This document shows positions 1 through 64,000 of a stretch of DNA of 64,000 nt, piece after piece (position 1 is the first letter of the stretch; every line of letters begins with the position of its first letter). The translations under genes and the position numbers were made by a program. The DNA is from an uncultured Acidobacteriota bacterium. Lineage in GTDB: Bacteria > Acidobacteriota > Thermoanaerobaculia > UBA5066. Under the pieces are notes generated by a model that saw only the letters and a list, made by a program, of their open reading frames with translations, was not told where the DNA came from and ran no database searches. The DNA lies in the NCBI GenBank assembly GCA_963779415.1, contig CAVZYA010000001.1, positions 800,001 to 864,000 on the forward strand, in the 5' to 3' direction.

Positions 1-2805
1 GTCGCCCCTCTCGATCGCTGGATCGGGCGACAGCTGGGCCCCTACCGCATCGTCCGCGAGCTGGGGCACGGCGGGATGGGAGCCGTCTTCCTGGGCGAGC
101 GCTGCGACGGACAGTTCGAGCAGCGCGTGGCGCTGAAGGTCGCGCGACTCGGCCTCGCCGGCGACGAGGCCCTCCGGCGTTTTCTCGCGGAACGCCGGAT
201 CCTCGCCGGGCTCGAGCACCCGCAGATCGCCCGCCTGCTCGACGGCGGCGTGACGCCCGAGGGCCTTCCGTTCTTCGCGATGGAGTACGTCGATGGAGTC
301 CCGATCGGGGATTACTGCGACGAGCGACATCTCTCTCTTCCGCAGCGCATCGAGCTGTTCCTCGGCGTCTGCGCGGCGGTCGATCACGCCCACCACCGCC
401 TCGTGGTGCACCGCGACCTGAAGCCTTCGAACATCTTCGTGACCGCGGGCGGCGACGTGAAACTCCTCGACTTCGGGATCGCGAAGCTCCTCGGCGCTGA
501 CGACGAAAGCACCCGTACGCTCGAGCGCCGCCTGACCCCGGCCTATGCCGCGCCCGAACAGATCCGCGGCGAGCCGGTCACGACGGCGACCGACGTCTGG
601 GCGCTGGGTGTCGTGCTCTACGAGTTGCTCGTCGGGCGCCGGCCGTTCTCGGGCCGAGGGGTGCCGGAAGAGGGCGCTCTCGCCGCGGTCGCCGAGGAGC
701 CGGCGCGGCCCAGCACGGCGGTGGCGACCGCCGAGCCCGGTGCCCCATCTCGTCGCCGGCGCCGCCGCGCCCTGCGCGGCGACCTCGACACCATCCTCCT
801 CACCGCCCTGCGAGAGGAGCCTGATCGCCGGTATTCCTCGGCCGCGGCGCTCGGCGAGGACCTCCGGCGGCACCTTGCCTTCCTGCCGATTCGCGCCCGG
901 CCGGACGGATTCCGCTACCGCGCCGGGAAGTTCGCCGCGCGCCATCGATGGACCCTCGCTATCGCCGCGACGCTCCTCCTCGCGCTCGTCGCCGCTCTCG
1001 GAGCGGCGCTCCATCAGGCACGGGCCAAGGCCCGCGAGGCGCGCGCCTCCCAGGAGGTGACCTCGTTCCTCGTCCGTTTGTTCGAAGGCTCGGATCCGAC
1101 CCTCGCGCGGGGGGCGTCGCTCACCGCACAGGAGCTCCTCGACGAGGGCGTCGACCGCCTGCGATCCGACCTCGCCGCCGAGCCGGAGGTGCGCGCCCGT
1201 CTCCTCCACGCCATGGTGGCGTCGTACGTCGCGCTCGGCCTCTACGAACGTGCGCTGCCGCTCGCCAGGGAAGAGTTGCAGCTGCGCCGTCAGACGTTTC
1301 CGGCCCGGAGCGCGGAGGTCGCCGACAGCATGGACCAGCTCGGCGAGCTCTTCCGTCTCGAGGCGGACTTTGCCGGTGCGGACCCGTTGCTCCGCGGCGC
1401 GCTGGCGGCACGTCGCGCGAGCCTCGATCCGGACGATCCGGCCGTGATCCAGAGCCTCGGCCACCTCGGCCGGCTGTTCGAGGACGAAGGCGAGTTCGCG
1501 CGCGCCGAGGGCCCGTTCCGCGAGGCTCTCGCCGCGAGCGAGCGGCGCTTCGGAGCAAGCTCCCCCGAGAGCGCGGGTCGCCTCGACGACTTCGCCACCA
1601 ACCAGTCGGACCTCGGCCGGGAGTCGAAGGCGATCGAGCTTCTGCGACAGGCGCTGGCGATCCGCGAGAGGGCGCTCGGTCCGGAGGCGCTCGGGGTCGC
1701 CGGCTCGCTGCACAACCTCGGCCTCCAGCTCGACGGCGCCGGCATCTACCGGGAGGCGGCCTCCGTCCTCGAACGTGCGCTCGCGATCCGGCGGAAGGTC
1801 CTCGGGCCCGCACATCCGCTCGTCGGCGCGACCCAGACCGCCCTCGCCGGCGTCTACGACGACCAGGACCGCCTCGACGAAGCCGAGGAGACCGCCGGGA
1901 GAGCGCTCGAGGTCCTTCGCCGCGCGCTGCCCGGGGATCACCCGAAGGTCAGCGAGGCGCTCAACATGCTCGGGGTCATCCGCACCTCGCGTCGCGACTT
2001 CGCCGGCGCCGTTTTGGTCTTCCGGGAGCTGCTCGCACGCTACGAGCGGGTCTCGGGAGAGAACCATCCCGACACGCTCGCGGTCGAGAACAATCTCGCG
2101 GTCACGCTGCTCCACGCCGGGCACGCCCCCGAGGCGGAGTCGCTCGAGCGGGAGATCCTGACGCGGCTGCGCGAGGACAACGGTCAGCCCACCGGAGCCC
2201 TGACGCGACAGAACCTCGCCACGACGCTCGAGCAGGAGGGGAAGCCTCGCGAGGCTCTCGAGTTGGCGCGGCAGGCGCTGGCGCTGCAGCGGCGGCGCGA
2301 GGGCGAGACCTCCGGAAACGTCGCCGTGGCCCTGCGCGTCGTGGCCGTCGCCGAGGAGATGTGCGGCGAAGCGAGACTCGCGGAGCAGGACTTCCGCGCG
2401 AGTCTCCGACTCGGAGAGGAGCTCGCGCCCTCCCGCGGCAACGCGACGTGGGAATGGAGGATCCCGCTGGCCGACTTCCTCGTCGGGGAGGGTCGCTGTT
2501 CCGAGGCTTTGCCGCTCCTCACGAGCGCGCTCGCCGAGATCGACGCGGCCCGTCGTCCCGTCGACCCGATCTGGCGGCTCCAGGCGCAGCTGCTGCAGGC
2601 GCACTGCGCACGGCCCTCTGGCGCGGAAGCCAACGCCGCCAAGGCGGTCCGCGCGGCCCTGCGCGCCATGCCGGCGGTCGAGGTCGATCTCTACCCCACC
2701 GCGACGGCCCTGCTCTCCGCCCGCGAGACGCCTCGCGCTCCGGCCAGAAAGCCCGCGCCCCGCCCCCCCGTCGGCGGCCACGGCGGAGGACCTCGCGGTC
2801 GATGA
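1..2805 (+). CDS. Ser/Thr protein kinase (Hanks type) with transmembrane segment and C-terminal TPR repeats; 5'-truncated by window edge
   Basis: Frame open from base 1 (GPYRIVRELGHGGMGAV glycine loop), VALK, HRDLKPSN, DFG, TPAYAAPEQ, DVWALG motifs; hydrophobic helix, then TPR-like repeats (ALAIRRKVLGPAHP type). Confidence 0.93.
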   Translation, partial: VAPLDRWIGRQLGPYRIVRELGHGGMGAVFLGERCDGQFEQRVALKVARLGLAGDEALRRFLAERRILAGLEHPQIARLLDGGVTPEGLPFFAMEYVDGVPIGDYCDERHLSLPQRIELFLGVCAAVDHAHHRLVVHRDLKPSNIFVTAGGDVKLLDFGIAKLLGADDESTRTLERRLTPAYAAPEQIRGEPVTTATDVWALGVVLYELLVGRRPFSGRGVPEEGALAAVAEEPARPSTAVATAEPGAPSRRRRRRALRGDLDTILLTALREEPDRRYSSAAALGEDLRRHLAFLPIRARPDGFRYRAGKFAARHRWTLAIAATLLLALVAALGAALHQARAKAREARASQEVTSFLVRLFEGSDPTLARGASLTAQELLDEGVDRLRSDLAAEPEVRARLLHAMVASYVALGLYERALPLAREELQLRRQTFPARSAEVADSMDQLGELFRLEADFAGADPLLRGALAARRASLDPDDPAVIQSLGHLGRLFEDEGEFARAEGPFREALAASERRFGASSPESAGRLDDFATNQSDLGRESKAIELLRQALAIRERALGPEALGVAGSLHNLGLQLDGAGIYREAASVLERALAIRRKVLGPAHPLVGATQTALAGVYDDQDRLDEAEETAGRALEVLRRALPGDHPKVSEALNMLGVIRTSRRDFAGAVLVFRELLARYERVSGENHPDTLAVENNLAVTLLHAGHAPEAESLEREILTRLREDNGQPTGALTRQNLATTLEQEGKPREALELARQALALQRRREGETSGNVAVALRVVAVAEEMCGEARLAEQDFRASLRLGEELAPSRGNATWEWRIPLADFLVGEGRCSEALPLLTSALAEIDAARRPVDPIWRLQAQLLQAHCARPSGAEANAAKAVRAALRAMPAVEVDLYPTATALLSARETPRAPARKPAPRPPVGGHGGGPRGR

Positions 2806-2893
2806 TCCCGGTATCGCCCCTTTTCCGTTTCTCTGGATAGCGGCAAACCTCGCGTTCCGGGCGGGGGGGCCGAAGGAGACGGGAGGTTTTCAC

Positions 2894-4462
2894 ATGGAAA
2901 CGTCGAACGAGAGGGTCGAATCCAGGAAGACTGTCGGCGCGCGTCTGGCCGCTCGCGGTGCCGTCGCCATCGTGGGGGTGCTTCTCGCGGGCAAGGCGGC
3001 GGGACAGGCGGAGACCTACATCCTGCCGTCGTCCGCTTACAGCCTGGGAGCGGGGGGAGCCGAATTCCAATCGGACGTCCGTCTGCTCAACGTCACCCGG
3101 TCACCGGTGACGGTCACGGCGACGTTCTACGACCAGGCGAACGGCGCGACCGTGCCGGCTTCGCCATTCACGATCCCGGCGCGGAGCCAGGCCTCCTACA
3201 ACAACATCCTCAGCACCCTCTTCGGGGACGGCCTGGGATCGTACGGACCGATCCGGTTCGAGGCGAGCGGGGCGCTCCTCGTCTGGTCGAACGTGGACAA
3301 CGTGAACGCCTGCGGGACGGGGGCGGTCTCGGGCCAATTGATCCCGGCGGTCGACGCCTCTCAAGCCCTGCGGGCGGGGATCATGGGCCAGCTCGCGCTC
3401 AGCGCCAGCTCGACGACGGGCTACCGGACAAACGTCGTCTTCATGAACCCGGGGACCGCCGCCGCCACGGTGACGGCGACCCTGCGGCGCGGGGACGGGT
3501 CGTCGATCGGGACGGTGACCTACCCGGCGCTCCCCGCCGACGGGTTCCGGCAGGTTGCCCTCGGCAGCGGCTTCCCCGGCGCCTCCGGGATGACGGACAC
3601 GAACCTCTTTCTCGAGTTCACGAGCAATCAGCCGGTCCTCTCCTTCGCGTCGGTCATCAACAACGCTTCGGGCGACCCGTTCGCGATCATGGCGTCGGCG
3701 GACACGGCCAGCCAGGAATTGACCGTGACGCTGCCCGGCGGCGTGCCACTCGTGATGGAGACGATCCCGAACGGGACGTTCGCGATGGGATCGCCGGTCA
3801 CGGAGCGGAACCGCGGGAGCGACGAGACGCAGCACCAGGTGACGATCACGAAGTCCTTCTACATCGGGAAGACCGCCGTGACGCAGGCGCAGTGGAAGGC
3901 CGTGATGGGGAGCAACCCGAGCTATTTCTCCAGCTGCGGAGACAGCTGCCCCGTCGAGAACGTCTCCTGGAACGACATCGCGGGGAGCGGAGGGTTCCTG
4001 CAGAAGCTGAACGCGGCGCTCGGGCTCAGCGGAGCATCCGCCTTCCGGCTCCCCACGGAGGCGGAGTGGGAGTGGGCGGCGCGCGGAAACACGACGACCC
4101 GGTTCTCCTTCGGGGACGCGCTGGACTGCGACGACCAGTGCGGCTCGTGCAGCGCGGACTCCTGGGTCTGGTGGTGCGCGAACTCGGGCAACGCGACGCA
4201 CGCGGCGGGACTGAAGCAGCCAAACCCCTACGGTCTGTACGACGTGCACGGCAACATCCGGGAGTGGGTGCAGGACTGGTACGGCGCCTACCCGACGGCG
4301 GCCGTGACGGATCCCGCGGGACCCGCGTCGGGCGGGAGCCGTGTCGTTCGGGGCGGCAGCTGGGACACCGAACTCCAGAACTGCCGGTCGGCGTACCGCG
4401 GAGTCGCCGTCCCCGACTACCGCGATAACGCGTACGGGTTCCGCCTCGCCAAGTCACAGTGA
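2894..4462 (+). CDS. Secreted formylglycine-generating-enzyme (FGE/SUMF1) domain protein with unnamed N-terminal beta-rich domain
   Basis: Signal-like N-terminus; C-terminal FAMGS...ETQHQV, PVENVSW, RLPTEAEWEWAARG, PNPYGLYDVHGN, RVVRGGSW, GFRL motifs; RBS GGGAGG before ATG. Confidence 0.88.
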   Translation: METSNERVESRKTVGARLAARGAVAIVGVLLAGKAAGQAETYILPSSAYSLGAGGAEFQSDVRLLNVTRSPVTVTATFYDQANGATVPASPFTIPARSQASYNNILSTLFGDGLGSYGPIRFEASGALLVWSNVDNVNACGTGAVSGQLIPAVDASQALRAGIMGQLALSASSTTGYRTNVVFMNPGTAAATVTATLRRGDGSSIGTVTYPALPADGFRQVALGSGFPGASGMTDTNLFLEFTSNQPVLSFASVINNASGDPFAIMASADTASQELTVTLPGGVPLVMETIPNGTFAMGSPVTERNRGSDETQHQVTITKSFYIGKTAVTQAQWKAVMGSNPSYFSSCGDSCPVENVSWNDIAGSGGFLQKLNAALGLSGASAFRLPTEAEWEWAARGNTTTRFSFGDALDCDDQCGSCSADSWVWWCANSGNATHAAGLKQPNPYGLYDVHGNIREWVQDWYGAYPTAAVTDPAGPASGGSRVVRGGSWDTELQNCRSAYRGVAVPDYRDNAYGFRLAKSQ

Positions 4463-4502
4463 ATCGCCCCGGCTTCTCTGGAGACTCCAACGTTTGAGAA
4501 GA

Positions 4503-4526
4503 TGGAGCGGGTGATGGGGATCGAAC
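4503..4526 (-). repeat. 24-bp exact copy of tRNA-Gly 3' end (att-like direct repeat of 4814-4837)
   Basis: TGGAGCGGGTGATGGGGATCGAAC at both 4503-4526 and 4814-4837; flanking GAGAAG also shared. Confidence 0.9.
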
Positions 4527-4772
4527 GCGGACGCCACCGCTTTCCTCGTCGATCTGCTCGATCCGACCGGACCCGTGGTGCGCGTCAACGTCACGATTCC
4601 GAAGGCCGACCTCCGGACGATCGACGCCTTCGCGAAGGACCACGGACTCACGCGATCGGGTCTTCTGACGCGCGGAGCGCTTCGGCTCGTTCGAGACGAA
4701 AGCCGGAGCGCCACGCACGGGCTTCCGAAGAACGCGGACGTGCACGCGCGAAAGCGCTCGACGGGGCGCTGA
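4527..4772 (+). pseudogene. HicB-like antitoxin C-terminal fragment (ribbon-helix-helix)
   Basis: ADATAFLVDLL...VRVNVTIPKADLRTIDAFAKDHGLTRSGLL resembles the HicB C-terminal RHH; N-terminal domain absent, frame begins at the tRNA repeat. Confidence 0.6.
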
Positions 4773-4813
4773 CGGAGCAGGCCCAAGGCCTCAATTCCGT
4801 CAGAGAGAGAAGT

Positions 4814-4888
4814 TGGAGCGGGTGATGGGGATCGAACCCACGACATTCAGCTTGGGAAGCTGACGTTCTGCCGCTGAACTACACCCGC
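4814..4888 (-). tRNA. tRNA-Gly (CCC)
   Basis: GCGGGTG/CACCCGC acceptor stem, TCAGC-TTCCCAA-GCTGA anticodon arm, GGTTCGATCC T-loop, encoded CCA; 75 nt. Confidence 0.97.
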
Positions 4889-4892
4889 TCGA

Positions 4893-5130
4893 ATGACTTA
4901 CGGTTCCGACGCCCCCGGCCACTGTTCGTACCGAGTTCGCGGCACCGCGCGAGAACGCTACCACAGCACGCTCAGACGCGCGAGCGTACCTATCCACGAG
5001 CCGCGTAGAAGCGTGACCGAGCATCGAGGCGAGAACGAACGGCGAAGCTCCCGCGTCAGCCCACGCGCTCCCCGCTGAGTGCCGAAGATCGTGGAAGCGG
5101 AAGCGACGCGTGATCTTCGCGCCCTCCTTA
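4893..5130 (-). pseudogene. Tyrosine integrase C-terminal remnant
   Basis: RFRFHDLRHSAGS...LASMLGHASTRLVDRYA = HxLRH, LGH and catalytic Tyr; N-terminal domains absent. Confidence 0.82.
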
Positions 5131-5471
5131 GTCACGGGGCGCGCGAGATTCGACCGGACGCCCCTCAGGAAACCGAAATAGACAAGCTCACCGATGAGCT
5201 TCGAGGCAAGTACGGCGGGAAATTCTCGTTCTCCGCGTGTATCCGTTATCTGCTCGATCTCAGGATCAGGACGCACCGCGCTGGTCGACGCGGCGTTGCG
5301 CCGGGTGCTGGGGCGAGTCCGGACTCCTCAGGGGCCGCGACGTCGATCTCGTTTCCCCTCCGAGCCGACTTCCTCGTTCCGGTCTCGTTACCTCGGGATC
5401 TGACGGTCGCGGAAGCAAAGCGGCTCGGGGCGTTTCTCTTGACGCTGGCGGCAGACTTCAAGGCGGAATAA
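5079..5471 (+). CDS. Hypothetical mobile-element protein, probably only the C-terminal part is genuine
   Basis: C-terminal FPLRADFLVPVSLPRDLTVAEAKRLGAFL looks protein-like; 5' part overlaps the integrase remnant. Confidence 0.35.
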   Translation: MPKIVEAEATRDLRALLSHGAREIRPDAPQETEIDKLTDELRGKYGGKFSFSACIRYLLDLRIRTHRAGRRGVAPGAGASPDSSGAATSISFPLRADFLVPVSLPRDLTVAEAKRLGAFLLTLAADFKAE

Positions 5472-5576
5472 GCGCCTCAGGCCTGGAACGGCGGTCCAGG
5501 CGCCCGGTCTCGTCCGCTGCGGCGCTGACGGCGCGCTGAACAGGCGCGCGGTGCTCCCCGTAAGGATGGAACTAGA

Positions 5577-5894
5577 TCAGAAGGGCACTCTTGATGCCGC
5601 GGCGCGCCTGAGAGCGGCTTTCGCCTTGAAGTAGGCCCAGACGTTCTGAACCGTGTAGACGGGCGTGAAAAGGGCTGAGCCGAGACTCCACCAACCGAAC
5701 AGGAGGTTGTTTGTCGTGAAGCTTCTAAAGTGGTGGCGTAAGCACGCATCGCATAGCAGGGCATCGAGGTGCTTCTCGTATCGGGCGATGAGAGCGCCCT
5801 TCGTCTGGCTCAGGGACACGAACACGGTCGGAACGCGCGCTCCGCACGACATGCAGGGCCGAAGATCCTCCGAGCTATCGACTGATGTAGACAT
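5577..5894 (-). CDS. Small hypothetical membrane protein with two CxxC pairs (cassette-like)
   Basis: 105 aa, CMSC and CDAC, hydrophobic C-terminal segment; lower GC; lies downstream of an attC-like site. Confidence 0.55.
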   Translation of the reverse strand: MSTSVDSSEDLRPCMSCGARVPTVFVSLSQTKGALIARYEKHLDALLCDACLRHHFRSFTTNNLLFGWWSLGSALFTPVYTVQNVWAYFKAKAALRRAAASRVPF

Positions 5895-5937
5895 AATCTT
5901 CCGGTTCTCTAGGACGATTTTTGCCTTTGCGCTTAGC

Positions 5938-5997
5938 GCGTGAGGATACCGCGTTCAGCGGCGAGCGGAGCGAGGCCGCGGCACGCGCGTGTCAGTC
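5938..5997 (-). repeat. Degenerate attC-like integron cassette recombination site
   Basis: Minus strand GACTGAC-ACGCG-CGTGCCGC-GGCCTCGCTCCGCTCGCC-GCTGAAC-GCGGTATC imperfect palindrome just after the Vgb stop; 25 bp (5950-5974) identical to 8617-8641; GTT of R' is lost. Confidence 0.6.
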
Positions 5998-6020
5998 CTC
6001 GGCCCGTTGCTGGTTCTCGT

Positions 6021-7109
6021 TCACCTTCCGTGAAGTAGCAGCCATCCGCATCCGCACAGAACTGCGGCGAGAACAAACAGAATCATGGGACTCAGGGCGG
6101 GTATCGGGGTAGCGGCGAGTGGGCCTCCGGATAGCCGCCCCAGTCGACTGGCCACCTCCGTGAACCAGATTGCGCCGTCTCGGCCCACGGTAATTCCCAC
6201 CGGTTCGGACTGTGGCTGAGGAAGGGCAAACGCCGTCAGACTGCCCGCCGTCGTGATGCGGCCGATCTCGTTCGCCCCTTCGTCTGTGAACCACATGGCC
6301 CCGTCCGGGCCTTGAACGATGTCGACAACGCCAGTTGACGCAGGATTCGTAAGCGGAAACTCGGACACTTGCCCACCGACGCCGACCCTCACGACGCTAT
6401 GCGCCTGACCGTAGTTGATCTGTGCACCGAGCCAGAGACTCCCGTCCGGGCCCGCAGCGATGCTGCCATTTGGTTCGGGAGGATTGGGAAGCTTGTAGGA
6501 CAGGAACCCACGGCCACCTGTGTCCAGTCGGCCAACCCCGTTCCCTGAGAACCAAAGCGCCCCATCAGGCCCAACGGTGATCGAATGCGGAAAGAAGCCA
6601 GAAGGAAGCGGATATTCAGTGACCGCGCCTGTCAGAGTCAGTCGACCAATTTGATTCGATAAAGGGTCCGTAAACCAAAGCGCACCGTCAGGCCCGAGAG
6701 TTAGGTCCGCTGCTATGGAGCCCGGAGGAAGAGGAAAGGTCGAGACTGCCCCTGTGGTCACCGAAACACGCACGATCGGGCCGGAGCTCCCGCACCACAT
6801 GCCGCCGTCCCGCGCATCCGCGCAGTGCCCCGGGGTCGCGCCGGGGAACCCTACGGGGGTTTGGAACATCGTCTCAACCCCAGCGGGCGTTATCCGACCC
6901 ATCAGCGACGTTCCCGCATACCACGTCCAGAAGTTGCCGTCTGACCCTACGGTGATCGGAATCGGATTGAATGACACCGGAAATTCCGTTATCTGAGCGG
7001 GCGTCTGCCCAACGACGGCGGCAGCCATAGGGAAAAGTAGACCTAGGACCGCGACCGAACGGGCGAGCCGGTGAGTTGGTTTGGCGCGGAGGTTGGGTCG
7101 CCTATTCAT
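6021..7109 (-). CDS. Secreted Vgb (virginiamycin B lyase)-like beta-propeller with IPTL-CTERM-like sorting tail
   Basis: Signal peptide; repeated (I/L)TxGPDGA(L/M)WFT...NxIGR blades; C-terminal IPALSP + TM helix + basic end. Confidence 0.85.
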   Translation of the reverse strand: MNRRPNLRAKPTHRLARSVAVLGLLFPMAAAVVGQTPAQITEFPVSFNPIPITVGSDGNFWTWYAGTSLMGRITPAGVETMFQTPVGFPGATPGHCADARDGGMWCGSSGPIVRVSVTTGAVSTFPLPPGSIAADLTLGPDGALWFTDPLSNQIGRLTLTGAVTEYPLPSGFFPHSITVGPDGALWFSGNGVGRLDTGGRGFLSYKLPNPPEPNGSIAAGPDGSLWLGAQINYGQAHSVVRVGVGGQVSEFPLTNPASTGVVDIVQGPDGAMWFTDEGANEIGRITTAGSLTAFALPQPQSEPVGITVGRDGAIWFTEVASRLGRLSGGPLAATPIPALSPMILFVLAAVLCGCGWLLLHGR

Positions 7110-7167
7110 CGTGTCACCCCGAAATCGAGTGTAAGCCTCGCCGGTATGCCCTACTCGCCCTTTCGAC

Positions 7168-7181
7168 TCCTAACGATATCG
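7168..7181 (-). repeat. R' half of an attC-like site, split from the rest of the site (8617-8648) by IS insertion
   Basis: Rejoined minus strand reads CGGACTCGCTCCGCTCGCCGCTGAACGCGATATC-GTTAGGA, paralleling the 5938-5997 site and ending in a GTTRRR core. Confidence 0.7.
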
Positions 7182-7297
7182 TTTCAATGAAGACGAAGAA
7201 AGGGCTGTCCTCGCCGACGTGGTCCCGATGAAATCGGGCCACAAGGACTGACGGGGTCAACCTCGAAGAGGTGCCCCAAGCAAGGGAGGACAGCCCG

Positions 7298-8407
7298 ATG
7301 AAAGCTTACGTGGGAGTGGACGTGCACAGCAAGTCGAGCGTATTCGTGATTCAGAACGAGCGGGGCGAGGAGCTGGGGCGGGGCGAAGTGCCGACGTCTG
7401 CGAAGGGATTCAGGGCGCTTCGAGAGCGGTTTCGGCTCGAGGCGTCCACGGCTGTGGCGCTCGAGTCGGGGACGATGGCGTTCTTCGCGGCGCGACAGCT
7501 GAGGGAGCTTGGACTGTCCCCTTTGGTGGTGGATGCGCGGGAAGTCCGGATGAAAGCGCACCGGCCAAAGCAGAAGAGCGACACGCGGGATGCCGGGGCG
7601 CTCTGCGCCGGCCTTCGCCAGGGGATTTACGAAGCCATCGTCCACGTGCCGCCGGAAAGGATCGAGCACCTGCGGAACACGCTCTCTCGCCGCCGGCACT
7701 TCGTGCGGCTGGCCACAGCTGAGATCAACGCAGCCAAGAAGATGCTTCGCAGCGCGGGACTGTCCGATCTGAGCCGGCAGACCCTGGGGACAGAGCACGC
7801 GTGGCGCCGCCTGCTGCGGGCACTTTTCGACCAACCTCAGGTCCGGAGCTTCGTCGAGCTGCACCGGCGGGCCTGGCAGAGCGCGATGGAGCAGAAGACC
7901 ACCTGCGAAAAGAGCCTCGGGGAGCAGCAGGCGCTCTTTCGGGAAGAGCTCGAGAGGCTCCGGACAGTGCCGGGCGTGGGTGAGATCGTCGCCCTGACGG
8001 CCATCGCGGTCTTCTCGGATGTCACACGATTTCCCAGCGCCAAGCACGCCGCCAGTTACGCGGGCCTCGTCCCCCAGACGTACCAGTCGGGCGAAACGAA
8101 CCGCCAGGGCCACATCACCCGGACCGGCTCGCCCGAGCTGCGCGCCATGCTCGTGCAGGCGGCTCACACGGCCCGAAGGCAAAGCAGCCCCCTGCACCCG
8201 TTCCTGAGAGATCTCAGCCTGCGTCTGGGCGCCCGGCGAGCCGTCATCGCCGTGGCGCACCGGCTCTGCCGGGTGCTGTACGCGATGCTGCGCGACAAGA
8301 CGGTCTTCGATGCCTCGAAGCTGAAAGCCCACGAGCCTTGCCCGCGCGTCGCCGGCGCACGGCTCTATCGGCTGAAACCTCAACCCAGGAGGACCGTGAT
8401 TCGCTAA
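7298..8407 (+). CDS. IS110-family DEDD transposase/recombinase
   Basis: YVGVDVH, ALESG, KSDTRDA (DEDD), LRTVPGVG, YAGLVP..YQSG (catalytic Ser), AVIAVAHRL; GGAGG RBS before ATG 7298. Confidence 0.95.
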   Translation: MKAYVGVDVHSKSSVFVIQNERGEELGRGEVPTSAKGFRALRERFRLEASTAVALESGTMAFFAARQLRELGLSPLVVDAREVRMKAHRPKQKSDTRDAGALCAGLRQGIYEAIVHVPPERIEHLRNTLSRRRHFVRLATAEINAAKKMLRSAGLSDLSRQTLGTEHAWRRLLRALFDQPQVRSFVELHRRAWQSAMEQKTTCEKSLGEQQALFREELERLRTVPGVGEIVALTAIAVFSDVTRFPSAKHAASYAGLVPQTYQSGETNRQGHITRTGSPELRAMLVQAAHTARRQSSPLHPFLRDLSLRLGARRAVIAVAHRLCRVLYAMLRDKTVFDASKLKAHEPCPRVAGARLYRLKPQPRRTVIR

Positions 8408-8429
8408 GAGGGCAAGAGCACGCCGCAAC

Positions 8430-8580
8430 TGTTGCCGAGAATCGGATGGATGACCCCGCTGCTGAACGCTGAGCGAAAGAGCTCGGGATATCGTCTGGGG
8501 CGCCATCCGCTGAAGTGATACGTGGGGCATTGACCCCGAATGGACGCGTGGCCGGCGGCTTCAAGCGGCAAGAAGACCCA
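8430..8580 (+). ncRNA. Predicted bridge RNA / seekRNA of the IS1111-type element (ends approximate)
   Basis: Two stem-internal loop-hairpin modules; loop strands GCTGAACGC (8461-8469) and GATATCG (8487-8493) match the target; TGATACG (8516-8522) and ATGGACG (8540-8546) match the donor junction with one mismatch each. Confidence 0.8.
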
Positions 8581-8645
8581 TCCAACGACGAGGCGCTTGA
8601 CAAGAATCTTCATGGGCGCGTTCAGCGGCGAGCGGAGCGAGTCCG

Positions 8646-9044
8646 CTACCAAGCGCCACTTGATCCTGATGCCTCGAACTCAACGACTTTCGTAAGGCGA
8701 AGGGTAACGCCCATCAGTTGGATGTTTCGAGCGCCGGGCGCCACGCGGAAGAGGCTACCGTGCGCTCCGGCAAGTTCACGATAGTAGCGTTCGACCTCCA
8801 AGCTGAACGCCTGATGATTGAACGGGCCGGGATAGGAGGCGAGGTCGGGAGGGCCAACCTCAAGCGGGTTGTCGGACTCGAACTTGGCGCCGACGATCTG
8901 TTTCACGTCGCAGTGAAGCCCCGTCAATTCGCGACCGTTCACTTCGAGAGTGAAGAACACGCGCGACACCATGTGCTCATCGTCGCTGGCGAATTCCTGT
9001 GAGTTCACTTCGCACTTCAAGAATGTGATGCGAATGGTGGGCAT
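8646..9044 (-). CDS. Hypothetical protein (cassette-like)
   Basis: 132-aa globular-looking ORF, GAGGAG RBS; its stop abuts the truncated attC-like site. Confidence 0.65.
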   Translation of the reverse strand: MPTIRITFLKCEVNSQEFASDDEHMVSRVFFTLEVNGRELTGLHCDVKQIVGAKFESDNPLEVGPPDLASYPGPFNHQAFSLEVERYYRELAGAHGSLFRVAPGARNIQLMGVTLRLTKVVEFEASGSSGAW

Positions 9045-9220
9045 CGCGCGCTCCTCTTCGGACGCCCCAGAGTACTGCGCCGAAGGCCGGGAGCGAAGCG
9101 CGCCGCTCTACTCGAAGGATGTCACGCGCGGCAGCTGGTCCGCGTCGTCGGCGAGTTCGCAGCGAGACGCGCAGCACGAACGCTCGACCCGTAAACCGTT
9201 GAGCGTGCAGTCCGTCGAGG

Positions 9221-9263
9221 GCTTGGGAAGCTGACGTTCTGCCGCTGAACTACACCCGCTCGA
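9221..9263 (-). repeat. 5' half of tRNA-Gly (nt -4 to 39), att-like copy left behind the native promoter
   Basis: 43 bp identical to 4850-4892, ending 2 nt past the anticodon loop. Confidence 0.92.
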
Positions 9264-9275
9264 GGGCGGAGGGCT

Positions 9276-9304
9276 GTTTTACCCGCGCCCGGGGGGCGCG
9301 TCAA
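9276..9304 (-). promoter_or_regulatory. sigma70-type promoter of the original tRNA-Gly gene
   Basis: TTGACG-17 bp-TAAAAC on minus strand, 16 nt upstream of the tRNA 5' fragment. Confidence 0.7.
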
Positions 9305-9891
9305 GGCTCGGGAGGCCCCGGAGCCTCTTCCCCGTGCCGCGCGATGCCGCGGGAGGACCGGAGGACGTAGTGGAGCCCCGATCCGACGGCGAGGGCGGCG
9401 ACGATCCCGAAGAAGGCCCGCGCGACCTGGGCCGGGAGCACTTCGACGTTCGCTAGGAGGATCGCGACGATCAGGCAGATCTCGGAAAAGGTCGTCAGCT
9501 TCCCGAGGACGGACGGCGGGAACTCCCGCGTACCGAGCGCGAGGTACATCACGAGCGAGACGACGAGGATCAGGACGTCCCGGAAAATCGTCAGGACGAG
9601 GAGCCAGATCGGGACGTGGACGACGGTCGGCGTCGCTCGAAGCGAGAAGACGACGAAGCTGGAGACGAGGAAGAGCTTGTCGGCGATCGGGTCGAGGTAG
9701 GCCCCGAGCGGCGAGCCCATGCCGAAATGCCGGGCGAGGTAGCCGTCCACGATGTCCGTGATCGCGGCGACGAGGAAGATGACGAGCGCCAGAGAGTGCC
9801 GCCCGTCGAGGATCGTCATGACGAGGAACGGGAGGGCGACGAGGCGGAGGAAGGTGAGGAGGTTCGGCAGGGTCCACGGGCGGAGCTCCAT
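9301..9891 (-). CDS. CDP-alcohol phosphatidyltransferase (PgsA/cardiolipin synthase-like)
   Basis: TLPNLLTFLR, DIVDGYLAR...GAYLDPIADK signature. Confidence 0.9.
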   Translation of the reverse strand: MELRPWTLPNLLTFLRLVALPFLVMTILDGRHSLALVIFLVAAITDIVDGYLARHFGMGSPLGAYLDPIADKLFLVSSFVVFSLRATPTVVHVPIWLLVLTIFRDVLILVVSLVMYLALGTREFPPSVLGKLTTFSEICLIVAILLANVEVLPAQVARAFFGIVAALAVGSGLHYVLRSSRGIARHGEEAPGPPEP

Positions 9892-9903
9892 GCCGCCGCC
9901 CCG

Positions 9904-10603
9904 TCAGCGTCCCGGACCGGGTGCGGGGGGCGGAGTCCGGATCGCCCTCCTCGATCCGGACGTAGACGACGCGTCCCTTCGGGACGATCAACTGCTCCGC
10001 CGCCATCTGGGACATGGTCCGTGAGACGGTCTCGCGGCTCGACCCGATCGTATCGGCGATCTCCCGCTGCGCGGGGCGGACGACGACGGCCCACCCTCCA
10101 CCGGCCTTCCGCCCCCGCGCGGCCGCCAGCTCGCGGAAGTAGCGCGCGAGACGGCTCTTCACGTCGAGAGAGGCGAGCCCTTCGATCGTCGCGTTCGCCC
10201 GGCGCAGGCGGCGCGAGAACGTGCGGAGGAGCGCGCACGTGAGAAGGAAGTTCGACCGGAGAAGCTCGAAGAAGACCTCCCGCGAGAGAACGACCAGCTC
10301 GGACCGCTCCTGCGCGACGACCGTCGCCGATCGCGGCTCCTCGTCGACGAGCGCCATTTCGCCGAAATGGTCCCCTTCGCCGAGAGAGCCGACGACGACC
10401 TCGCGCCCGTCCGGCGAGAGGATCGTGACGGCCACGCGTCCGCGGACGATGACGAAGAAGCTCTCCCCCGGCTGCCCCTGCCGGACGATCACCTCGCCCC
10501 GGCGATAGACCCGCATCTGCGCGACCTTCTGGAGCGTCGCACGCTCGGCGGTCGAGAGCCCTTCGAAGAGCGGCACCCTCTGGAAGAGGTCCGTCCCCGT
10601 CAT
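9904..10603 (-). CDS. Crp/Fnr family transcriptional regulator (apparent extra base in homopolymer at 9925-9930 removes the stop)
   Basis: cNMP-binding FGEMAL...PRSATV, HTH QREIADTIGSSRETVSR; removing one G restores TGA at 9904-9906. Confidence 0.85.
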
Positions 10604-11904
10604 CGCGCGCCACCTCCCTGTCCCGCCCGGGCCGACGCCATGAGGCCCCGGACGGCCTCGCGACCGCTGAGCGTTCGCGCCGTCGTGGCCGGAAGTATCC
10701 CGCACTTTTCCAGCGAGGCGGCGGAAGGGCGTTCGTCGGCGAGACATTCCGGAAGGGGCGAGCCGCCGCTCGAAAGAAGGGCGACCCGCCGAAAGATCCC
10801 GGCCGCTTCCGTCCGCGAGACCGGCTGGTCGGCCCCGACCCGGTGGGTCTCGCGGGAGACGGAGAAGAAATGGAGGGCGATCGCCCGGACGAGCGCCTGG
10901 CTCTCGGCACGGTCCACGGCGTCCACGGCCACCTCGGGGGCCGCCGGGTCGTGCGCGTCGCGCACCTCCGGGACGAGCCACCAGGCGAGAACCGCCATCT
11001 GCGCGCGGGTCAACCGCGGGGAAAGCGCGGCGCGGCGGGCAGCCTCGGGGAGGTTCTGTACCTGGAACTGGAAGCGCGCCTCCTCGAGGGAAGCCTCCGT
11101 CTCCGGGTGACGCTTCGCGAGATCGCCGTAAAGCGCCACGGCCTCGGCATATCGGGCGCTCTTCATGGCGAGCCCCGCGGTCACCTCGGTCCACGAGTCG
11201 TCGGCCGGACCGAGCGCGTGCGCCTTCGCGGCGGCCGTGTACGCGTCCTCGAGGCGTCCCTCGTCCTCGGCCGACCGCGCGAGAAAGCGGTAACCCGCCG
11301 GAGAGGAGGGGTCGATCTCGACGAGGGCGAGGGCGGCGCGGCGCGCCGCCGGAAGGTCCTTCTTCGCGAGAGCGGCCTCCGCGTCGTCCGAGGTCTTCGC
11401 GACCAGCGACGTCCGGACCGCCGCGAGGCGGTCGCCGACGCGTGGATCCTCCGGAAGAGCGATCACGAGCTTTCGATAACCTTCGAGAGCCTCCCGGTCC
11501 TTCCCTTCCGCCGCGTCGAGGTCGGCGAGCGCCTCCGCCGCCGGCACCCACCCGGGGTTCTCCTTCACGAGCGCCGTCAGGCTCTCCCGGGCCGCGCTGA
11601 AGCGGGAGGTCAGAAGGTCCGCATAGGCGAGGCCGAGTCGGAACGGAGCGGGCGTGGCGCTTTTCGCAGCCGCCAGGGAGAAGGTCTTCCGGGCTTTCAC
11701 GATCTTTCCCGCCCGAAGCTCTTCCATGCCGCTTCGGAGGTCCCGGGCGTCCGAAGCCGAGAGCGTCCCGGGCGGAAGCGAGAACGCCGGATCGCGGATA
11801 CCGAACGGAGCGTCGGGCGCGGGCACTTCGGGCACGGGCGCGGAGGCGCACCCGGTCACGAGAAGGCCGAGCGCGATCGCCGCGGCCGCGGGCCGGATCT
11901 TCAA
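10600..11904 (-). CDS. TPR-repeat lipoprotein with SLH-like C-terminus
   Basis: TTG overlapping hfq stop; lipobox LVTGC; helical repeats; LTRAQMAV and VSRTEAA SLH-like motifs. Confidence 0.7.
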   Translation of the reverse strand: MKIRPAAAAIALGLLVTGCASAPVPEVPAPDAPFGIRDPAFSLPPGTLSASDARDLRSGMEELRAGKIVKARKTFSLAAAKSATPAPFRLGLAYADLLTSRFSAARESLTALVKENPGWVPAAEALADLDAAEGKDREALEGYRKLVIALPEDPRVGDRLAAVRTSLVAKTSDDAEAALAKKDLPAARRAALALVEIDPSSPAGYRFLARSAEDEGRLEDAYTAAAKAHALGPADDSWTEVTAGLAMKSARYAEAVALYGDLAKRHPETEASLEEARFQFQVQNLPEAARRAALSPRLTRAQMAVLAWWLVPEVRDAHDPAAPEVAVDAVDRAESQALVRAIALHFFSVSRETHRVGADQPVSRTEAAGIFRRVALLSSGGSPLPECLADERPSAASLEKCGILPATTARTLSGREAVRGLMASARAGQGGGAR

Positions 11905-12158
11905 GCCGCCGGCGGGCGGGGAACGGCGTTCGTCGTCGGGAGCGTCCCCGCACCCACGATCGCGACGGAGGCGATGGCGTGCTTGTAGATCATCTCCTCG
12001 CGGCCGTCGACCTCGAGGACGATCGCGAAGCGGTCGAAGCGCCGGATCCGGCCGACGCGCACCTTCTCGGAGAGGAGCGTCACCTCGACCGGCGTGTTGT
12101 CCTTCCGGAGCTGGTAGAAGAAACCGTCCTGCACGTTGATGGGGGGCTTCACGTTCAT
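11901..12158 (-). CDS. hfq: RNA chaperone Hfq
   Basis: NVQDGFF..LRK, FDRF, MIYKHAIAS; directly downstream of miaA with ATGA overlap. Confidence 0.93.
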   Translation of the reverse strand: MNVKPPINVQDGFFYQLRKDNTPVEVTLLSEKVRVGRIRRFDRFAIVLEVDGREEMIYKHAIASVAIVGAGTLPTTNAVPRPPAA

Positions 12159-13108
12159 CCGGGACTCCCTTCGAAAAAAGAGGGAAAGAGAGGTCGCGCG
12201 AGCGCGACGACGAGATCGGAAAGATCCGCCCGGTCTGCCCGGAGCGGCACGAGGTTCTTTTCGCGGCGAAACCAGGTCTCCTGGCGCTTCGCGTACCGGC
12301 GGGTCTCGCGGAGGATCCTCTCCTCCCACTCGGCCCGTTCGATCCGCCCGGCAAGGAGATCCGCCGTCTCGCGGTAGCCGATGGCGGCGAACGCGGGGGC
12401 GTCGGCGGGAACTCCCCCCTCGAGCAACCGGCGGACTTCAGCGGGGAGTTCGGGCGCCATCGATTCGCGGAATCTCCGATCGATTCTTCCATACAGGACC
12501 GGACGGGGCAACGTGAGGAGAACGCGGACGGCGGGCTCCTCCCACCGCTCGCCGGGGCGCTCGGCGAAGAGGGCCGTGGGACGGTGCCCGGTCGCGAGCG
12601 CGATCTCGAGAAGACGGATGGAGCGTGCGGCGTCGTTCGGAAGGACGCGTCCGGCCGCGTCGGCGTCGAGGACCGAGAGCATCTTCCGGAGGAAGGGAGC
12701 GCCTCTCCGGGCCGCGACCGCCGCGAGCGCGGCACGAACGAGGGGCTCCCGGCGTGGTCCGACGAAGAGCCCCTCGAAGAAGGTACGGACGTAGAAGCCG
12801 GTCCCGCCGCAGAGGACGGGGAGGCGCCCGCGCCCGAGGATCTCGCGGGCGATGCGGCGCGCCTCGAAGGCGAAGGCTCCGGCGTTCCACGGCTCTCCCG
12901 GGTCCCGGACGTCGACGAGGTGGTGCACGACCCGCCCCCGTTCGGCCGGCGTCGGCTTGGCGGTCCCGACGTCGAGGCCGCGATAGACCGCGAAGGCGTC
13001 GGCCGAGATCACCTCTCCCCCGAGCCTCTCCGCCACCGCGACGGCGAGGGAGGACTTCCCGGTCGCCGTGGCGCCCAGGATCGCGAGGACGCCGCGGGGA
13101 CCCGTCAC
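12155..13108 (-). CDS. miaA: tRNA dimethylallyltransferase
   Basis: GATATGKS, DVGTAKP, GGTGFY, AIGYRE, TRRYAKRQ.TWF. Confidence 0.95.
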   Translation of the reverse strand: MTGPRGVLAILGATATGKSSLAVAVAERLGGEVISADAFAVYRGLDVGTAKPTPAERGRVVHHLVDVRDPGEPWNAGAFAFEARRIAREILGRGRLPVLCGGTGFYVRTFFEGLFVGPRREPLVRAALAAVAARRGAPFLRKMLSVLDADAAGRVLPNDAARSIRLLEIALATGHRPTALFAERPGERWEEPAVRVLLTLPRPVLYGRIDRRFRESMAPELPAEVRRLLEGGVPADAPAFAAIGYRETADLLAGRIERAEWEERILRETRRYAKRQETWFRREKNLVPLRADRADLSDLVVALARPLFPSFFEGSPG

Positions 13109-15504
13109 CTCCTCCCTCCGGGCACGCTCTCCGGAAAGAGCGGGAGGATCCGTCCCCCCCGGACGAGGAGCGCCACGTCTCCGTCGTGGTCCGTCCGGAA
13201 CGTCTTCACGCGCGCTTCGGAGAGACGCGCGAGGACGGCCGGAGACGGATGGCCGAACCGGTTGTGCCGGCCGACGCCGATGAGGGCGACGCGCGGCGCC
13301 ACGGCCGCGAGCAGCTCCGGGATCGTCGAGGTCGCGCTGCCGTGGTGGGCCACCTTCAGGATGTCGGCGCGAAGGGAGGCTGGCCGGTCCAGGAGGTCAC
13401 GCTCCGCAGGGGCCTCCACGTCGCCCATGAGAAGGATCGTCCGCCCCTCGACCTGGGTCCGGAGGACGAGCGAGCTGTTGTTCTCCGGAGAGCGGAGATA
13501 CGGATGCCCGGACGGATGGAGAACGTCGAAGTCGAATCCTCCTGCCGGGAAGCGGTCCCCGGCCGCGAGGCGCCGGAGCGGGAGGCGCCGGCGCTCGGCC
13601 GCCTCCAGAAACTCGTCGAGAAACTCGTTCCGGGGCGCCGTGGCCGGGAGGAAAACCTCGCCGACCGGAAGGAGCGCGAGGACGGCGAGTAGGCCGCGCG
13701 AATGGTCCGGATGAGGATGCGTCAGGACGACCGCGTCGAGGGAGACGACCCCGCGGTCCGCGAGCTTCGGGAGGAGGCGGAGCCTCCCCATCTCGTAGTC
13801 GCGATCGCGGCTGCCGCCGCCGTCGACGAGGACCCGTCCTTGCGGGGAGACGAGAAGCCACGCGTCTCCCTGCCCCACGTCGAGCGCCTGGAGGCGCGCC
13901 GTCCCCGGTTCGGCAGGCGGCGCACGGCGGACGAGGAGGAATCCCATCACGGCGGCCGCGAGAGCGACCGAGCCCCGGCGCGCCGCGGCGAGGCGCGCCG
14001 TTCCCGCAACGAGGAGGAGGAGCGCCACGAAAACCGACAGAAGGTACGGCGGGGTCGAAATGAAGCGGACCGCCCCGAGCCCGTCGAGGACCGAGAGAAC
14101 CCCCACCATCGCGTCCGAAAGGAGCCGGAGCGGCCCGACCGCGGCCGCCGCGGCGAGCGGCGAGACGAGAAGGAGAGGCGACAGCAGGATCGCCAGATAG
14201 AGGAAGAGGACCGAGAGCGGCACGACGATCGGGTTCGAGAGGAGTCCCACGAACGGAACGACGTTGAAGACGAAGGCCTGGATCGGGAAGACCGCCAGCT
14301 CCGCGCCGACCGTCGCCGCGGCCGCGTCGACGGCGATCGCCGGGCGAAGCCCCTTTTCCCGCAGCCACCTCGCGATCGGTGCGCCGAACGCCGAGAGGCC
14401 GAAGACGGCGGCGAACGTCAGGAGGAAGCCGACGTCGAAGAGGTCCTCCGGTTCGGCCAGAAGGAGGACCAGCGCCGAAAACCCGACGACCTGTCCGGGC
14501 GACGTCGGCCGCCCGATCAGGCGCGAGCCGAGGTAGAGCGCGATCATCAGCGCCGCGCGAAAAACGGGAGGCCGCCCCCCCGCGAAGACGGCGAAGAGAA
14601 GCGTCGCGGCGAGCGTCGCCGAGTCGCGCGCCCGGACGGAGAGGTGCAAGGTCGACAGGAGGAAGCCCAGCCCCGCGGCGACGAGAGCCACCTGGAGGCC
14701 GGAGATGGCGACGATGTGGGCGACGCCGCCGTCCCGGAACGCCGCGACGGTCTCGGCCGGAAGATCGGCCGTCTCTCCCATCGCGAATGCGAGGACGAAG
14801 GCCACGGCCCGGCGGTCCTCCGCGGACGCGTCGGCCAGATTCCGCTTGAGGCGCCGCTTCACCGCCGCGTGGAGGCTCTGGAGAAAGCCGAGGGGACCGG
14901 CCGGACCTGCGATTCGGTCGATCTGACCGGCGCTCTTGAGAACGAGGCGAGGCTGAGCCGGGAAGCGGAAGGGAGAGCGCGCGGAGGGAGGATCCTCCGG
15001 CAGCCGGACCGGACCGCGCACGCGGATCCGGTCCCCGATCTCCGCCACGTCCGAGGGGTCCGCTCCCCCGGCGACGACGAGCGCAACCGGCGCCTCGAAG
15101 GCGACCGGAAGGCCGCCCGACGTCGCCGACTCCACGTCGAGGCGCGCCCGAAAGAGCGAGCCGCTTCGGCTCCAGAGCCGGTCGATCCGCCCCGTCACCT
15201 CTACGACCGCGTTCTCACCGAGCGCGCGCGCTGCCTCTTCCGTCCTCTCGGCCGGGAGAAGAAAGCTCGCCCGGAACCGGACCCCGCCTGCGACGGCGAA
15301 GACGAGCACGGCGCCGACGATCCCGAGCCGCCGGTCGCCCCGGAGGGAGACCGCCGCCGCCGCGAGGCCGAGGGTCGCGAGGAGCCCCGCGACCGTGGCC
15401 GAGGGGGGCACCGGGAGGAGAGCCGAGAGGGCGATCCCGGAGGCCGCAGCGAACGCGGCGGGAACCGCCGGGGCGCCGGCGTCCGCGGACCACGATCTCA
15501 TCAT
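13105..15504 (-). CDS. comEC: DNA internalization competence protein ComEC/Rec2
   Basis: HIVAISGLQ competence domain, many TM helices, MBL domain DVGQGD, THPHPDH, KVAHHGS, NRFGHP. Confidence 0.93.
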   Translation of the reverse strand: MMRSWSADAGAPAVPAAFAAASGIALSALLPVPPSATVAGLLATLGLAAAAVSLRGDRRLGIVGAVLVFAVAGGVRFRASFLLPAERTEEAARALGENAVVEVTGRIDRLWSRSGSLFRARLDVESATSGGLPVAFEAPVALVVAGGADPSDVAEIGDRIRVRGPVRLPEDPPSARSPFRFPAQPRLVLKSAGQIDRIAGPAGPLGFLQSLHAAVKRRLKRNLADASAEDRRAVAFVLAFAMGETADLPAETVAAFRDGGVAHIVAISGLQVALVAAGLGFLLSTLHLSVRARDSATLAATLLFAVFAGGRPPVFRAALMIALYLGSRLIGRPTSPGQVVGFSALVLLLAEPEDLFDVGFLLTFAAVFGLSAFGAPIARWLREKGLRPAIAVDAAAATVGAELAVFPIQAFVFNVVPFVGLLSNPIVVPLSVLFLYLAILLSPLLLVSPLAAAAAVGPLRLLSDAMVGVLSVLDGLGAVRFISTPPYLLSVFVALLLLVAGTARLAAARRGSVALAAAVMGFLLVRRAPPAEPGTARLQALDVGQGDAWLLVSPQGRVLVDGGGSRDRDYEMGRLRLLPKLADRGVVSLDAVVLTHPHPDHSRGLLAVLALLPVGEVFLPATAPRNEFLDEFLEAAERRRLPLRRLAAGDRFPAGGFDFDVLHPSGHPYLRSPENNSSLVLRTQVEGRTILLMGDVEAPAERDLLDRPASLRADILKVAHHGSATSTIPELLAAVAPRVALIGVGRHNRFGHPSPAVLARLSEARVKTFRTDHDGDVALLVRGGRILPLFPESVPGGRR

Positions 15505-15516
15505 GCGGCCGGTACT

Positions 15517-16877
15517 CTACGTTCGGCGCGAGAGGAGCGCGACCGTTTCGACGTGGTGCGTCCCCGGAAAGAGGTCGAGAAGGGTCATCCGCTCGATCGA
15601 GTACGTCTCGTGAAGCGCCCCGAGATCCCGGGCAAGGGTCGGCGGGTCACACGAAACCATCAGAAGAGCCTTCGGCTGAAGGCTGAGCATTCCGCGCCGA
15701 ACGGCCGGCGAAAGTCCGGCTCGTGGCGGGTCCGCGACGACGACGTCGAAGGAACCGACGGACTTCGGGAGGTTCTTCGAGCCAAGGAAGGCTTCCGCGG
15801 TCGACCGGACGGACCGGGCGCCCCGGAACCCTTCCTTCTCCCATCTTCGAAGATTCTCCGAAAGGTCCCGGGACGAGGAAACGTCCACTTCCACCGCCGT
15901 GACGCTCCCCTCCGCGCGGGGCGCGATCTCGAGGAGCGTCCGCGTCAGGAAGCCCGCGCCCGCGTAGAGATCGAGAGCACGGAAGGGGCCGTGGGCGCCT
16001 TCCTCGCGTCGGAGAGCCATGTCGAGCGCCGCGCGGATCTCCTCGAGAAAGGAATCGAGAAGAAACCGGTTTCCCTGGAAGAACGACGAGACCGAGACAC
16101 GGAATGGGACCTCCCCGGCGACGATGTCGAGCGACGACGGCCCGTCTTCCAGGAGGACCCTTCCCCTCGCCGAGAGGACTCTCAACCCTTCGAAGCATCC
16201 TCTCCCTCTCCCGTCTTCGAGCTTCGGCCGCGGCCCCGCCGCGAGCCGAAGCTCGCCAAGAGCGTCGTCCCGTCGCGGTCCTCCAGTGTCGAGAGCTCGC
16301 CCTCCGCCGGACCGAGGGCGCGGAGCGTCTCCCGGACCGAAGGGAGACGCTCGAGGAAGGGCTTCGACAGAATCTCGCAGGCGGAGAGGTCCGGCACGAT
16401 CCGGTTCGACCGGGGCGCGTAGAACCCGAGCCGCCCGTCGGCATCGAGGTGCAGCCGGTTCCGAAGCCGGTAGTTGGGCGGCGAGGGGACGAAGCGAAGG
16501 GGAGGGAGCTCCGCGATCCCGATCCGGCCGACGCGGTGAAGAGCGTCGAGAACGAGGCCGGTCTTGAGCGCGGAAGCGGAATCCCGCCGTGCCGCCGGCC
16601 AGTCGCATCCGCCGCACGAGCCGTCTGCCGCCCGCGGGCAGATCTCGTCTTCCTCCCGGCGGTGCGGACCCGCGGAGAGGATCTCCACCGCTCGTCCCCT
16701 GAGAAGCCGCTCCCCTTCCGGAGCCAGCTCCGCCACGACGCGATCCCCCGGGAGCGCGCCCGAGACGAGCGCCACGACGCCGCCGACGCGTCCGAGCCCG
16801 TCGCCCCCCGGCACGACACGCTCGATTGCGATCTCGTGGCGTGCCGCGCCCGAACCGCTCATCGCGCCTTCAGCCAC
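15517..16877 (-). CDS. TRAM-domain RNA m5U methyltransferase (RlmD/TrmA family), frameshift near 16259
   Basis: N-part GGDGLG..GALPGD, CGGC, YRLRNRL; C-part SFFQGN, DLYAGAG, DPPRAG, SCDPPTLARD, DLFPGTHHVE in a second frame. Confidence 0.85.
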
Positions 16878-17566
16878 TAAAAGAGCGTGAGGGCCGGAAG
16901 GCCGAGCCGCCGCCTCACCTCCCGGCGCGTCAGGGCCCTCCGCATCCGCTCCACGACCTCCGTCGAGATTCCCGCCGTCTCTCCGAGAGACTCGGCCACT
17001 CCCGCCTCGACGGCGGCCAACGCCTCCGGCGAGAGCGCCTTTCGGAAGGCTCTGACCATCGTGGCTTCGATGGCCGACAGCTTCTCCTCGATCTCGTCGA
17101 AGCCTCCGTCCGGGGAGAGCGCTTCGACCTTCGAGACGGCTCTTCCAATCCCCTTTCGCAGGATCTCCCGGTCGATCCCCTCCGGCTCCACGCTATCGGC
17201 CGACCGAAGGGCGTCGACAAGAGCCTGCAGGCGTGGGGCGATCTCCGCGGGCTTCTCGTCGCGCCGTCCCTCGCCCTGTCCGACGAGGCCCCGCTGCTCC
17301 ATCTGCCACCGTTCCTCGACGGCGCCGGCGCAATAGGCGACCGAGCTGATCTTGCCCGCGATTCCGCGCTCGCGCCGCCGCTCGAAGGTCTCCCGGATGG
17401 CGCGGACCACCGTGTCCGCCGGGACACCGCTCTCGTGCCATCCCCGGATCAGCTGCCAGTCCTTCGCCGAGAGGAGGAACGGCGTTCCGCGCTCGGCGAT
17501 GAACGCTTCCTCGATCCTCATGGCGTACGCCGCCTCGTCGAGCGGCTCTTCCGCGCCTTCGCCCAT
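16877..17566 (-). CDS. Hypothetical helical protein
   Basis: 229 aa, tightly packed between birA and the methyltransferase; IEEAFIAERG.PFLLS..DW motif. Confidence 0.7.
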   Translation of the reverse strand: MGEGAEEPLDEAAYAMRIEEAFIAERGTPFLLSAKDWQLIRGWHESGVPADTVVRAIRETFERRRERGIAGKISSVAYCAGAVEERWQMEQRGLVGQGEGRRDEKPAEIAPRLQALVDALRSADSVEPEGIDREILRKGIGRAVSKVEALSPDGGFDEIEEKLSAIEATMVRAFRKALSPEALAAVEAGVAESLGETAGISTEVVERMRRALTRREVRRRLGLPALTLF

Positions 17567-17570
17567 CGGA

Positions 17571-18374
17571 TCAGAAGGAGGCGATCTCGCCCGAGACGAC
17601 GGTCTCGACGCCCGATCCCGTATCGAGCCTCAGGAACCCGTCCTCCGTGACGCCGACGTATTTCCCCTTCGTTTCCCGGCCGGCGTCGACGACGGTGAGG
17701 GTCTCCCCCTTCCGGTGCGCCGAAACGGCTTCGAACGCGGCCGCGAGATCGGCGGGGGGAGACTCGAGCCCCGCATCGATCGACTCGAGGAGCGCGACGA
17801 GCGGCCCTTCCCCTTCGAGAAGGCCCGCCGGTGCCCCGGCCACGGCAAGCGAGACGGCGTCCTTTAGCCCGGCCGCATCGAGCGCCTCGCGCGAGGCGCC
17901 GACGTTGAGACCGATCCCCGCCACCGCGTATCCCTCCTCGTCCAGGCCCCGGGCCTCGACGAGGATTCCGCCCAGTTTTTTTCTGCTGACGAGGAGATCG
18001 TTCGGCCACTTGAGGCGGACGTCCAGCCGGAACCGCGACGAGAGGCCGCGCGCCAGGGAGACGCCGAGCCGGATCGGGACCCGGACGCGCTCGGGCCCCG
18101 ACGGCCAGGAGAGAAGAAGCGAGACCGCGAGAGAGGTGTCGTCCGGCGAGACCCACCGCCGCCCCCCGCGCCCGCGTCCCGCGGTCTGGCGACGCGAGAC
18201 GAGAGCCGTCGGCCCGATCTCGGTTCCGTCGGCGAGTAGCTTCTCGGCCACGCTCTTTCCGAGGTCGTTCGTCGAGCCGACGGTGTCCACGAAGACGATG
18301 TTCTCGAGGAACGGGAACCGCCGGCCTCCGAGCGGGGCGCGCGCGCCCAGCGGGGAGCGGAAGGGCGCCGTCAT
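17571..18374 (-). CDS. birA: Biotin--protein ligase (no N-terminal HTH)
   Basis: STND, QTAGRGRGGRRW, LKWPNDL, KKLGGIL, GIGLNV; ATGA overlap with valS. Confidence 0.92.
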   Translation of the reverse strand: MTAPFRSPLGARAPLGGRRFPFLENIVFVDTVGSTNDLGKSVAEKLLADGTEIGPTALVSRRQTAGRGRGGRRWVSPDDTSLAVSLLLSWPSGPERVRVPIRLGVSLARGLSSRFRLDVRLKWPNDLLVSRKKLGGILVEARGLDEEGYAVAGIGLNVGASREALDAAGLKDAVSLAVAGAPAGLLEGEGPLVALLESIDAGLESPPADLAAAFEAVSAHRKGETLTVVDAGRETKGKYVGVTEDGFLRLDTGSGVETVVSGEIASF

Positions 18375-21037
18375 CCCGCCGCCGCTCCGAGATTTCCGGA
18401 GAGCCGCGCGCGGCGTTCCTCCAGCTCGGCCAGCTGCCTGCGGTTCTTCTCGACGACCGCCGGAGGCGCCTTCGCGAGGAAGGCCTCGTCGGCGAGCTTT
18501 TTCCGGAGCGACTCGGCGTCGCGCTCGATCGCCGCGAGCTCCTTCTCGAGCTTCCGCCGCTCCCCGGCCCCCATCTCCTTCACCGGCAGGGCGACGACGA
18601 GCCCGACCGCGCCGATCGCGTCGTGGAAGGCCCCGGGGATCGCGGCCTTCGACGCCACCCGGAGGGACTTCAGCCGCGCGAGGTGGACGAGGAGCGGCGC
18701 GTGCCTCTCGAGAGACGCGGCGAGCGGCCCCTCGGCCTCGAGGGCGGCGTCGAGCGCCTCGGTCTGCGGGAGGCCCCGCTCGGCGCGGAGGTTCCGGATC
18801 CGCGTCGCGGCCGCGCGGAGCGTCTCGACCGTCTGGACGGCGAGCGGGTCGTCCCACGACGGCTCCGCCCTCGGGAACCGCGTGACCGGCAGCCGGTCCC
18901 CGTCCCCGGCGAGGGCGTCGCGGATCTCGCACGAGACGAAGGGCATGAAGGGGTGGAGGAGCGCGAGCGAGTCGAGGAGGACCCGGTGGAGGACGGCGCG
19001 CGTCTTCGCCTTCTCCGTCTCGGAGAGCTCCGGATCGCGGAAGACGGGCTTGGCCATCTCGACGTAGCCGTCGCAGAACTCCGACCAGAAGAAGGCATAG
19101 AGGGCGCTGGCGGCCTCGTCGAACCGGTAGCTCTCGAGCGAGGAGGTGACTTTCGCGATCGCCGTCGAAAGGCGGGCGAGGATCCACCGGTCGACCGTCC
19201 CGAGCGCGCCGTAGTCGAGGACCGTCGCCTCGGGCTTCCCCTCGTGAAGCATCCCGAGGGCGAAGCGCGCGGCGTTCCAGACCTTCGTCGCGAAGGCGCG
19301 GGCCGGCGCGATCCGCGACGTTCCGAAGGGGATGTCGCGGCCCGTCCCCGACTGGATCGCGAGGGCGAACCGGACGGCGTCGGCGCCGAATTCGTCGCAC
19401 ATCTCGAGCGGGTCGATCACGTTCCCCTTCGTCTTCGACATCTTCGCGCCCGCCTCGTCGCGCACGAGGCCGTGGATGACGACGTCGGAGAACGGCGCAC
19501 GGCCGTCGAACCAGACGCCGGACATGATCATCCGGGCGACCCAGAAGAAAAGGATGTCGAAGGCCGTCACGAGGACGGTCGTCGGGTAGAAGCGCGAGAA
19601 GTCGGGGGTCTTCTCGGGCCAGCCGACGACGGAGAGAGGCATGAGCCAGGAAGAGAACCACGTGTCGAAGACGTCGCCGTCCTGCGTCAGGGCCTTCGAC
19701 CCGCAGGTCCCGCAGGCGGTTGGGTCCTCCGCGCCCGGCGCGGGGACGGTCACGTGGCCGTCCGGGCAGTACCAGGCCGGGATCGGGTGTCCCCACCAGA
19801 GCTGGCGGGAGACGCACCAGTCGCGGATGTTCCGCATCCACTCGTCGTACGTCTTCTTCCAGAGCTCCGGAACGAAGCGCGTCTCGCCCGAGTCGGTCGC
19901 GGCCACCGCCTTCCCGGCGAGCGGCCCCGCCTTGACGTACCACTGGAGGGAGACGAGCGGCTCGAGGACGGTGTCGCAGCGCTGGCAGCGCCCGATCGGA
20001 AGGACGTGCGCCTTCTCGCCGCGGCGGAGCCCCGCGGTCTCGAGGTCGCGCAGGACCTTCCGCCGCGCCGCGGCACGGTCGAGCCCCGCGTAGGCCGCCC
20101 CGGAGGCCGCCGTCATCTTCGCGTCGAACCCGATCACGGTGACGATCGAAAGAGAGTGCCGCCTCGCGGCCTCGAAGTCGTTCGGGTCGTGCGCCGGCGT
20201 GATCTTGACGGCGCCCGTCCCGAACTTCGGATCGACGAGCGGGTCGGCCACGACCGGGATCGTCCGGTCCGTGAGCGGAAGCCGCACCTTCTTCCCGACG
20301 ACGTGGCGGTAGCGATCGTCCCCGGGGTGGACGGCCACGGCCGTGTCGCCGAGCATCGTCTCGGGGCGCGTCGTCGCGACGACGATCTCGCCCGAACCGT
20401 CCTCGAGCGGGTAGCCGATCGACCAGAGGAGCCCCGACTGCTCGACGTGGTTCACCTCGAGGTCCGAGAGGACGGTCGCGCAGCGCGCGCACCAGTTCAC
20501 CATCCGCTCCGCCCGGTACGCGAGCCCCTGGTGGTAGAGGGTCGTGAAGGCGTGGCGGACGGCCTTCGAGCGTGGAGCGTCGAGCGTGTAGTACTCGCGC
20601 GAGAAGTCGCACGACGAGCCGAGGCGCCGGATCTGGCTCCGGATGTCTCCCCGGCGCGCCGCGGCCCATTCCCGGCAGATCTCGAGGAACCGCTCGCGCC
20701 CGACGTCGTGCCGCGACTGCCCGGTCCGCTCCCCGAGGTTCCGCTCAACGACCATCTGCGTGGCGATCCCCGCATGGTCGACCCCGGGGAGCCAGAGGAC
20801 GGCCCGTCCCTCCATCCGCCGCCAGCGGCAGAGGATGTCCTCCAGCGTCCGGCCGAGCGCGTGCCCGACGTGGAGCTTTCCGGTCACGTTCGGCGGCGGG
20901 ATGACGATGACGTACGGGACGGCGTCCGGCCCCGCGGCCTCGGGACGGAAGAGCCCCGCCTCCTCGTGGAGGCGGTACCACTTCATCTCGAACGCGACGG
21001 GATCGAAGTTCTTCGGAAGCTCGTGCGGTGCGTTCAT
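18371..21037 (-). CDS. valS: Valyl-tRNA synthetase
   Basis: PPPNVTGKLHVGH, DHAGIATQ, DWCVSRQLWWGH, KMSKTKGN, C-terminal coiled coil. Confidence 0.98.
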   Translation of the reverse strand: MNAPHELPKNFDPVAFEMKWYRLHEEAGLFRPEAAGPDAVPYVIVIPPPNVTGKLHVGHALGRTLEDILCRWRRMEGRAVLWLPGVDHAGIATQMVVERNLGERTGQSRHDVGRERFLEICREWAAARRGDIRSQIRRLGSSCDFSREYYTLDAPRSKAVRHAFTTLYHQGLAYRAERMVNWCARCATVLSDLEVNHVEQSGLLWSIGYPLEDGSGEIVVATTRPETMLGDTAVAVHPGDDRYRHVVGKKVRLPLTDRTIPVVADPLVDPKFGTGAVKITPAHDPNDFEAARRHSLSIVTVIGFDAKMTAASGAAYAGLDRAAARRKVLRDLETAGLRRGEKAHVLPIGRCQRCDTVLEPLVSLQWYVKAGPLAGKAVAATDSGETRFVPELWKKTYDEWMRNIRDWCVSRQLWWGHPIPAWYCPDGHVTVPAPGAEDPTACGTCGSKALTQDGDVFDTWFSSWLMPLSVVGWPEKTPDFSRFYPTTVLVTAFDILFFWVARMIMSGVWFDGRAPFSDVVIHGLVRDEAGAKMSKTKGNVIDPLEMCDEFGADAVRFALAIQSGTGRDIPFGTSRIAPARAFATKVWNAARFALGMLHEGKPEATVLDYGALGTVDRWILARLSTAIAKVTSSLESYRFDEAASALYAFFWSEFCDGYVEMAKPVFRDPELSETEKAKTRAVLHRVLLDSLALLHPFMPFVSCEIRDALAGDGDRLPVTRFPRAEPSWDDPLAVQTVETLRAAATRIRNLRAERGLPQTEALDAALEAEGPLAASLERHAPLLVHLARLKSLRVASKAAIPGAFHDAIGAVGLVVALPVKEMGAGERRKLEKELAAIERDAESLRKKLADEAFLAKAPPAVVEKNRRQLAELEERRARLSGNLGAAAG

Positions 21038-21092
21038 GGCGCGATGAACCGCTGACGTTACCAGAGGGGACGCGGCGCCCCGGGGCGGGAGG

Positions 21093-22304
21093 TCAGTCGG
21101 CCCGCTCCAGCTCGCGAAGCCGCTCGCGGACGAGCCGCTCGGCCATCTCGGGGACGACGTCCCAGGCGACCTTCCGGACCACGCGCTCGCCGAGGATTTC
21201 CACGACGCGACGCGCCACCCGTTCCACGTCGTCGTCCGAGAGCGGGCGGTCCGCGGCCGGGGTCGCCCCGACGATCCGGGTCAGGTCGGTGAGGCTCGCC
21301 CGCGCGGCCAGCGTCTCGAGTTCGCTCGCGTGAGGCTCGGGGAGCGCCCCTCCGAGGGGCGGAATCTCGACCGAGCTTGCGGCCGCATCGGTCTCGTCGG
21401 CCGGCAGGATGAAGACGGGGTGCGCCTCGCGCGAGGCCGCCGATCGCTCGAAGCGGGCAATGTCCACCTCGATGTCCCGACGGGGGACCTCGTCCTCGAG
21501 CCCGCCGAGGTCCACCTCCCAGCCAGGTGACGGAGGTATTCCGGATGCGACCAGAGGGAGCTCCGCTTCGCGGAACGGCTCCGCGACGACTTCCTCCACC
21601 ATCTCCCCGGACGGCGATGTCGGAGGCTCCGCGGCCGGCGGAGCGTCGGATGCAGACGTCTGGATCGCCGCCGCAGCGTAAAGAGTCTCCGGCACGGGGG
21701 GCTCTTCCGCGGACGGAATGACATGACCAACGTTCGTGGGGCTCGTTTCCTCTCCCAGTTCGGGCAGAGCGGGCCCGGGCTCCGGCTCGGGCGGGGCTGC
21801 CTCGATCCCGGCCTCGGCCGGCAAGGCTTCCGTGGCCATCGCTTCCGGCTCGTCCGGAATCGGCTCCGGCTCCGGCTCGGGCGGCAGAGGAGGAGGAGGA
21901 GGGGGCGGCGGCGGGGCCGCGGCTCTCTCCTCCTTCGACCTCACGACGAGGTCGCGGACGAGAGCGAGGAGGGCGTGGGAGTCGAACGGCTTCGTGACGA
22001 CCGTGTCCGCCCCGACGCGGTCGGCACGCGGGCGGTCGAAAGGCTCGAATGTCCCGGTCAGCATCACGACCGGGATGTAGGCGCCGTACGGAAGCCTCTT
22101 TACCGCCTCGCACAGCTCGTAGCCCGTGAGGCCCGGCATCACGGCATCGGCCAGAACGATGTCGGGCTCGTACTCGGCGAGGAGACCGGCGGCCTTGTCG
22201 CCGCTCCCCACCGCGCGAAGCTCCCACTCCGAGCCGGCGAACGTGAGCTCCACGACCTTCTGGATCGTCAGACTGTCGTCCGCAAGGAGGATCCGGTGGC
22301 CCAT
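21093..22304 (-). CDS. RomR-like response regulator (receiver + Pro/Glu-rich linker + conserved C-terminal helix)
   Basis: ILLADDSLTIQKVV receiver; low-complexity linker; C-terminal KVAWDVVPEMAERLVRE; adjacent to valS. Confidence 0.8.
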   Translation of the reverse strand: MGHRILLADDSLTIQKVVELTFAGSEWELRAVGSGDKAAGLLAEYEPDIVLADAVMPGLTGYELCEAVKRLPYGAYIPVVMLTGTFEPFDRPRADRVGADTVVTKPFDSHALLALVRDLVVRSKEERAAAPPPPPPPPPLPPEPEPEPIPDEPEAMATEALPAEAGIEAAPPEPEPGPALPELGEETSPTNVGHVIPSAEEPPVPETLYAAAAIQTSASDAPPAAEPPTSPSGEMVEEVVAEPFREAELPLVASGIPPSPGWEVDLGGLEDEVPRRDIEVDIARFERSAASREAHPVFILPADETDAAASSVEIPPLGGALPEPHASELETLAARASLTDLTRIVGATPAADRPLSDDDVERVARRVVEILGERVVRKVAWDVVPEMAERLVRERLRELERAD

Positions 22305-23279
22305 TCACACTCTCCGGCCGAGAAAATGACGTCCTGTTCGGGCGTTCTCCGAGTCTACTACGCCCGCATCCCCCAGGGCCCCCTGAAGCGCCGCGAAGAC
22401 GCGCGACGCGGGCACCCGTCCGGTGACCGCCGAAAGCGCTCGCGAGGCCGCGGCGACGGCCCCAAGCGAGATGCCGGTCTCCCGGCCCATCCCGTGGAGA
22501 AGGTAGAGAAGGTCCTCCGTCGCCACGTTTCCGGCGGCTCCCGGCGCGTAGGGACATCCGCCGAGCCCCCCGGCCGAGGCGTCGAAGATCCGGACCCCCG
22601 CGCGAAGCCCTTCGACGACGTTCGCGAGCGCCGTCCCGCGCGTGTCGTGGAAATGAAGGGCGACCGCTCCGATCGGGACCCCCGCTTCGACCGTCCTTCC
22701 GCAGACGTCCGGCACCTGCGTCGGGACGGCGACGCCGATCGTGTCGCCGATCGAGATCTCGTCGCACCCCGCCGAAAAAAGCCTCGCCGAAACGGCCGCG
22801 GCCGCCTCCGGGCGGACCGTCCCCTCGTAAGGGCAGCCGAAGGCGCAGGAGACGTAGCCGCGCACGCGCATCCCGGCCCGCTTCGCCCGCCCGATCACGG
22901 GAGCGAATCGCCCGAACGACCCGTCGATCGTCGCGTTGATGTTCCGGAGATTGAAGGTCTCGGAGGCGGCCGTGAAGACGGCGATCTCTCGCACCCCCGC
23001 CGCCTCGGCCCGGTCCATCCCCTTCTCGTTCGGCACGAGGACGGGATAGCGGACCCCCTCCCGCTTCCGGATCCTCCGGAAGACCTCCTCGCCGTCGGCG
23101 AGCTGCGGGATCGCGCGCGGCGAGACGAACGCCGTCGCCTCCACGACGGGGAGCCCCGCCGCCGCGAGCGCCTCGATGAAGGCCACTTTCGCCTCCACCG
23201 GGACGACGGCGGCCTCGTTCTGGAGGCCGTCCCGCGGCCCCACCTCGACGACCGTGACGCGGCCCGGCGCGGCGCTCAC
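22305..23279 (-). CDS. liuE: Hydroxymethylglutaryl-CoA lyase
   Basis: EVGPRDGLQNE, HFHDTRG, GGLGGCPYAPGA.GNVATED. Confidence 0.93.
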   Translation of the reverse strand: MSAAPGRVTVVEVGPRDGLQNEAAVVPVEAKVAFIEALAAAGLPVVEATAFVSPRAIPQLADGEEVFRRIRKREGVRYPVLVPNEKGMDRAEAAGVREIAVFTAASETFNLRNINATIDGSFGRFAPVIGRAKRAGMRVRGYVSCAFGCPYEGTVRPEAAAAVSARLFSAGCDEISIGDTIGVAVPTQVPDVCGRTVEAGVPIGAVALHFHDTRGTALANVVEGLRAGVRIFDASAGGLGGCPYAPGAAGNVATEDLLYLLHGMGRETGISLGAVAAASRALSAVTGRVPASRVFAALQGALGDAGVVDSENARTGRHFLGRRV

Positions 23280-23674
23280 TCGATCTCCACGAGCCGGTCC
23301 CCCGCCGAGACCATCGAGCCTTCCGAGACCCGGAGATTCCGGACGACCCCCGCCCGCGAGGCGCGTACCGGGTGCTCCATCTTCATCGCCTCGAGGAGGA
23401 GAAGTGTCGTCCCTCTCGCGACGGTCTCTCCCTCCGCCACGAGGAGCGCGCGCACCTTTCCGGGCATCGGCGCCACGAGATCGTGCTCGGCCTCGTCCGA
23501 AGCGGCGGCACGACGAACCGCCGCACGCTCGATCCGGTAGGTCTCGCCCTCGAAGAAGACCCAGACGAGGTTTCCGTCCCGGACGGCGCGCAGGGGAGCG
23601 GCCCCGTCCGACGGCGCAGGTCGACGTTCCTCCGGCTCGAAGAGGGTCCCGGTCACGGTGTCACGCAGTCTCAT
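23276..23674 (-). CDS. Biotin carboxyl carrier protein of methylcrotonyl-CoA carboxylase
   Basis: APMPG, EAMKM biotinylation motif. Confidence 0.9.
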
Positions 23675-25143
23675 CGCAGCACCCGGAATCCCCCTGCTTC
23701 GAAGGGATCAGGGAAAGAGACGCTCTTTCGGTGAGCCTCCGGCACATTCGAGGAAAATTCCCGGTGGGCGGCCTCGAAAACCGCCTTCGGCGGAGGGGGG
23801 GCGGGCGGGACCGCGAGCCTTTCGAGAAGCGACGTGTCCATCTCCCCGCGCCGGACCGGCCCGGTGTCGAGGACGCGCCGCAGGTAGGAGAGATTCGTCG
23901 TCACGCCGAGAGCGACCGTCTCTCCGAGAGCCGTGGCGAGCCGCCGCCTCGCCTCCTCGCGCGTCGCGCCGCGGGCGATCACTTTCGCGAGCATCGGATC
24001 GTAGTGGACCGACACCTCGTCCCCGGCCCGGACTCCAGAGTCGACGCGAACGCCGGGGCCGGACGGTTCTTCCCAGACGAGGAGACGCCCCGTCTGCGGG
24101 AGGAAGCCGTTCTCCGCGTCCTCGGCGTAAACCCGCGCTTCGAAAGCGTGGGCATGGGGGGTCCGGGGGATCTGATCGGGAAGCGGCTCTCCGGCCGCGA
24201 CGCGGAGCTGAAGAGCGACGAGGTCGAGCCCGAAGGCCTCCTCCGTGACGGGGTGCTCCACCTGCAGCCGCGTGTTCATCTCGAGGAAGAAGAAGGTCCC
24301 GTCGGGCGCGAGAAGGAACTCCACGGTCCCGGCGCTTTCGTACGCGACCGCTCGCGCCGCCGCGACCGCCGCCTCCGAGAGGCGCCTGCGAAGCTCCGGG
24401 GAAACGGCGGGCGACGGGCTCTCCTCGATCACCTTCTGATGGCGGCGCTGGAGGGAGCACTCGCGCTCCCCCACCGCGACGACGCGCCCGTGCCGGTCGC
24501 CGAAGACCTGCACTTCGACATGACGGGGCCGCTCGAGGTATCTCTCGGCATAAAGCGTCCCGTCCCCGAAGGCCGCCTCGGCCTCGCGCCCGCAGGACGC
24601 GAGAGCGTCGGAAAGCTCCGCGGCGTCCCTGACGACTCGCATCCCCTTCCCGCCTCCCCCCGCCGACGCCTTGATCACGATCGGAAAGCCGACGAGAGAG
24701 GCAAGCCCGGACGGCGAGAGGTCGTACGACCCGGGGACGACCGGAATCCCCGCGGCGCGCATCCGCTCGCGCGACGGGATCTTCAGCCCCATCGCCTCGA
24801 TCGCTGCCGGTGGCGGACCGACCCACGCGAGCCCCGCGTCCTCCACCGCGCGCGCGAACGCCGCGTTCTCGGAGAGGAACCCGTAGCCGGGATGGACCGC
24901 GTCACAGCCGGTCCGGACCGCGGCCTCGAGGACCCTCTTCGGGTCGAGGTACGAGGAGGCCGCCGGAGGCGGTCCGATGAGAACGGCGTCCGCCGCGAGC
25001 CGGACGTGCCGGGCGCCGGAGTCCGCCTCCGAGAAGACGGCGACCGGCTCGATTCCCGCCGTCCGGCAGCCTCGAATGACGCGGACGGCGATCTCGCCGC
25101 GGTTCGCGACGAGCAGCCTCCGGATCGGCCGGAGCGTCGTCAC
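23671..25143 (-). CDS. Biotin carboxylase subunit (methylcrotonyl-CoA carboxylase alpha)
   Basis: [46 protein letters not shown]. Confidence 0.93.
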
Positions 25144-25144
25144 T

Positions 25145-25960
25145 TCAGGCCCGTTCCTTCTCCCGGGCCGCCCACGACGGAGGCCGCTTCTCGAGGAACG
25201 CCGTGACCCCTTCGCGCCCCTCGGCCGAGGCCCGGCGCTCCGCGATCCGCTGCACCGTGAGCGTCTGCTGCTCGCGCGGCGCGAGCGAGGCCACCGTCCG
25301 GACCAGCTTCTTGGCCTCCGCCAGCGCCTCCGGTCCTCCGAGCAGGAGCGAGGCGATCACCTCTTCCGCGACCGAGGCGAGGGACGCCTCCGCGGCGACG
25401 ACGTGGACGAGGCCGATCCGCCGCGCCTCGTGCGCATCGAACCGCCCTCCCGTGAGGAACCACTCCCGTGCACGCGACTCGCCGATTTTCCGGATGACGT
25501 ACGGCGAGATGACGGAGGGGATGAGGCCGAGCCGGACCTCGGTCGTGCCGAAGAGAGTCCCTTCGGCCGCGACCGCGACGTCGCAGACGGCGACGAGCCC
25601 CGTCCCCCCGCCGAGAGCGGCTCCGTGGACCCGGCCGAGGAGGGGCTTCGGAAGCTCGTCCATGAGGCGGAAGAGCTCGGCCAGCTCTGCCGCGTCGCGG
25701 CGGTTCTCCTCCATCGTGAAGCCCGCCATCCGTTTCATCCAGTTCAGGTCGGCGCCGGCGCAGAAGGCCTTTCCTTCGCCCGAGAGCTCGACGACATGGA
25801 CGGCCGGATCCGACGCGAGCGACCGGAAGACGCGTTGAAGCTCACGGACGAGAACGTCGTCGAATGCGTTCCGGATCCCGGGACGCGCGAGGACGACCTG
25901 CGCCACGCGCCCCCCGTGCGACCGCTCCACCCGGACGGGACCTTTCGGCTTTGCGCTCAC
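25145..25960 (-). CDS. liuC: Methylglutaconyl-CoA hydratase (enoyl-CoA hydratase family)
   Basis: [26 protein letters not shown]; position in liu operon. Confidence 0.88.
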
Positions 25961-25973
25961 GACCGATTCCTCC

Positions 25974-27587
25974 TCACATCCGGAAGACGCCGAATCGGGA
26001 CTCCGAAACCGGCGCGTTGAAGGCGGCCGAGAGCCCGAGGGCGAGCACGGTGCGCGTCTCCTTCGGGTCGAGGATGCCGTCGTCCCAGAGGCGCGCGGTC
26101 GCGTAATAGGGGCTCCCCTCGGCCTCGTACTTCTGGAGCGTCGGCCGGCGGAACGCCTCGCGCTCCTCCGGCGTCATCCGGGGCTTTCCCTCGCGCTCGC
26201 GCTGCTCGTCCTTGACGGTCGCGAGGACGTCCGCCGCCTGCTCGCCCCCCATGACGCTGATCCGCGCGTTCGGCCAGCTCCAGAGGAAGCGGGGCTGGTA
26301 CGCGCGGCCGCACATCCCGTAGTTTCCGGCCCCGAAGGAGCCGCCGACGATGAGGGTCAGCTTCGGGACCGCGGCGTTGGCGACCGCATGGACCATCTTC
26401 GCTCCGTCCTTTGCGATCCCTCCGTGCTCGGCGGCCTTCCCCACCATGAAGCCCGTGATGTTCTGGAGGAAGAGGAGCGGGAGGCGCCGCTGCGAGGCCA
26501 TCTCGATGAAATGGGTCGCCTTGAGGGCCGATTCCGAGAAGAGGACTCCGTTGTTGGCGAGGACCGCCACCGGGAATCCCGCGATCCGCCCGAAGCCGGT
26601 GACGAGCGTCGCCCCGTAACGGGCCTTGAACTCGTGGAAGCGCGAGCCGTCGAGAATCCGCGCGAGGATCTCCCGGACGTCGTACGGCCGCCTGAGGTCG
26701 GCGGGAAGGACCCCGTAGATCTCCTCGGCGGGGTAGAGAGGCTCCTCGGGAGCGGCGAGGTCGCCGGGGAGGGACTTGACCGTGTTCAGGCGCGAGACGA
26801 TCTCGCGCACGCGGGCGATCGCGTCGGCGTCGTCGTCGGCGAGATGGTCGGCGACCCCCGAGAGGCGCGTATGGACGTCGCCTCCCCCCAGCTCCTCCGC
26901 CGTCACGCTCTCCCCCGTCGCCGCCTTCACGAGGGGCGGGCCGGCGAGGAAGATCGTCCCCTGCTCCTTCACGATGACGGTCTCGTCCGACATCGCCGGG
27001 ACGTAGGCACCCCCCGCCGTGCACGAGCCGAGGACGGCCGCCACCTGCGCGAGGCCCGCCGCGCTCATCCGCGCCTGGTTGTAGAAGATCCGGCCGAAGT
27101 GGTCGCGGTCCGGGAAGACCTCGTCCTGGAGCGGCAGGAAGGCGCCGCCGGAATCGACCAGATAGACGGACGCGAGGCCGTTCTCGGCGGCGATCTCCTG
27201 CGCGCGGAGATGCTTCTTGACGGTGATCGGAAAGTAGGTTCCGCCCTTCACCGTCGCGTCGTTCGCGACGACCATCACCTCGCGGCCGGAGACGCGCCCG
27301 ATCCCGGTGACGAGCCCCGCGCACGGCGCGGCGCCGTCGTACATCCCGAAGCCCGCGAGGGGCGCGATCTCGAGGAACGCGCTCCCCGCGTCGAGAAGCT
27401 GCTCGATCCTCTCGCGGACGGGGAGCTTTCCGCGCCCCGTCTGCCGGCCGCGCTCCTTCTCGCCGCCGCCGTCCCGCGCGCGCGCCACCTCCTCGCGCAG
27501 TCGCGCGGCGAGGGCGGCGTGGTGACGGTGGTTCGCGCCGAACTCTTCCGACCTGGGGTCGATTCGGGAGACGAGGACTTCGCTCAC
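25974..27587 (-). CDS. liuB: Methylcrotonyl-CoA carboxylase carboxyltransferase (beta) subunit
   Basis: [43 protein letters not shown]. Confidence 0.95.
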
Positions 27588-27593
27588 CGGCCG

Positions 27594-28010
27594 TCAGCCG
27601 GCCGCGGCGACGCGTCCCGTGAGCCGCCGGATCGCCTCGACGGTGTCGCCCGTCGTCGTCCCCGGCAGAAAGATCTCGCGGACGCCCTTCGCCCGGAGAG
27701 CCACGATGTCCTTCTCCGGAATGATCCCGCCGACGACGACGGGAATCTGGCCTCCGCCCCGCTCCTCGAGCGCCTTGAGCACTTCCGGAACGAGGACGTT
27801 GTGCGCGCCGGAGAGGATCGAGAGGCCGACGACGTCGACGTCTTCCTGCACGGCGGCCGCGGCGATCTGCGGCGGAGTCTGCCGGAGGCCCGTGTAGATG
27901 ACCTCCATGCCGGCGTCCCGAAGGGCGCGCGCGATCACCTTCGCTCCGCGGTCGTGGCCGTCGAGGCCGGGCTTGGCGATGAGGACCCGGATGGGACGTT
28001 CGGCTTTCAT
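27594..28010 (-). CDS. Cobalamin-binding small subunit of an acyl-CoA mutase
   Basis: [12 protein letters not shown] (DxHxxG), [15 protein letters not shown]. Confidence 0.92.
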
Positions 28011-28049
28011 CGGGACCGATTCTAATAGAATGACTTGCAGGGAGACGGG

Positions 28050-29354
28050 ATGGAGCGACTCGGCGACCTGATGGTCGGAAGAGGCCTCGCCACGGAAGAG
28101 CAGAGGGCTCACGCTTTTCTGATCTACCGCCGGGAGGGGGGACGCTTCGGAACCGCGCTTCTCGAGTCGGGCGTCCCGGAGGCGGCCATCGCCGCGGCGC
28201 TCGGAATCCAGCACAACGTCGCGTCCGCCGGCGGGGCGGAGCTGGAGGAGATCAAGCCGGAGGTCCTTCGCCTCGTTTCGATCCGGAGTGCCCAGCGCCT
28301 CGGCCTCATTCCGTTCAAGCGGGAGGGGCGCGTCCTGTCGGTGGCGCTCAAGGACCCGAAGGATCTCCGGGCGCTGGACGAGATCGGTCTCGCGACGGGC
28401 CTTCAGGTCCGCGCTTTCGTCGCCACCGAGGCCCGGATCGACACGGCGCTCGCGAAGCATTACGGCGCGCGCGTCGAGCCGCGGCACGTCGGAGCGATTC
28501 GCCTTTCCGCCCACCGGAAACCGCCCCCCCGGCAGGACGCGAGCTCGACCGAACCGAGCACGGCACCGCGGCGGGCCCGGCCCGCCACGCTCCGGATCAT
28601 TCACCCGCCGACTTCGGGGGGCCGCTCTCCGATCCCTCCGTCGATACCCGCTCCGGCCGCCGCGAGGATCGCGCGCCCGAGCGCGACGACCCGGGACCGG
28701 ACGGATCCCTGGAGCAGCACCGACCCGCGCGGCACTGCCGCCGTCCTTCCGCTGGAGCAGGATTTCGTCGAGGACGCGTTCCGCTCCGCCGCGCCGGAAC
28801 CCTCCCCGCCCATGAGCCCCGAGCACCCGGAGCCGCGGATGCCCGACGATCTCGTTCCCGACGGACCGGCGCCGACCGTGGAGGAACGGCTCGCCGAAGA
28901 GCTCGGAGAGGCCACGACGAACGAGGACGTCATCGATGCCGTTCTCACCGCCGCCGGGCACTATGTCCGGCGGGTCGCTCTTTTCGTCGTGCAGGGAGAC
29001 TACGTCGCCGGGTGGGGCGCGCGCCCCGATCCTCCGGGAGAGCTGCGCGAGTTCCGTCTCCCGCTCGCCGAGGCCTCCGTCTTCGCCACGCTCCGCGACA
29101 CCGAGGGGTTCTACGTCGGCACCTACATGGACCTGCCGACCACGGTCCGGGTCCTTCGCGCGCTCGGCTCGGACGGGCTCGGCACGATGGCCGTCGTTCC
29201 GGTCACCCTCAAGGGAAAGACGGTTCTCTACATCTGGGGCGAGTCGGAGTCGTACACGCGCCCTCCCTCGGTCCCGGCCCTGAAGCGCCTCGCGGCGATG
29301 ATGGCCACGGGCCTGGAGATCGTCCGGCTCAAGAGCCGGCTCTTCGCCCTCTAG
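28050..29354 (+). CDS. MshEN/T2SSE-N domain protein with Pro-rich linker and GAF-like C-terminus
   Basis: [11 protein letters not shown]...[27 protein letters not shown]; no ATPase domain. Confidence 0.75.
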
Positions 29355-29422
29355 CCCCTTCGGACCCCCCTAAGACTCTCGATTTGAACGAGATCAGGGA
29401 TTCCCGGTAAACTCCCCCCTGC

Positions 29423-29737
29423 GTGATCAAGAACGACATCATCAACGGCGTCGCGGACGCGGCCGGCGTCCCGCGCCAGAAGGCCGCTCTCGCCGTCGAA
29501 ACGATCATCGACGTCATGCGTCGCGCGCTCGAGCGCGGCGAGCGGATCGAGCTGCGCGGCTTCGGCGTCTTCCTCGTGAAGCCCCGCAAGAAGGGGATCG
29601 GACGAAATCCGAAACGGCCGACCGAGGAAGTCCAGATCCCGCCCGGATTCACGATCCGTTTCAAGCCGGGGAAGGAGCTGCGCGACCTGACGACGCCGGT
29701 TCCGGTCCCGGCCCCCGAAGAGCCCCCCAAGCCCTGA
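29423..29737 (+). CDS. HU/IHF family DNA-binding protein
   Basis: IELRGFGVF, GRNP, FKPGKEL. Confidence 0.92.
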   Translation: MIKNDIINGVADAAGVPRQKAALAVETIIDVMRRALERGERIELRGFGVFLVKPRKKGIGRNPKRPTEEVQIPPGFTIRFKPGKELRDLTTPVPVPAPEEPPKP

Positions 29738-29741
29738 CCGG

Positions 29742-30647
29742 ATGAGCGCGGGCTTTCCCGGGTCCGCTCCCCCGCCGCGAAGACGCGAGCGGTGGTGGCT
29801 TCACGGACTCCTCCTCGTCCTGACGATCGCCACGACGACGTACGTCGGAGCCGGATTCGCGGTCAACTTCCGGCCGGGCCTTCTTCCTGCGGGAGGCCTC
29901 GTCCGCGGCTCCCTCGCCCCGCTCGTCCGCGGCGCGCTCTCGTTCTCCCTGCCGCTCCTCGCGATCCTCCTCGCACACGAGATGGGGCACTACCTCATGT
30001 GCCGGCATTACGGGATCGACGCTTCGCCGCCGTATTTCCTTCCGTTCCCCTCCCTCGTCGGGACCCTCGGTGCCTTCATCCGGATCCGCCAGCCGATCGC
30101 TTCGAAGAGGCAGCTCTTCGACATCGGCGTCGCCGGACCGATCGCCGGATTCGTCGTGGCGATTCCGCTTCTCTTCTGGGGGATCGCCCATTCGCGCCCG
30201 AATCTCTCCCCGGTTCTCGAAGAGGGGACGATCCTTTTCCGCTATCCGCTCGCGGTGACGTGGGCTCAGATGCTGACCCTCGGCCAGACGTTCACGAGCG
30301 AGCAGGCGGTCGAGCACCCCGTCTTCCTCGCCGCGTGGTTCGGCCTCTTCGTCACGGCGCTGAATCTCCTCCCCATCGGCCAGCTCGACGGCGGACACGC
30401 CCTCTACGCGGTCCTCGGCCGCCACCAGCGGAGGGCCGCCTGGCCCATCCTCGCCGTCCTCGCCCTCCTCGGGCTGAAGTGGCCCGGCTGGTGGCTCTGG
30501 GTCGTCATCACGCTCTTCATCGGCGTGAAGCACCCGCCCGTCCTCGACGAGGACGAGTCGCTCGACCCGGCGCGCCTCGCCGTGGCGTTCCTCGTCCTGC
30601 TGATCTTCGCCGTCTGCTTCGCGCCGATCCCGCTCGTCGTCACCTGA
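29742..30647 (+). CDS. Site-2 protease (peptidase M50)
   Basis: HEMGH, GTLGAFI, AGP, NLLPIGQLDGGH. Confidence 0.92.
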   Translation: MSAGFPGSAPPPRRRERWWLHGLLLVLTIATTTYVGAGFAVNFRPGLLPAGGLVRGSLAPLVRGALSFSLPLLAILLAHEMGHYLMCRHYGIDASPPYFLPFPSLVGTLGAFIRIRQPIASKRQLFDIGVAGPIAGFVVAIPLLFWGIAHSRPNLSPVLEEGTILFRYPLAVTWAQMLTLGQTFTSEQAVEHPVFLAAWFGLFVTALNLLPIGQLDGGHALYAVLGRHQRRAAWPILAVLALLGLKWPGWWLWVVITLFIGVKHPPVLDEDESLDPARLAVAFLVLLIFAVCFAPIPLVVT

Positions 30648-30651
30648 GCGC

Positions 30652-31170
30652 TCAGGCACCCGTCAGCTTCAGGATCAGCCGGATCTGCCCCGTGTGGTAG
30701 ACGTCGTGAGCGGCGGCGCCGGCGATGAGACCCAGGAACGAACGGCGGCTGCCGGGCGCGCGGGACCGGAGCTTCTTTGCGGGGAAGACTTCGACTGCGG
30801 CGCGGAGCTTCCGGTGCTCCTCGCGGAGGAGAGCGAGATCCGCCGGCCACGATTCGAGAGCGGACGCCCCATCTCGCGGGAAGAAGTTGCTTCCCTTCAG
30901 AGGGAACGATCCCCGCTTCTCTCCGGTCAGCTTCCGACGGACGGCGTACTTCCAGTAGGCGCAGTGAAGAGCCAGCTCCTGGATGCTGTGGCGCCCCGCT
31001 CCCGGCCGGGCGCCCGCCTCGGCTGCCGAGAGCGTCCGGAGCGATCCGAAGAGATTCGGGCCGTGCCACGCTTTCCGGTCGAAAGCCTCGTCGAGGAGAT
31101 GGAGAAGGACCCCGATCTCGGGGCTCGTCTTTTTCGCATTCATCGCTCTCATCGTTCTCGTCGCATTCAT
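30652..31170 (-). CDS. DinB-family protein (start may be 31143)
   Basis: AWHGP, HSIQELALH..YW, HDVYHTGQI. Confidence 0.85.
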   Translation of the reverse strand: MNATRTMRAMNAKKTSPEIGVLLHLLDEAFDRKAWHGPNLFGSLRTLSAAEAGARPGAGRHSIQELALHCAYWKYAVRRKLTGEKRGSFPLKGSNFFPRDGASALESWPADLALLREEHRKLRAAVEVFPAKKLRSRAPGSRRSFLGLIAGAAAHDVYHTGQIRLILKLTGA

Positions 31171-31631
31171 CGTCCGCCTCCATCCGGCGCACGCTTCGAC
31201 CGCCAGGTGAAGGTGACCGGGCCGTCGTTGACGAGCTCCACCTCCATCATGGCGCCGAAGCGCCCCGTCTCGACCGGGACGCCATAGGCCTTGAGCGCCG
31301 CCACGTAGCGGGCGAAGAGCGGCTCGGCTACGTCCGGCCTGGCCGCCCCTTCGAAGCCGGGACGTCGCCCCCGCGAGAGGTCCGCGCCGAGCGTGAACTG
31401 CGACACGGCGAGGACGGAGCCTCCCGCCTCCCGGACGTCGCGGTTCATCCGCCCCGACCCGTCCGCGAAGACCCGAAGCTCCGCCGTCTTCCGCGCGGCC
31501 TCGTCAGCGCTCTCCTCGCCGTCCTGCGGCTCGACGCAGCCGAGGACGAGAAGCCCCGGCCCGATCGACCCGACGGTCTCGCCGCCGACGCGGACCGCGG
31601 CGCGCGTGACGCGCTGGAGGACGAGGATCAC
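31167..31631 (-). CDS. dtd: D-aminoacyl-tRNA deacylase
   Basis: LQRV..A.V, SQFTL, GRFGAMM.V.LVNDGPVT; GTGA overlap with murJ. Confidence 0.94.
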   Translation of the reverse strand: MILVLQRVTRAAVRVGGETVGSIGPGLLVLGCVEPQDGEESADEAARKTAELRVFADGSGRMNRDVREAGGSVLAVSQFTLGADLSRGRRPGFEGAARPDVAEPLFARYVAALKAYGVPVETGRFGAMMEVELVNDGPVTFTWRSKRAPDGGGR

Positions 31632-33190
31632 GCCTCCCTCCGCCGCCGGAGCACGCCGAAGATCTCCTCCACCTCGGGCGCCCGGAGCGCCACTGCCACG
31701 CCGACGAAGAGGAGCGAGGCCCCCGCGATCACCCCGATCAGCCACGAGCCCCTCGCGGCGAAGCGCCAGGCCGGATCGTACGGGAGGAGCCTTTCGGCGG
31801 CGGCGAGGACGACGACCCCCATCACGAGGCTCGCGCCGAGCGTCCGGCCGAGCGACCGGATCAGCTCGCGTCCCCCGAGGGGGCCGAGCTTCCGGCGAAG
31901 GAGCGCGAAGAGGAGGAGGAAGTTGATCCAGAAGCCGGCCGAGGTCGCGAGGGCGACGCCGGCGTGCTTCATCGGTCCCGCGAGGACGACGCAGAGGATC
32001 CAGAAGACGCCGAGGTCGAACGTCGCGACGGCGACCGGCGTCCGCGTGTCGTGGAGGGCGTAGAACGCCTGCGTCAGGATCTTCACCCCCGCCGCGGCGA
32101 AGAGGCCGAGGGAGAAGAAGAGAACGGCGAGGGACGTCTGCGTCACGTCGGCGGCGTCGAACTTCCCGCGCCGGAAGATGACGTCGATGATCGGCCGGGC
32201 CACGAGGAGGAGCCCGATCATCGACGGGATCGTCACGAACCCGACGAGGCGGAGGGCGAGCGCGAGCGTTCCCCGGTAGGCCTCCCGCCCCGCGACGAGC
32301 GCCTGGTCGGAGAGCGACGGGAGGACGGCGCGCGTCAGGGAGACGACGAAGCCGCCGAGGACGAAGTCGACGACGCGGAAGGCACAGAAATTGAACGTGA
32401 CGAAGGCGTCTCCGAGGGCCGCGAGCGTCCGGGTGGAGACGAGGAAGGAGAGCTGGCCGACGCCGTATCCGTAGAGGCGCGGGGCGATCAGCAGGACGGT
32501 CTCTTTCACCTCGGGGTCGCCGAACGGGGAGCCTCCGGCGCGGAAGCCGAGCCGCCGGGCCGCCGGAAGCTGGAGAAGCGCCTGCGCCGCGCCGCCGAGG
32601 AGCACGCCGACCACGAGCGCCGTCGTCGGCGCGACGCCTGCCGGGGCGAGAAGCCAGACGGCGGCGACGATCGCGAGATTGAACGCCACGGGGGTCGCCG
32701 CGGAGAGCTGGAAGCGTCCCTGCGTGTTGAGGAACGCCTCGAGGAGGGCCGCCACGGAGACGAGGAGGATGTACGGGAAGAGCCAGCGCGTCAGCGTCAC
32801 CGTGAGCTCGAATTTCCCGGGGACGGAGCGAAAGCCCGACGCGAAAAGGACCACGAGGAAAGGCGCGAAGAGAATCCCGAGAGCCGTCAGCCCTGCGAGT
32901 ACCAGAAGGAGGAGAGCGAGGACGCGTCCCGCGTAGGCCCCTTCCTCCCCCGGCCTCGCGCGCGCCACGCGCCGTGCCATCGGGACGAACGCCCCCGGGA
33001 GCCCCCCCTCCCCGACGATCGCGCGGAAGGTGTTCGGGATCCGGAACGCCGTGTAGAAGGCGTCCGAGAGGGCCGAGGCGCCGAGAAAACGGGCGATCGT
33101 CGCGTCGCGCAGCACGCCGGCGAGGCGCGAAAGCGTCGTCCACGCCGTGATCCCCCAGGTGGCCCGCACGACCTTCCGGGCGTCGCTCAA
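31628..33190 (-). CDS. murJ: Lipid II flippase MurJ
   Basis: SRLAGVLRD, DAFYTAFRIPN..R...GEG...AFVP, FYALHDTRTP; TTG start inferred. Confidence 0.93.
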   Translation of the reverse strand: MSDARKVVRATWGITAWTTLSRLAGVLRDATIARFLGASALSDAFYTAFRIPNTFRAIVGEGGLPGAFVPMARRVARARPGEEGAYAGRVLALLLLVLAGLTALGILFAPFLVVLFASGFRSVPGKFELTVTLTRWLFPYILLVSVAALLEAFLNTQGRFQLSAATPVAFNLAIVAAVWLLAPAGVAPTTALVVGVLLGGAAQALLQLPAARRLGFRAGGSPFGDPEVKETVLLIAPRLYGYGVGQLSFLVSTRTLAALGDAFVTFNFCAFRVVDFVLGGFVVSLTRAVLPSLSDQALVAGREAYRGTLALALRLVGFVTIPSMIGLLLVARPIIDVIFRRGKFDAADVTQTSLAVLFFSLGLFAAAGVKILTQAFYALHDTRTPVAVATFDLGVFWILCVVLAGPMKHAGVALATSAGFWINFLLLFALLRRKLGPLGGRELIRSLGRTLGASLVMGVVVLAAAERLLPYDPAWRFAARGSWLIGVIAGASLLFVGVAVALRAPEVEEIFGVLRRRREA

Positions 33191-33263
33191 CTCGCCGCGA
33201 TTGTAAGGGCGCCACGCGCCCCCTTTGGTAGGATCGCCTTTCACACGGAATCGGAGGTTTCTC

Positions 33264-33680
33264 ATGGCGGGATCCGTCAACAAGGTCATCCTGATCGGCC
33301 ACCTCGGCGCCGACCCCGAAATGCGCCAGACGACCGCCGGCGTTCCGATCGCGCGCCTGCGCATCGCGACGACGGAAACCTGGAACGACCGGAACACGGG
33401 GCAGAAGCAGGAGCGGACCGAGTGGCACACGGTCATCGCCTACGACAAGCTCGCCGGAATCTGCGAACGGTATCTCGCGAAGGGGCGCCTCGTCTACATC
33501 GAGGGGGCGCTCCAGACCCGCTCGTGGGACGACAAGGAGACGGGGCAGAAGCGCTACGCCACGGAGATCAAGGCACGCGACATGAAGATGCTCGGCGCGC
33601 GTCCCGAGGGCTCCTCCGGCGTCGGTCCGGCCGTCTCCGAGCCGGCCGCCGGCGAAGCCGACGACGACGTCCCCTTCTAA
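33264..33680 (+). CDS. ssb: Single-stranded DNA-binding protein
   Basis: SVNKVILIG.LG.DPE, TEWH, C-terminal DDDVPF; GGAGG RBS. Confidence 0.97.
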   Translation: MAGSVNKVILIGHLGADPEMRQTTAGVPIARLRIATTETWNDRNTGQKQERTEWHTVIAYDKLAGICERYLAKGRLVYIEGALQTRSWDDKETGQKRYATEIKARDMKMLGARPEGSSGVGPAVSEPAAGEADDDVPF

Positions 33681-33723
33681 GAAAAGAGCTTGCAGCTCGC
33701 TTCGCTCGCTGAACCCGTAGCTC

Positions 33724-33796
33724 TCGGCTGACCGGTGTCAAGGGTCATCGACCGCTGCGCGGCGCGCGAAGCGCGCCCTTGACTCCGGTCAGCCGA
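33724..33796. repeat. Long inverted repeat between convergent ssb and nagZ (REP-like element or bidirectional terminator)
   Basis: TCGGCTGACCGG-T-GTCAAGGG ... CCCTTGAC-T-CCGGTCAGCCGA, 21-bp arms with one mismatch; internal GCGCGC-GAA-GCGCGC hairpin. Confidence 0.65.
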
Positions 33797-33838
33797 CAGC
33801 ACGTTTTCCTCTATCGGCGGCTGCACAGGCAGCCGCCG

Positions 33839-34903
33839 CTATAAGAACTCTCCGTCTTTCTTTCGCTCTCTCGGCTTTTCGAGTTTCTCGAGGAAGACCT
33901 TGACCTCGTCGGCGAGTGAGGCCCATGCCTGCGGCGTGAAGGGGAGGCGGGGGGAGAAGCGGCAGCGGGATCGGAGGTTCGCGATTCGGCTCTCCGAGTC
34001 CTCCGCCGAATCCTTGATCTCCCCGACGCGGGCGACGCACTCCGCGTAGTCGTCGATCCCGCGGGCCGCGACGAGAACGTCGGCGCCGGCCGCGGCCGAC
34101 CGGGCGGCGCGCTCGGCGAGGCTTCCGGCGAGCGCTCCCATCGTCAGGTCGTCGGTGTAGACGACGCCGGCAAAGCCGATCCGGCTCCGGAGCAGGTCGT
34201 AGAAAAACGGAGAGCCCGAGGCCGGCACGCTCTCGCCCGTGAAGCCGGGGTAGGCCGCGTGGCCGACCATCACGCCGTCGGCCGTCCGCGCGAGCTTCTC
34301 GAAAGGATGGACGTCGGTCACCATCAGGTCGACGTCGTGTGCGTCGACGACCGGAAGTTGGAAGTGTGAGTCGACGGGTCCGCGCCCGAGCCCGGGGAAG
34401 TGCTTGAGGCAGGTCGCCACTCCGGCGCGCGCGAGGCCGTGGAGGAAGACGGTCCCGGCGAGCGTGACGTCCTCCGGATGAAAGCCGAAGCAGCGCCCCT
34501 CGAGAATCGTGGCCCCCGTTCCAGGCTGCGCGAGGTCGAGAACCGGGGCGAAGTCGACGTCGAATCCGAGGAGTCTTGCGGCGCGCCCCATCAGGAAGGC
34601 CGACTCGTGGACGAAGTCGGTCCCTTTCGCGGCGACCGCCTCGGCCGACGGAAACGGCGCTCCGAGAAGCGGTCCGATCCGGTCGACCGTCCCCCCCTCC
34701 TGGTCGACATAGAGAAGAGGCGATGGAGTCGAGAACCGGCGCAGCTCCTCTATCAGCGTGACGACCCGGGAGGGGGAAGAAAGATTTCTTCCAGAGAGAA
34801 TGAAACCGAGAGGCGGATTTCGGGAGAAGAACGCCCGTTCCCGCTCCTCGAGCTCGGCCCCTTCGAGCCCGAACACGAATCGCTCTGATGCCCGAAAAAC
34901 CAC
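33839..34903 (-). CDS. nagZ: Beta-N-acetylhexosaminidase (GH3)
   Basis: VDQEGG.V.R, DFAPVLD, KHFPGLG...DSH, TDDL.M. Confidence 0.9.
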   Translation of the reverse strand: MVFRASERFVFGLEGAELEERERAFFSRNPPLGFILSGRNLSSPSRVVTLIEELRRFSTPSPLLYVDQEGGTVDRIGPLLGAPFPSAEAVAAKGTDFVHESAFLMGRAARLLGFDVDFAPVLDLAQPGTGATILEGRCFGFHPEDVTLAGTVFLHGLARAGVATCLKHFPGLGRGPVDSHFQLPVVDAHDVDLMVTDVHPFEKLARTADGVMVGHAAYPGFTGESVPASGSPFFYDLLRSRIGFAGVVYTDDLTMGALAGSLAERAARSAAAGADVLVAARGIDDYAECVARVGEIKDSAEDSESRIANLRSRCRFSPRLPFTPQAWASLADEVKVFLEKLEKPRERKKDGEFL

Positions 34904-34977
34904 CGTTCTCTCCCCCCTCTAGGAAATCTCTCTTTGCAGACCATGACCCCCGGGAGGACGTGACCCGGTACGCCGGG

Positions 34978-37614
34978 TCATTCCTCGCCCCGCAGTCGGA
35001 CCTTGAACGTCGCGAGGAGCTGAAGCGCGGCGAGCGGCGTCATTCCGTCGACGTCGAGCTTCCCGATCGCGTCGAGGACGAGCTCCCCCTGCCCGCGGAA
35101 GAGGTCGAGCTGCGTCTCCTTCGGCGCCGGCTCCCCGGCGTGCTCGGCGAGTCGCGGCCGGCCCCCCACGTCCAGCTGCTGCCTCTCGAGGTTGTGAAGG
35201 ATCTCCCGGGCGCGGGCGAGAACCGGCTCCGGGATTCCCGCGAGGCGCGCCACCTGCACGCCGTAGGAGCGGTCGGCCGTCCCGTCCGCGACCTTCCTGA
35301 GGAAGACGACCTCGCCCTGCCACTCCTTCGCAGTCATCATCCGGTTCTTCGCGTCGCGCTTGACGAGCGCGATCTCGGTCAGCTCGTGATAGTGCGTGGC
35401 GAAAAGGACGCGCGAGACACTCCCCTTCCCGCTGCCGTCCTCGCCGTCGTGAAGCCGCTCCGCGATGGCCCACGCGAGGGAGAGGCCGTCGAAGGTGGCC
35501 GTGCCGCGGCCGATCTCGTCGAGGATGACGAGGCTCCGCCGCGTCGCGTGCCGAAGAATGTGCGCCGTCTCGGCCATCTCGACGAGAAATGTCGACTCGC
35601 CCCGGACGAGGGAGTCCGACGCTCCGACGCGCGTGAAGATCCGGTCCGCGAGCCCCACGGTGACGGATGCCGCCGGAACGAAGGAGCCGGCGTGGGCGAG
35701 GAGGACGATCAGGGCGTTCTGGCGCAGGTAGGTCGACTTCCCCCCCATGTTCGGCCCGGTCAGGATGACGAGCCGCTCTCCTTCCCCCCCGAGGGAGGTG
35801 TCGTTCGGGATGAACGGCTCGCGGGGTCGGAGCGCCTCGACGACGGGGTGGCGGCCGTCCGTGACGAGGAGGACCGGCTCCTCGACGATCCGCGGGCGCG
35901 TCCATCGTCCGGCGCGCGCGACGCGGGCGAGGGCCGCGAGCGCATCCAGGCGCCCCAGCCGTCCCGCCGCTTCGAGGATCGCCGGAGCCTCGGCCACGAT
36001 CTCGGCCACGAGTGCCCGGAACAGCTCCGCTTCCTTCTCGAACAGCCGCGCGTCGGCCGTCCGGAGCTTCTCGTCCAGATCCACGAGCTCCGGCGTCGCG
36101 TATCGCTCGACACTCGCGAGGGTCTGCCGCTTCAGGGCCCCCTCCGGGATCTTCGCCCGCGCGGAGCCCGGGACCTCGAAGACGTGGCCGAAGACCTGGT
36201 TGAACTTGACCCGCAGGGTCGGGACGCCACGCTCCACTCTCTCCTTCGCCTCGAGGGCGGAGAGGAGGCTCGAGGCGTCCCGCCGGAGAGCGCGGATTTC
36301 GTCCACTCCCGCGTCGACGCCGTCCCGGAAGATCCCCCCCTCCCGCGCCGTCGCCGGAAGATCGGGCGCGAGTCGCGCCGCGACTCCCGCGCCGAGAGCC
36401 GACGGAACGCCGGCCGGAGACGCCTCTCCCGATCCGCGAAGGGCCCCGGCCCGGACTCCTTCGAGGAGAGGCCCGATCGCTTCTCCTTTCACGAGCCCCG
36501 CCGCGAGGCCCGCCACCTCGCGGGGCGTTGCGGAGCCGACCGCGAGGCGCGAAAGGACGCGCGGGAGGTCCGGGATCTCCCGGAGCTTCTTCTCGATCCT
36601 CTCCAGCCGCTCGGAGGACTCCATCAGCTCCTCGACGGCGTCGAGCCGGGCCTCGATCGCGCCCGCGTTCGAGAGCGGCCGTTCGAGGAGCCGCCTGAGG
36701 GCACGCGCGCCGAAAGCCGTTCCCGTCCTGTCGAGGACGTCGAGAAGCGTCCCCGCCCGCCCGCCGTCCCGGAGCGAGCGGAAGAGCTCGAGGTGCCCCG
36801 CCGTGATGGCGTCGACGACGAGCCCTTCTTCGGCCGGCTCGCTCCGGAGGGAGGTGACGTGCGCGCAGTCGGAGCGCTGCGTCCTCTGGACGTAGTGAAG
36901 GAGCGCCGCCGCCGCGTCGACCGCGGGGCCGGCTTCGGGCAAGCCGAACGGCGAAAGCGACGAGGTGCGGAAGTGCCGCTCGAGAAGCTCCGCCGCGCCC
37001 CTTCCCCGCGGCGCGGACGAAACCGGCGAGAGGATCGGCGGCTCGGCGGAGAGCGCCGGGAGCCATGCCGAGACCGTCTCTCGATCCCCCTCGAAACAGA
37101 CCATCTCCGTCGGGACCCGCCGCTTCAGCCATTCGGCGGCCGCCGCGTGCCCGGAGAGGCGGACGACGGAGAACTCGCCCGTCGAGAGGTCGAGGAAGGC
37201 GAGCGCGGCCTCCGAGGCGTCCCACGCGACGGCGGCAAGCTCGTTGGCCCGCCGGGCATCGAGCCGGTCCGGGTCGAGGAGGGTGCCCGGCGTGACGATC
37301 CGGACGATCTTCCGCTCGACGAGGGTTTTCCCCCGGAGCGCCGGCTCCGCCTGGTCCGCGATGGCGACCTTCTTCCCGGCCGCGACGAGACGGGCGACGT
37401 ACGTGTCGAGCTGGTGCCACGGGATGCCGCACATCGGGGCCTCGATGTCGCTGTCCCGGTGCCGCGCCGTCAGGACGAGGCCGAGGAGCGGCGCCGCCGT
37501 CTCGGCGTCTTCGAAGAACATCTCGTAGAAATCGCCGAGCCGGTAGAGAAGGATGGCGCCTTCGGCCTCGCGCTTGAGGCTCCAATACTGCTCGAGCATC
37601 GGCGTCGTGCGCAT
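34978..37614 (-). CDS. mutS: DNA mismatch repair protein MutS
   Basis: TPMLEQY, GDFYEMF, TGPNMGGKSTYLRQ, STFLVEM, DEIGRGT, FATHYHEL. Confidence 0.98.
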   Translation of the reverse strand: MRTTPMLEQYWSLKREAEGAILLYRLGDFYEMFFEDAETAAPLLGLVLTARHRDSDIEAPMCGIPWHQLDTYVARLVAAGKKVAIADQAEPALRGKTLVERKIVRIVTPGTLLDPDRLDARRANELAAVAWDASEAALAFLDLSTGEFSVVRLSGHAAAAEWLKRRVPTEMVCFEGDRETVSAWLPALSAEPPILSPVSSAPRGRGAAELLERHFRTSSLSPFGLPEAGPAVDAAAALLHYVQRTQRSDCAHVTSLRSEPAEEGLVVDAITAGHLELFRSLRDGGRAGTLLDVLDRTGTAFGARALRRLLERPLSNAGAIEARLDAVEELMESSERLERIEKKLREIPDLPRVLSRLAVGSATPREVAGLAAGLVKGEAIGPLLEGVRAGALRGSGEASPAGVPSALGAGVAARLAPDLPATAREGGIFRDGVDAGVDEIRALRRDASSLLSALEAKERVERGVPTLRVKFNQVFGHVFEVPGSARAKIPEGALKRQTLASVERYATPELVDLDEKLRTADARLFEKEAELFRALVAEIVAEAPAILEAAGRLGRLDALAALARVARAGRWTRPRIVEEPVLLVTDGRHPVVEALRPREPFIPNDTSLGGEGERLVILTGPNMGGKSTYLRQNALIVLLAHAGSFVPAASVTVGLADRIFTRVGASDSLVRGESTFLVEMAETAHILRHATRRSLVILDEIGRGTATFDGLSLAWAIAERLHDGEDGSGKGSVSRVLFATHYHELTEIALVKRDAKNRMMTAKEWQGEVVFLRKVADGTADRSYGVQVARLAGIPEPVLARAREILHNLERQQLDVGGRPRLAEHAGEPAPKETQLDLFRGQGELVLDAIGKLDVDGMTPLAALQLLATFKVRLRGEE

Positions 37615-37654
37615 GGGAAGGGGACGGGGATGCTAGCATCGCCAAAGCGCCGTG

Positions 37655-38264
37655 ATGCGTGTTCTCGCCCTCGACACGGCTTCTCCACGCCCGGCCCTGG
37701 CCCTGCTCGAAGTATCGGAGGGGGGCGGGGAGCGCATCTGGCTGCGTCCGCTCCCCCTCTCGGCCGCCGAGGCGCGTCGCCCCGGAGCTGGACGCGCTCC
37801 TTCGCGAAGCCGGCCTCTCGGCACGCGATCTCTCGCGCGTCGCCGTCCTCTCCGGTCCCGGCTCCTTCACGGGGCTTCGCGCGGGGACCGCGTTCGCCCG
37901 CGGGGTCGCTCGCGCGCTCGGCATCCCCTTCGTCGCCATCGGGACGTTCGACGCCGCGGCAGCGGCGCTCCCGGAGCTTGCCGAAGCCGTTTTCGTCCTC
38001 GACGCCGGCCGGGGGGAGGTCCACCGGGCCCGCCTCCGCCGCGGCCGGCTCGACGTGGACGCCTCACCCGTCCCTCTCGCCGTCGCGCGCGCCGAGGCCG
38101 AAGCCGGGGCGACGCCCGTCGTCGACCTCGCGCTTTCTCGAGGCTCCCTCGCCCTCGCCGCGGCCCGCCTCGCGCGGGCGGGAGAGCCGGGAGCCGGAGA
38201 GGCGAACCCGGCGTACGGCCGCCGGAGCGCCGCGGAGGAGAAGCTGGAGAGAGGACGGCCGTGA
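37655..38264 (+). CDS. tsaB: t6A biosynthesis protein TsaB, frameshift near 37775
   Basis: MRVLALDTA in one frame; GPGSFTGLR and DAGRGEV in the next. Confidence 0.85.
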
Positions 38265-38786
38265 GCGCTCTCGCCCTCCGCGTCGACATCCGGGAAGCCC
38301 GCCGGTCGGACCTCGACGCGGTCGCCGACCTGGAGCGGGCCTCCTTCCCGGTCCCCTGGAAGCGGGAGTACTTCGAGGCGGAGGTCGGCGCGCCGTTCCG
38401 GCGGAACCTCGTCGCCCGCGACGAGCGGGGCCGGCTGGCCGGCTACGTCTTCTGCGCCTTCGCCGGGGGCGAGATCCACGTCAACAAGATCGCCGTCTGA
38501 CCCGGCCGCGCGGCGGCAGCGGCTCGCCACGCGCCTCATGGACGAGATCCTCCGCTTCGCGGACGAGATCCGGGCCGAGGAGATCTACCTCGAGGTGAGG
38601 GTCTCGAACGCCCCGGCCCGACGGTTCTACGAAGGGCTCGGCTTCGTCGAGGCGGGCTGCCGGGCCCGGTACTATCTGGACGGCGAGGACGCTCTCGTCA
38701 TGGTTTACAGAATGCCGATCCGGCGTCTTGACGCGGTCCCCCGCGAAAAGGGAGACTCCGGAGAGTCTCCTGGATCTCCCTCCTAA
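38261..38786 (+). CDS. rimI: Ribosomal protein N-acetyltransferase RimI, frameshift at about 38498
   Basis: LERASFPVPW...EIHVNKIAV, then (one extra T) DPAARRQRLA...LEVRVSN.PARRFY..LGF...YY.DGEDALVM. Confidence 0.85.
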
Positions 38787-38796
38787 GGAGGTGCCG

Positions 38797-39033
38797 ATGA
38801 CGACCCTGACCGAAGAGTTGAAGCGCCAGCTCACCGACTCGCACGACGAGTTCCGGACCCTGATGAAGAGCCACCGCGAACACGAGCGCCGGCTCGCGGA
38901 GCTGGCATCCAAGACCTTCCTGACGACCGACGAGGAGATGGAAGAAAAGCGCCTGAAGAAGGAGAAGCTTCACCTCAAGGACCGAATGGAAGAAATCGGG
39001 CGCGAGCATCGCGCACGCGTTTCGGCGCACTAG
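38797..39033 (+). CDS. DUF465/YdcH-like small coiled-coil protein
   Basis: EF..L...H...E.RL...EEKRLKKEKLHLKD; AGGAGG RBS. Confidence 0.8.
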   Translation: MTTLTEELKRQLTDSHDEFRTLMKSHREHERRLAELASKTFLTTDEEMEEKRLKKEKLHLKDRMEEIGREHRARVSAH

Positions 39034-39074
39034 AAGAGAAGTTCCGGGGAAGCCGGGAAGGCGACCCCGTTTTC

Positions 39075-39860
39075 ATGTCCGAGCAGCCAACCGGGAAGCC
39101 CCACCGCGGCGTGCGGAGGGGGATCTACGTCCTCCCCGCGCTCTTCACGGTCGGGAACATCTTCTGCGGCTACCTCTCCATCGACTACGCCCTGAAGGGG
39201 AGCTTCGTGATGGGCGCCGCGCTCGTCTTCGTTGCGGCGTTCCTCGACGGGATCGACGGGCGCGTGGCCCGGATGACGCGGACGACGTCTGCCTTCGGCG
39301 AGCAGCTCGACTCGCTGGCCGACGTCGTCTCGTTCGGCGTCGCCCCCTCGTTCCTCGTCTACCGCTGGGGGCTCTCGACCTTCGACCGGCTCGGCCTCGC
39401 CGTCTCCTTCCTCTTCCTCGTCTGCGGCGCCTGTCGCCTGGCCCGCTTCAATGTGCAGGTGCACGTCGTGGACAAGAGGTTCTTCGTCGGCCTTCCGATC
39501 CCGGCGGCCGCGGGGACCCTCTCCGCGCTCATCTGGACCTTCTCCGAGAGCCCCGCCGACGAGGTGAAGGCGGCGTTCCTGCCGGTCACCGTCCTCCTTT
39601 CGTTCCTGATGGTCTCCACGTTCCGCTACCGGTCGTTCAAGGACATCGACCTCCGGTCCCGGCGCTCCGCGCTCCTCGTGCCGCTCGTGGGACTCGTCCT
39701 CGCGGCGATCCTCTGGCGGCCGCAGTGGGCCTTCGGCGCCCTCCTCGTCGTCTACTCGCTCTCGGCTCCCGTGACGAGGCTTCTCACCCTGCGTCCTTCG
39801 TTCCTCTCGCGGAAGGCTTCCGGGCCGGGCGAGAAGACCCCGATCCCGCCGTCCGGCTGA
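39075..39860 (+). CDS. pssA: CDP-diacylglycerol--serine O-phosphatidyltransferase
   Basis: DGIDGRVAR...FGEQLDSLADVVSFGVAP, RLARFN, FVGLPIP. Confidence 0.93.
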   Translation: MSEQPTGKPHRGVRRGIYVLPALFTVGNIFCGYLSIDYALKGSFVMGAALVFVAAFLDGIDGRVARMTRTTSAFGEQLDSLADVVSFGVAPSFLVYRWGLSTFDRLGLAVSFLFLVCGACRLARFNVQVHVVDKRFFVGLPIPAAAGTLSALIWTFSESPADEVKAAFLPVTVLLSFLMVSTFRYRSFKDIDLRSRRSALLVPLVGLVLAAILWRPQWAFGALLVVYSLSAPVTRLLTLRPSFLSRKASGPGEKTPIPPSG

Positions 39861-39876
39861 AGGAGCGGGCCGCGAG

Positions 39877-40878
39877 ATGACCCCCTCGTCGTCCCCCCGC
39901 GGCCTCGTCGTCGCCGTGCTCGAACCGATGACGCTCCTCGGGCGCGACGTCCTGGCCGTCCTCAAGGAGCGCGGCTTTCCGGCCTCCCGCACACTTCTCT
40001 TCCACACCCGCGGCCCCGACGGGCTCCTCGCCGAGGAGGAGGGCGAGGCCGCCTTCGTCGCCCCCGCGACGCCCGACGCGCTGGAGACGGCCGACGTCGC
40101 CTTCTTCTGCGGGAAAGCCGCCGACACGGCTCGCTTTCTCGAGGCCCGGACTCCCGACGCCTGTATCGCGATCGACCTCTCCGGTCTCCGGAGCGGCGGC
40201 ATCTTCACCCGCCCGGACGATTCGCCGGGAGCCCCGCCCCTTCCCGGGGGAAACCTCTTTCTCACCTTCGAGCCGGTCGCCTCCGTCCTCGCCGAAGCGG
40301 TTTCCGTCGTCGACGCCCTCGTTCCCGTCGCGGCTCTCACGGCCGCCGTCGACCGGCCGGCAAGCGAGCTGGGGAAGGAGGCGCTCGACGAGCTGTTCCG
40401 CCAGGCGATCGCGATCGCCCGGTTCGAAGCGCCACCAAAGGAGAAATTCGGGACCCAGGTCGCGTTCAACGCGCACTTCCCCGCCGACACGGCCGGGTAC
40501 GAGTCGCGGGTCGCGGAGGACGTCGCGCGACTTCTCGGGCGGCCCCTCCCGACCACGATCCTCTCCGTCCGCAGCGGCGTCTTTCACGGTCATCTCCTCC
40601 GCCTCGAGATCCGAACGAACGGCCCCGCGCCGGACGCCGGCGACATCCGCACCGCTTTCCGGAAGAAGGCTTCCTTCGAGGAGAGCGACCCCGAGAGCCT
40701 CTCCGGGCCCGTCGAGGCCGCCGGACGCGACGAGACGCTCCTTTTGCACGCGGACTCCTCGGGGACGTCGGTCCGGCTCGGCCTGGCGAGCGACCATCTC
40801 CGCCACGCGGGCGCCGTCATGGCCGTCCGCCTCGCGGAGCAGGCCGTCCGCGAGCGCGGCCTCCTCGCCGACGCCTGA
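39877..40878 (+). CDS. Aspartate-semialdehyde dehydrogenase-like (Usg-like) protein, degenerate
   Basis: L.ERGFP, DVAFF, IDLS, QVAFN, VFHGH features of the Asd fold; GATG and catalytic NC motifs absent. Confidence 0.7.
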   Translation: MTPSSSPRGLVVAVLEPMTLLGRDVLAVLKERGFPASRTLLFHTRGPDGLLAEEEGEAAFVAPATPDALETADVAFFCGKAADTARFLEARTPDACIAIDLSGLRSGGIFTRPDDSPGAPPLPGGNLFLTFEPVASVLAEAVSVVDALVPVAALTAAVDRPASELGKEALDELFRQAIAIARFEAPPKEKFGTQVAFNAHFPADTAGYESRVAEDVARLLGRPLPTTILSVRSGVFHGHLLRLEIRTNGPAPDAGDIRTAFRKKASFEESDPESLSGPVEAAGRDETLLLHADSSGTSVRLGLASDHLRHAGAVMAVRLAEQAVRERGLLADA

Positions 40879-40882
40879 AACC

Positions 40883-42385
40883 CTAGCGGCGGCCGGGCTT
40901 CGGCGACTGTGCGGCGAAGACCGCCTCCGTCTCGGGACCGTCGAAGATCTTCCCGTCGGGTCCCGTCAGGTGCCAGCTCACGAAGACCTTCGGCCGCGAG
41001 CCGCTCACCCGGATCGCATCGGTCTCCTTCACCTCTTCGGGAGCGAAGAGGTTCTCGAAGAGCCGCGCGACGACGGCATGCCCGAGGTTCGCGGGACGGT
41101 ACCCTTCCGCCTGAGACGAGAGGAGCTCGAAGCGGTCGAAGTCCCCGAGACGGACGGCCGAGAAGACTCCCCCTTCGACGCGCACCTGGACCCAGTTGTT
41201 GAGGCGCGAGAGGTCCGACGGAGTCACGGACGGATTCGCCACGCGCAGGGAGAATTCGGTCCAACCGGCGCCCGAGCTTCCGGAGAGCGCCTCGACCTGC
41301 AGCCTCAGATCGAGCGGCTTTCCGGTCAGGAGGTCGCGAACGGCCGAATAGCCGACGAGATGAGGATCGCGCGGGATCCCTTCGATCAGAAAGACGCGCC
41401 CGAGAAGCCGCGGAGCGTTCCAGCGGGAGGCGAGGCCGAGGAGCCGGACCGCCTCGGAAAAGCTGAGAAGCTGGAATCGCGCGGAGCCGCCGTCCGACGC
41501 GAGCCGGGAGTCCGCGAGGCGCGCGCCCGGCCGGATCCGGAAGGTGTAGAGGCTTCCCGCCTCCTCGGAGAGGACCTGCCCGAAGGAGAAGTCGAGCGAT
41601 CGGTCGGAGGAGAGCCCCGCCATTTCGCCGTCCGGAAGCCAGCGTCCGAGAAACGCCTTGCCGTCGCCGGCCCGGCCGAAGCCCCCCGGAGCGATCAGGA
41701 GGCGGAACGGAAGCGGCATCTCCTTCGCCGTCTCGTCGCTGATCTCGGGAACGAGACGGTCTCCCAGCTCGGGCCTTCGTCCGAAGGAGAAGAGCAGAGC
41801 CTCGTCGGCGACTCCAGCGAGCGGCTTCCACGAAGCCGGGGGCTCCGTCCCGCGCAGTGTCACCGACACCGGAAGGCCGCCGAGGCCGGACTTCATTGCC
41901 CGAATGGCGTCGGCGAGAGCCGATGCGTTCTCCGGAAGCGGATCGAGATGAAGGTGGATCCCCGCGATCTCCCCCCACCCCTTCGCCTCGGCGAGAATCG
42001 GAACGAGGGACCTGGCCCAGCTCTGCCCGAGGATGTCGCCTCCGCCCGAAGCGAGGACGGCCGCGGCCGAAGGTTCTCCGATGACGGAAAGGAAAACGGG
42101 ACGGGAGATCTTCGTGGGAGGCGGCGGCAGCGGCACGAGCTTCCCGTCCTTCCGGAGGGCGGCTGCGGCGACGTAGAGTCTCCCGATCCCCATCGCCGAT
42201 AGCTCCGTGTCGTTCTCGTCCGGCACCCAGGCCGGCGCGGCGGCGAGGAAGAGGGCGTCCCCCGTCGCCTTCGCCCCCCCGGAGGAGCGTCCCGGCGTCG
42301 CTCCCCGGCGGCACCCCGGGATGAACAGAAGAAGCACGGCCGCGGCGAGAGCCGCGGCCCGAAGCCGCCGCCGCAAGATCGTCAC
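40883..42385 (-). CDS. Hypothetical lipoprotein
   Basis: Basic N-terminus, hydrophobic stretch and FIPGC; 500 aa with protein-like composition. Confidence 0.65.
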   Translation of the reverse strand: MTILRRRLRAAALAAAVLLLFIPGCRRGATPGRSSGGAKATGDALFLAAAPAWVPDENDTELSAMGIGRLYVAAAALRKDGKLVPLPPPPTKISRPVFLSVIGEPSAAAVLASGGGDILGQSWARSLVPILAEAKGWGEIAGIHLHLDPLPENASALADAIRAMKSGLGGLPVSVTLRGTEPPASWKPLAGVADEALLFSFGRRPELGDRLVPEISDETAKEMPLPFRLLIAPGGFGRAGDGKAFLGRWLPDGEMAGLSSDRSLDFSFGQVLSEEAGSLYTFRIRPGARLADSRLASDGGSARFQLLSFSEAVRLLGLASRWNAPRLLGRVFLIEGIPRDPHLVGYSAVRDLLTGKPLDLRLQVEALSGSSGAGWTEFSLRVANPSVTPSDLSRLNNWVQVRVEGGVFSAVRLGDFDRFELLSSQAEGYRPANLGHAVVARLFENLFAPEEVKETDAIRVSGSRPKVFVSWHLTGPDGKIFDGPETEAVFAAQSPKPGRR

Positions 42386-42392
42386 GAAACGA

Positions 42393-45300
42393 TCATAGCG
42401 CCGGGAGAATGAATCCGACGACGAGGCCGCCCCCCTCTGCCGGGGCGGCGAAGACCGTGCCGCCGTGCCGCTCCACGGACCGCCGCACCGTCGCCAGACC
42501 CACGCCCGACCCTCGGGACTTCGTCGAAAAGGCCGGCTCGAAGAGCCGGTCTAGGCTGTCCCGCGTCAGGCCGGGCCCGTCGTCGGCGCAGGCGAAGCGA
42601 ATCCCTCTTCCACCGCTCGACAGCGTTGCCGGCGAGGCCGAGAGACGGATCGTCCCGGGCCGCGGGCCGATCGCTTCGAGCGCGTTCACGACGAGATTCG
42701 TCAGCGCGTCGCGGACGAGGATCGGGTCGGCGGCGACGGCGGGGAGATCCTCGGAGGCCTCGACGACGAGCCGGACGCTCTCGACGCCGGCGTAGTCCGA
42801 CGCGAGCCCCGAAAGAAGCGCCTTGACGCCCGCGGCGCCGAGAGGCCGGGGCTCGAGTGCGGAAGGGTCCGAGAAGCGGGCGAGCCGCCCGATCCGTTCC
42901 GTCAGGATCGCCACCTGGCGGAGAATGCTGGAGCCTGCCTCCGCGACCGCGCCGGGGGAAATCCCCCCGTCGCGGGCCGAGAGACGGACAAGCCGCTCGG
43001 CGGCGAGCCGGACGGGCGTGAGTGGGTTCTTCACGTCGTGCGCCACGGCGCGGGCCGCGTCGACCCACGCACCGAGCCGGTCCGCGCGGACGAACTCCGT
43101 CAGGTCCTCGAGAAGGAGGAGGGCTCGCGGGCCCGACTCGTCGGGCGACAGCTCCATCGCGACGACACGGAAGACGTGCCGCTTGCCGCCCGCGGCCACG
43201 GCAATCCGGCGCTCGACGGGCTCGCGCCGGCGCGCGGCTTCCTGGACGATCTCCCGGATCGGCTCCCAGGACGGATCGGCGAGCTTATCCGGAAGGGTCG
43301 CGCCGGGGATCAGGTCGTCGGCGGCGGGATTCGAGAGAAGGATCGTGCCGTCGGCGCGCCGGAAGAGAAGGACCGCAGCCGTCAGATTCGCCAGGAGGCC
43401 GACAGCCGTCTCGCGCTCGCGGGCGAGCGACTCCGTCCGCTCGCGCACGCGGGCGCCCATCGCCTCGAACGCCTCGACGAGACGCCGGAGGTCGACGTTG
43501 CGCGGGGGCTCGAGGGGCGGCGGCGCCGAGCCGGAGCCGATCTGCTCCGCGGCTCCGATCAGATCCTCGATCGGCTTGCCGAGCGCGAGGGCGGCCCGGC
43601 CGCCGAAGCCGAACGCGAGAAGCGCGACGGCCACGGCGAACAGGACGATCCCGTCCAGGGCCCCCCGCGCCGCCTCGTCCTCGGCGACGACGACGGCCAG
43701 GGAGTCCCTTGCCTCACTGTCCAGCGCTTCGGCCGCCTGGACGACGCGCGGCCCGGAACGCGTCCGCCGGAGGGCCGGAGAGGAAGCCTCGCGCTTGCCT
43801 TCAGCGAGCGCCTCGGCGACGGAGGCCTCGAGACGCCCCTCGGCCACCTCGGCGGTGACGGGAACGGCTCGCGAGGCGAAGGCCCTCGCGCCATCCCGAT
43901 AGAGGAAGAGGTCGCTGCCGACGACGGCGGCGGCCCGGTTCAGCTCTGCGGGCCCCGCGACGCCTGCGGGCTGCGCTTCGAGCGCCCGCCGTCCCTCGGC
44001 AAGGAGGTTCCGGGCCCGGAGGACGGTATCCCGGGCGGAGTGGCGGTCGAGCGCGAGTCGGATGACGACGACGCTCCCTGCGAGCGGCAGCGCGCCGAAG
44101 AGGACGACGAGGGTCACGAGGCGCGCGCGATAGGTCCGGAGAAGCGGCCCACGATCCCGTCCGACCCGCCGACCCGGCCCGGTCCCGGCCACGAGCACGA
44201 GAAAGACGATCGGGAGGGCCGATTCCGCCGCCGCCACGGCGGCGCCGAGCGAGAGGAGGACCGGCTCGCCGGGAGCCACGAACGCCACGAACCCCGGAGA
44301 GCGCTCCCGGACGCGGAGGCGGAGGAGCCCCTCGGACGTGAAAAGCTGGCCGAGCGCGAGGCCCTTTCGCCGTGCCTCCTCGCACAGCCGTTCCGGAAGC
44401 TCGACCGGATCGGCGCGCGTGACCCCGCTCGCCCGCCCGGCCGCGTCGTACTCGAACCGCTCGACGAGAACCGGCGACAGGAGAGGGTCCGCGGCCACGT
44501 CCGCCAGAAGCGGATCGCGGTCCAACTCGCGCGGCCACGGCACCCGCACCCACTCGGCCGCGAACGGAACCGGGAGCCGGGCGCTCTCGAGCGTGCCGCG
44601 CGAGTCCGCTCCCGGACGCGTGACGCCGAACGCGGAGACGACCTTCCCCCCGGAGTCGCGAAGGCGAAGGACGTCGCCCGGACCGGGGAACGACTCCGAG
44701 GCCCCGCGGACGAAGAGAGCGCGTGCGAGGTCGGAGACGAGCGTCCGCCGGCCCGCCGGAAGCCAGATATCCGGCCCGGACGTTCGAAGCCGCTCCTCCC
44801 ACTCCCGCACCGCCGCGCCTCCATCCCCGCCCGGGTCCCTGCCGTCCGCCTCTTCGAGCGCCGCGTCGATCCGCCTCATCTTCCCGTGGGAAAGGCCGAC
44901 GCCGGCCGAGGCGGCGGCCCCGGCGACGAGGAACGCCGCCGTCGCGGCGCGACCGAGGAGGTCGCGTCCGCCGTCGGAATGTCGCCGACGCGCCAGGACG
45001 AGGCCGAGTGTCACCCCGCCGAGGCCCGCGAAGAGCGCGCCGGAGCGCGTCGCCTCGCTTCCTCCGGCGACGACGAGGAGAGTGGTCCCCGCGGCGAGAA
45101 GGAGTCCCGGCTTCAGCCGGCCGGCGAAGCGGCTCCAGAGAAGCGCCGTCGCGCCGACGGAGCTCGTCGCGAGAAGAAGGCCTCCGGACTGAAGGAAAAA
45201 GACAGCCGCGCTCTCCGGCACGAGGTCCATCGACGAGAAGAGGTCCGGGAAGAGCTCGCCGACGGCGCGGCCGAGGAGATAAGGAAGGAGCGCCAGCGGA

Positions 45301-46266
45301 AGTCCCGCGAGGAGGCGGACCGGCGCACGCCACGCGACGCGCCGGCCGTCCCCCCAGGCGATGCGGAGCAGGGCAAGCGCGAGGAGCCCGGTGAGAAAGA
45401 CGTCGGCGGGAGTCGCGAGGAGCCCGAAGTCGAGGGAGCCCGCGGAGCCGAGCGACCGCCAGAGACCCGACTCCCCGCGAGGGGCGCCGAAAAGAAGGGC
45501 GAGGCGCGACAGGAGAAGGGACGGCGCGAGGCGTCGCGCGGCGAGGCCGAATGCGATCCAGAGCGCTGCCGCCCCCAGCGCAGGGATGCGGGCGCGAGCA
45601 CGCTCGGCATCGTCGCGAAGAAGCGCGGGATCCGAAGGCTCCGAAAAGAGCCGGACCAGCCGTCCCGCGACGCCCGAGGCGGCGGCATGGATCCGGGCAC
45701 GCGTCGGCGAGCCCGGGAGATCGAAGAACTCGATCAGGTCCGGGCGGAGCAGGCCGGTCGGGTAGCGCCGGGAGACGATGAGAAGGCCGCGTCGCTCACC
45801 CGCCACGATTCGAACCGAGCTCCACGCCACGGTGAAGCGAACCGAATGGAACGAGGCGGCGACTCCTCCGTTCGCGGCGTCCGAGGTCCTCCTCGATCTC
45901 GACCGGCTCGCCCGCCCAGGCGACCGCGCGATCCGTGGCGTCCGCGAAGAGGATCCCCCAGCCCGGTCCCGTGGGGAGCGCGCCGGCAAGGATCGAGAAG
46001 AGCCTCGCGGGGCGCACTTCCGCGCCCCCTCCGTCCACGACCCCGGCGAAAGCGGGCGATCTCTGGAGGGAGGAAGCGACCTCCGCCATCCGCTTCGCGT
46101 CGCCGTCGAGCGCGGCGCCCGCCTCGCGGAGGAACCGCTCCTCGCGGTCCCGAAGAGTCGCCTCGGAGACCGGCAGGACGCGAGCCACCGCCGCCGCCAG
46201 AAGTGCGAGAACGGCGGCCGCGAGGAGCCGGGCGTGGCGGGGGCGCCCGCCGGGGGCGCCGCTCAA
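42393..46266 (-). CDS. Large multi-TM HAMP/PAS sensor histidine kinase (NtrY-like), frameshift near 45880
   Basis: [11 protein letters not shown]-box, [25 protein letters not shown]; N-terminal part from TTG 46266 lies in another frame. Confidence 0.8.
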
Positions 46267-47948
46267 CGGCGCATCGGGACGACGAGACCGGTTCGCGCGG
46301 CGCACGCGATCGCCTCCGGATACCCGGCGTCCGCATGCCGAAGGACGCCCGTGGCCGGGTCCGTCGAGAGGACGCGCGCGAGGCGCCGCGAGGCGCCCTC
46401 CGTGCCGTCGGCCACGACGACCATCCCCGCGTGCACCGAGTAGCCGATCCCGACGCCGCCTCCGTGATGGATGGAGACCCACGTCGCTCCGGCGGCGGTA
46501 TTCACGAGCGCGTTGAGAAGCGGCCAGTCGGCGATGGCGTCGCTCCCGTCGCGCATCCCCTCCGTCTCCCGGTTCGGAGACGCGACGGAGCCGGCGTCGA
46601 GGTGGTCGCGCCCGATCACGATCGGCGCCTTCACGCGCCCCGACCGGACCAGTTCGTTGAAGGCGAGGCCGGCCTTGGCCCTCTCGCCGTATCCGAGCCA
46701 GCAGATCCGCGCCGGAAGGCCCTGATAGGCGACCCGCTCGCGGGCGAGCCGGATCCACCGGGCGAGGGCCTCGTTCGCCGGGAAAAGATCGAGGACCGCG
46801 CGGTCCGTCGCCTCGATGTCGGCGGGGTCCCCGGAGAGCGCCGCCCAGCGGAACGGCCCTTTCCCTTCGCAGAAGAGGGGACGGATGTACCGGGGAACGA
46901 ACCCCTCGATCTCGAAGGCGCGCTTCTCGCCCGCCTTCTCGGCCTGCCCGCGGAGGTTGTTGCCGTAGTCGAAGGTGACGGCCCCGCGCGCCTTGAGCAC
47001 CAGCATCGCCGCCACGTGCGCCGCCATCGACCGGCCGGCGCGGCGCCGGTACTCCTCCGGGTCGGCCGAACGGAGCCGCAGTGCCTCCTCGTAGGGGAGG
47101 CCGTGGGGGACGTAGCCGTTCAGCTCGTCGTGGGCCGAGGTCTGGTCCGTCAGGATGTCGGGGACGATTCCGCGTGCGATGAGCCGCTCGAGAAGGTCGA
47201 CGGCGTTGGCCCGGACTCCGACCGAGACCGCCTCTCCCCCGTCGCGTGCCGCGAGCGCGCGGTCGATCGCCGCGTCGAGGTCGTCGAGGCGTTCGTCGAG
47301 GTACCGCGTCGCGCGGCGCTTCTCGATCCGGGCGGCGTCCACTTCGGCGATGAGCGCGGATCCCCCGTTCATCGTGACGGCGAGCGGCTGGGCGCCTCCC
47401 ATGCCGCCGAGCCCCGCCGTCACGGTGAGGCGGCCCCGGAGCGATCCGTCCGCCGACCCGAGGTCCTTCCGTCCGGCCGCGGCGAACGTCTCGAAAGTCC
47501 CCTGCAGGATCCCCTGGGTCCCGATGTAGATCCACGACCCCGCCGTCATCTGGCCGAACATGGTCAGCCCGAGCGCCTCGAGCCGCCGGAACTCGTCCCA
47601 CGTCCCCCACTTCGGGACGAGGTTCGCGTTCGCGATCAGGACGCGCGGCGCGTCGGCGTGCGTCGCGAGAACGCCGACCGGTTTTCCCGACTGGACGAGG
47701 AGCGTCTCGTCGTCCCCCAGCTGCCGCAGCTCCCGGAGGATCGCCTCGAGGCACTCCGGATTACGGGCGGCCTTCCCCGAGCCGCCGTAGACGACGAGGT
47801 CTTCCCGCCGCTCGGCCACCTCGGGATCGAGGTTGTTCAGGAGCATCCGGTACGCCGCTTCGGTCGACCAGGAACGGCAGGTGCGGACGGTCCCCCTCGG
47901 ACATACCGGCGGGGCATACCGAACGGGGAGCGAGGCGGCATGGCTCAT
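46263..47948 (-). CDS. hutU: Urocanate hydratase
   Basis: [55 protein letters not shown]; GGAGG RBS before ATG 47948. Confidence 0.97.
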
Positions 47949-48009
47949 CTGTCCCTCCGCTCCGATGTTAGTCGCCGAAGCCCCGCCGTGAAGCGACGCG
48001 AAGGAGCCC

Positions 48010-48037
48010 TTGACTTTTTTACGCGACGCGTTATATT
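48010..48037 (+). promoter_or_regulatory. sigma70-like promoter with palindromic spacer upstream of the phaR-like gene
   Basis: TTGACT-16 bp-TATATT; spacer contains ACGCG-A-CGCGT; ATG follows 8 nt after the -10 with no RBS. Confidence 0.55.
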
Positions 48038-48045
48038 GTCCGGCA

Positions 48046-48657
48046 ATGGCTAACCCGACTGTCCGCCGGATCGTCCGGTACCGCAACCGCAAGCTCTACG
48101 AGTCCTCCGAGCGTCGCTTCGTCACGATCCACGACCTCGCCCGCAGCGTCTCGGAAGGGAACCGGGTGGAGGTCATCGACGCCGACAGCGGCGGCGACAT
48201 CACCGCGAAGATCCTTTCGCGGGCCCTCGCGTCGGGGAAGTCCCCCGTCACGGCGACGACGGACACGCTCACGCGCATCCTGCAGGCCGGGAGCGACGCC
48301 GCCCAGACGGTGGCCGAGGTCGTCGAGAAGGTCGGCGGAACCCGCGTGGCCGAGACCGTCCGCCGGGCCGCGCAGCCCGACCGGCTCGCCGAGACCCTCT
48401 CCCCCATCACGCGCCGCATCGACGAGGCGCGGCGTGACATGGAGCGCCTTGTCGGCGGCCTCGTCGAGAAGGGCCGCCTGAGCTGGGACGAGGCGAGCCT
48501 TCACAAGGAGATCGCCGAGCTGAAGCTCCGTCTCGCGCAGCTCGAGGCCATCGCCGGAGAGGCGCGGCGTCGCAAGGCACCCGTCGTCCCCCACGTTCCG
48601 AACCGGGAATCCGGACGCGACGCGTCCCTCCCGAAGTCACGAAGGAGAACCGCATGA
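48046..48657 (+). CDS. PhaR-type DNA-binding domain fused to phasin-like C-terminus
   Basis: [11 protein letters not shown]....FVT..DL...V..G..V.VID..SG.DIT..IL; C-terminal [11 protein letters not shown] + coiled coil. Confidence 0.82.
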
Positions 48658-49052
48658 GAAAGCCGATGCACAAGTCCGCCCCCCTTCCCGAGATCGTCGC
48701 CAGCTCCCTCGACGGCGCCCTCAAGGCCGCGACCGAGAAGGTCGAGGTCCTCTCGGCCGACGCCAAGGCAGCGGCCACGAAGGTCGAGAAGAGCGTCCGC
48801 ACCGTGGCGAACCGCCTCAACTTCGACGTGAACAAGGCCCGGCGCGGTGCGGCCCGCTATGCCGAGGACCTGACGAAGAAGGTGAACGGCACCTTCGAAG
48901 GCCTGATTTCCGAGACCCTCCACCGCCTCAACGTCCCGACGCGCCGGGAGCTGAAGGACCTGACCAACAAGGTCGAAGTCCTCGGCCGGAAGATCGACGG
49001 CCTCGCCGCGGTCCGCCGCGGCGCGATGAAGCGCGTTCGCCGCGCCGCCTGA
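48654..49052 (+). CDS. Phasin-like (PhaF/PhaI type) granule-associated protein
   Basis: Ala/Lys-rich helix; LHRLNVPTRRELKDL..KVE.L...ID. Confidence 0.75.
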   Translation: MRKPMHKSAPLPEIVASSLDGALKAATEKVEVLSADAKAAATKVEKSVRTVANRLNFDVNKARRGAARYAEDLTKKVNGTFEGLISETLHRLNVPTRRELKDLTNKVEVLGRKIDGLAAVRRGAMKRVRRAA

Positions 49053-49123
49053 TCGCGGCGGCAGAAATCGACTACACTCGCGGGCGCTGGCTTCGGAGAA
49101 AAGCAGCGCCCTTTTTTTATCGC

Positions 49124-50410
49124 GTGGCGAACCGTCGAGCACGACGTCCCCTGCAGCTTGTACCGGGTCTTCAGCCGAAGGACCCGATCGGCCGGCCTTC
49201 CGCTCCCGTCCGGGGCCGCCTGGCCGTCGCATGCGCCGGGGGCGGCGTGACGGGCGCCATTTACGAGATCGGCGTCCTCGCGGCCCTCGAGGAGCGCCTC
49301 GAGAACGCCTCGCTGACCGACTTCGACGTCTTCATCGGCGTGTCCGCGGGCGCCTATATCAGCGCCCTCCTGGCCAACGGCATCACGCCCGGCGTCCTCT
49401 ACCGGAACGTCACGCGAGCCGCCCGGTCCCGGACCGACATCGACGACCTCGCCCTTTTCCGTCTCAACACCCAGGAGATCCTGCTCCGCCTCGTGAAGGC
49501 GCCGGTCACGATCCTCGACGCGGCCTGGGACTACTACAAGAACAGTCACGAAACGACCCTCACCGACGTCGTCTCGTCTCTCGGGGCGCTCCTCCCCTCC
49601 GGTATCTTCAGCAACGAGGGACTGGAGTCCTGGCTCGCGACGTGGCTCGACCATCCGGGCCGGACGAACGACTTCCGGAAGCTGAAGAAGACCCTCCGGA
49701 TCGTCGCCGTCGACCTCAACACCGGCGAGGCCGCCACGTTCGGCGCGCCCGGACTCGACGCCGTCCCGATCTCGAAGGCCGTCGCCGCCTCGTGCGCCGT
49801 TCCCGGTCTCTACAAGCCGGTCCGGATCGACGGCGTCGACTACATCGACGGGGGCGTCCGTAAGACGGCTCACCTCTCCCTCGCGTTCCAGGAACGCTGC
49901 GGGCTGGCGATCTGCGTGAACCCGATCGTCCCTCTCCGCTTCCTCCCGCCGGGCGAAGCGTCCGGCACGAACGGACGGAGCGATCTGAAGCAGGGAGGCC
50001 TCGCGACGATTTTCGATCAGGTGTTCCGCGTGACCCTCCATTCGAGGATGAACTACGGGATGTCGCGCTACCGGCGCGAAGACCCCGAAGCCGACATCCT
50101 CCTGTTCGAGCCGCGGGCGGAGGATCTTCCCCGGGTCATGCGGAACATCATGCGCACGTCCGGCCGGATCCGGATCGCCGAGTACGCCTATCGGACGACG
50201 ATGCAGACGATCGAAGCCGATTACCCCCGGCTCCGGCGGCTCTTCGCCCGCCACGGGCTGAAGCTCCGGCCGGCCTCGGCCGTCGACGGCTCTCGAATCA
50301 ACCTTCAGGCCGACCGCTCCGAGGAGGCCGTTCCCGTCCGCCTCCGGGCGCAGCTCGAGACGCTGGAGCAGGACCTCAACAGGCTGGCGGCCGACGCCGG
50401 ACGGCGCTGA
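49124..50410 (+). CDS. Patatin-like phospholipase/esterase
   Basis: GGGVTG oxyanion loop, GVSAG nucleophile, DGG. Confidence 0.9.
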   Translation: MANRRARRPLQLVPGLQPKDPIGRPSAPVRGRLAVACAGGGVTGAIYEIGVLAALEERLENASLTDFDVFIGVSAGAYISALLANGITPGVLYRNVTRAARSRTDIDDLALFRLNTQEILLRLVKAPVTILDAAWDYYKNSHETTLTDVVSSLGALLPSGIFSNEGLESWLATWLDHPGRTNDFRKLKKTLRIVAVDLNTGEAATFGAPGLDAVPISKAVAASCAVPGLYKPVRIDGVDYIDGGVRKTAHLSLAFQERCGLAICVNPIVPLRFLPPGEASGTNGRSDLKQGGLATIFDQVFRVTLHSRMNYGMSRYRREDPEADILLFEPRAEDLPRVMRNIMRTSGRIRIAEYAYRTTMQTIEADYPRLRRLFARHGLKLRPASAVDGSRINLQADRSEEAVPVRLRAQLETLEQDLNRLAADAGRR

Positions 50411-50419
50411 CCCCGGCGC

Positions 50420-51100
50420 TCAGAGTTCGCCTCCCCCCGCGATCTCCTCGATCCGGTCCACCTCGAAGACGTGCGCCCCGGCGATTGCCTGCCGCGCGAC
50501 CGCGACCATCGCCTTCGCGACGTCGGCGGCCGCGACCGCCCGGAACCGGCGGAGGGGGCCCACCATGGCGAATGAGAGGGCGGAGACTGCCGCCACGCCG
50601 ATCCGTTCGAGGGGACGATTCTCCGCCCGCTTCCCGGCGAGAAGCGAGGGACGGAAGATCTGGATCCCGGCGAACGGAAGCTTCCGGACGGCCTCTTCGG
50701 CCTCGCCCTTCACACGGCTGTAAAAGAGGTTCGAAGAGGGATCGGCTCCGAGCGCGCTGACGAGGAGAAACTGCTGTGCGCCGCTGACCGCCGCAAGGCG
50801 CGCCGTCTCGGCGACATAGGTGAAATCCACCTTGTGAAACTCGCGCTGCGATCCGGCCGCGGCGATCGTCGTGCCGAGAGCGCAGAAGACGTCCGTCACG
50901 CGCGGGAATCCGGAAAGCTGGCCGAGCCGGTCGAAGTCGACCAGCCGGGCGACGAGCTTCGGATGGGTCCCCGGAACCCGGCGTCTCGCCAGGACGACGA
51001 CCTGACTCCAGGTGTCGTCCTCGAGAAGAAGCCGGAGGCAGTGCCCGCCGACGAGTCCCGTCGCCCCCACGAGCAGGGCGGTCCGGCGGGAGCGTGTCAC
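50420..51100 (-). CDS. NAD(P)-binding atypical SDR (YraR/TIP30-like)
   Basis: GATGLVG, FCALGTT..AAGS, VSALGA, YSRVKGE.E, RPSLL. Confidence 0.88.
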   Translation of the reverse strand: MTRSRRTALLVGATGLVGGHCLRLLLEDDTWSQVVVLARRRVPGTHPKLVARLVDFDRLGQLSGFPRVTDVFCALGTTIAAAGSQREFHKVDFTYVAETARLAAVSGAQQFLLVSALGADPSSNLFYSRVKGEAEEAVRKLPFAGIQIFRPSLLAGKRAENRPLERIGVAAVSALSFAMVGPLRRFRAVAAADVAKAMVAVARQAIAGAHVFEVDRIEEIAGGGEL

Positions 51101-52245
51101 TCGCCCGTAAAGAGATCCCCTCGGCGGGTCAGGCGCGAGTCGATCATGGTCTGAAGAGTCGTTCGGACCTTGTCGGCGAGCTCGTTAACGATCATCGGCC
51201 GCTCCGCGAGACCCGGCTGGCGGTCGAAGACGATCGGCTTTCCGAAATCGATCCACCATTTCGTCGGGAGCGGGACCGTCCCGAGAAGCCCGAGCGCAGG
51301 GAAGAACGGCGTGACGGGAAAGTACGGAAGGCCGATCGGCCGTCCGACGAAGTCGAGCCTCATGAGGTTCGGGTAGATTTCCTCCGCCCCGACGACGGAG
51401 ACCGGAATGATCGGCGCTCCCGTCCGGAGCGCCAGCCGGACGAACCCGCCGCGGCCGAAGCGCGCGAGGCGGTACCGGTCGCGGAAGAGCTTCCCTACCC
51501 CCTTGATCCCTTCCGGAAAGACGCCCACCAGCTCGTCGCGCGCGAGAAGACGCTCGGCGTTCTCGGGGCACGCCCGGACCTCCCCCATTTGACGAAGCCA
51601 CGGCTGGAGGAACGGAAGCGTCGTGAACATGTCGAGGACCAGCATCCTCGCCTCGCGACGCGAGGGATGCTCGAGCCTCAGCCCCGTCTTGACCATTGCT
51701 CCGTCCCACGGCAGGACGCCCGAGTGGTTCGCGACGAGAAGCGCGCGGCCCGTCCCGGGGACGTTCTCAAAACCGGAGGAGGTGACGCGCCACCAGACCC
51801 GGTAGAGAAACTCGAAGAGGGGCCACCAGGTCTTCGCGGCCGGTTCGTCGAAGCCGAAGTCGTCGAGGTCCAGCGTCCGGGCGCGGTGGCGGAAGAGATT
51901 CCAGAGGTCGACGGCCGAACGGGGTGAGTCGACCGAAGGGTGGTCCCGCACGAATCGGGCGGCCTCGCCGAGCAGTTCGGCGAGGAATCCTTCCGGCAGC
52001 CGGTCGAGAAGGCTCGGCGTGAAGGGGACCGCCCGCGGCGAACGCTCTCCGACATGGCGCGGGCGCGCCGTCAGATGCTCCGAGGGGCGCCGCGGAAGGG
52101 TCGCCGGCCTCCGGACCGGGGGGGACGCCGGGGCTTCCGGCGGGGAGATCGGCGTCTTCGGCTGGAGGAGCTTCGACCCCTCGAACGGATCGTCCGATCC
52201 CGGATCCGGCGCGCCCGCGGCGCGCCTTCCTGCCGCCTCGCTCAC
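51097..52245 (-). CDS. Lysophospholipid acyltransferase family protein (PlsC-like)
   Basis: DDFGFD, LLVANHSGVLPWD (HxxxxxD variant), FPEG, FGRGGFV, PLPTKW; GTG overlapping upstream stop. Confidence 0.88.
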   Translation of the reverse strand: MSEAAGRRAAGAPDPGSDDPFEGSKLLQPKTPISPPEAPASPPVRRPATLPRRPSEHLTARPRHVGERSPRAVPFTPSLLDRLPEGFLAELLGEAARFVRDHPSVDSPRSAVDLWNLFRHRARTLDLDDFGFDEPAAKTWWPLFEFLYRVWWRVTSSGFENVPGTGRALLVANHSGVLPWDGAMVKTGLRLEHPSRREARMLVLDMFTTLPFLQPWLRQMGEVRACPENAERLLARDELVGVFPEGIKGVGKLFRDRYRLARFGRGGFVRLALRTGAPIIPVSVVGAEEIYPNLMRLDFVGRPIGLPYFPVTPFFPALGLLGTVPLPTKWWIDFGKPIVFDRQPGLAERPMIVNELADKVRTTLQTMIDSRLTRRGDLFTGE

Positions 52246-53456
52246 GACGCCGCCTCCGAGAGCTCCCCGTGCCCGGAATCCCGCCGCCGCTCCCGGCGCG
52301 TCAACGGCACCGCGGCAGAAGCCCTCGTGATGCCCTCCGGGCCCGGCGGCTTGACGCGGAAGTCGTAATGGAAGTTCGCCGTCCGGGCGATCTCGAAGAG
52401 TTTTTCGAAGTCGAGGAGCCCCGTGCCGCCACGCCGCGCCTCCGCGACCTCGAGGACGACGTCGAGGGTGCTCCTCTGCGGCGCAAAGCCGAGGACTCGC
52501 CGCGCCTTCCGGTTGTCGGCAACGCAGAGATACCGGAGATAGTGCGCGTGGATTCCCGGCATCAGCCCGACGCCCATCTCCCACACCGTCTCGTAGAGGG
52601 CATACGCGAGAGCGTGGGGAACGGGGAGGGAGAGCGACCCGAAGAGGAGGCGGGCCGTCGAGATCGGCAGGACCCCTTCCGGCGCGATGTTGAAGGCCCC
52701 CGTCGCCTCCGGGCGGTCGAGGGAAAGGAGGATCGCCTGCACGGCGTCGTCCGTGTGGAGGGCCTGGAAGAGCGGGTCGTACCCCATCAGGCTCACCGAA
52801 ACGGGCGCGGCCAGGGTCTTCGCCCGGTAGTCGCGCACGTCGGCCGACATGAACGGCGCGAAACGGAGGATCGTCACTTTCGCTTCCGGATGGCGCCGGG
52901 CGTGCGAGCGCGCGTGCCCTTCGGCCTCGACGAAATCGCGGACGAAGCGGTCGGCCGGATCGGGCCTCAGGGGATGCTCTTCGGTCAAATGGTTCGGGTT
53001 GTCGCCCCGCGCCCCGTAGACGAGCGTCGTGGAGCCGAGAATGATGCGGTTCACCTTCGTCTCGCCGGCCGCGGCGAGAACGTGAAGTGATCCGATGGCG
53101 TTCAGCTCGTGGACGTAGGTTTCATGCCGGGACGGGCTCCGGATCTGCGCGAGGTGGACGATCGCGTCCGGACGCTCCTCGAGGAGCATCTTGTAGACCG
53201 TCCCGTCGGCGTGCGGGAGGTTCAGGTCGAGGAAGCGGTGGCGAACGTCGGGAGGGGCATCGGGCGGCGGGACGAGGTCGAGGACGACGATCTCGTGTGT
53301 CTCCCGGGCCGCCAGGGCGCGGACGAGCCGGGCGCCGAGCGGCCCCGCGCCTCCCGTGACGACGAGCCTCGGTCGCCGCGGTCCCGGCGTGAACTCCACG
53401 ACGCGCCCCGCGGGGCGGCGCCGCCTGCGCCCCTTCTCCGATGCGGTCTCGGGCAT
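52242..53456 (-). CDS. NAD-dependent epimerase/dehydratase-like extended SDR
   Basis: VVTGGAGPLG, N.IGS, STTLVYGA..DNP, GYDPLFQ.LH.DD. Confidence 0.85.
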   Translation of the reverse strand: MPETASEKGRRRRRPAGRVVEFTPGPRRPRLVVTGGAGPLGARLVRALAARETHEIVVLDLVPPPDAPPDVRHRFLDLNLPHADGTVYKMLLEERPDAIVHLAQIRSPSRHETYVHELNAIGSLHVLAAAGETKVNRIILGSTTLVYGARGDNPNHLTEEHPLRPDPADRFVRDFVEAEGHARSHARRHPEAKVTILRFAPFMSADVRDYRAKTLAAPVSVSLMGYDPLFQALHTDDAVQAILLSLDRPEATGAFNIAPEGVLPISTARLLFGSLSLPVPHALAYALYETVWEMGVGLMPGIHAHYLRYLCVADNRKARRVLGFAPQRSTLDVVLEVAEARRGGTGLLDFEKLFEIARTANFHYDFRVKPPGPEGITRASAAVPLTRRERRRDSGHGELSEAAS

Positions 53457-53460
53457 GAAG

Positions 53461-53742
53461 CTACTTCTTCTTGCTCCGCCGGGCCGGGGCCGCCTTCGCC
53501 TTGAGATCGGCGATCTCGGCCTCGAGGAGGGCGAGACGGTGTTCGAGGCGGCCCACTTCCTTCCGCGTCGCGAGGTTCATCGTCTTGAGCACCTCCGCGA
53601 CCCGGCCGTCCACCTCTTCCTTGACGGCGACGCCTTTTTTCAGGACCTCGATGAAGGCCGGGTTCGCCATGAGGCGGTTCGAGATCTCGGTCAGAAACTC
53701 CTCGCCACGGGACTTGAGCTGGGAGAACAGCGCTTCGACCAT
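53461..53742 (-). CDS. Small phasin-like coiled-coil protein
   Basis: 93 aa; L..MNLATRKEV..L..RL..LE motif parallel to that of 48654-49052; basic tail. Confidence 0.7.
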   Translation of the reverse strand: MVEALFSQLKSRGEEFLTEISNRLMANPAFIEVLKKGVAVKEEVDGRVAEVLKTMNLATRKEVGRLEHRLALLEAEIADLKAKAAPARRSKKK

Positions 53743-53780
53743 TTTTCGCCTCCCTGCGGACGGCTGCTAGAGTGGGGATT

Positions 53781-54221
53781 ATGGCTCCTTTCACGAGCCC
53801 TGCGGAATTCCGCCGGATCTTCGACGAACTCTTCACTCTCCTCTCGCGGGACCGGGAGACGGGCCCCCGTCTCCGGGCCCGGCACTGCCCCCAGCGGTAT
53901 CTCTTCCCCGACGTCGGCGAGGTCCTGAACGTCCGGGACGCCGACGAGAAGAGAGCGAAGAAGGGGGACCATCTCGTCTGGGTCTGGGGGGACGCGAAAC
54001 GGACCTGGGAGCCGAAAGTGACGCTGGAGATGACTTCGGAGATCGCGAACCGCTACTTCCAGGGAAGGGAAAACGTCCCGCTCGCGGCGGCAAGGGGACG
54101 GATCCGGATCGTCGACGGAGACCTGCGGGACGTGCTCGACCTCCTCCCGATCGTCCTCCCCTTCCACCCGAAGTGGGTTCGCCACCTCCGTTCCGCCGGG
54201 CATTTCCACCTCATCGTCTGA
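53781..54221 (+). CDS. SCP2 sterol/lipid-carrier domain protein
   Basis: VTLEMTSEIANRYFQGRENVPLAAARGRIRI.G; size and context fit SCP2. Confidence 0.7.
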   Translation: MAPFTSPAEFRRIFDELFTLLSRDRETGPRLRARHCPQRYLFPDVGEVLNVRDADEKRAKKGDHLVWVWGDAKRTWEPKVTLEMTSEIANRYFQGRENVPLAAARGRIRIVDGDLRDVLDLLPIVLPFHPKWVRHLRSAGHFHLIV

Positions 54222-54223
54222 AC

Positions 54224-56203
54224 GTGAGCGACGACGGGGTCCTTCCGGGCGGGCTCTTCGACCGGAGGCTCCTCGTGGTGTCGGGAAAGGGGGGCGTCGG
54301 CAAGACGACGGTCGCGTCGGCTCTCGCCGCCCTCCCGGCCCGGAAGGGGCGGCGCGTCCTCCTCGTCTCTGAAGGCGGCCGCGGAGACGCGGCCCCGCTC
54401 TTCGGCAAGGCCGATCGGGGCTATGTCGAAGCCGAGCTCGCCTCTTCGCTCCACGGCCTGACGGCGGACTTCGACTCGCTCCTTTCGGATTTCGTCCGGA
54501 CGGTCGCGCCGCTGGCCGTCGTCGCGGACCGGATCCTCGCCTCCTCGACCTTCCGCTACTTCACGCGTGCCACGCCGGGTCTGGCCGACCTCCTCCTCCT
54601 CGGCAAGATCCGCGAGCTCCTCAAGCGGACGAAAGGCTCGCGGAAAGCCCCCGCATACGACCTCATCGTCCTCGACGCGCCGGCCACGGGCCACGCCCTC
54701 TCGCTCGTGAAGATCCCGCGGGCGATCCTCGCGACGACGCCGGCCGGCCCGCTCCGCCGGATCGCCGCGGACCTCGACCGGCTCCTCGCGGACCCGGAAG
54801 CCTCGGCGCTCGTCGTCGTGGCCGAGCCGGCCGAGTTCGCCGCCCGCGAAGCCGAGGAGCTTTCGGCCGCGGCGCAGGCGGAGTCGGGCCTCGTGACCGC
54901 CCTCGTCGTCGTGAACCGGATCGGCCGGAGCGGGCGGCCCGAGACGCTGCCCGACACCTCGGCGCCCGTTCTCCGGATGCCCGAGATCGCCTGGGACGCG
55001 GAGGACGACACGGCGCGGCCGACGCGTCACGCAAAGCTCGAAGAGCACGATTCTTCTAAAGGAAATGAGGGACCGAAAACCGCCTCCGCCGCGGCGTTCT
55101 TCGAGGAGTTTCTCTTCACCTTCGAAGAAAACGCAGCCGCGCCGAAGCGAAAGGTCCGGGGCGCGGCGCCGGCCCATCGACCCGAACGGGAAGCAGCAAA
55201 ATCCTTCTCCCGGATTTCTACCGATCATTTTCCGCGTCCGCTCGATCTCGCCCCGTGGCTCGACGAGGCTCCGCTCATCGTCCTCGCGGGGCCCGGCGGC
55301 GTCGGCAAGACGACGCTCTCGGCCGCCGTCGGGATCGCCGCGGCGCGCCGCGGGCGCCGCGTCCTCGTCCTGACCGTCGACCCGGCCCGCCGGCTCGCGC
55401 AGGCTCTCGGACTCCCGGAGACGAAGACGCCGCCGGCGCGGCCGACCCCGGTACCCCTCGCCGGGCTGCCGAGAGGGGCCTCACTCGAGGCGCTCCAGAT
55501 CGACCCGAAGGCCACCTTCGAGCGGCTCCTCGCGCGCGTCGCCTCCCCCTCCGCGCTCGAGAGGATCCACCGGAACCGGCTCTACGCCGGCCTCGTCGAC
55601 TCCCTTCCCGGCGTCCTCGAGTACATGGGGGTCGAGGCGCTGCACGAGCACGTCTCCGACGAGGGGATCGACCTGCTCGTTCTCGACACGCCTCCCGCGG
55701 CCCGCGGCCTCGACTTCCTCGCCGCGCCCGGCCGGATGGTGGAGCTGCTCGAGAACGACGCTCTCCGCTGGTTCCTCCGGAGCGACTCGCTCCTCTCGCG
55801 CGCGCTCTCCGGCGCCTCGCGCGGGGCCGCCGCCGTCCTGAAGCTGGCCGACAACGTCCTCGGCTTCGGCTTCCTTTCGGACCTCGGCGATTTCTTCCGC
55901 GCCTTCGACGGTCTCTACGACGGTTTCCGGGAGCGGAGCCGCGTGATCTCCGCGATGCTCCTCTCCGGCCGGTATCTCGTCGTCTCGTCCCCCGACTCCT
56001 CGCCCCTCGCCGGCGCGGGGGGGACGGCGGAGGCTCTCCTTTCGCGCGGCGTCACGCCCGCGCTCCTCCTCAACCGCGTCCGGCAGGGACGGGCGCTCCC
56101 GGAGCTGCCGCGCCCGCTGGACGGGCTGCGCGTCCGCGCGCTCGCCGAGAGCGACCTCCCCGCCGCGGCCCTTCCCGAGGCGCTCGCCGCGCTCCTCGCC
56201 TGA
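54224..56203 (+). CDS. Tandem-fused ArsA/Get3-family ATPase
   Basis: Domain 1 SGKGGVGKTT, DAPATGH; domain 2 GPGGVGKTT, TVDPARRLAQALG, DTPP...LDFL.AP; no Cys in the protein. Confidence 0.88.
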   Translation: MSDDGVLPGGLFDRRLLVVSGKGGVGKTTVASALAALPARKGRRVLLVSEGGRGDAAPLFGKADRGYVEAELASSLHGLTADFDSLLSDFVRTVAPLAVVADRILASSTFRYFTRATPGLADLLLLGKIRELLKRTKGSRKAPAYDLIVLDAPATGHALSLVKIPRAILATTPAGPLRRIAADLDRLLADPEASALVVVAEPAEFAAREAEELSAAAQAESGLVTALVVVNRIGRSGRPETLPDTSAPVLRMPEIAWDAEDDTARPTRHAKLEEHDSSKGNEGPKTASAAAFFEEFLFTFEENAAAPKRKVRGAAPAHRPEREAAKSFSRISTDHFPRPLDLAPWLDEAPLIVLAGPGGVGKTTLSAAVGIAAARRGRRVLVLTVDPARRLAQALGLPETKTPPARPTPVPLAGLPRGASLEALQIDPKATFERLLARVASPSALERIHRNRLYAGLVDSLPGVLEYMGVEALHEHVSDEGIDLLVLDTPPAARGLDFLAAPGRMVELLENDALRWFLRSDSLLSRALSGASRGAAAVLKLADNVLGFGFLSDLGDFFRAFDGLYDGFRERSRVISAMLLSGRYLVVSSPDSSPLAGAGGTAEALLSRGVTPALLLNRVRQGRALPELPRPLDGLRVRALAESDLPAAALPEALAALLA

Positions 56204-57737
56204 TCAGGCGAGGGACGCGAGAAGGTCGGAGAGCCCTTCCTCAAGGACGTCTCGCGCCCCTTCGATCGCCGGCGCGGCCGTCCGGTCCGCGTCCCAGAAG
56301 GGGACCTTCGCGCGGAGGCGCCGGTGGGCCTCCTCGAGAACGGCCGAGGTCCGGAGCGGGCGCCGAAGGTCGATCGCCTGGGCCGCGGCGAGGTACTCGA
56401 TCGCGAGGACCGTCTCCAGCATCTCCACGTTCCGGGCGAGCTTCCGCGCCGCGATGGGACCCATCGAGACGTGGTCTTCCTTCCCGGCCGAGGTCGGAAT
56501 CGAGTCGACCGAGGCCGGAAAAGAGTTCGTCTTGCACTCCGAGACGAGGGCCGCCGCCGTCACGTGGATCATCATGAGCCCGGAGTTCAGTCCTCCCTCC
56601 GTCACGAGGAAGGCCGGGAGGTCCCCCGAGAGGGCGGGGTTCACGAGACGCTCCGTCCGCCGCTCCGAGATCGAAGCGAGGTCGGTCGCGGCCGCGGTGA
56701 GCAGGTCGAAGACCAGCGCCACCGGCGCCGCGTGGAAGTTCCCGCCCGAGATCACTTCGCCCTGCCCCGTCGACCCCCCCGGGAAGACCATCGGGTTGTC
56801 CGTGGCCGCGTTCATCTCGATCTCCACCACGCGCCGCGCATGGCAGACGGCGTCCCGGACGGCGCCGTGGACCTGCGGCACGCAGCGGAGCGCATAGGCG
56901 TCCTGCACGGCGTGGCAGTCGCGGTGACTCTCTCGGATCGTGGATCCCGCGAGGAGAAGCCGCAGGTTCGCGGCCGAGGCGGTCTGCCCGGGGTGCGGGC
57001 GTGCCGCCTGGATCCGCGCGTCGAACGCGGCGTCCGTCCCCTTGAGCGCGTCGACCGTCATCGCCGCGACGAGATCGGCCGAGGGAAGAAGCGCGAGGAG
57101 ACGCGCGAGGGCGAGCGCCCCGACGGCCGTCGTCAGCTGCGTGCCGTTGATCAGGGCCAGCCCCTCCTTCGCCTCCAGTACGGCGGGCGCAAGCCCGGCC
57201 TCGCGGAGCGCCTCCGCGGCCCCGTGCCGCTTCCCGCGGTAGACCACCTCGCCTTCGCCGACGAGCGCGAGGGCGAGGTGGGCGAGGGGCGCGAGATCGC
57301 CCGAGGCTCCGACCGAACCCTGCGACGGGATCACGGGGTGGACGTCCGCGTTCAGGAGGGCGACGAGCGCCTCGAGCGTGGCGCGCCGGACCCCCGAGTA
57401 CCCTTTAGCCAGGCAGTTCGCCCGGAGAAGCATCAGCGCGCGGACGGCCTCCTCGGGAATCGGCTCGCCGACGCCGGCCGCGTGACTCCGGACGAGGTTC
57501 CGCTGCAGCTCGGCGAGCTTCCCGTGCGGGATGACGACGTCGGCGAACTTCCCGAAGCCGGTCGTCACGCCGTAGACAACGCGGTCCTCCGCAATGGCGC
57601 GCTCGATGACGGCCCGGCGCCGCCTCGACGCGCGCGACGGCCTCCGGCGAGAGCGCGACGCGTTCGTGCCGCCGCGCGACGGCGACGAGGTCCTCGAGGG
57701 TCAGATGATCACCGGTGAGCAGAATGGTGCCGGTCAC
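56204..57737 (-). CDS. hutH: Histidine ammonia-lyase, frameshift near 57618
   Basis: VYGVTTGFG, SHAAGVG, GSVGASGDLAPL (MIO), QDAYALRC, SGGNFH, EDHVSMG; N-terminal 40 aa in a different frame. Confidence 0.92.
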
Positions 57738-57767
57738 GCCCTCCGATTCTCGCAGACGCGCGTCCCC

Positions 57768-59213
57768 CTAGCCGGGCGGGCGGTAGCGCGGCACGAGTTC
57801 CTCGACGGATGCCGAGCGCGAGATCAGGTCCGTCCACGCCGTCGTTTCGAACCACTCCCGAAAGAGCCGACGGGCTCCATCGCCGCCGAGGAGCGCCGCC
57901 CGCGCGGCTAGGTCCGACGCGCGGCCTCCGCGCTCCCGGCTCTCGGCGATAAAGCCTCGGAGGATCGCGTCGAAGGTCTCGTCGCCGACCGTCTGGTGAA
58001 GGAGGTAGAAGAGAAGACCTCCGACCGTGTAGGAGTAGTCGGTCATGTCCTCCTTCCCGTAATCGCGCATCGGCACGCGTCCGAGCCGGGGGTCCGCGCC
58101 GAGCTTCCCCCGGAGGAACGCGGCCAGCCGGTCCGCGCGCTCCCGGACGCTCCCCCGTCCATCCAGCCGCTCCGCGAGGAGGTCCTCGAGAAACGTCGCG
58201 AGGCCCTCGTTCCACCGGCTGTCCGGACGGTCGAGCGACGGCGGGTTCCAGAGATGCGTCAGCTCGTGGTACAGCTCCCGCGTCCTCGCCGGATCCCGGA
58301 AAGCCGCGGCCGACTGGATGATCGCCGCCTCGCTCGCCTGCGAGCCCCATCCGTCCGGAATCTCGATGACGGCGAGCCCGCCGGCGCCGGGACGCGGGCC
58401 GAACCGGCGCTCGAGGTCTGCGAGCCCGGCCGTCCCCGCCTTGAGGAGCCGCTCGGCGCCGGGCGCGTCGCCGGGGAGGGAGTAGATCCGGAGCGGCGCC
58501 TTTTCGACGATCGTGTAACGCGCGATCGCGAAGTCCAGACGCCAGGCAGGCCGGACGCCACGGTAGACGGACGTCGTCCATCCATCCTTCGTCACGCGCT
58601 CGACGAGTTCCCCGCCCGAGGCGACGACGTGCGTGGACGGTACGGTGATCCGGGCGGCCCAGTCGAACGTAGGGAGTCCCGCCTCACGGCGGCCCCGGTT
58701 CGAGGCCGGGCCGACCGTCGGATAGGCCTCGCCGTCCTCTCTCACGATCGTGAACTCCTCCGAGATCCGGTCCTTGATGTAAAGGGAACCGGTCTCGACA
58801 TAGCCGGCGAGGAATCCCCCGTAAGCGATCTCCACCGCCGCCGTCTCGCCCGGTGCGAGGGGCTGCGGGAGCGCGACGACGGCGCGTGTGACCTGTTTGC
58901 GCGGCTCGTCCTCGAAGGCGATGACCTGCTGCGTGAACGGCAGCGGGGCGCCGCCGCAGTCCCGGACGCCCTGGACGGTCAGGAGGCGGTAGAGGAGAAA
59001 CGGGAGTTCCCGGGCCGGGGCGGTCCCATCGTTCCGGACCGTCAGCCGCGCCGTTCCGTCCAGGCGCTCTTCGGCCAGATCCACGCGAAGATCCAGCTCC
59101 GTGCGGAGAGTCCGGAACCGCTCGGCCGGCCCGGAGACCCCGGGCACCGCCGAAACAGCCGGCTCCGCAGCCAGGAGAATGGCCGCGACCGCGAGGAAAG
59201 CAATCGGCGACAT
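57768..59213 (-). CDS. Secreted M1-like (gluzincin) metallopeptidase
   Basis: Signal peptide, HELTHLW...WNEGLA, Y..G..Y.L....GDE.F. Confidence 0.8.
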   Translation of the reverse strand: MSPIAFLAVAAILLAAEPAVSAVPGVSGPAERFRTLRTELDLRVDLAEERLDGTARLTVRNDGTAPARELPFLLYRLLTVQGVRDCGGAPLPFTQQVIAFEDEPRKQVTRAVVALPQPLAPGETAAVEIAYGGFLAGYVETGSLYIKDRISEEFTIVREDGEAYPTVGPASNRGRREAGLPTFDWAARITVPSTHVVASGGELVERVTKDGWTTSVYRGVRPAWRLDFAIARYTIVEKAPLRIYSLPGDAPGAERLLKAGTAGLADLERRFGPRPGAGGLAVIEIPDGWGSQASEAAIIQSAAAFRDPARTRELYHELTHLWNPPSLDRPDSRWNEGLATFLEDLLAERLDGRGSVRERADRLAAFLRGKLGADPRLGRVPMRDYGKEDMTDYSYTVGGLLFYLLHQTVGDETFDAILRGFIAESRERGGRASDLAARAALLGGDGARRLFREWFETTAWTDLISRSASVEELVPRYRPPG

Positions 59214-59303
59214 GACCACCTCCGCCGGGACCAGGTCCCGACAGGATACGGTGCCTCCGGCGGCAAGGTTACGGCGCGCCACGGCCTCGGTTAACATCGT
59301 CTC

Positions 59304-60638
59304 GTGAGAGACGTCCGCGGTTCCGCCGTCGTCGTCGTGGGCGGCCAGTGGGGCGACGAGGGAAAAGGAAAGATCGTCGACCTGATCACCCCGTCGTTCG
59401 ATCTCGTGGCCCGATACCAGGGGGGACACAACGCCGGCCACACGGTCAAGTACGGCGACAAGCACTTCGCCCTCCGTCTCGTCCCGTCCGGCATCTGCCG
59501 CCCGGACGTCGTCAACATCATCGGGAACGGCCTCGTCATCGACCCGAGCGCCCTCCTCTCGGAGATCGACGGCCTGCGGACGAGCGGCATCTCGGTCGGC
59601 GAAAACCTGAAGCTCTCCGACAGGGCGCACGTCATTCTCCCCACGCACGCCCTCCTCGACGGCGCACGCGAAAAAGCGCTGGCCGGGGCCAACATCGGGA
59701 CGACCTCCCGCGGCATCGGACCGACGTACGAGACGAAGGCGAACCGGACGGGAATCCGGATCGCGGACCTCGTCGACCCCGTCCGGTTCCGGGCCATCGC
59801 GCGGCCGCTCCTCTCGTACCACACGTCGGTCCTGTCGCACTTTTTCGGCGTCGCCGCGCCCGACGTCGAGGAGACGCTGGACACTTACGTCGACTACGGC
59901 CGGCAGCTCACCCGCTACGTCACGAACACGAGCGCCTACCTCGACGAGCGCCTCCGCGACGGCGCGCGACTTCTCTGCGAGGGGGCGCAAGGGGCCATGC
60001 TGGACGTGGACCACGGGACCTACCCCTTCGTCACCTCCTCTTCCTGCAGCGCGGGGGGCGCCGCGGTCGGCCTCGGCATCGCGCCGAGGGTCCTCTCCGT
60101 CGTCGTCGGCGTCATGAAGGCCTACACGACCCGCGTCGGCTCCGGTCCCTTCCCGACGGAGCTCTTTGACGCCACGGGCGAACGGATCCGGGCCAAGGGG
60201 CACGAGTTCGGCACCGTCACCGGGCGGCCTCGGCGCGTCGGCTGGTTCGACGCCGTCGTCGCGAAGACGGCCGTCCGTCTGTCGGGGATCGAGGCCCTCG
60301 CGCTGACGAAGCTCGACGTCCTCGACGAGTTCCCGGAGATCCGGATCGCCATCGGCTACGAGATCGACGGGAAGACCGTCACGGAGATCCCGGCCCGCGC
60401 CGACCTCTACGAGCGGGCGCAGCCGGTCTACCGCAGCTACCCCGGGTGGGAGGCTCCCACCACCGGAATCTCTTCGTTCGACGCACTCCCGATGCGAGCC
60501 CGCGAGTACGTTCTCGCCCTCGAGGCGATCGTCGGGGCGAATGTGGCGCTCCTCTCGAACGGCGCGAAGCGGAACGAGACCATCCTCCGCCCCGGGACGC
60601 CGCTCGACCCCTGGATGAAACATGGTCTCAGCGCCTGA
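59304..60638 (+). CDS. purA: Adenylosuccinate synthetase
   Basis: QWGDEGKGK, GGHNAGHT, GTT.RGIGP, EGAQG..LD.DHGTYPFVTSS, TGRPRRVGW. Confidence 0.98.
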   Translation: MRDVRGSAVVVVGGQWGDEGKGKIVDLITPSFDLVARYQGGHNAGHTVKYGDKHFALRLVPSGICRPDVVNIIGNGLVIDPSALLSEIDGLRTSGISVGENLKLSDRAHVILPTHALLDGAREKALAGANIGTTSRGIGPTYETKANRTGIRIADLVDPVRFRAIARPLLSYHTSVLSHFFGVAAPDVEETLDTYVDYGRQLTRYVTNTSAYLDERLRDGARLLCEGAQGAMLDVDHGTYPFVTSSSCSAGGAAVGLGIAPRVLSVVVGVMKAYTTRVGSGPFPTELFDATGERIRAKGHEFGTVTGRPRRVGWFDAVVAKTAVRLSGIEALALTKLDVLDEFPEIRIAIGYEIDGKTVTEIPARADLYERAQPVYRSYPGWEAPTTGISSFDALPMRAREYVLALEAIVGANVALLSNGAKRNETILRPGTPLDPWMKHGLSA

Positions 60639-60668
60639 TCCCTCCGGCGCTGATAGACTGGCGGGGGC

Positions 60669-60744
60669 GAGCCCTTAGCTCAGTCGGTAGAGCATCTGCC
60701 TTTTAAGCAGGGGGTCGTGGGTTCGAGTCCCACAGGGCTCACCA
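60669..60744 (+). tRNA. tRNA-Lys (TTT)
   Basis: GAGCCCT/AGGGCTC stem, CTTTTAA anticodon loop, GGTTCGAGTCC, CCA; 76 nt. Confidence 0.96.
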
Positions 60745-60784
60745 CTTCCTTTTCGCGCTACCATCCGCCGTCCGACGTCCGGTT

Positions 60785-60861
60785 GCCCCCATCGTCTAGC
60801 GGCCCAGGACGCCACCCTTTCAAGGTGGAGATCGCGGGTTCGAATCCCGCTGGGGGTACCA
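60785..60861 (+). tRNA. tRNA-Glu (TTC)
   Basis: GCCCCCA/TGGGGGT stem, CTTTCAA anticodon loop, GGTTCGAATCC, CCA; 77 nt. Confidence 0.96.
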
Positions 60862-61083
60862 ACATTCCCGTCCGCGTCGCCCTCCCCTTCCGCCCGGCGG
60901 GCATAGAATTCCTCCCGTAACACCACAACGGGCCGCCGGAACGAGCGCCGCCGCGCCGGGGGGCACGACCCGCCCCTTCCTTCGACCCGGGGAGGCAGAC
61001 GGATTGAGCCTCTCCGAGGGGACGAAGCCGGATCTTCCCGGATCTCTCTTAGAGCTGTGCGCCTTCACGAGAGGAGTGCCGTC

Positions 61084-64000
61084 ATGAGTCACGGTTCTTT
61101 TCCTTCATGGAAGGTGGGGGCCCTCGCCCCGTTCGTTCTTGCCCTCTCGACGCTTTTCTCCCCTCGTGCCTCCGCCCAGAAGCTCACGATCACGACCTTC
61201 GCCGGAGCGGCCGTGGAGAAAGGGTCCATTGACGGAACCGGCGGGGAAGCCCGCTTCTATTCGCCGCCGGGAGTGGCCATGGACGGGAGCGGAAACCTCT
61301 ACGTCGCGGACGGCGGAAACAACACGATCCGGCGGATCAGGCCCGGCGGGTCCGTCACGACCTTGGCCGGGCTCGACGGAAGCCCCGGCTCGTCGGACGG
61401 CGCCGGAAGCACAGCCCGGTTCGATGGCCCGTCGGGGGTCGCGGCCGACGGCCTCGGGAACGTCTTCGTGGCGGACACGAACAACCACACGATCCGGAAG
61501 ATCGTCGTGGCGACGGGCGCGGTGACGACGCTGGCCGGTTCGTCCGGACAAGCAGGCAATACCAACGGGACCGGGCCTGCGGCGCGGTTCTACCAGCCGT
61601 TCGGCCTCGCGGCTGACGCCTCCGGCAACGTCTATGTGGCCGAGCCCGCTTACAACACGATCCGGAAGATCGTGGTGGCAACCGGCGAGGTCACCGCGCT
61701 GGCAGGCTGGCCGGGACTGAAAGGAACGTCCGACGGGAAGGGGATGGCGGCGCAGTTCAACGGCCCGCGCGGCGTCGCGGCGGACGGCTCGGGGAACCTC
61801 TATGTGGCGGACACCGGCAACCACACGATCCGGCAGATCGTCCTGACCACGGCGGTCGTTTCGACGGTGGCGGGGCTGGCGAGAACAAGCGGCAGCGCGG
61901 ACGGAACCGGGACCGCCGCACTCTTTGCCGGCCCTTCGGGTGTCGCGGCGGACGGGTCGGGGAACGTCTACGTGGCGGACACCGGCAACAGCACGATCCG
62001 GAGGATGGTCGCCGCCACGAAGGTGGTCACGACCCTGGCGGGGCAACCGGGAAGCACCGGTGGCTCGGACGGAACGGGGATCGCCGCGCGGTTCAACCTC
62101 CCCACGGGTGTCACCGTGGGCGGCAGCGGAGACGTCTACGTCGCGGACCGCGCCAGCGACACGATCCGGAAGGTCACGGCCGGAGGCGTCGTGACGACGT
62201 GGGCCGGGCTGTGGGGGGGCTCGCGCACCGGCTCTTCGGACGGGACAGGCAGCCAGGCCCGCTTCCATACGCCTTACGGAGCCGCAGCGGACGGCAGCGG
62301 GAACGTCTTCATCGCGGATTCCGAGAACCACGTCATCCGGAAGATCACGCCGGAGGGCGCCGTGACGACCTTCGCCGGGACGGCGGGGAGCCCCGGCCTG
62401 GTGGACGGCACGGGAAGCGCGGCCCGGTTCAACTTCCCGATCTCCGTGGCGGTGGACGGGAGCGGGAACGTCTTCGTCGCGGATTCCGAGAACAGGACCA
62501 CCCGGAAGATCACGCCGGACGGGGTCGTGACGACGTTCGCCGGGAGCCCGGCGGATTTCTACGCGCCCAGCGCCATCGCGGCGGACAAGGCCGGAAACGT
62601 CTTCGTGGCCGATCTCGGCAACCACACCATCAAAATGATCACGCCCGCCGGAGTTCTCTCGACTCTCGCGGGGCGGGTGAATTCCGCCGGCAGTCTGGAC
62701 GGGGTCGGATCCCTCGCGAGGTTCAATCACCCGCGCGGAGTCGCCGCGGACGGATCGGGAAATCTCTACGTGGCCGACAATGACAACCACACCATCCGGA
62801 AGATCGTCGTGGCGTCCGGTCTGGTGTCGACGCTCGCGGGTTCGGCAGGAAACAGCGGCAGCGCGGACGGTACGGGGAGCGCCGCGCGGTTCAACCACCC
62901 GTGGGGTCTCACCGTGGACAGCTCGGGGTCCCTCTACGTCGTGGACGGCGAGAACCTCACGATCCGGCGGATCACGATCGCCGGCGTCGTGACGACCGTT
63001 GCCGGCTCTCCCGGAAATCGCGGATTCGCGGATGGCACGGGGAGCGATGCCCGCTTCGACATGCCGTCGGGAATCGCGGCGGCCGGCGGGAAGATCTACA
63101 TCGCCGACACGACCAATGCCGCGATCCGGATCGGCCGCCCGGCCCTTGCCGACGTCGCCACCATCGACGCGGCGACCGGCCCGACGGGCGGGATCCGCCT
63201 GCTCGATACCGCGCCCCGCACGGCGACGCGCTGGCTCTGGGAAGAGGTCCGGCGCCCCACGAACTCCATGGCGGACCTCTCCTCGACGACGATCCGCAAC
63301 CCGACCTTCGCGCCCGACGTGCCCGACGTCTACGTCTTCCGCCTGACGGCGAGCGACGAGTCTGGCCTCCAGACGATCTCGACGGTCACCCTGACCGCGA
63401 CGGTCCCGGCGGGTGGACCGGCTCTCTCCCGTCTCCTCCCCACCGTCATCGACGTCTCGAGCGGATCCATCCACTACACCACGGAGATGGCCCTGACGAA
63501 CAACACGTTCCGCGCTCTTTCGCTCTCGATGCTCTACACGGCCTCGCTCGGCTCGAGACGGGGCTCGGGCACGGTCATCGACGCGCTGGCACCGGGCGAG
63601 CAGAGGGCGATCCCCGACGTCCTCTCGTACCTCCGGGACAAGGGGCTCGCCATCCCGCCGTCGGCAGAACAGCCCTCGCAGGGAGGGACTCTTCTGGTGA
63701 CCTTCCAGGGGAACGACACCATCGACCCGAAGCTCGTCTCGGTGACCGCCCGGACCGCGGCACTCACGACGGCGCCGCAGCCGGCAGGCCGGGCGGGCCT
63801 CGCCTACTCCGGCCTTCTGGCAACCGAGTCGTCGACCTCCAGCGTGACGCTCTATGGCCTTCGCTCCACATCCACCGACCGGACCAACGTGGCCGTCTTC
63901 AATACCTCGGCGCAGGAGGTGACTCTGAGGGTGACGGTCACTTCAGGGAGCGGAGACGGGAAGTCCGTCGTCTTCAAGGCCGCAGAGACACTGCCTGCTT
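61084..64000 (+). CDS. Large secreted NHL-repeat protein with PKD-like and unnamed beta-rich domains; runs off window (absent from ORF track)
   Basis: ATG 61084 after GAGGAG; signal peptide ending ASA-Q; about a dozen ARF..P.GVA.DGSGN.YVAD..N.TIRKI repeats; frame read open to 64000. Confidence 0.9.
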   Translation, partial: MSHGSFPSWKVGALAPFVLALSTLFSPRASAQKLTITTFAGAAVEKGSIDGTGGEARFYSPPGVAMDGSGNLYVADGGNNTIRRIRPGGSVTTLAGLDGSPGSSDGAGSTARFDGPSGVAADGLGNVFVADTNNHTIRKIVVATGAVTTLAGSSGQAGNTNGTGPAARFYQPFGLAADASGNVYVAEPAYNTIRKIVVATGEVTALAGWPGLKGTSDGKGMAAQFNGPRGVAADGSGNLYVADTGNHTIRQIVLTTAVVSTVAGLARTSGSADGTGTAALFAGPSGVAADGSGNVYVADTGNSTIRRMVAATKVVTTLAGQPGSTGGSDGTGIAARFNLPTGVTVGGSGDVYVADRASDTIRKVTAGGVVTTWAGLWGGSRTGSSDGTGSQARFHTPYGAAADGSGNVFIADSENHVIRKITPEGAVTTFAGTAGSPGLVDGTGSAARFNFPISVAVDGSGNVFVADSENRTTRKITPDGVVTTFAGSPADFYAPSAIAADKAGNVFVADLGNHTIKMITPAGVLSTLAGRVNSAGSLDGVGSLARFNHPRGVAADGSGNLYVADNDNHTIRKIVVASGLVSTLAGSAGNSGSADGTGSAARFNHPWGLTVDSSGSLYVVDGENLTIRRITIAGVVTTVAGSPGNRGFADGTGSDARFDMPSGIAAAGGKIYIADTTNAAIRIGRPALADVATIDAATGPTGGIRLLDTAPRTATRWLWEEVRRPTNSMADLSSTTIRNPTFAPDVPDVYVFRLTASDESGLQTISTVTLTATVPAGGPALSRLLPTVIDVSSGSIHYTTEMALTNNTFRALSLSMLYTASLGSRRGSGTVIDALAPGEQRAIPDVLSYLRDKGLAIPPSAEQPSQGGTLLVTFQGNDTIDPKLVSVTARTAALTTAPQPAGRAGLAYSGLLATESSTSSVTLYGLRSTSTDRTNVAVFNTSAQEVTLRVTVTSGSGDGKSVVFKAAETLPA

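What the first reader, a model, noticed from the sequence alone, without database searches (positions are those of the whole stretch)
7168..8648. attC-targeting IS1111-type recombinase with a fully readable two-loop bridge RNA
Seen: reconstructed target GATAT-CG-CGTTCAGC and donor junction CATGGG-CG-TTTCAAT. The 3' non-coding end holds two modules. Module 1 has outer stem GGATGG..CCCC/GGGG..CCATCC and inner GAGC/GCTC hairpin, with loop strands GCTGAACGC (8461-8469, reverse complement of the right target) and GATATCG (8487-8493, left target plus core). Module 2 has outer stem CCGCTGAAG/CTTCAAGCGG and inner GGGG/CCCC hairpin, with TGATACG (8516-8522, versus TGAAACG) and ATGGACG (8540-8546, versus ATGGGCG). 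Established: IS110/IS1111 recombinases use such guide RNAs, and some IS1111 members target attC. Inference: this is an intact, compact (369 aa) RNA-guided recombinase with a CG core and short 7-bp IRs, programmed against this lineage's attC family. It is a candidate new programmable tool. The sibling site at 5945-5958 (GATAC-CG-CGTTCAGC, one mismatch) is a predicted unused target.
Basis: partly seen in the sequence, partly recalled or inferred. Interest (0 to 1): 0.85.

Follow-up and report, generated by a model that had tools for sequence, protein, structure and literature searches.

The report
RNA-guided insertion sequence inside an integron attC site
This is an intact jumping gene of the IS1111 type that carries its own guide RNA aimed at the recombination sites of integron gene cassettes; it is a clear new member of an already known kind.

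Summary
A 1,437-bp IS1111-type element (7182-8616 plus one CG core) lies inside an attC-like repeat. It encodes a 369-aa IS110-family recombinase (7298-8407) and a 209-nt 3' non-coding end.

The strongest support is comparative. A covariance model of the RNA hits 85 of 91 sources. Its helices covary (96.8% paired against 87.5% in shuffles, 0 of 500 reaching it). The loop strands change together with the flanks: 23 of 40 cognate pairs pass an exact joint test, against 5 of 1,438 non-cognate pairs. In the 80-86% clade, five right-guide and two left-guide variants track attC variants.

The genome holds an integron integrase next to an array of the same repeat, and four vacant exact copies of the 15-mer target.

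Corrections:
- The two "mismatches" in module 2 are conserved across the family, not decay.
- The outer stem of module 2 is supported only in the close clade.
- 369 aa is not compact; the solved IS621 and ISCro4 chains are shorter.

attC-targeting IS1111 elements and their seekRNAs are published, so this is a new member of a known kind.

The parts
7168..7181 (+). Left half of the split attC: R-box TCCTAAC (7168-7174), left target GATAT (7175-7179), core CG (7180-7181)
   Evidence: sequence. The same ...YTAAC GATAY CG left flank is present at 11 of 11 left junctions of close relatives.
7182..7297 (+). Left end (LE, 116 nt). RD TTTCA is at 7182-7186 and the subterminal IR ATGAAGA at 7187-7193. 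A 9-bp inverted repeat GGGCTGTCC (7203-7211) / GGACAGCCC (7288-7296) overlaps the GGGAGG ribosome-binding site.
   Evidence: The end architecture (core + 5 nt + ATGAAGAC) is shared by the family.
7298..8407 (+). IS110-family DEDD/Ser recombinase gene, 369 aa, intact
   Evidence: PF01548 (E 4.7e-15) and PF02371 (E 3.1e-24). NF033542 scores 225 bits against a cut-off of 140. The AlphaFold model has pLDDT 81.6. The best PDB folds are IS621 8WT9/8WT6, E 4.5e-14, TM 0.62/0.72. D95/D98 and S264 align with IS621 D102/D105 and S241.
8408..8616 (+). Right end (RE, 209 nt), holding the bridge/seek RNA and the RE terminus
   Evidence: The longer non-coding region lies downstream of tnp, as in IS1111 elements (PMC11187229 abstract; PMC11208160 passage).
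8444..8508 (+). Module 1, the target-binding loop. P1 GGATGG/CCATCC; P2 CCCCG (8454-8458) / TGGGG (8496-8500); right-target guide GCTGAACGC (8461-8469); inner hairpin GAGC (8471-8474) / GCTC (8481-8484); left-target guide plus core GATATCG (8487-8493); 2-nt extension TC (8494-8495).
   Evidence: Helices P1-P3 covary. The guide strands covary with the flanks.
8509..8568 (+). Module 2, the donor-binding loop. 5' strand TGATACG (8516-8522); invariant hairpin TGGGG (8523-8527) / CCCCG (8534-8538); 3' strand ATGGACG (8540-8546) plus extension CG (8547-8548); possible closing stem CCGCTGAAG (8507-8515) / CTTCAAGCGG (8559-8568).
   Evidence: The 3' strand covaries with the RE end, the core and the first base of the target. 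The 5' strand covaries in part with the LE. The closing stem is recovered only in the close clade.
8597..8616 (+). RE terminus: TTGACA (8597-8602), subterminal IR TCTTCAT (8607-8613), GGG (8614-8616). Joined to the LE in a circle it would read TTGACA-17 nt-TTCAAT.
   Evidence: The TTGAC...TCTTCATGGG motif is conserved in relatives. The junction-promoter reading is an inference. No sigma-70-like site was found in the linear form.
8617..8678 (+). Right half of the split attC: core CG (8617-8618), right target CGTTCAGC (8619-8626), and the rest of the repeat
   Evidence: nhmmer hit at 808617-808678, E 4e-10. The 25-mer is identical to the one at 5950-5974.
5932..6007 (+). Neighbouring intact attC-like repeat with the one-mismatch site GATAC-CG-CGTTCAGC (5945-5959)
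   Evidence: nhmmer E 8.5e-13.

Best explanation
This is an intact IS1111-subgroup insertion sequence of the IS110 family, inserted in the attC site of a gene cassette.

Its 369-aa DEDD/Ser recombinase is proposed to work with an RNA made from the 3' non-coding end.
- Module 1 (8444-8508) reads the target. GCUGAACGC pairs with the top strand of the right target plus the second core base. GAUAUCG pairs with the bottom strand of the left target plus the core.
- Module 2 (8509-8568) reads the joined ends of the excised circle. UGAUACG reads core plus LE, and AUGGACG reads RE plus core.
- A 2-nt extension of the donor strand (CG) matches the first two bases of the target. This resembles a handshake guide.
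- Recombination at the CG core places the element between GATAT-CG and CGTTCAGC. The site is 8-9 nt from the attC R' box, and the IS is antisense to the cassette genes. The insertion splits the attC.

Shown here: the protein family and fold, the end architecture, the covarying RNA helices, and guide-flank covariation across relatives. Inferred: that the RNA is made and bound, that a circle forms, that a junction promoter arises, and that this copy is active.
For: Protein
- PF01548 and PF02371.
- NF033542 'IS110 family RNA-guided transposase', 225 bits against a cut-off of 140.
- The fold matches IS621 and ISCro4 over about 346 of 369 columns, E 4.5e-14.
- D95/D98/S264 align with the IS621 catalytic residues.

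Architecture
- RE 209 nt against LE 116 nt, 7-bp subterminal IRs, and only the CG core repeated.
- The guide order (top-strand match 5' of bottom-strand match) is as described for IS1111 seekRNAs.

RNA
- Model R1 hits 85 of 91 sources, always downstream of tnp.
- In 72 distinct sequences, 96.8% of cells pair against 87.5% in shuffles (0 of 500). Twelve pairs show double changes, and slid controls reach at most 53.5%. The independent MAFFT/RNAalifold alignment gives similar numbers.

Guides
- 23 of 40 loci with both flanks pass the exact joint test, against 5 of 1,438 non-cognate pairs.
- With structure-anchored extraction, the RTG best 9-mer scores at least 8 in 19 of 50 cognate pairs against 33 of 2,412 non-cognate. 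The LTG scores at least 7 of 9 in 20 of 35 against 37 of 1,160.
- Close clade (with for the right junction of L020): five RTG and two LTG variants. RTG matches RT perfectly at 7 of 10 right junctions. LTG matches perfectly at 8 of 8.
- The donor-strand extension equals the RT bases specified by the RTG in 11 of 11 RNAs.
- The donor strand tracks RE-3 (95% against 67%), core base 1 (85% against 55%) and RT+1 (88% against 56%).

Target
- The repeat forms arrays, one of them beside an integrase scoring 468.8 bits on TIGR02249 against a cut-off of 265.
- There are 4 vacant exact 15-mers.

Mobility in relatives
- Two copies in one MAG are 99.6% identical and sit at different attCs.
Against:
- No promoter-like site lies inside the linear element.
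- The single-sequence fold is no more stable than shuffles.
- The element is single-copy in its genome although 4 perfect vacant targets exist, so this copy may be quiet.
- 17 of 40 loci fail the exact joint guide test. Some have one or two mismatches and some have flanks that do not fit their guides at all, for example L036.
- The closing stem of module 2 is not conserved family-wide.
- The 5' donor strand never pairs at RD position 2.
- Both attC copies in the window have degenerate outer boxes.
Confidence: 0.85

Rival explanations
1. The element is a genuine IS1111-type IS with a readable guide RNA, but this particular copy is dormant or immobile in this genome. It would be a single old insertion that no longer moves.
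For: - There is one copy of both the IS and the RNA in a 4.36-Mb, 3-contig genome, although 4 exact and 3 one-mismatch targets are vacant.
- It is the most divergent member of its clade, at 80-84.5% DNA identity.
- The TBL extension is TC rather than the TT seen in 7 of the other 10 RNAs of the clade.
- No promoter-like site was found.
Against: - The ORF is intact with the catalytic residues kept.
- Both ends, the subterminal IRs and all four guide strands are intact and match this copy's own junctions.
- A single copy is common for IS1111 members according to the seekRNA paper's survey (one or two locations for 110 IS).
- MAG assemblies can collapse repeats.
Confidence: 0.25
2. The repeat that is hit is not an integron attC. 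It would be another palindromic repeat family (REP-like), so 'attC-targeting' would be a misnomer.
For: - The two copies in the window lie in a small tRNA-Gly-bounded island with no integron integrase nearby.
- Their outer boxes are degenerate.
- Several 53-63% relatives do target short REP-like palindromes.
- No attC covariance model was available.
Against: - Family members carry RYYYAAC...GTTRRRY boxes around a 60-85-nt imperfect palindrome with bulged bases.
- They occur in arrays spaced by single ORFs.
- One array of 4-6 copies starts about 600 bp from an integrase that passes the integron-integrase cut-off.
- Clusters of attC sites without an integrase are a known state. This last point is recalled, not tested.
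Confidence: 0.07
3. The guide-like matches are incidental, and the recombinase finds the site by protein-DNA contacts or by the folded hairpin alone.
For: - The matches are short (5+2 and 8+1 nt).
- The target is a structured repeat.
- A 2026 preprint reports that a target stem-loop adds specificity for ISPpu10 (abstract only).
Against: - Guide strands change together with flanks in many lineages with unrelated targets, while the helices around them are kept by compensatory changes.
- RNA dependence has been shown experimentally for other IS1111 members (abstract; section 9).
Confidence: 0.03

Closest known systems
IS1111-attC group (ISPa21, ISPst6, ISKpn4, ISPa25)
   Same: - IS1111-type elements that insert at one fixed position of integron attC sites, antisense to cassette transcription (PMC3001079 passage).
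- ISKpn4 and ISPst6 make a seekRNA from the region downstream of tnp, and it carries matches to both target strands (PMC11187229).
   Different: - The recombinase here is at most about 32% identical to anything encoded in 72,556 plasmid records (the 25 best-ranked rows are 28.6-32.4%, and all 5,000 counted records are under 60%). I did not verify that the named IS are among those records.
- The target is a different attC family.
- The insertion lies next to the R' (3') end of the attC relative to the cassette genes. The cited passage places the known group near the 5' end.
- The nearest copies found are in environmental MAGs labelled Acidobacteriota or Thermoanaerobaculia, not in clinical class 1 integrons.
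- The two primary papers (Tetu & Holmes 2008; Post & Hall 2009) were not held.
ISEc11 / ISPa11 (IS1111 family, seekRNA shown experimentally)
   Same: - The long non-coding region lies downstream of tnp.
- Subterminal IRs are present.
- The top-strand match lies 5' of the bottom-strand match in the RNA.
- Relatives of the window's element also hit REP-like palindromes, as ISPa11 does.
   Different: - Different targets.
- No experimental data exist for this family.
IS621 and ISCro4 bridge recombinases (IS110 subgroup; PDB 8WT6-8WT9, 9T56)
   Same: - Same fold.
- Same catalytic motifs, KxDxxDA and YxSG.
- A two-loop RNA with target and donor loops, and guide extensions that match the non-cognate partner (handshake idea).
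   Different: - 18-19% identity.
- The RNA is at the 3' end, not the 5' end.
- The order of the guide strands is reversed.
- The handshake-like extension sits on the bottom-strand-binding guides here.
- The core is CG, not CT.
- 369 aa against 328 and 341 aa for the solved chains.
ISPpu9 / ISPpu10 (IS1111-type, REP-targeting, Pseudomonas putida)
   Same: - They target structured repeats.
- The RNA gene lies downstream of tnp (abstracts).
   Different: - ISPpu9 has orphan RNA copies elsewhere in its genome. Here the model finds only one RNA copy.

Membership tests
IS110 family recombinase | DEDD (RuvC-like) N-terminal domain plus Transposase_20 C-terminal domain | tested here: met
   PF01548 at E 4.7e-15 and PF02371 at E 3.1e-24, both above their cut-offs. 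NF033542 scores 225.3 bits against a cut-off of 140.
IS110 family recombinase | Fold of a solved bridge recombinase | tested here: met
   The model has pLDDT 81.6 and pTM 0.73. Foldseek ranks 1-10 are IS621 and ISCro4 chains, E 4.5e-14 to 1e-12, TMq 0.60-0.63.
IS110 family recombinase | Catalytic D, E, D, D and Ser (IS621 D11, E60, D102, D105, S241; PMC11208158 passage) | tested here: inconclusive
   D95/D98 align with the KTDTVDA motif and S264 with YESGS of the IS621 chain, assuming a 2-residue offset in chain numbering. The D95/D98 stretch is a weak, non-significant alignment. D8 and E56 are assigned only by position and by near-invariance in 26 homologues.
IS1111 subgroup | Longer non-coding region downstream of the transposase gene | tested here: met
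   RE 209 nt (8408-8616) against LE 116 nt (7182-7297). The criterion comes from the PMC11187229 abstract and a PMC11208160 passage.
IS1111 subgroup | Subterminal inverted repeats (7-17 bp per PMC11208160) | tested here: met
   ATGAAGA lies 5 nt inside the LE and TCTTCAT lies 3 nt inside the RE. The repeats are longer (8-11 bp) in relatives.
IS1111 subgroup | Guide order: the match to the top strand lies 5' of the match to the bottom strand | tested here: met
   8461-8469 is the reverse complement of the right target and lies 5' of 8487-8493, which has the sense of the left target.
Bridge RNA / seekRNA | Conserved secondary structure with internal loops, shown by covariation | tested here: met
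   P1, P2 and P3 show compensatory changes. The P5 hairpin is invariant, so it says nothing either way. The module-2 closing stem is not supported family-wide.
Bridge RNA / seekRNA | Loop strands covary with target and donor sequences | tested here: met
   Target loop. Donor loop 3' strand. Donor loop 5' strand: covaries only in part and has a constant non-pairing position.
Bridge RNA / seekRNA | The RNA is transcribed and bound by the recombinase | not testable with these tools
No Rfam family matches the region.
IS1111-attC group | Inserted in an attC site, antisense to the cassette genes | tested here: met
   tnp is on the + strand and the cassette ORFs are on the - strand (Vgb_lyase-family protein, E 1.4e-63). 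The repeat family is judged attC-like.
IS1111-attC group | Monophyletic with ISPa21/ISPst6 (PMC3001079 passage citing Tetu & Holmes) | not tested
   No sequence of those IS was available to me. Identity of about 32% or less to plasmid-encoded relatives suggests a separate lineage but is not a tree.
IS1111-attC group | Insertion near the 5' end of the attC | tested here: not met
   The insertion is 8-9 nt from the box that lies at the 3' (R') end with respect to the cassette ORFs. The criterion rests on one secondary passage.
Integron attC site | Imperfect palindrome bounded by RYYYAAC and GTTRRRY, with bulged bases, in arrays next to single ORFs, associated with IntI | tested here: met
   Boxes. 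Folds with bulges in the 3' arm of the + strand. Arrays. Cassette ORFs with Pfam hits. IntI above cut-off. The two copies in the window have degenerate outer boxes and no IntI nearby. No attC covariance model was available.

The most novel reading that the evidence does not exclude
attC targeting arose here independently of the clinical IS1111-attC group, inside a family whose other members aim at REP-like palindromes.

Three observations fit this reading.
- The guides drift in step with attC sequence variants: five right-guide variants occur in one clade.
- The handshake-like extensions sit on the bottom-strand-binding guides, and the first donor guide keeps one fixed non-pairing position. 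This would mean a strand-exchange order mirrored with respect to IS621.
- A second IS1111-type element, 26% identical, splits the same attC family at its centre in the same genome. That suggests attC arrays are a shared niche divided among RNA-guided IS.
Probability: 0.35. Interest if true: 0.55.

Novelty: new member of a known kind. Interest (0 to 1): 0.4.

Why it matters
The case shows natural reprogramming of an RNA-guided recombinase at single-base resolution. Sibling elements differ at one or two guide bases and sit in sites that differ at the matching bases.

It extends attC-targeting IS from clinical class 1 integrons to chromosomal cassette arrays of environmental bacteria. An insertion between the R' and L' boxes should immobilise the cassette.

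Three family-wide regularities give testable hints on how IS1111-type bridge RNAs differ from IS621:
- a donor strand that reads the RE end, the core and the first target base;
- a fixed non-pairing base at RD position 2;
- an invariant TGGGG/CCCCG hairpin.

As a tool candidate it is one of many, and it is larger than the enzymes already in use.

Tried and rejected
- Rfam scan of 5500-9500. The only match is a chance one (RSV_PBS, 23.6 bits against a gathering score of 47), so no described RNA family covers the region.
- Folding energy as evidence. Rejected, because it is not better than shuffles.
- Sigma-70 scan. No site inside the IS, so the RNA's promoter remains unknown.
- Phylum-wide protein search. 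Only 4 of 401 genomes matched at E<=1e-60, own genome included, so it was of little use. The metagenome scan gave the relatives instead.
- Search for orphan RNA copies. None found.
- attC polarity. A hand pairing first put the bulged bases on the 5' arm of the + strand, which clashed with the cassette genes being on the - strand. The computed folds put the bulges in the 3' arm of the + strand. The + strand is therefore bottom-strand-like and the clash disappears. The rule that canonical attC bulges lie in the 3' arm of the bottom strand is recalled, not checked.
- Direct comparison with ISPst6, ISKpn4 or ISPa21. The accession was not in the collections and the primary paper was not held, so it could not be done.
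- Closing stem of module 2 family-wide. Not recovered. In distant relatives RNAalifold proposes a pairing that competes with P1, which I do not trust.
- Six of the 91 sources have no RNA hit. L107 is the integron locus, not a homologue. In L077 the contig ends 98 nt after tnp. In L030, L063 and L090 the RNA region is interrupted after its first part. L025 comes from an unpublished genome and was not inspected.
- Supplements were closed. Supplementary Figs 5-7 of PMC11187229 (the ISKpn4, ISPst6 and ISPa25 seekRNAs) and Supplementary Table 5 of PMC11208160 may bear on how close the known attC-targeting RNAs are to this one.
- ISfinder could not be searched, so I cannot say whether the element already has a name.
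- Literature searches for attC-targeting bridge RNAs.
Full report
**What is in the sequence.**
- The element runs from 7182 (TTTCAATGAAGACG...) to 8616 (...TCTTCATGGG). A CG dinucleotide sits at both junctions, at 7180-7181 and 8617-8618.
- With one core copy the element is 1,437 bp.
- It holds one intact ORF, 7298-8407, of 369 aa.
- The left end is 116 nt and the right end is 209 nt.
- The 7-bp inverted repeats ATGAAGA (7187-7193) and TCTTCAT (8607-8613) are subterminal. They lie 5 and 3 nt from the tips.
The stems of module 1 are the minimum-free-energy fold.
- Folding energy is no better than for shuffled sequence (z +0.94 and -0.36), so it carries no weight.
- No Rfam family matches the region.

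**The protein.**
- It has the two Pfam domains of IS110-family transposases.
- It passes NCBIfam's 'IS110 family RNA-guided transposase' model, 225 bits against a cut-off of 140.
- A model built on 26 homologues has pLDDT 81.6. Its best structural matches are the ten top-ranked chains of the IS621 and ISCro4 synaptic complexes, E 4.5e-14 to 1e-12, over about 346 columns.
- A profile search aligns KSDTRDA (D95, D98) and QTYQSGE (S264) with the IS621 motifs. Allowing a two-residue offset in the deposited chain, these motifs hold D102, D105 and S241 (residue roles from a passage of PMC11208158).
- The aspartate alignment is weak. D8 and E56 are assigned by position only.

**The target.**
- The right flank CGCGTTCAGCGGCGAGCGGAGCGAG recurs 2.7 kb to the left. 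It belongs to a repeat family of the genome.
- Complete members read RYYYAAC - GATATCG - CGTTCAGCGGCGAG ... CCGCTGCAACG - GTTAGRC and are 60-85 nt long.
- They fold with the outer boxes paired and with bulged bases in the 3' arm of the strand shown.
- They stand in arrays separated by single ORFs.
- One array of four to six copies begins about 600 bp from a gene that scores 468.8 bits on the integron-integrase model, cut-off 265.
- The cassette ORFs of that array have Pfam hits: RibD_C, DinB, DUF1801, GNAT and hemerythrin. They lie on the strand opposite to the one shown and run in the same direction as intI.
- I therefore accept the repeats as attC sites. The window's + strand is the bottom strand.
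- The window's own two copies have worn outer boxes and no integrase nearby.
- The reconstructed 15-mer GATATCGCGTTCAGC is found intact four times elsewhere in the genome, all in one attC array. It is found three more times with one mismatch. The reversed-genome control gives none.

**Relatives.**
- The recombinase has hundreds of metagenomic homologues.
- I fetched 6 loci from MAGs labelled Acidobacteriota or Thermoanaerobaculia, at 80-86% identity. I also fetched 80 metagenome contigs at 53-84% identity.
- All share the end plan: core + 5 nt + ATGAAGAC... at the left, and TTGAC...GTCTTCATGGG + core at the right.
- A covariance model built from 22 RNA regions hits 85 of 91 sources, always just downstream of the transposase gene. 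The six misses are explained, or are not homologues.
- On 72 distinct sequences, 96.8% of cells pair against 87.5% in shuffles (0 of 500 reach it). Twelve pairs show changes on both sides, and slid controls stay at or below 53.5%.
- That alignment is fitted to the model. The independent MAFFT/RNAalifold alignment of 21 sequences gives 96.6% against 87.0%, with ten such pairs.
- P1, P2 and the inner hairpin of module 1 are thus supported. The TGGGG/CCCCG hairpin of module 2 never varies.

**Guides follow flanks.**
- Among 40 loci with both flanks, 23 have an exact right-guide plus left-guide match of at least 8 summed bases at the window's spacing. Only 5 of 1,438 non-cognate pairings do.
- When guides are extracted by structural anchors instead of by matching, the right guide's best 9-mer scores at least 8 in 19 of 50 cognate cases, against 33 of 2,412 non-cognate. 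The left guide scores at least 7 of 9 in 20 of 35, against 37 of 1,160.
- In the close clade, 11 RNAs carry five right-guide variants and two left-guide variants.
  - The window and L017 have GCTGAACGC/GATATCG, in GATAT-CG-CGTTCAGC.
  - L018 and L022 have GCTGAGCGC/GATACCG, in GATAC-CG-CGCTCAGC.
  - L019 and L020 have GCTGAACTC, in ...CG-AGTTCAGC.
  - L027 has GCTGAGCTT, in ...CA-AGCTCAGC.
- Right guide and right flank agree fully at 7 of 10 junctions (the right junction of L020 was read). Two copies in L021 have one mismatch and L031 has two.
- The left guide agrees at 8 of 8.
- All 11 left junctions read ...AACGATAYCG.
- Two copies in one MAG are 99.6% identical at different attCs, so the guides travel with the element.

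**Donor loop.**
- The 3' strand (A)ATGGACG tracks the RE tip and the core. Its agreement with RE-3 is 95% against 67% non-cognate, with core base 1 it is 85% against 55%, and with the first base of the target it is 88% against 56% (40 distinct cases).
- In the close clade the two bases after the core (CG or AG) equal the first two target bases encoded by the right guide, in 11 of 11 RNAs.
- This resembles the handshake guides of IS621. Here, however, it lies on the strand that has the sense of the top strand.
- The 5' strand TGATACG is the reverse complement of CG+TATCA. That is the LE start of the distant relatives, whereas the close clade has TTTCA. The distant relatives carry CGAAAC-type guides against TATCA.
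- In both groups the second base of the LE is left unpaired.

**Comparison with what is known.**
- IS1111 elements with a guide RNA in the right end are described in the PMC11187229 abstract and sections 9 and 13, and in PMC11208160 passages.
- IS1111 members that hit attC sites are described too. ISKpn4 and ISPst6 were shown to make a seekRNA.
- A passage of PMC3001079 says the known attC group sits near the 5' end of attC, antisense to the cassettes.
- The window's element is also antisense, but it sits next to the R' (3') box.
- Its recombinase is about 30% identical to the best plasmid-encoded relatives.
- Its 53-63% relatives mostly hit short REP-like palindromes.
- This points to a separate origin of attC targeting. 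I could not build the tree that would show it.

**Limits.**
- Expression, RNA binding, circle formation and activity were not tested.
- The element is single-copy despite vacant perfect targets.
- No promoter-like site was found. The TTGACA-17-TTCAAT junction promoter is an inference.

**Verdict.**
- It is a new member of a known kind.

Noticed in passing
window 4814-4892 and 9221-9263: A perfect 43-nt direct repeat (4850-4892 and 9221-9263) covers the 5' part of tRNA-Gly(CCC), which lies at 4814-4888 on the - strand. The repeats bound a 4.37-kb island. The island holds an integrase remnant (about 4890-5276 on the - strand, with only the C-terminal part of PF00589), three small ORFs on the - strand, the two attC repeats and the IS.
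   Followed up: partly
L107 7169-8727 (G000:C2:1589169-1590727): A second, different IS110-family element lies in the centre of an attC of the integron array. Its junctions read ...GCGAAGCG-AG|ATGGAATGAGAAGGCC ... GGCCTTCTCATGGA|AG-TCCGCTGCAGCGCGGGGTTAGGC. It has 11-bp subterminal IRs, TTGACA before the right tip, and sequences in the right end that match its own junctions (AGCGGACT and GCGAGATGG). Its transposase is 26% identical to the window's. Its reading frame runs on past the element's end without a stop.
   Followed up: partly
L107 9254-10887 (G000:C2): The integron integrase is transcribed in the same direction as the cassette ORFs, and the array lies downstream of its 3' end. An IS3-type transposase (rve domains, L107 5545-6384 on the - strand) also sits in the array.
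   Followed up: partly
window 7203-7211 and 7288-7296: A perfect 9-bp inverted repeat, GGGCTGTCC / GGACAGCCC, joins the start of the left end to the GGGAGG ribosome-binding site just before the ATG. It is kept in the close relatives. It could hide the ribosome-binding site in read-through transcripts.
   Followed up: no
window 6021-7109 (-): The cassette between the two attC copies encodes a 362-aa Vgb_lyase-family beta-propeller protein (Pfam E 1.4e-63). It scores far below NCBIfam's cut-offs for streptogramin B lyases (139 bits against 600), so it should not be called a resistance gene.
   Followed up: partly
L027 2802-2830; L036; L098: - L027's right junction has core CA while its left junction has CG. 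Its right guide matches the CA form.
- L036's left flank fits the guide of another element (L061), not its own. This suggests a rearrangement between copies.
- L098's palindromic target recurs intact about 60 nt downstream.
   Followed up: no
L021 448-574 and 4141-4267; L085 385-513: Some contigs carry two copies of the RNA 1.5-3.7 kb apart, which means elements in neighbouring repeats of one array.
   Followed up: no
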